Under the pieces are notes generated by a model that worked only from the letters and a program-made list of their open reading frames with translations, made no database searches and was not told the DNA's origin. This document shows positions 1 to 21,953 of a stretch of 21,953 bases of DNA, piece by piece (position 1 is the first letter of the stretch; each line of letters starts with the position of its first letter). Origin of the DNA: Promethearchaeota archaeon (GTDB lineage: Archaea > Asgardarchaeota > Lokiarchaeia > Sigyniarchaeales > SOKP01); contig JAFGGO010000012.1 in the NCBI GenBank assembly GCA_016930515.1, positions 1 to 21,953 of the forward strand, in the 5' to 3' direction. The translations under genes were made by a program, and so were the position numbers.

Positions 1-1
1 A

Positions 2-2203
2 ATCATTATCATTCCCGTTTGCTTGATTGCTTCTTTTTCATGTCTTGCACTTATATTTAAAAAGATAAGATCGCTTGAGCAAAAAACTAAAAAAATGAAG
101 GAAATTAGTACTTATATCGAACACGGTGCAACCGTGTATCTCAAGCGACAAGCTCGCATGTTCCTCGTTATCGGGGCTATCCTTTGCGTACCTATTGGTT
201 TTACTGGAATCGAATACCTGAACATCCCTATAGCTGGATTTTTCATAGCAATTGCAATCTTTTTTTTTGGCTCAGCGAGTTCTTTATTTGCAGGATATAT
301 CGGAATGAAAGCTGCAACAAAAACAAATATACTCGTTGTTGAAGCCTCCTTTACCGATCCGCAAGAAGGGTTCAAGCTCTCTTATTACGGGGGAATGATA
401 ACGGGCATTTTAAACATCAGCATGTTCGTTTTAGGCACATGGATTTTATTGTTTACCACACAAGGAAATGTTTATCTTATGGTAAGCTACGATTTTGGCG
501 CCAGCGTGGCGGCGTTATTAGCGCAAGTAGGCGGAGGGATCTTTACTAAATCCGCTGATATGGGTGCCGATTTGGTTGGAAAATACGAATTAAGTATTGA
601 CGAGGACGATCCACGAAATCCGGCAATTATTGCTGATTTAGTTGGAGATAATGTCGGAGACTGTGCTGGAAGAGGTGCGGACTTGTTCGAAAGTGCTTCT
701 TCTGATGTTATTGGTGGCATGCTACTTGGTATTACGATATTCCTATTTTTAGGAGACCCTAAGTTTGTCATTTCAAATCTCACCTTAATTTCTCTTGGGT
801 TATTCTCATTATTTTTCACAACCTTGTTCTTAAAAGTGGATCTCGCTAAACCTTCGAAAAGTATTTGGCGAGTCTTTATTGCCTCCGTTTCGTTTAATTT
901 TGTCGTATTATTTGTGATAAACCTGTTTTTATTCGGTCCTGCTGGAATTTATCTCTTTTTCGCGAGCGCAATAGGGTTAATTTCTGCTTTTGCTGCAATT
1001 TTATTGACGACCTATTACACTAGTGTTGATCACAAACCGACAAGAAAAGTTGCTGAAGCTTCAAAAGACAGCCCCTCGCTTAATATTGTAGCGGGCATCG
1101 CTACAGGGTTTAGCTCCACTTTTGTACCAATCGTGGTTTTTTGCGTATCTGTAATCTTGACTTTCGTTTTAGGTAAGGAGTTTGGAATTTTATTTTACGA
1201 GGCAAACGGCTCTCCATCAAATAATATTTTAGGAAGTCCACTTACAATGCCCATCGTATTCATATGTTTTGGCATATGGGGGGTAAATATGGCTTCGGTT
1301 TCCAGCGATACTATTATTAGCACGATCTTGAGTTTTGATACCTTTGGTCCCATAATGGATAACGCTGCAGGCATCGCAGAAATGGGCCGGGAAGAGGCAC
1401 CGAAGGACCTTCGCTCAAATTTGGATAGATTAGATGCTCTAGGCAATACCACGAAAGCCGTCGCTAAAGGATTTGCCCTGATTTGTGGGGGCTTTAGTAG
1501 TATCGTCATGTTCCTAACCTTCCTTACTTCGACGCAAACGCTTGCTTACGATCTCAGTACTACAGCGAGACCCTTAACAGAATTAAAGGATATTTTTAAT
1601 AATCTGGATTTCTTTGATCCATTGATCATTATGGGAATATTCGTAGGTGTAATTTTGCCTTTCTTGTTTTCTTCAATGGTCCTTCGAGCAGTTCGAAAAG
1701 GAGCTGAGAACATGGTAAAAGAAGTCCGGCACCAGTTTAAATCTATTCCAGGTTTAAAGGAAGGTGCTCCAGGAGTAAAACCCGATTATGATGAGTGCAT
1801 CGATATTTCAGCGAGTAATGCTTTAAAAAAGATAGTTAAACCAGTGTTGTTTAATATCTCGTTTACGATATTGTTGGGAATTTTATTTGGCCCCATTGTC
1901 GTTGCGGGGATTTTGATTGGAAACTTAATCGGGTGTCTCATATTAGGCTTCTTCATGAGTATCGGAGGTGCCGCCTTCGATAATGCTAAAAAAGCAATTG
2001 AATCGGGATTATTTGGTGGGAAGGGAAGCTTTGCCCATAAATCAGCAATTATAGGCGACACAGTTGGTGATCCACTTAAAGATTCCGCTGGGCCCTCAAT
2101 GAACATTTTAATTACCACGATGAATACGATGGCTCTCACGTTTCTTCCTTTATTTATATTGACGGGCTTTCTTGGTGGTTTATTTTCAGCGTTTTTTTTA
2201 TAG
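2..2203 (+). CDS. hppA: Membrane-bound ion-translocating pyrophosphatase, K+-independent (type II/AVP2-like) H+-PPase; 5'-truncated by the window edge
   Basis: Motifs GGGIFTKSADMGADLVGKYE, EDDPRNPAIIADLVGDNVGDCAGRGADLFES, DTFGPIMDNAAGIAEM, LDALGNTTKA and GDTVGDPLKDSAGPS, plus many hydrophobic helices. The frame is open from position 2 (IIIIPVCL...), so TTG at 23 is probably not the real start. Lys in GNTTK is the K+-independence determinant. Confidence 0.95.
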   Translation: MIIIPVCLIASFSCLALIFKKIRSLEQKTKKMKEISTYIEHGATVYLKRQARMFLVIGAILCVPIGFTGIEYLNIPIAGFFIAIAIFFFGSASSLFAGYIGMKAATKTNILVVEASFTDPQEGFKLSYYGGMITGILNISMFVLGTWILLFTTQGNVYLMVSYDFGASVAALLAQVGGGIFTKSADMGADLVGKYELSIDEDDPRNPAIIADLVGDNVGDCAGRGADLFESASSDVIGGMLLGITIFLFLGDPKFVISNLTLISLGLFSLFFTTLFLKVDLAKPSKSIWRVFIASVSFNFVVLFVINLFLFGPAGIYLFFASAIGLISAFAAILLTTYYTSVDHKPTRKVAEASKDSPSLNIVAGIATGFSSTFVPIVVFCVSVILTFVLGKEFGILFYEANGSPSNNILGSPLTMPIVFICFGIWGVNMASVSSDTIISTILSFDTFGPIMDNAAGIAEMGREEAPKDLRSNLDRLDALGNTTKAVAKGFALICGGFSSIVMFLTFLTSTQTLAYDLSTTARPLTELKDIFNNLDFFDPLIIMGIFVGVILPFLFSSMVLRAVRKGAENMVKEVRHQFKSIPGLKEGAPGVKPDYDECIDISASNALKKIVKPVLFNISFTILLGILFGPIVVAGILIGNLIGCLILGFFMSIGGAAFDNAKKAIESGLFGGKGSFAHKSAIIGDTVGDPLKDSAGPSMNILITTMNTMALTFLPLFILTGFLGGLFSAFFL

Positions 2204-2208
2204 ATATT

Positions 2209-2230
2209 TCAATTTGCTTCTTTCTTTTTT
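2209..2230 (+). terminator. Candidate archaeal T-rich terminator after hppA
   Basis: Pyrimidine/T tract (tcaatttgcttctttctttttt) just after the TAG stop; weak evidence in an AT-rich genome. Confidence 0.3.
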
Positions 2231-2329
2231 AAAAATTAAATTTTAGTTAGAATAATTTTATAATAAATAAAATATAGGTTTTTAAGATAAAGCGATATTT
2301 CTATCATAAGAATATCTTAATGTTGTAAT

Positions 2330-3184
2330 ATGAGCGAAATTCGCAAAATCAAATTAACTTTAAAGAGCAGGCAAACCCTCGAAGGTGCAGGTGTTAAATT
2401 AAGAAGGGCTTTTGGTTTTAACGAAAATCCCTCCTTATTCGATCCATTCCTGCTTTTGGATCATTTTGGATCCGATAATCCAAGCGATTATATTTTGGGG
2501 TTTCCATGGCACCCTCATCGAGGGATCGAGACTATCACTTACATGATAAACGGTGAGATAGCTCACGAAGATAGCCTGGGAAATAAAGGAGTCATCGGTA
2601 CGGGGGACCTGCAATGGATGACTGCGGGAAGCGGTATAATTCACCAAGAAATGCCTCAAATTACTAATAATGAATTAAATGGTTTCCAACTATGGGCTAA
2701 TCTACCTTCTTCTCATAAAATGATGACACCAAGGTATAGAGAAATAACGAAATTGATGATTCCCGAGATTTCATTAGACAATGGTGTGAGAGTAAAGGTG
2801 TTAAGCGGAATTTTTAACAATGTTAATGGACCAGTTCGAGATATAGTTACTAATCCAGAATATTTGGATGTGTTGATACCTCCAGGCTCGGAATTCGTTC
2901 ACGATATAGAAAGAAGAAAAACCACGATTGCTTATGTTTTTGATGGACAAGGATATTTTGACGATAACGAGGATAAATTGAAATCTAAATACGATTTAAT
3001 ATTGTATAAAGATGGAGATTGCGTGAAAATAAAGACTTTTAGTTCTCAAATGCGATTTATTCTCTTTTCTGGAGTACCTTTAAACGAACCTATCGCTTGG
3101 CGAGGACCTATTGTAATGAACACCACTGAAGAACTTATTAAGGCGTTTAAAGAATACCAAGATGGTACTTTTATTAAATACTAA
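2330..3184 (+). CDS. Pirin family protein (bicupin)
   Basis: DPFLLLDHF, GFPWHPHRGIETITY, HEDSLGN, QWMTAGSGIIHQEMP, GFQLWANLP and C-terminal PLNEPIAWRGPIVMNT; metal ligands H-x-H...H-x-E are present. Confidence 0.95.
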   Translation: MSEIRKIKLTLKSRQTLEGAGVKLRRAFGFNENPSLFDPFLLLDHFGSDNPSDYILGFPWHPHRGIETITYMINGEIAHEDSLGNKGVIGTGDLQWMTAGSGIIHQEMPQITNNELNGFQLWANLPSSHKMMTPRYREITKLMIPEISLDNGVRVKVLSGIFNNVNGPVRDIVTNPEYLDVLIPPGSEFVHDIERRKTTIAYVFDGQGYFDDNEDKLKSKYDLILYKDGDCVKIKTFSSQMRFILFSGVPLNEPIAWRGPIVMNTTEELIKAFKEYQDGTFIKY

Positions 3185-3281
3185 AAATTTAGCACTAGAT
3201 AAAGTTAATACTCATAAATCATTCTTGTAATTGCTTTATTCAGTTAGTTCAAGTAAAAATTCAATAAGTATCATTTTTATC

Positions 3282-3911
3282 ATGGAAAGCCCGAAAGAAT
3301 TCCGATTCCAATGCACTCAATGTGGAAATTGCTGTTCCGATAAGAACACCATAGTTAATGTAACATTTCACGATATTTTAAGGATAAAATCTGCTTTAGA
3401 TCTCACTCTAGACGAGACTCTCGTCGTTCTCGGATTTTATATGTTTGAAAAACCTCCAACATCTATGGAACTAAAAAAAATGGTCGTACCTCCTATTGAA
3501 ACCGAAAACGGGATGGCATTTTTAGGTCTTTTCAAGCAACAATCGGGTAGTTGCTACTTCTATGACGAAAAAAATAAAAAATGTAGAATATATACGATTC
3601 GTCCGCTGTTCTGCCGTACTTTTCCTTATTCGTTTAAAATCTTAGTCGATCCACAGACAAAACAAAGAAAAGGGATTGAAATCTATTTTACTGACAAGGG
3701 ACACGAATATTGTGAGGGTATAAACGAAAAGAACCCCCTCATAGATAGAGATAAATGGGTTCAATTAGGCAAGGAAACAATCAAGCAAATGGAAGAAAAT
3801 AATGTTCTAATTCAAAAATGGAATAGATCTGTTAAAAACGGTGAAATAATAGCTTCAGCACGTAATTTTGTCTTAACAATTCTTAATCTCGAAAAGGATT
3901 CAAGCTCTTAA
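3282..3911 (+). CDS. YkgJ family cysteine-cluster (Zn/Fe-S chelating) protein
   Basis: FQCTQCGNCC ... CYFYD...CRIYTIRPLFCRTFPY ... C pattern. ATG at 3282 (MESPKEFRFQC) preferred over TTG at 3231. Confidence 0.88.
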   Translation: MESPKEFRFQCTQCGNCCSDKNTIVNVTFHDILRIKSALDLTLDETLVVLGFYMFEKPPTSMELKKMVVPPIETENGMAFLGLFKQQSGSCYFYDEKNKKCRIYTIRPLFCRTFPYSFKILVDPQTKQRKGIEIYFTDKGHEYCEGINEKNPLIDRDKWVQLGKETIKQMEENNVLIQKWNRSVKNGEIIASARNFVLTILNLEKDSSS

Positions 3912-5749
3912 ATTAATTCAGAGTATTGAGAACTCGCAAGCAACATCCAAAATAACATTTTTAATTCTACGAGATATGCCAATTCGTGTTCTTTCCAATT
4001 AAAATCGCCATCCATGTCTTTCGTATCAAAATATTTTGTTGCACCCGATATGTACGATAACCATTTTTTACACGCATCTGATTCCTTATCTTTTAGATCT
4101 AAAAGAACAAAAGATAATAGCGCTTTTGCAGTATCTGACACCCTACCGTTGATCGAACCCATATTATCAGTTACGCTTTTTAACTCTTTCGAATAAACGC
4201 CTTTAAAATGTGTTGGAATGCTTTTATCTTCTGTTTCATATAGTTTTATAAGTACTAATTGTTCAAAAATGTCATTGGAAGGATTGTAATACTCCATCTT
4301 TGATAAGTTAGCTTGAATAACGGAATCGATGAGATTATTCGATTTATTTACAAAGATTCCTTGTTTTTCGAGTATTTTTAAGCCGAGTGCTGCGTGGAAA
4401 CTGGCACGAATTTTCTCGGGAATGAAAGAGTGAAGTTCCTCTTCTAAGATTAATTTGATCTTATTAAGATCAACGAGATCATCCCTATTTAACATGTTAA
4501 ACTCGCGAAAAATGCATAATCCATAGAAAATATTAGTAGTATCAGGAATTTGGGAGTCAACTCGATAAAAAACCTTATTATGAATGAATTTCTTTGTAAT
4601 ATCTTCGAGTTCTATTGAAGAAAAAGGAATCGTCGAACCCATCATTCTAGCTGTTGATATGAAGTAGAAAAGAGTTTCTAAATCAAGAACCCTTAAATTT
4701 AATTCATATGAATTGCTCAAATTGGTAATATTAACATTAAATTGTTCTAAAATATCTTTTTTAAGGTTTGGAAAATCACCGAAATATTCGATAAATGATG
4801 TTTGAACATCTAATGTTTTTTTTTGTTCTGCTTCCATTTTTTCCAAAGGAGAAGATATGACTGAGGATTTCTGATTATTTTGCTTATTCGGTTGATCTGT
4901 AAAAACTACGAATTGTTTAGCTGGAGCACTTGAAATATTATTAATAATGCTTTCCTCCTTAGGTTGAGGTATGGGTTGTAATGATCCAAACTTTTCAGTG
5001 GACTTAAGTTCCTGCTTTAATATTTCTGAAATCTTGTTTTGTATTTTCTCTTCTTTTTCGTGAGGAGAAGAAGGAATGCCTTTTTCTACTCCCCCGAATA
5101 ATGGTTTTTTAGTCACTTTTATTTCAGGTTCCTGGTGTTCTATGACATTTTTAGACAATAGCTTGTCCTTAAGCAGTGTATCCACTGGTTTCTGCAATTT
5201 TATCTTTTTTTGCTTGATTGATAGATTTGAGAAATCAAAATCTTCTTCAATCTCGTTTAATTTTTCGTAAATCTGGTGTTCTAATTCTGATGAGATACTA
5301 TTGTATAGTTTGAATTTATTTACCTTATTTTTTAATCCTTTCGGTAGGAGATCAAAAAGATCCGCCGTATCAAGCTGTTTATTGTCTTTTCCAGTTAAAT
5401 AATCAATAACGCTTAAATATAAGAAATAGTTAACGAGCTGCTTAATTTTTTTAAAATATTGTTCTAATAGAACATCTTGCTCAATAGGCAATCTCGATAT
5501 TTGGTTAAAAATTGCTTTCTTCCGTTCTACCCTTTCGTTTGGAATACCAATCGTTTTCAACGACACCATTGTTATCTTGATCATGGTCTCTATTGTTTCT
5601 TTGATTCTTTGGGGTGGTTTCCCGTCTGTCTTTCCCTTGAGATCTATGTTTTTATAGGAAAATAAGTCTTTAATATAATTATCTGTATTAGCGTAAAAAT
5701 GAAGAATGTCTTCCTTCATTAGGTCGTTAAATTTTTTCAATAATTCCAT
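3908..5749 (-). CDS. Hypothetical protein: helical N-domain, charged low-complexity linker, C-terminal helical-repeat domain (possibly prenyltransferase/alpha-alpha toroid-like)
   Basis: Long open frame. ATG at 5749 is preceded by a purine-rich GGAAAGGA; alternative GTG at 5785. Recurring helical motifs (DLETLFYFISTARMMG, PDTTNIFYGLCIFREF, RVSDTAKALLSFVLLD) only loosely suggest the fold. Confidence 0.6.
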   Translation of the reverse strand: MELLKKFNDLMKEDILHFYANTDNYIKDLFSYKNIDLKGKTDGKPPQRIKETIETMIKITMVSLKTIGIPNERVERKKAIFNQISRLPIEQDVLLEQYFKKIKQLVNYFLYLSVIDYLTGKDNKQLDTADLFDLLPKGLKNKVNKFKLYNSISSELEHQIYEKLNEIEEDFDFSNLSIKQKKIKLQKPVDTLLKDKLLSKNVIEHQEPEIKVTKKPLFGGVEKGIPSSPHEKEEKIQNKISEILKQELKSTEKFGSLQPIPQPKEESIINNISSAPAKQFVVFTDQPNKQNNQKSSVISSPLEKMEAEQKKTLDVQTSFIEYFGDFPNLKKDILEQFNVNITNLSNSYELNLRVLDLETLFYFISTARMMGSTIPFSSIELEDITKKFIHNKVFYRVDSQIPDTTNIFYGLCIFREFNMLNRDDLVDLNKIKLILEEELHSFIPEKIRASFHAALGLKILEKQGIFVNKSNNLIDSVIQANLSKMEYYNPSNDIFEQLVLIKLYETEDKSIPTHFKGVYSKELKSVTDNMGSINGRVSDTAKALLSFVLLDLKDKESDACKKWLSYISGATKYFDTKDMDGDFNWKEHELAYLVELKMLFWMLLASSQYSELI

Positions 5750-5952
5750 AGTATTCCTTTCCCAAATGCCTTTCGTTATTATCACTAAACTTTAATGAAT
5801 ATATGTGTTCAAATTTAATAAAATTATTTACCTCCTATTCTAGAAAATCTAATAGCAAGCCTTTTTTAAAAAAAAGCTATCTTTCATAAACCTTTTACTT
5901 GCATTACAATTCATTTATTAATGCTTAATAAATTAATAACTTCTCTTACATA

Positions 5953-6675
5953 ATGGATGACCATTATTATAACTATATTGCGGAAGATTATTACAATAAA
6001 AGAAGGAGACCGTGGAAGCCTCTTCAAAAATTTTTAGACCGTGTGATAAATGAGGATGTAAAAATTTCAGGAATTAGTGTTGATTTAGGATGTGCAAATG
6101 GAAGGAATTTTGAAGTGCTTCTGAAATATTCCGAAAGAATAGTTGGAATAGATATTTCAATTGAATTTCTCCAACTTATAAAAAAAATAAAAGTTTTTCA
6201 AGAAAAATTTAGAATCGAAAGTGTACCTCTCATTCTGGCCGATCTTCGTTTTCTTCCATTAAGATCTCATTCAATCGATAATATCTTTTCAATAGCTACG
6301 ATACACCATATTAAAGGAAAAAAAAAGAGAGAATCATCCTTGAAACAAATGCAGAATACCCTTCGGAATGGTGGATATCTCTTTTTAACTGTGTGGAGGA
6401 GGTGGCAAAAAAAGTATAGGAATTATTTTATCAAGGAAAAAATCATGCGTGTTTTTTCTCAAAAATCTCAAAAAATAAATCATGAATTTGGCGACAAAAC
6501 TGTTCCCTGGACGGTTTCTTCCAGAAATACAACAATTAACCGATTTTATCATTTTTACACGAAATGGGAGTTGATAAAATCCTTACGAAAATTTAAAATC
6601 GTTTCGTTAAAAAAAAGTGGTGGTTCTTCGGGAAAAGATAATTTTTTCGTTTTAGCCCGAAATGAACAAGCCTAA
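5953..6675 (+). CDS. Class I SAM-dependent methyltransferase, Trm9/ALKBH8-like (candidate tRNA wobble-uridine carboxymethyl methyltransferase)
   Basis: Motif I VDLGCANGRN, VGIDIS and ADLRFLP, plus the Trm9-type features SIATIHHI...R, LRNGG.LFLTVW, VPW and RFYHFY...EL. Confidence 0.8.
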   Translation: MDDHYYNYIAEDYYNKRRRPWKPLQKFLDRVINEDVKISGISVDLGCANGRNFEVLLKYSERIVGIDISIEFLQLIKKIKVFQEKFRIESVPLILADLRFLPLRSHSIDNIFSIATIHHIKGKKKRESSLKQMQNTLRNGGYLFLTVWRRWQKKYRNYFIKEKIMRVFSQKSQKINHEFGDKTVPWTVSSRNTTINRFYHFYTKWELIKSLRKFKIVSLKKSGGSSGKDNFFVLARNEQA

Positions 6676-7163
6676 TGGCATTCAATTGAATATAAGGCGT
6701 CAATTAGATATATCTCAAATCCTTGAAAATGTTCTTTCAGAATGGACGCGTTAAACTCCAAGATTCGTTTGGTAAACTCACAATGAAAGATACCGTGGAT
6801 GGATTGTTCTTCATAATAATTTGATTTTATTAATTTTCTTCTTATTCCATACCATATCGTGAGCATGTGGTTGTTTACCCAGTCATTTTTCTTTCTTGTA
6901 AACGCAACTCCAATCGAAGTATACGATTCAATGTTTCTTTTCACGACTCGTGGATGATAATAGTCGGATTCATCGCATGACTCCCAAGTAATTTCTAATT
7001 TACCGATAGGTCCCCAAAGTTCGTCAAGAACGGTTTTCGTCTCTAAAATTATAGAACCACTCGTAGGATCTCCAGTTGATTGTGTTTCTACGAACCAAAT
7101 TGGCATTCGATTTACTTTAATATTAAATTCTTGATTTTTATAAGGATAGGTAGTATGTTGCAT
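6672..7163 (-). CDS. Hypothetical protein (163 aa)
   Basis: Clean ORF with AAGGT upstream; 4-nt convergent overlap with the methyltransferase gene; no confidently recognised family. Confidence 0.7.
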   Translation of the reverse strand: MQHTTYPYKNQEFNIKVNRMPIWFVETQSTGDPTSGSIILETKTVLDELWGPIGKLEITWESCDESDYYHPRVVKRNIESYTSIGVAFTRKKNDWVNNHMLTIWYGIRRKLIKSNYYEEQSIHGIFHCEFTKRILEFNASILKEHFQGFEIYLIDALYSIECH

Positions 7164-7318
7164 ACATGAATACCTTTTGTAATTGATTAGAGTCTGAATT
7201 AAATGAAATAATGAATTTAACTATTTATAAAATATAGCATTTTTATATAAAAAGAAGTTAGTTTAGATTTTTAAAAATTATGTTGGTAAAAGGATCTAGA
7301 CTTATATTTGAGGAAAGG

Positions 7319-7963
7319 TTATTTTCCTTCTTGTAATTTTTGTTTTGCTTCCTTGATCCAAGTCTCGATTCTCGTTTCGGTCGCTCCTTTTATTTTAATA
7401 GCCAACTCTCCTGGGTTTTGTTTGCATAAATCCTCGACGCAACTAACACCCACGCTTTCGAACTTTTTGGCAGTTGTTGCTCCTAAACCAGTTAAGGCCG
7501 TTAGAGGAGTGACCTTATCTTTTGGAATGGGTTCTTCTTTTATTGGGGTTTTTGTTTCGATTGTTGGCGTTTTCACTAGTATTTCATTTTGTTTTAACGC
7601 TGGTGTTTTTTGCGTGATGGTTGATTTGGGTTTTACCTTCGTTTTCGGTTTTGTGTTAGGTTTAGTGGCTTTGTTCTTTTTTTCCGTTTTAGGTTTGAAA
7701 GGGGTGCGCTTTTTTTCTTTTTTAACAAAAGCTTCCCGTTTCTTGATTTTCCTTTCGGGAAGTTTAAGTTTCTTTAATTGGTCTACATTAGAATCATGAG
7801 ATGATTTTCTGAAGTAATCAATATGTATTCCCAAATTTTTAAGGTCATTCAATGTTTTTCCCGATTTCTTTATCTCAGCCAACGAAAATCCTTTTGCATT
7901 TTTCAAGTGGTAATGCTTCTTTCTCGAAGGCGATTTTACCAGAGCTGTTGGTTTGCTTTCCAT
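7319..7963 (-). CDS. rpl13e: Ribosomal protein L13e-like domain fused via a Lys/Pro/Thr-rich linker to a C-terminal helix-hairpin-helix domain
   Basis: aa 1-66: P.ALVKSP...KGFSLAEIKKSG.....KNLGIHIDYFRKSSH..NVDQLKK matches the archaeal L13e pattern. aa ~152-212: LTALTGLGATTAKKFESVGV..VEDL....PGELA.KIKG......TWIKEA is HhH (RadA-N/DUF4332-like). GGTG SD upstream. Confidence 0.8.
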   Translation of the reverse strand: MESKPTALVKSPSRKKHYHLKNAKGFSLAEIKKSGKTLNDLKNLGIHIDYFRKSSHDSNVDQLKKLKLPERKIKKREAFVKKEKKRTPFKPKTEKKNKATKPNTKPKTKVKPKSTITQKTPALKQNEILVKTPTIETKTPIKEEPIPKDKVTPLTALTGLGATTAKKFESVGVSCVEDLCKQNPGELAIKIKGATETRIETWIKEAKQKLQEGK

Positions 7964-8129
7964 TACTTTAACACCATTCGTAAATACTTATTAGTAAGTT
8001 AAAAAACAATCGAAACCTTTTATTTTTTTCTTTTTTAATGAGAATTAATGTCTTTTCTAGTATTCTAATTATCTTTTTCCTGAATTTAAATTGTTAAAAA
8101 AGTAGATTATATTGACTATGAATTTCTCA

Positions 8130-8771
8130 TTAAAACGATATAATATCTAAATTCTTGAGTTTAACGATCGATTCGCGAATTTTGAGGCGATCTTCGTACA
8201 ATTCTTTCGCTATCTTCAAGGGGGAATTCATACCATCGCATTTAGAGGCTATTCTATAATCAATTTCGTCAATTAAACCCATCGATAGTATTTTGTCTAA
8301 AACTCCCTTGACCACTAACAGTTTCGGAAAAAATTCCGCAATTTTCCCTCCCATCGTGAGGTTTTCTATATCGACTATTAACGATTGGAATTTACTTTTA
8401 TCGGTAGTGGATCGGAAGATTTTCAAGTCTGCTTTATGTCTTTTCCAAAAACGGGTGGCTATCTTACGCATTATATCTTTCAAGCAAGAAATATCGTCGT
8501 CAGCGTCTGATATAGAACAAAATAATATTGCAGATTCTGGATGAAAAAAAATTACGATAATTGAATCTTCTGCCTCAACGATTCTCAATATTTCGTCGAT
8601 CTTCCTTCCCGTAGACATGGCCGCTTGAACGGAATCTATCGTTCTATTGATGGCGTTGAAGAATCCCGGAAATAAGCCTTCCTCGGCTTTATTATCCTTG
8701 AATTCCTTGAAGGAAGACTCAAGTAATGAGATACCGCTGTTACTATCGATCAAGTAAATCTTGTATATCAC
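8130..8771 (-). CDS. Longin-like domain + C-terminal winged-helix protein
   Basis: N-terminus IYKIYLIDSNSGISLL...LFPGFFNAIN...ILFCSISDADD....KDIMRKIATRFWKRH has the longin beta-beta-alpha-beta-beta-beta-alpha-alpha pattern. C-terminus CDGMNSPLKIAKEL......IRESIVKLKNLDII is wHTH-like. GTG start. Confidence 0.72.
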   Translation of the reverse strand: MIYKIYLIDSNSGISLLESSFKEFKDNKAEEGLFPGFFNAINRTIDSVQAAMSTGRKIDEILRIVEAEDSIIVIFFHPESAILFCSISDADDDISCLKDIMRKIATRFWKRHKADLKIFRSTTDKSKFQSLIVDIENLTMGGKIAEFFPKLLVVKGVLDKILSMGLIDEIDYRIASKCDGMNSPLKIAKELYEDRLKIRESIVKLKNLDIISF

Positions 8772-8901
8772 TGTTCTATAATTAATTTTTTAATTTGTTA
8801 CTAAACACATGGAATTACCCCCTTAAGAATGATAATGATTAATGTTATAAGGAAAAATAATTATCTATTTTACAAATTAAAACAATTTAGCTTGTCTTAA
8901 C

Positions 8902-10179
8902 ATGAAGAAAATAAAACTGAAACACAGTGGAGCTTCGTTATTATTATCCTTGGTCGTAATTTCTGCGTTCTTAATTCCTTCAATACAAGTAAATAAGATT
9001 AATATAGTAAACAAGCACTATCTCGTAAAAAATTCTGACTTAGGCGTTTCTAATTACACAATAACACAGAGTGTTATATATCGCGTTGAAGTCAATTTCT
9101 CCATAACTCAAACTGGAGTTGGAACTGGGCAATATTACATGAAACATCCTAGATTCGACGATTTAGAACCGACTTCACCTACCTCACCGTATTCTGGACC
9201 ATTTCAAGAAAGCGAGCTTATATATTCCAAAATTACTGGAAGCGAATTTCCCTCCTATACTTTTCGAGATGAATATAACAACACTTTTGATGTATTCAAT
9301 CATTCTGCATTAGCCCGTCATGATACAATACAATTCACCCAAATATATAATATTACGTTAAATGAAGTATCGTATGGAGATCTTTCGAACTTACCAATAA
9401 CAATGAGTGATTACGATCAATCAGATCCAATATTCAAATATTTTTGTAATGAATCTGATCCAATTTATCCAAGAGATAATCCAACCTTAATCGCAAGATC
9501 TAACGCCGTAGCGGGATCGTTTACAAATCCTTACGATAAAGCGAAAGCAATTATTGAATATGTTAGTTCGCATATCACTTACAACGACGAATTAGGTACA
9601 GAAGAAAAAGGGGCACTTTGGGCGGAAGTTCAAGGTACTGGCGATTGTTCTGAATATTCTACATTGATGATAACACTTTTAAGAATACAAGGAATCCCTG
9701 CTCGAAAGGCTGGTGGGTTCATGATCGTTCCGAACATGCAATATATTCCAAATATAGGGCAATCTTGGACATATAATTTTGGTAATCTTTTAGGACACGC
9801 CTGGGTGGAATATTATATTCCTTCGATTGGTTGGATTCAATGTGAACCTCAAAATCCGAGTTATATCAAAAAAAGCAGTTATCTTAGACTTACACAAACA
9901 TTAGGAGCTTGGTTTTCTTTTCCTTATTACAATTATTCTTTAGGATCTGTTCAAGAATATAATATTAGCGAGTATAATATGCTTTTTACAGCTTATACTA
10001 ATGATTTATCTTACGACTATGAGATAAAAATTACCGTTATTGATACAAACTTTATTTTAGGTCCCGACTGGATTTCTATTATCATATGGGTGAGTATTAT
10101 TGGTACAGTAGTCGTTGTTTCAATAACAATCATTCGGGCAATCGTTGTTAAAAAACGAAGGAATAAAAATGCTTGGTAA
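8902..10179 (+). CDS. Secreted, membrane-anchored transglutaminase-like (cysteine protease fold) protein
   Basis: Signal peptide MKKIKLKH + hydrophobic stretch; YDKAKAIIEYV..HITY; GDCSEYSTLMITLLRIQGIPAR (Cys); GHAWVEYYIP..GWIQCEP (His; Glu at the usual Asp); C-terminal TM helix followed by KKRR. Confidence 0.88.
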   Translation: MKKIKLKHSGASLLLSLVVISAFLIPSIQVNKINIVNKHYLVKNSDLGVSNYTITQSVIYRVEVNFSITQTGVGTGQYYMKHPRFDDLEPTSPTSPYSGPFQESELIYSKITGSEFPSYTFRDEYNNTFDVFNHSALARHDTIQFTQIYNITLNEVSYGDLSNLPITMSDYDQSDPIFKYFCNESDPIYPRDNPTLIARSNAVAGSFTNPYDKAKAIIEYVSSHITYNDELGTEEKGALWAEVQGTGDCSEYSTLMITLLRIQGIPARKAGGFMIVPNMQYIPNIGQSWTYNFGNLLGHAWVEYYIPSIGWIQCEPQNPSYIKKSSYLRLTQTLGAWFSFPYYNYSLGSVQEYNISEYNMLFTAYTNDLSYDYEIKITVIDTNFILGPDWISIIIWVSIIGTVVVVSITIIRAIVVKKRRNKNAW

Positions 10180-10209
10180 ACTCTTTTTAAAAAACATCTT
10201 TTTTTTCTT

Positions 10210-11628
10210 TTATATATAGGTTTTCATCAAATCTCCCAAATTAAGGGTAAATTCTGGGACGCTAGTTTCAATTTTATCGATTCCAAATTGCTCTTCGATG
10301 AAAAATAGCAGGTATAAGTTGTATTTTTCGACTTTAATTTTTTTAAATACGATTTTTTTTGATTCGTCCGTAATTCCTGAAGAAACCAAGAAGTCTTTTT
10401 TCAGCATTTTAAATTCCTTGAATGTTTTATAAAGCGTTTGAAAATGAGGTGCGGAGATTTCAAAGCACTTGTTTGACAATTCATCGTTCGTAGAATAATT
10501 TGAAAGGATTATGCCTTTCTCGTTAAGAAGGAGCAATGCACTTGAATTCGTCTTATTTGCGAGAATTCTTAGTTGATTTTCAAATAACTCGCGATTCGGG
10601 CTTAATTGCGACAAACCGAAAGAGTATGCTGAAATCAAGGAATAATGGTCGAAAATCGATGTTTTAAAGACTTTGATGAAAAAGTTCTGAGTGCAGTTCT
10701 GAATTTCTTCGGTAATATCGTCGCTAAGTTCGTCAAGCTCGAGCATGCCTTTCAGATCGGGGTCGTATTTATTAAAACATACTACAATGGGTGGATATTC
10801 CTCCAATTGTCTGAGTGTTTCAACGATATTTTTGAAAAGCTCAAGAGCTATTTCGATTCTTCTCTCATCCTGGATGTCAATCAAATAATAAATTAAATCG
10901 GCGTTGTATAAGTAGATCTTACTTTGTTCTAAGTATTTTTCACGATATTTCTTTTGACCTCCTAAGTCCCAAATGGAAATCTGAGATTCTTGTTCTTCAA
11001 AAAGACGCTCCTCTGAGCGTTCAATCCCCTTTGTTGGTAATACTTTTATTATTTCAGAATATTTCTTATTAACACCTAGTAAAAAGCTTGATTTTCCCGC
11101 TTTATCTAATCCTGCAAACAGAATTTTTAAATTTCTTTTTGTCGAAAAAGGATCCTTCAATTCTTTTGTAAATTCTATCAAATCTTCTTTCAAACTAAAA
11201 ATGGTTTTTGAATGCTCCTCGTAATTACTAGATCCTTGGATCGTGCCCGCTGCCTTATCGAGAAGGATTCTGAGGTATTTCATGTTCGTGTAAAAAAAAC
11301 TGCTATTTTTTTCGTCAATGAGAAGCGTAATCGTTGCTGCTTTTGCTTGACCACGCGCTTGATCGTCGGCGATCAAGAAGAAATAAGTTAATCCGTTGTA
11401 TTGAAGGTCAGGAAAAGGCAATATTCCAAAATAATTAATGCCGTCGATTTGATCTCCGTTTTGATATATGGAATCCCCCATTAATAAGCTAATCGTTTTC
11501 ATGGCAATGACCGAGCGAGCAAGTTCATCCATGTCTTCGGGAAGATAGAATACTGGTGTTGGTCCGTCCTCGTCAAAGATAGAAAGGACAATTCCCCTGA
11601 TTATCTCTTGCTTATTCTCTGATGTCAT
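10210..11628 (-). CDS. Three-domain protein: uDENN/longin-like domain + Rag/Arf-like small GTPase + C-terminal roadblock/longin-like domain
   Basis: G1 GLDKAGKS (aa173-180), switch I PT (T199), G3 WDLGGQ (220-225), G4 NKYD (286-289), Rag-type G5 TSIFD (323-327). C-terminal ~125 aa contain ALLLLNEKGIILSNY. N-terminal ~160 aa begin IRGIVLSIFDEDGP...PED and contain FFLIADDQARG. Confidence 0.88.
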   Translation of the reverse strand: MTSENKQEIIRGIVLSIFDEDGPTPVFYLPEDMDELARSVIAMKTISLLMGDSIYQNGDQIDGINYFGILPFPDLQYNGLTYFFLIADDQARGQAKAATITLLIDEKNSSFFYTNMKYLRILLDKAAGTIQGSSNYEEHSKTIFSLKEDLIEFTKELKDPFSTKRNLKILFAGLDKAGKSSFLLGVNKKYSEIIKVLPTKGIERSEERLFEEQESQISIWDLGGQKKYREKYLEQSKIYLYNADLIYYLIDIQDERRIEIALELFKNIVETLRQLEEYPPIVVCFNKYDPDLKGMLELDELSDDITEEIQNCTQNFFIKVFKTSIFDHYSLISAYSFGLSQLSPNRELFENQLRILANKTNSSALLLLNEKGIILSNYSTNDELSNKCFEISAPHFQTLYKTFKEFKMLKKDFLVSSGITDESKKIVFKKIKVEKYNLYLLFFIEEQFGIDKIETSVPEFTLNLGDLMKTYI

Positions 11629-11795
11629 TGTTCCTGAGACGATATCCCGATCTATTTTTTTCTGAATAACAAATAATGTAAATTATTGCAATAATAATAA
11701 TTTGATTATTAAAGATCTTTGATTTAACTTCGATTAAATTATAAATTTTAGAGTCTCTCGATAGATAAAAAAAATATTTAATTTCTATAAATAAA

Positions 11796-12590
11796 ATGCT
11801 TCTTGGTAATGCTGCAATAGATATTAAATCCTTTTTTTTCGAAATATTCCAAATTCTTAGCAGACAAGATCGAAGCATTACCGAAGTTTGGATTGAAGTC
11901 TCAAACCTCGAATTTCTTAAAGAATTTAAAAAGTTTTCTCAAGTACGCGATTTCCTTTACGATTTTAATTTTATAAAGATTAAGGACGGAAATTATGTTA
12001 AAAATGCTTACATCGTAATCGATAAAATCCAATTTATTTGCGAATCAATGATGTTTCTCGATCTTGATCTGAGGAACTTGGCAATTCTATTGGATTTCAG
12101 CGGATTTGAATCGTTGGTGAAAGAAATTCTTTTTCGACATGGTTATCGCGCTTTAAAAAATTTTAGGTTCTCTAATAAAACCTCTGAAAGGCAAAAACGA
12201 TTTGAGATCGATGTGATAGGCATAAAAAGAAATTTAATTTTGATTATAGACGCAAAACAATGGATGAAAAAAGATTCACCTGCGGCAATGAGCAAGGCTG
12301 CAAACATGCAATTTCAAAGGGTCGTGGCTCTGAAAAACAATTCTGTGGTTTTTTCAGACATGATTCAAGAATTATTAGGAAAAAAAGCAAAAATAAGAAA
12401 AAATTTACCTTTTGTGTTGATCCCTTTAATGATCTCCTTGGAAGACAATTACTTACCATTGAATGAGAATAATATCCCTTTAGTGTCAATTTATCGATTT
12501 AATTCTTTTTTAAATGAGCTTAACTTGAACCTGCAAACATATAAACATGTAATGGTCAATAAAATAAGCCTGCAAAAACAATTAATTTAA
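11796..12590 (+). CDS. PD-(D/E)xK restriction-endonuclease-like protein (Mrr_cat/NERD-like)
   Basis: LDFSGFESLVKEILFRHGY (helix with Glu), then FEIDVIGIKRNLILIIDAKQW (D...D-x-K catalytic motif). Start codon uncertain. Confidence 0.78.
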   Translation: MLLGNAAIDIKSFFFEIFQILSRQDRSITEVWIEVSNLEFLKEFKKFSQVRDFLYDFNFIKIKDGNYVKNAYIVIDKIQFICESMMFLDLDLRNLAILLDFSGFESLVKEILFRHGYRALKNFRFSNKTSERQKRFEIDVIGIKRNLILIIDAKQWMKKDSPAAMSKAANMQFQRVVALKNNSVVFSDMIQELLGKKAKIRKNLPFVLIPLMISLEDNYLPLNENNIPLVSIYRFNSFLNELNLNLQTYKHVMVNKISLQKQLI

Positions 12591-12610
12591 AATTATTTCT
12601 AATATATAAC

Positions 12611-12651
12611 ACTATATATATCAAGCGGATCGAAATATTTATATATATAGT
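12611..12651. promoter_or_regulatory. 11-bp inverted repeat overlapping a TATA-like element upstream of the small ORF at 12712
   Basis: ACTATATATAT (12611-12621) / ATATATATAGT (12641-12651) with a 19-bp spacer; TTTATATA at 12638-12645. The arms are low complexity. Confidence 0.35.
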
Positions 12652-12711
12652 ATGATATAGATCGTTAAGGAATCAAAAATTATTAAACTAAATAGAGGCA
12701 AACAACCAAAC

Positions 12712-12819
12712 ATGTCATTAAAAGGTTTTGTTGAAATAGTTATGGGAATTATTGGAATGACGGGTTTAATAACCTTAGCTAGTCTTTTGTTGATCCTCTC
12801 CAACTATATTTTTGTTTAA
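12712..12819 (+). CDS. Small single-pass membrane protein (35 aa), not in the ORF track
   Basis: MSLKGFVEIVMGIIGMTGLITLASLLLILSNYIFV*. Uniformly hydrophobic, and more G-rich than the flanking intergenic DNA. Upstream TATA-like box and GAGG at 12695-12698. Confidence 0.55.
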   Translation: MSLKGFVEIVMGIIGMTGLITLASLLLILSNYIFV

Positions 12820-12945
12820 TGCAATAATTAGAATTAATTTCTTGAATCATTCTAAAAATATTCAAATCGTATTTAATTATTTAAATTCTAAATATATAAT
12901 ATCTGATTTGTTTTAAGGGAATTAAAAAAAGTATAGAACCAACTT

Positions 12946-14136
12946 TTAAGGTTGGGAGCTTAAATATTCGATAATATCGTTCGTAATACTAGCTACTGCC
13001 ATGTTAATAATTCCTCTCCTTACTTTTGGGTGAGAAAATATCATTAATACGATTCCCTTGACGATGGGTGATTTCTTATCGCTGAGTGGTGCCAAATCCA
13101 GAATACCTTCTGATCCGCGTATCGATATAGACTCAAGATCGCCTGCACTTAATCCGTGTATGATGTCCGCTCCAATCATTGATAAATTCTGTCCAATCGT
13201 CGCAAACAAGGAATCTGAGAATCTCCCAGAAATTGCTGCTGCTAAAATGGTACCATCGTTTTTAATCAAGGCACCTGCTTCAATATGATTGTCAATGGTA
13301 AGTAAACGCTTTAAAATGTCGTTCATGTTATCTAGTTTGATCTTTTCCACTAAAGACTTCTCTTTTAGTTCAGGGGTTTTATCTGAACTTCGTTCCTTGT
13401 TAACTTTTAATTTGCTAGAAAGAAATTTAAGTACATTTGTCATGTCTTCTTCTAATTCTAGAAGTTTATGTTTTTCGGAAACGCTCGATTCCTGAATCAT
13501 ATTTTCCAAAACTGGTGATTCGTTTATATGATTAACTTTAGAAGCATTTTCAATAGTGCCATCCGAATCTTGAATTTTATGATCTTTAGATTCTTCTAAA
13601 GGTTTAGTTTTAGGTAACGATTTAGTAGTAGGTAAGGACTTGGTTGTTGGTTTTATGGGTGTATTCTTTTGAGCAATAATGGATCCACTGAACGGTTGAG
13701 GCGTTATTTCCTGTAATATTTGAGATTTATTATCAAAATCCCTTGGATCATCAGATTTTCCTGCCTGCTGTTGATCATTTAAATGCAATTTCGGTTCTTG
13801 AGGTCCAATAGGCTTTTCTAGTTTTTCTTCTTCTTTTTCATCTTCATCCTCATTAGCTTTGGGAATTTCCTGTAAATCCATAGTTGTCGCTACGGAGTGG
13901 AAGGGTGTTGATATCGCATCGCTATCGTCTTCTATTGAAATATTAATTTCTTGATCATTTGTTTGAGAAATAATTTCCTCTCCAATTATCTTTATATCGT
14001 CTTCATCGTTTTCAATCGGCTTAGGTAAAGTAATACGGCGACGTCTTGATTGTACGGGTAATAAAGCCCCACATTTATTACACGCAAGAGCCTCATCATC
14101 ACTATTCGTTGCTCCACAATTGCTACATATTCTCAT
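12946..14136 (-). CDS. Zinc-ribbon + long disordered linker + C-terminal Roadblock/LC7 (MglB-like) domain protein
   Basis: N-terminal CSNCG...CNKCG followed by RRRR; ~230 aa acidic/Pro/Ser/Thr/Lys-rich region; last ~125 aa (DILKRLL....IEAGALIKNDGTILAA...GDLESISIRGSEG...VLMIFS....RGIINM) are a typical roadblock. Confidence 0.82.
   Translation of the reverse strand: MRICSNCGATNSDDEALACNKCGALLPVQSRRRRITLPKPIENDEDDIKIIGEEIISQTNDQEINISIEDDSDAISTPFHSVATTMDLQEIPKANEDEDEKEEEKLEKPIGPQEPKLHLNDQQQAGKSDDPRDFDNKSQILQEITPQPFSGSIIAQKNTPIKPTTKSLPTTKSLPKTKPLEESKDHKIQDSDGTIENASKVNHINESPVLENMIQESSVSEKHKLLELEEDMTNVLKFLSSKLKVNKERSSDKTPELKEKSLVEKIKLDNMNDILKRLLTIDNHIEAGALIKNDGTILAAAISGRFSDSLFATIGQNLSMIGADIIHGLSAGDLESISIRGSEGILDLAPLSDKKSPIVKGIVLMIFSHPKVRRGIINMAVASITNDIIEYLSSQP
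13597..13650 (-). repeat. Three degenerate 18-bp coding repeats (PTTKSL PTTKSL PKTKPL)
   Basis: Visible in the translation; codons are synonymously diverged (CCAACAACCAAGTCCTTA / CCTACTACTAAATCGTTA / CCTAAAACTAAACCTTTA). Confidence 0.75.
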
Positions 14137-14268
14137 AATTCGATAGGTTAAATGAAACCCAATTAATTTATTTTTTGTCTAGTAAAAATAATGCTTAAAA
14201 ATAATTAAATTTAGCGAATATTGATACCAAATTGAAAATTCTCCTAACAGGCAAACCGTACGATTTTC

Positions 14269-15219
14269 CTACTTTTTCAATACTTCTTGAATGAGACTAC
14301 CAAATGTATCGAAGTATGAATTGTTAAATTCGCTTGTTTGTTTGTGAAGAATGATGTAATACTCGTGGGAATTGTCTTTAATCAAGATTTCCTTAAATAT
14401 AAAATAATCGCCAAATCGCTGTATGAGCATATGGCTATTGGCGAGCTCTTCTGGACTTTTATTAGAAAATTTATGAAAGCTATCGTTTAATGCAAGGAAA
14501 TATGGCATTGTTGACATTAAAATGTTTTCAGATTCCTTGTTTTTAAAGTATGTGCTTACGATGAGAGAATTGTGGTCAATAATAACCGCTCCTTTTGCTT
14601 CTAATTTACGGGCGAATTCTTCGATGGTTTTTTGCAGGAGTTCAGCTTTCGTATATAAACTCAGAAGAATTTCCGACATTGCTTGTATTATAGTAGGAGG
14701 GTCGTATATTGATGTTTTATAGAAATGGATTTTCTTGTATTTTATATCTTTTGATATTACTTTTTGGATGGAATCAATAGAATTATCTAATTCGTTTTTT
14801 GATGTCTTTATTAGCGCTGGATCGTATTTGTGAAAAAATACAAAAATAGGGGGTTCGATTTCGAGCTTTTCAAATTGTTCTATCACATCTTTCAAATAAC
14901 TTAGAGCTTCTTCGTGGCGATCCTTGTTTAAAATATCAATAACATAAATGGTAATTTCCGTCCCTTCAAAATATTTATTCGGATTTTTCAAATATGCGAT
15001 TCGATAGTTCTCTTGTCCTCCGAGATCCCATTCCGCTATACTTTTTCCCAAAAAGCTAAATATTCTTCTTTGAGCTCCCCGAGTTGGGGAGAGTAATGCG
15101 AATTTGGATAATTCTCTCTGTATCATTAAAATAGTGGATGTCTTCCCCGCCGCATCTAATCCTGTAAATAAAATCTTATGAGCCTCGCTGTCTTCTTTAA
15201 GATATTCCAATAATTTCAC
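14269..15219 (-). CDS. Rag-like small GTPase with C-terminal roadblock-like domain
   Basis: G1 GLDAAGKT, switch I SPTRG, G3 WDLGGQ, Rag-type G4 HKYD and G5 TSIYD; C-terminal domain begins LLQKTIEEFARKLEAKGAVIIDHNSLIVSTY. GTG at 15219; in-frame ATA at 15228 may be the true start. Confidence 0.88.
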   Translation of the reverse strand: MKLLEYLKEDSEAHKILFTGLDAAGKTSTILMIQRELSKFALLSPTRGAQRRIFSFLGKSIAEWDLGGQENYRIAYLKNPNKYFEGTEITIYVIDILNKDRHEEALSYLKDVIEQFEKLEIEPPIFVFFHKYDPALIKTSKNELDNSIDSIQKVISKDIKYKKIHFYKTSIYDPPTIIQAMSEILLSLYTKAELLQKTIEEFARKLEAKGAVIIDHNSLIVSTYFKNKESENILMSTMPYFLALNDSFHKFSNKSPEELANSHMLIQRFGDYFIFKEILIKDNSHEYYIILHKQTSEFNNSYFDTFGSLIQEVLKK

Positions 15220-15302
15220 CTTTGATATGAACTACCTCTTATAAAAAAGAAGATCAAGATAAATATATATTTTATGCAGTGAAAGATGGAAATTCCAAAT
15301 CT

Positions 15303-16655
15303 TTAGAATTTTTTACTTAAAAATCGTCGAAAATCGCTGTAATTATCGATCTCGGCCTCGTTAGAAAATTCTTTTTTACTTTGTATTTTTAGTAAGGAAT
15401 CTGGAATTTTTGGAGTAACACCAACTAGAGATACGATTTCTTCAGGAAATTTCGCGGGATCTGCAGTCTCCAAGGAAATACCCTTAAATTTAGCGTGTTT
15501 AGGATACTGGTTTCGATATATCTTTAAAGCCGCCCATCCAACTGCTCCATGGGGTTCTACAATTCCTCCGTGTTTTTGGTGAAATTGTCCAATGGTCTTT
15601 TTCGTGAGTTCGTCCGTAATAGAAAAAGATGCGATATCTCGTCTCATCTCGTCTAAATTTGGTTCTTGGTGAATGATTCCCTTTTCATCGATTTGCCCCC
15701 CGTATAAGTCAATCACTCTTGCTAAATTCGAAGGATGTCCAACATTCATGGCGTTGCTAATGCATTTTCTCGAAGGTTCGACTTTTTGATACCTTCCCGT
15801 TTTTAAGAAATTTGGAAACTCGTCGTTCTCATTAACCGCTGAGATGAACTTTTTTACGGGAAGCCCCATTTTCTTTGCTATGAGCCCTCCCATTAGGTTT
15901 CCAAAATTTCCCGAAGGAACTGAAAAAATGACTTTTTCTCCTACTTTATCGGCCACACGCGAATAACTCCAAAAATAATAGATGCTTTGAGGTAAAAGCC
16001 TACCTATGTTTATTGAATTCGCGGAAGACAAGTTTATATGCTTTAACTCTTCATCAGCAAAGGCAGTTTTTACCAAATGTTGGCAATCATCAAATTTTCC
16101 ATCAATACCGATTGCTGTAACATTTTTTCCCAGCGTAGTCATTTGCTTGCGTTGTAAATCGCTAATTTCTTTTTTCGGGTAAAGAACAACAATATTAATA
16201 TTTTCCATTTCATAAAAGGCTTGGGCCACGGCACCTCCAGTGTCTCCAGATGTTGCGGTGAGAATAATGATCTTCTTGTCTTCCTCTTTTAGATAATATT
16301 CCACGATTCTTGCGAGAGATCTAGCGCCAAAATCTTTAAAACTGCATGTGGGGCCCTTATCTAAATAACATATATAATCCTTTTGATCTATTTTTTGAAT
16401 GGGGACAGGAAAATTTAGGGCTCTTTTTAATAGAAGCTTTAAATTTTTCTCGGGAATGGAGTCTCCCAAAAGCTTAGAAATAATCGTTGAAGCTATATCG
16501 CTTAACTTTAATTCTCTAAAGGAGAAAATTTCATCTATTGACAGGGAAGGAATTTGATTTAACATGTATAAACCCTTGTCCAAAGCTTGTCCTGTCAATA
16601 TTGCGGTTTTAAAATCAACATCAAGCGTATTTCGGTTCGTGGAGTGCAACAACAT
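15303..16655 (-). CDS. thrC: Threonine synthase (long, E. coli/fungal-type)
   Basis: GPTCSFKDFGAR (PLP Lys), ATSGDTGGAVA, LYPK..ISDLQRKQMTT, FDDCQ.LVK, SANSINIGRLLPQ, VPSGNFGN, ISNAMNVGHPSN, EPHGAVG, LETADPAKF. Confidence 0.95.
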   Translation of the reverse strand: MLLHSTNRNTLDVDFKTAILTGQALDKGLYMLNQIPSLSIDEIFSFRELKLSDIASTIISKLLGDSIPEKNLKLLLKRALNFPVPIQKIDQKDYICYLDKGPTCSFKDFGARSLARIVEYYLKEEDKKIIILTATSGDTGGAVAQAFYEMENINIVVLYPKKEISDLQRKQMTTLGKNVTAIGIDGKFDDCQHLVKTAFADEELKHINLSSANSINIGRLLPQSIYYFWSYSRVADKVGEKVIFSVPSGNFGNLMGGLIAKKMGLPVKKFISAVNENDEFPNFLKTGRYQKVEPSRKCISNAMNVGHPSNLARVIDLYGGQIDEKGIIHQEPNLDEMRRDIASFSITDELTKKTIGQFHQKHGGIVEPHGAVGWAALKIYRNQYPKHAKFKGISLETADPAKFPEEIVSLVGVTPKIPDSLLKIQSKKEFSNEAEIDNYSDFRRFLSKKF

Positions 16656-16802
16656 GTCGTATATACTCGTAAAAAATTGTGAAAATGTTTTCTATAAGGA
16701 TTTTAATAAAACATATTTTAATAATAATGCATTTTATTTTAGCTTAATTTTAAATTAATCTGATGTCATGATCTTAATTATAACGATTGAAAATTGATAT
16801 TT

Positions 16803-17171
16803 GTGAATATCAAAGAACTAAGATCATTATTTCTAGAAGAATTTGAGAATCATTTGGATAAGCTTGATGATTTATTGAAAGAAATCCAGTTAGAGTCAAT
16901 TAATCAAGACAAAATTAAGGAATGTAAAATTCTCTTCCATACTATGAAGGGTGATTCTGGTGTTGTCGGAGCGAAAAATCTATACAATTACTGTGCACTT
17001 TTAGAAGTTTTTTTTATAAAAATAAACACCGTTGAAATAGGTTCTTATTTAAAAATATTAACTGATGTTTCTAAAGAACTTCGAGATTTCTTACAAAAAA
17101 GCACTAAGAACGAACCAGTTGATTTGGAAGAGACAAGGATTAAGCGTTTACAAGATTTACTAAAGTTTTAA
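16803..17171 (+). CDS. Stand-alone histidine phosphotransfer (Hpt) domain protein
   Basis: ELRSLFLEE...HL..L...L followed by LFHTMKGDSGVVGA..L...C..LE, the Hpt/CheA-P1 HxxKG motif. GTG at 16803 or TTG at 16794. Confidence 0.85.
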   Translation: MNIKELRSLFLEEFENHLDKLDDLLKEIQLESINQDKIKECKILFHTMKGDSGVVGAKNLYNYCALLEVFFIKINTVEIGSYLKILTDVSKELRDFLQKSTKNEPVDLEETRIKRLQDLLKF

Positions 17172-17303
17172 CAAAATTCTATTTTTTTAGCTTCAATGAG
17201 TTTAATCGAATCGTCTTGGTTGTTTTACTCACCCCTTATTTCATATTTTTTTGCCTTAATCTATAGCCTTTTTACGATCTACCCTGTATGCAAAAAACAA
17301 TAT

Positions 17304-17440
17304 AAATCCATTGGATTTTTTTTAATTCACTTATTTTGATTTTTTTTCCTGTTTTTATTCAGTTATTTTGTTCTTATAAAGTAAAAGCCTCTTATATTGA
17401 AAGATTATGGATTTTACTTATCAAATCCATTTTGATAAGT
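17304..17440. promoter_or_regulatory. Cluster of inverted repeats upstream of MarR gene (candidate operator)
   Basis: AAATCCA-T-TGGATTT (17304-17318); ATGGATTT-N8-AAATCCAT (17407-17430); ACTTATCAAA-TCCAT-TTTGATAAGT (17416-17440). Confidence 0.5.
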
Positions 17441-17562
17441 GGTTAATTTCCAATAAATCGATTTTAGAAAATTTGAAAATATATTCCATACTTTTTAGAA
17501 AATCTCTTTAATAAATTATTTTAAAACCCTTGCATTTTAAAATATTTGAAAAAGGGAAATAA

Positions 17563-18018
17563 TTGGTGAAAAAAATTAAGGAAGAAGATAAAATTGAGAT
17601 ACCTCAGTTATTTGTGCTTTTCTCGATGGCTCTCACGAGAGATGTCGTGGATTATGAATATGATGGATTGAATATCGGGCGAAATATCTTCACTATTAAT
17701 TACATTGGATATAGAAAAGAATGTACTATGGGAGAGCTCTGTAATTATTTAAATATTCAACCAAGCACAGCAACAAGGCAGATCGACAAGCTAGTCGATA
17801 AGTGGAAAGTTTTAAATAGAAATTTTTCAGATAAGGATAGAAGAAATGTTTTACTTACTTTATCAACTAAGGGTTTAAAGATATACAAGCATCACATTGA
17901 ACTTCAACAAAAATTTATCCATTCCCTGTTTGTAAGATTTTCACCCAATGAAGTAAATACATTGGTCAATATAATGAAGGAAATAACTAAATACGATTTA
18001 AAAGCACTTGTGGATTAA
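17563..18018 (+). CDS. MarR family transcriptional regulator
   Basis: TMGELCNYLNIQPSTATRQIDKLV....LNR..SDKDRRNVLLTLSTKG (wHTH with DRR wing motif) and FSPNEVNTLVNIM. Start is TTG 17563 or GTG 17566. Confidence 0.9.
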   Translation: MVKKIKEEDKIEIPQLFVLFSMALTRDVVDYEYDGLNIGRNIFTINYIGYRKECTMGELCNYLNIQPSTATRQIDKLVDKWKVLNRNFSDKDRRNVLLTLSTKGLKIYKHHIELQQKFIHSLFVRFSPNEVNTLVNIMKEITKYDLKALVD

Positions 18019-19276
18019 TATCTTGCATTTCAACTTGCCCCGGAATAATAGAATTCGGTCCGCTAAATATATATGCAATTATAGTTGCAATTCCCGCGGG
18101 GATAAATAAAAAAGGTTCCCAAGTCATCTCAACAATTATGATGATTGCCGTAATTGGATTGTTAAGTGCGGCTCCGACAGCAACCGAAGCGCCTAATACT
18201 GCAAATAATTCAGGTGCTTCTTGATAAAAAAGTTCTCCGAAAAGACTTCCAACTAACGCACCGAATAACATCAAGGGAAGAATGATCCCCGAACTATTGT
18301 AAAATCCTATAGAAAGGGCCATTGCTCCCAGGAATAAAAAGATATAAATTAAAAAATGAATTGCTGTTATTGATTCTAATGAAGTTATAATGTAGGATAA
18401 GAACATGACATCTGGTCCAATTAACAATCTTTGGTGTTCATTCTGAATTATTGGAATTATAAATAAGAGAAATGCACCGTAAATTACAGCTCCAATAAGT
18501 GGTAACATCCAATAGAAAGACTTTGCCATGGAATACGATTTTATCCTTCTCATACTACCTCTCATCACATATTTTACTACTAAAATGAATATTCCCATAA
18601 AAATACCAAAAATAATCAACAAGGGAATTAATCCTAAATAGTTTTCAAACGATGCATCAACTAGTTCCGCTCTGAATAGTGGTCCGAATCCAAAAAAAGA
18701 ACAAAAAATTAAATACGCGATCGAGGATGAAATAAGCGAGGGTAACAACGAACGATATCGAATATAGTTCGAATAAGGAAGTTCTGCACAAAAAAGGGCA
18801 CCACTAATGGGTGTTTTTAGAATTGCGCCCGTACATGCGCTTGCACCAATAAAATAGAAATCCAACGCATTTAATTGATTGTTCTTGACTTTTTTAGATA
18901 TGATATATCCTAAATTTGCACCAATCAATAGTCCTGGGCCTTCCTTTCCACACAGCATTCCAGAACCGAATGTCCAAGATGTTGCAAAGGTCTTTCCAAT
19001 TAAAATTGGCAATCTATCATAGTCTCCCTCGCTTTTATTCACTTCTTCGATGTATTCTACACCTCCCGTACCCATTATTCGATTCATTTTTCTTTTTTGC
19101 CATGCTCTCACTATAAATGATGTCATTGCGCCTGCAATTATAGGCGAAAAAAAATATGGTACGAAAGAAAAGCACCATTTAAAAAAGATTAATAAATAAT
19201 TAAATCCGACCATGACAATACCGCAAATGATGCCCATTACAGAAGATAACATTAAGATCTCAAAATATTTATACAT
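17987..19276 (-). CDS. ClC (EriC) family chloride channel/transporter, no CBS domains
   Basis: GSGMLCGKEGP (gating Glu), GASACTGAILKTPISGALFCAEL, GIILPLMLFGALVG, NNPITAIIIIVEMT and many TM helices. The frame stays open upstream of ATG 19276 to 19375. Confidence 0.9.
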   Translation of the reverse strand: MYKYFEILMLSSVMGIICGIVMVGFNYLLIFFKWCFSFVPYFFSPIIAGAMTSFIVRAWQKRKMNRIMGTGGVEYIEEVNKSEGDYDRLPILIGKTFATSWTFGSGMLCGKEGPGLLIGANLGYIISKKVKNNQLNALDFYFIGASACTGAILKTPISGALFCAELPYSNYIRYRSLLPSLISSSIAYLIFCSFFGFGPLFRAELVDASFENYLGLIPLLIIFGIFMGIFILVVKYVMRGSMRRIKSYSMAKSFYWMLPLIGAVIYGAFLLFIIPIIQNEHQRLLIGPDVMFLSYIITSLESITAIHFLIYIFLFLGAMALSIGFYNSSGIILPLMLFGALVGSLFGELFYQEAPELFAVLGASVAVGAALNNPITAIIIIVEMTWEPFLFIPAGIATIIAYIFSGPNSIIPGQVEMQDINPQVLLNRI

Positions 19277-19365
19277 CCAATATGCGTGTTGCGTTAATGG
19301 ATTGTTTTTCTTAGATTTTTGAGTATTTTGATTGTCCTTATGCTCGACGATAATAATTCTCCCCC

Positions 19366-19926
19366 TTATAACATGTCATTTGGATTCGATAAACGACTTA
19401 AATGAGGATTTTTAACCATTTCTTTTATCAATTTTACGACTTCTGAAGGCGTTTGTGCCTCGTGGATTTTATCGTTTCTACGGTCGTCAATTTTCTTCCC
19501 TGCCATCTCAGAAGACCATCCTCCCACTCCTGTTAAAGCAATAATTGGTTTTTGGTACAACCATGCCAAGGCTATTTCCGTCAATGTACCCGCCTTCCCT
19601 GCAATTGCCACAACAGCATCTCCGCTTAATACGACGACTATATTTCGAGCTTGAGAAAAAGGAACGGGTATTGCAATATCCACATATTTGTTTGCGGCGC
19701 TTTTCGATTTATAAGGAATGATACCTATGGTAAAACCATTTTCTTTCTTGGCTCCCTTGCAAACCGCTTCCATTACGCCAGATAATCCTCCACAAGATAC
19801 CGCGTAATTGTTCTTAGCGAGTAATTCTCCGATTTCTTCCGCTTTTTTATAGGTCTCTTGTTCCACTTCGCTAGCGCCGATGATAGATATAATTCCTTTA
19901 AATCTTGTTTTAAAATCAAAACTCAT
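19366..19926 (-). CDS. TIGR00725 family LOG/SLOG-fold nucleotide-binding protein
   Basis: ISIIGAS...AEEIGELLA....VSCGGLSGVMEAVCKGAK..GFTIGIIP....ANKYVDI.I.....ARNIVVVLSGDAVVAIAGKAGTLTEIALA. Confidence 0.9.
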   Translation of the reverse strand: MSFDFKTRFKGIISIIGASEVEQETYKKAEEIGELLAKNNYAVSCGGLSGVMEAVCKGAKKENGFTIGIIPYKSKSAANKYVDIAIPVPFSQARNIVVVLSGDAVVAIAGKAGTLTEIALAWLYQKPIIALTGVGGWSSEMAGKKIDDRRNDKIHEAQTPSEVVKLIKEMVKNPHLSRLSNPNDML

Positions 19927-20041
19927 GATAAATAGTATATAAAATTTAGGTGCTTTTATGGTTTATCATGAAAATTTGAGTTATAATTGATGAGAAAAAT
20001 AAATAAAATAATTAAAAAAGTAAAAATTTGGAACAATTACA

Positions 20042-20602
20042 TTATTCTTGTCGTTTTTAAGCGAAAATCACGAGGCATAAAACGATGCCAATGGCATCAA
20101 CGGCGAAAATCAAATCGTAACCAAGAATGCTCATATCGGTTGTAACTCACCAGAAATATAGCTCCAAGAACCTAACTTAATTATAATCGTAGGATCATTA
20201 TTTTCTAGTAAAATACCTGTATCCCTATCATACACCTTGTTTACCACAGTAAGTGTATCGAATTCTCTTCCAGCGTATGTATTATTTCTAGTTATTTCCC
20301 CCCGTTTCTAAAGCTGTATACATTAGATCACTAATTATATATACATTACTTATTATCCTATCATTTTCTATGAGAATACTATTTCTATATACATCTGCAA
20401 TAAAATTTGCTATATTATTATCGGGCACCGTTTCAATTAAGATTCCAAAAGTGCGTGTTATGCCATTATATATGCTATTATAAGCTCAAGAATCATTAAC
20501 GCCAACAAGATAGGCTGCGTGTGCATTCACAAGCAGTAAACTTAAACTATGGAAGATTCTAAGGAAAACACTAATGTAATTATTATTTTATTTCTTGAAC
20601 AT
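20042..20602 (-). pseudogene. Degraded gene for a secreted surface protein with a Loki-CTERM-like C-terminal anchor
   Basis: Stitched translation: MFKK*NNNYISVFLRIFHSLSLLLVNAHAAYLVGVNDS*AYNSIYNGITRTFGILIETVPDNNIANFIADVYRNSILIENDRIISNVYIISDLMYTALETG / EITRNNTYAGREFDTLTVVNKVYDRDTGILLENNDPTIIIKLGSWSYISGELQ / DMSILGYDLIFAVDAIGIVLCLVIFA*KRQE*. Stops at 20588-20590, 20486-20488 and 20057-20059; frameshifts near the C6 run (20298-20303) and near 20135-20145. Confidence 0.72.
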
Positions 20603-20738
20603 TTTATTTTTTTGTCTTTTTTTAATTAATTTTTAAAACGAGAAAGGAATTTAGATTCTAAGAATGGTTTAAATCTATATTTTAGATTAAAAAACACTTT
20701 TCCTCATTCTAAGTTGAATAGAAATCCGAAATTTAAAT

Positions 20739-20768
20739 CACATTTAAAATTAAAATATTTTAAATGTG
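20739..20768. repeat. 12-bp perfect inverted repeat downstream of hom (hairpin or operator)
   Basis: CACATTTAAAAT (20739-20750), 6-nt spacer, ATTTTAAATGTG (20757-20768). Confidence 0.55.
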
Positions 20769-20806
20769 GAATAAAATTTTATATTCTATTTTTCCAATTT
20801 TTTTAA

Positions 20807-21808
20807 TCAATAATTTAGGGATATATTTATCATATCGTTCAACACAGCTGAAGCCGCCTCAAATCCCCCAGCACCGCGTCCCATAAGAATGATGGGTCCT
20901 GCGTGTTTTGTCTGAAGTTCAATTACATTGAGTGTGCCCGAAATATTAAGCGGGTTATTGATCTCGACTAATCTTGGTTCGACAACGAGCTTATCGTTCT
21001 CTGTAATTGCCAGATGTTTTATGACATAACCTTCCGTCTTGGCAAGATCGATGGAATGAGCCGTGATGTTTGTTATTCCCTTAATTTGCACATCCTTTAT
21101 CGTTTTGGACCATCCGAGGAGTTCATTCGCCAAGATGACGAGCTTTCCTGCAGCGTCGTATCCTTCGATATCCAAGGTAGGATCTGCCTCTGCATATCCC
21201 AATTCTTGGGCTTCTTTTAAAGCAACATCGAATTGAACTCCTTCGGCAGACATTCGACTAAGAATATAGTTGCATGTGCCATTTAGAATGGCTCTTATAC
21301 CCGTTATGGTATTGCCAACTAAAGCTTCTCTCATAGATAAAATGGGAACGCAACTTGCAACTGTACCCTCATATCTGACTTGACATCCGTTTTCTTGGGC
21401 CAAGTCTTTTATTTTTTGGTATTGCAAGTAAAAGGGTCCCTTGTTTGAGGCAACCACATTGATGTTATTGCTTAAAGCTCCCACTATGGTGCTAAGAGCA
21501 GGTTCTCCCGTCTCCGGGTTGGTGGGCGTCGTTTCAACGATGATATCAAGATCCAATTGGGTGATATGGTCTAAGATTTTTATTCCCAACTTCCACGATT
21601 TGGAGTTCCTAAAATTTACTCCCATTTGATCAATCTGTTCGATATCCAATCCTTCTTCGTCTATCAAGGCCCCATCGAATTCAAAAATCGCAACGAATTT
21701 GTATGCAATCCCGAACTTGTCTTTTATTTCTTTTCTCTTTTCAATTAACAATTTTAACAACGATGAGCCGACAGTTCCCTTTCCTATCAGGCATACTTTT
21801 TGTTCCAT
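20807..21808 (-). CDS. hom: Homoserine dehydrogenase (short form, no ACT domain)
   Basis: CLIGKGTVG Rossmann motif, VVASNKGP, YEGTVASCVP, ILNGTCNYILSRM, AQELGYAEADPTLDIEGYDAAGKLVILAN, GRGAGGFEAASAVLND. ATG at 21808 preferred over TTG at 21817. Confidence 0.95.
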   Translation of the reverse strand: MEQKVCLIGKGTVGSSLLKLLIEKRKEIKDKFGIAYKFVAIFEFDGALIDEEGLDIEQIDQMGVNFRNSKSWKLGIKILDHITQLDLDIIVETTPTNPETGEPALSTIVGALSNNINVVASNKGPFYLQYQKIKDLAQENGCQVRYEGTVASCVPILSMREALVGNTITGIRAILNGTCNYILSRMSAEGVQFDVALKEAQELGYAEADPTLDIEGYDAAGKLVILANELLGWSKTIKDVQIKGITNITAHSIDLAKTEGYVIKHLAITENDKLVVEPRLVEINNPLNISGTLNVIELQTKHAGPIILMGRGAGGFEAASAVLNDMINISLNY

Positions 21809-21953
21809 GATGTTCAACGAAATTCTAATTATCTAGATTAATAAAAGTAATTATTGCAGTATATAAAGTACTAAACCATAAAAAGATTAGATACTATTAA
21901 CGGATTTAGCATTGGTTCAAAATTCAATTATTGTTTTATTATTATTCCCTTAT

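Follow-up and report, generated by a model that had tools for sequence, protein, structure and literature searches.

Small GTPases, longins and roadblock proteins are each encoded in large numbers by Asgard archaea, dozens in all, which raises the question of which regulator serves which GTPase. Genome layout rarely helps to pair them; the GTPase genes are generally unlinked to roadblock or longin genes, and in the cultured strain MK-D1 one Rag-like pair in an operon was predicted to heterodimerise via the roadblock domains (Tran et al. 2024, PMC10933270). A 2025 survey found Gly-Pro and Arg motifs to be confined to longins of the GAP type, and asks which GTPases the Gly-Pro longins of Asgard archaea serve (PMC12290439). 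Asgard “NPRL2-like proteins”, consisting of a longin and a small C-terminal domain, were found in most genomes of Thor and a few of Loki, and were not described as linked to Rag-like GTPases in these genomes (Liu et al., bioRxiv 10.1101/2020.10.19.343400).

The window analysed here is a stretch of 21,953 nucleotides from a Promethearchaeota archaeon (contig JAFGGO010000012.1), with four open reading frames, A, B, C and D, on the minus strand between positions 8130 and 15219. Their products share several traits with the eukaryotic nutrient-sensing switch. As in Rag and Gtr proteins, a Gtr1/RagA-type G domain is followed by a roadblock domain in B and D; as in Ragulator/EGO, there is a free roadblock protein, C; and as in FLCN-FNIP and GATOR1 (NPRL2-NPRL3-DEPDC5), a longin with a Gly-Pro and a candidate Arg motif (B) is accompanied by a second longin without Gly-Pro (A). 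The latter may resemble NPRL2/3 in its layout, a longin plus a small C-terminal domain, and the non-catalytic FNIP2 and NPRL3 in the missing motif. Unlike in the eukaryotic system, there is no DEPDC5, TOR kinase or lysosome, and a relative of D was crystallised as a homotetramer.

Within the Asgard archaea, the GTPase-roadblock and longin-GTPase-roadblock architectures are those of known Rag-like GTPases (Tran et al. 2024, PMC10933270; PDB 8yl2, LokiRagO; PDB 8zla and 9m28, LokiRagM). In contrast to the unlinked genes described by Tran et al., the set found here is linked and conserved across two families. A is like the NPRL2-like proteins of Liu et al. in its architecture and in belonging to a widespread family, and is found here in a genomic link to Rag-like GTPases. 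The conserved neighbourhood appears to be new to the literature, whereas its parts have already been described.

Layout of the locus

An earlier note on this DNA had read four minus-strand genes within ~7 kb from the sequence. All four open reading frames were found where it had placed them, and its domain calls for A, B, C and D hold in all four cases, on Pfam, profile, AlphaFold2 and Foldseek evidence. The plus-strand transglutaminase and nuclease genes that it had seen between them were recognized as well. The first, at 8902–10179, encodes a protein with a transglutaminase core (PF01841, 2.6e-21); it converges with B across a gap of 30 bp and diverges from A across one of 130 bp. The second, at 11796–12590, encodes a NERD/Mrr-like protein of the PD-(D/E)xK fold (Pfam NERD 8e-5, Mrr_cat 0.008), and is divergent from B, with the two starts 167 bp apart.

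The GTPase D and the roadblock protein C

D (14269–15219, minus strand, 316 aa) is a RagA-like GTPase (aa 15–190) with a C-terminal roadblock-type domain (aa ~195–316). It matched the Pfam family Gtr1_RagA at 9e-27 and 94.4 bits, against a curated cut-off of 22, and RagA itself at 1e-12. Over its full length it aligned with PDB 8yl2 (“LokiRagO”; E 5e-74, ~50% identity), which is titled “RagA-like small GTPase from Asgard Lokiarchaeota” and also stated in its title to be a homotetramer. A literature search returned no publication for 8YL2, 8ZLA, 9M28, LokiRagO/LokiRagM or RagA-like tetramers, so that the oligomeric state of this relative is taken from the PDB titles. The G motifs of D are GLDAAGKT, WDLGGQ and HKYD. 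The last agrees with the HKxD of RagA and RagC, the Rag-type G4 motif. Orthologues across the window’s family were 50–85% identical.

C (12946–14136, minus strand, 396 aa) is a roadblock protein whose roadblock domain sits at one end of a long tether, with a zinc ribbon at the other. The N-terminus (aa 1–26) carries a CxxC...CxxC zinc ribbon (E 1e-4), followed by the basic residues RRRR. The linker of ~230 aa is disordered, with one helix and the conserved short motifs LQEIPK and L.EI.P.PF.GSII. In profile searches the C-terminal 140 aa matched solved Roadblock/LC7 proteins (7f8m, E 7e-8; 7yh1, E 1e-5), the roadblock domain itself spanning aa ~268–390, and the Pfam family Robl_LC7 was matched by 12 of the 15 C orthologues. 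Unlike in Ragulator, with its lipidated LAMTOR1 wrap, no LAMTOR1-type lipidated membrane anchor was found in C and no separate LAMTOR1-like gene in the block; C has its zinc ribbon and disordered tether instead.

The C gene follows D in the same direction after 132 bp, and the tandem was found in at least 12 related loci, with a spacing of 92–251 bp. The bacterial and archaeal MglA-MglB pairs, in which a small GTPase has an adjacent roadblock GAP, show this arrangement as well. However, D differs from MglA in being Rag/Arf-like, with an intact DxxGQ motif and a roadblock domain of its own, and C differs from MglB in its zinc ribbon and 230-aa linker. The sequence has a G + C content of 33%, and AT-rich, TATA-like stretches were seen upstream of D and C, but such stretches occur everywhere in it.

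The longin-GTPase-roadblock protein B

B (10210–11628, minus strand, 472 aa) has three domains. In its AlphaFold2 model (pLDDT 73.6) these are a longin at aa 10–155 (nt 11164–11601), a Rag-like G domain at aa 169–340 (nt 10609–11127) and a roadblock domain at aa 346–471 (nt 10216–10593), the latter with the topology alpha-beta-beta-alpha-beta-beta-beta-alpha. Foldseek aligned ~310 columns of the model with RagA and Gtr1 (E 1e-14 to 1e-15), and also with RagC, over both the G domain and the roadblock domain at the C-terminus. Gtr1_RagA was matched by B at 2.8e-25 and 89.5 bits (cut-off 22), and by all 24 B orthologues. The G4 motif varied: the window's B and those of most of its family have NKYD, a single locus has TKYD, and the three further families have HKxD.

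The N-terminus of B is a predicted longin of the folliculin/SMCR8 type, with a putative GAP role. The Pfam family Folliculin was matched by 22 of the 24 orthologues, spanning aa 80–142 in B. Just ahead of the second longin strand lies Gly22-Pro23, the “GP motif” (11560–11565, minus strand), invariant in the 24 orthologues, which come from four families and are 40–69% identical. A91-R92-G93 was likewise invariant (24/24), and its arginine, Arg92 (11353–11355, minus strand), is a candidate arginine finger. These two motifs of B correspond to the signature confined to GAP-type longins in PMC12290439. Its possible counterpart in FLCN is the arginine finger of that protein, which we take to be Arg164.

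The longin of B is followed by the GTPase and roadblock domains, and not by a DENN domain as in FLCN and SMCR8. B is therefore not an FLCN orthologue, and only carries the same type of longin, here fused to the GTPase itself. That a GAP-type longin is naturally fused to a Rag-like G domain speaks for Rag-like GTPases being clients of longins of this class.

Conservation of the neighbourhood

The order D-C-(NERD)-B-(transglutaminase)-A, with the same orientations, was found in at least 19 of the 25 genomes of the window’s family (f1), representing 13 genera, when allowing for contig breaks. In a second family (f2), one genome (G030) had D-C-B-transglutaminase-A, with a B-type gene of just 34% identity that could be a paralogue, and two others (G036 and G038) had D-NERD-B-transglutaminase-A. 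The synteny comparison, proposed in the earlier note as a check, gave a gene order and orientation kept across the window’s family and reduced in the second one, and the absence of a conserved neighbourhood, which that note had named as refuting, was not observed. Genus g14 kept B (43% identity) and D, with no A and C orthologues found, and in the most distant family (f4), A, the transglutaminase gene and C were together, and B and D each elsewhere. No linkage of the genes was seen outside the taxonomic order.

We tentatively favour the reading that the locus is an order-specific conserved neighbourhood of Lokiarchaeia-type Promethearchaeota, holding separate, probably interacting parts of a Rag-family switch, and that it is neither one operon nor a proven four-subunit machine. 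The same gene order could also have been simply inherited, with independent GTPase circuits in a block little rearranged since the common ancestor of the two families, and we regard this as quite possible, if somewhat doubtful. The conserved block also spans a threonine synthase, an L13e-like gene, unk163, a methyltransferase and a CxxCxxCC protein, and these housekeeping flanks, from the L13e-like gene to the CxxCxxCC protein, were retained as faithfully as A–D. An anaerobic ribonucleotide reductase gene (NrdD) sits between NERD and B in six genera, and other unrelated genes, for an LRR protein and a beta-propeller protein, were inserted in the blocks of relatives. Because of the conserved flanks and the NrdD insertion, inherited gene order could explain the conservation of the block. 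The break-up in f4 and the missing A and C in g14 point in the same direction, as does MK-D1, whose small GTPase genes seldom share an operon with a roadblock or longin gene (Tran et al. 2024).

Other observations argue against inheritance alone. The metabolic flanks (ThrC, a CLC channel, homoserine dehydrogenase, pyrophosphatase and pirin) were lost in f2, while D, NERD, B, transglutaminase and A kept their order and strand there at ~40% protein identity. Tight spacing was kept in the D-C tandem and in the divergent B/NERD and A/transglutaminase pairs, and A came into the block from a different ancestral position (see below). Moderate mirror-tree partial correlations over 12 genomes (B-C 0.63, A-C 0.53, A-NERD 0.54, D-NERD -0.13) were uninformative, being based on few, non-independent taxa with weak controls.

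The longin protein A

A (8130–8771, minus strand, 213 aa) was modelled by AlphaFold2 with a pLDDT of 88, as a longin (aa 1–144) followed by a helical, winged-helix-like tail (aa ~155–213). The longin aligned with the longin domain of Sec22b (Z 15.3, 127 aa, rmsd 2.8), and many other longins gave Z > 10. The top local Foldseek matches of A were NPRL2/NPRL3 chains of GATOR1/SEA (247–287 columns, E 9e-5 to 8e-4), at an rmsd of ~14, and AP sigma subunits were matched at least as well. Searching PDB sequences with the profile of A gave only non-significant matches to VAMP7 longins (E 0.1–0.3), with NPRL2 absent, and no Pfam or NCBIfam family was matched.

The Gly-Pro motif is missing from A, which has D9...G13 and no Pro. 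Most sequences have Arg at the candidate finger position, some relatives have Lys or His, and the window's own protein has Ala. The context of NPRL2 Arg78 is presumably similar to the “S-R-I-L-F” strand of A, the residue being this Ala in the window’s A. The lack of Gly-Pro and of a conserved arginine fits, at the sequence level, a non-catalytic partner (NPRL3/FNIP2-like) or a generic longin.

The A family is present in 183 of 301 genomes of the phylum, as a single copy per genome. Longer, fused forms of A were not found, in a search rated as weak evidence by its own tool. A reading frame of 540 aa containing A in one genome (G033) was set aside, as it is an Arg/Gly/Pro-rich run-on without homologues and most likely an artefact. 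Outside the order, 17 of 19 A homologues, from about ten families, adjoin a convergent gene for a membrane protein with ~6 helices (M), and no Rag-like, roadblock or transglutaminase gene was found within 8 kb of these homologues. In the order of the window, A has left the position that it holds elsewhere in the phylum and moved into the block.

A may not be a Rag regulator, its partner being a membrane protein instead (M in most Asgard lineages, the transglutaminase-like protein here), or it may be a winged-helix transcription factor, with only B, C and D as GTPase modules. Both the A-M pair and the divergent A/transglutaminase pair, which persists in f4 without B, favour such a role. So does an A paralogue fused to TPR repeats, in which the equivalent region matched TrmB and HTH_47, and the Atlas neighbours of A carry HTH_47 or TrmB. 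Further, A homologues occur in a genome without a strong Rag-like match (no Gtr1_RagA match at E ≤ 1e-10). Nevertheless, we consider this explanation unlikely. In six f1 genera there is no transglutaminase gene between B and A, so that A directly adjoins B. The transglutaminase-like protein has an N-terminal signal/transmembrane segment and a C-terminal transmembrane anchor, its bulk is predicted to be extracellular, and with a cytoplasmic tail of ~9 residues it would offer a cytosolic longin protein hardly any binding surface. In addition, longin domains are typical GTPase platforms (PMC3747258).

Possible interactions of the encoded proteins

If the locus does hold interacting parts of a Rag-family switch, as we favour, B and D would dimerise via their roadblock domains, each with itself and possibly also B with D. 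Within the dimer, the longin of B would give its arginine finger to the G domain of the partner, acting as a built-in GAP. The roadblock dimer of C would dock on the GTPase or on the roadblock face, in the manner of MglB or the LAMTOR proteins, and C could anchor the assembly through its zinc ribbon, its basic patch and the conserved motifs of its linker. For A, one possibility is a pairing with the longin of B as the non-catalytic half, comparable to FNIP2 beside FLCN or NPRL3 beside NPRL2; another is a joint action with the transglutaminase-like protein that is encoded next to it and anchored in the membrane.

The earlier note had gone further and read the four products as one switch complex. 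The conserved neighbourhood and the domain logic speak for this reading, and the step from neighbours to a four-part complex is unsupported. It is weakened by the equally conserved flanks, by genus g14 with B and D but no A or C found, by the separation of B and D from A and C in f4, by M as the neighbour of the A homologues in other lineages, and by the homotetramer in the title of 8yl2. In its full form, A, B, C and D would be a prokaryotic counterpart of Rag-Ragulator-GAP, with a B-D heterodimer on a tethered C dimer and the A-B longin pair as GAP. This would be a version of the lysosomal nutrient-sensing switch from before eukaryotes, possibly tied to the threonine-pathway genes or to the transglutaminase-like protein, and appears to us distinctly improbable. 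Chance clustering, which the earlier note had kept as a real alternative, is refuted: domains of these kinds abound in the genome (Gtr1_RagA-type domains matched 39 times, about 12 times strongly, and Robl_LC7 15 times), and a Rag-Rag pair within 6 kb would arise by chance at P = 0.16, but random placement of 12 Rag-like genes, 16 roadblock genes and one A gene, as in this genome, gave at least two Rag-like genes and a roadblock gene no further than 7.1 kb from A at P ~4e-5, and the orthologues recur in the same order in dozens of genomes.

The locus offers, in one lineage, a short list of partners: the GAP-type longin-GTPase fusion B, the GTPase D, the tethered C, and A without Gly-Pro. These are concrete candidate partners in a forerunner of the nutrient-sensing switch of eukaryotes. 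Should they interact, Rag, longin GAP and roadblock proteins would have divided their labour before eukaryotes arose; if not, the locus cautions against inferring function from a gene order that is shared by close relatives only.

Plus-strand neighbours

The NERD nuclease raised the possibility of a defence island, which we rejected, PADLOC having given only two sub-threshold matches. NERD orthologues were found in the same slot and on the same strand across two families (L001–L017, L041, L045, L052, L053 and L055). The most persistent neighbour was the transglutaminase gene. It is missing from six f1 loci, and adjoins both A and B in f2 and part of f1, B in family f3 and in genus g14, and A in f4.

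Layout of the locus

The window is the whole of contig C180, from an assembly of 4.0 Mb with 94% completeness. The flagged region carried genes for a longin plus winged-helix-like protein (A, 8130-8771, minus strand), a transglutaminase-core membrane protein (TGase, 8902-10179, plus), a longin-GTPase-roadblock protein (B, 10210-11628, minus), a NERD/Mrr-like nuclease-fold protein (NERD, 11796-12590, plus), a zinc ribbon-linker-roadblock protein (C, 12946-14136, minus) and a RagA-like GTPase-roadblock protein (D, 14269-15219, minus). D and C were separated by 132 bp, B and NERD diverged with starts 167 bp apart, B and TGase converged with a gap of 30 bp, and TGase and A diverged with a gap of 130 bp. 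These strands and spacings suggest about five transcription units; the earlier note, too, had read the genes as more than one operon. Its gene calls match those reached independently here. An asymmetry between NKYD and HKYD motifs in the two GTPases is no conserved feature, since three of the four families had HKxD in B.

Threonine synthase (ThrC, 15303-16655) lay 83 bp upstream of the D start, with a homoserine dehydrogenase nearby (20807-21817). The ThrC-D adjacency was found throughout the window's family (f1) and was absent in a second family of the order (f2). A Rag-like GTPase beside an amino-acid pathway gene is suggestive, and may be a coincidence. Directly downstream of A, a gene at 7319-7963 (minus), whose position is kept across f1 and f2, encoded an L13e-like N-terminus, a Lys/Pro-rich linker and a helix-hairpin-helix domain (NCBIfam L13e 8e-14, under the curated cut-off; Pfam 27.8 bits).

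Conservation of the neighbourhood

The window's genome had about 12 strong Rag-like genes, 16 roadblock genes and a single A. Random placement would bring at least two Rag-like genes plus a roadblock gene to within 7.1 kb of A with P ~4e-5. Relatives numbering 40, from four families of one order, were searched, and 35 loci were fetched. In most f1 genomes the orthologues of all four genes shared one contig and strand, ordered D-C-B-A. The whole set was present in at least 19 of the 25 f1 genomes (13 genera), a count allowing for contig breaks (e.g., the G020 contig stops within B). NERD kept its slot and opposite strand in the relatives, as did TGase in about half of the genera. The placement probability and this recurrence rule out chance clustering, which the earlier note had kept as its alternative. 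The synteny check that it proposed showed the gene order kept in f1 and partial sets in f2.

One f2 genus had D-C-B-TGase-A; its B-type gene may be a paralogue, judging from an identity of 34% versus 41-45% in other genomes of f2 to f4. Another had D-NERD-B-TGase-A, with C missing, and short contigs from further genera carried B-TGase-A or TGase-B-NERD-C.

In f1 the conserved block contained, in this order, homoserine dehydrogenase, SLOG, CLC channel, ThrC, D, C, NERD, B, TGase, A, L13e-like, unk163, methyltransferase, unk625 and CxxCxxCC genes, and f2 retained the segment from D through the CxxCxxCC gene. Six genera had a 600-aa anaerobic ribonucleotide reductase gene (NrdD; PF13597, 9e-63) between NERD and B, and further unrelated genes were inserted at other points of the block in relatives. 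Loci lacking the full NrdD gene there had ORFs of 145-162 aa homologous to its N-terminal, ATP-cone part (L004:7683-8171, L010:8076-8564, L013:8277-8714), either deletion remnants or stand-alone ATP-cone proteins.

The set also splits. In one genus with B and D (g14; three genomes, one closed), NERD-B-TGase-methyltransferase-CxxCxxCC was kept, D lay 88 kb off, and no A or C orthologues were found. In family f4, A, TGase and C were near unk163 and the methyltransferase, with B and D each alone. B and D therefore do not require A or C.

The Rag-like GTPases D and B

Both D and B matched Pfam Gtr1_RagA well above cut-off. D aligned over its full length with PDB 8yl2 (E 5e-74), and also with RagA (E 1e-12). 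The Foldseek title of 8yl2 is [quoted passage not shown]. A homotetramer, as this title gives for D's close relative, is at odds with B and D being an obligate heterodimer, although that protein was presumably crystallised alone.

A model of B, built from 24 orthologues (pLDDT 73.6), had longin, G and roadblock domains in that order. Foldseek aligned its G domain and C-terminal roadblock domain with RagA, RagC and Gtr1 over ~310 columns. Ser16, Phe18, Gly22-Pro23 and Ala91-Arg92-Gly93 were invariant among orthologues from four families (40-69% identity), and 22 of the 24 matched Pfam Folliculin. A 2025 survey reported a Gly-Pro before strand 2, beside the arginine finger, in SMCR8, C9orf72, FLCN and NPRL2 as well as in one class of Asgard longins with no client GTPases assigned, whereas FNIP2, NPRL3 and non-GAP longins lack it (PMC12290439).

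D was duplicated beside itself in several genera, with tandem copies in G017 and G007, whereas G013 and G023 had an inverted copy of 43-45% identity (L009:815-2812, L011:15514-17729, L002:3735-6082, L007:2140-6718); D-type paralogues could therefore pair mutually. A third Rag-like gene, B2, encoded a longin-GTPase-roadblock protein of ~500 aa with 31-38% identity to B (L006:2383-3885, L013:341-1852, L017:12783-14318, L018:13922-15439, L004:18900-20000). Several relatives had the order B2-SLOG-D, giving three Rag-like GTPases in the extended block. In the window's genome B2 was on a separate contig (C187:12930-14399), possibly just past the window's end.

The roadblock protein C

The zinc ribbon of C (CxxC...CxxC) was almost invariant, and its C-terminal domain, as a profile, matched solved Roadblock/LC7 proteins (7f8m, E 7e-8). 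The linker (aa ~85-160 and ~225-245) was otherwise disordered and poorly conserved, with two short conserved motifs, LQEIPK (Pro invariant) and L.EI.P.PF.GSII, and one conserved helix, LE.DM..VL..LS.KL. These elements are likely docking sites for partner molecules.

The longin protein A and its neighbours elsewhere

A matched no family in Pfam or NCBIfam. In its model (pLDDT 88), aa 1-144 clearly formed a longin domain (Z 15.3 to Sec22b), and the three helices and terminal strand after it read as a truncated winged helix. The best local Foldseek matches were NPRL2/NPRL3 chains of GATOR1 and the SEA complex (247-287 columns), with E ~1e-4, no better than for other longins. The Gly-Pro motif was absent, and the sole candidate finger arginine was replaced by Ala in the window and, in some relatives, by Lys or His. 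A was a single-copy gene, and the family occurred in 183 of 301 genomes of the phylum. In G016 it was seemingly split and had an internal TAA stop (C86:11124-11614), a pseudogene or assembly error.

Outside the order, the A homologue was directly beside and convergent with the gene for a membrane protein, M, in 17 of 19 sampled loci (~ten Asgard families), and in those 17 no Rag-like, roadblock or transglutaminase genes were within 8 kb of A. M is conserved, ~215-310 aa long with about six membrane helices, and had no Pfam or NCBIfam family. A and M seem to form a conserved gene pair not described before (L021-L039; e.g., L021:8441-9061, plus, and L021:9091-9948, minus). In the window's genome M was on a different contig (C76:29801-30676, minus), with no A-like neighbour. 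Five large-contig genomes from other families had few Rag-like genes, adjoining neither A nor any roadblock gene, and one A-carrying genome had no Gtr1_RagA match at E <= 1e-10.

Proposed organization

We tentatively read the block, at a little under an even chance, as a set of interacting sub-modules with functionally linked neighbours. D followed by C would combine a GTPase with a roadblock protein encoded next to it, serving as regulator or scaffold, in the manner of MglA-MglB; here the GTPase is Rag-type and the roadblock protein tethered. B would be a self-contained switch, its GAP-type longin predicted to act most plausibly in trans inside a roadblock-mediated dimer, with A as the best candidate for its non-catalytic longin partner. 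Given the older association with M and the head-to-head pairing with TGase, A may alternatively have a membrane-linked or transcriptional role.

The main rival, that inherited gene order alone keeps these genes together, is a serious if rather doubtful possibility. The conserved neighbourhood falls short of establishing the single Rag-Ragulator-GAP-like switch complex that the earlier note considered, because the block is wider than four genes, the set splits in g14 and f4, A lies beside M elsewhere and 8yl2 is titled a homotetramer.

GTPase-roadblock and longin-GTPase-roadblock architectures, NPRL2-like proteins and GAP-type Asgard longins have been published (Tran et al., PMC10933270; Liu et al., 10.1101/2020.10.19.343400; PMC12290439), and the PDB contains D-like protein structures. 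Liu et al. (10.1101/2020.10.19.343400) and Tran et al. (PMC10933270) stressed that such genes are mostly outside conserved neighbourhoods, and we found no description in the literature of one joining these architectures.

TGase began with a signal/transmembrane segment and ended in a C-terminal transmembrane helix plus a short basic tail (KKRRNKNAW), and is therefore probably exposed on the cell exterior. It was the most persistent neighbour of these cytosolic GTPase regulators, which is odd given such exposure.
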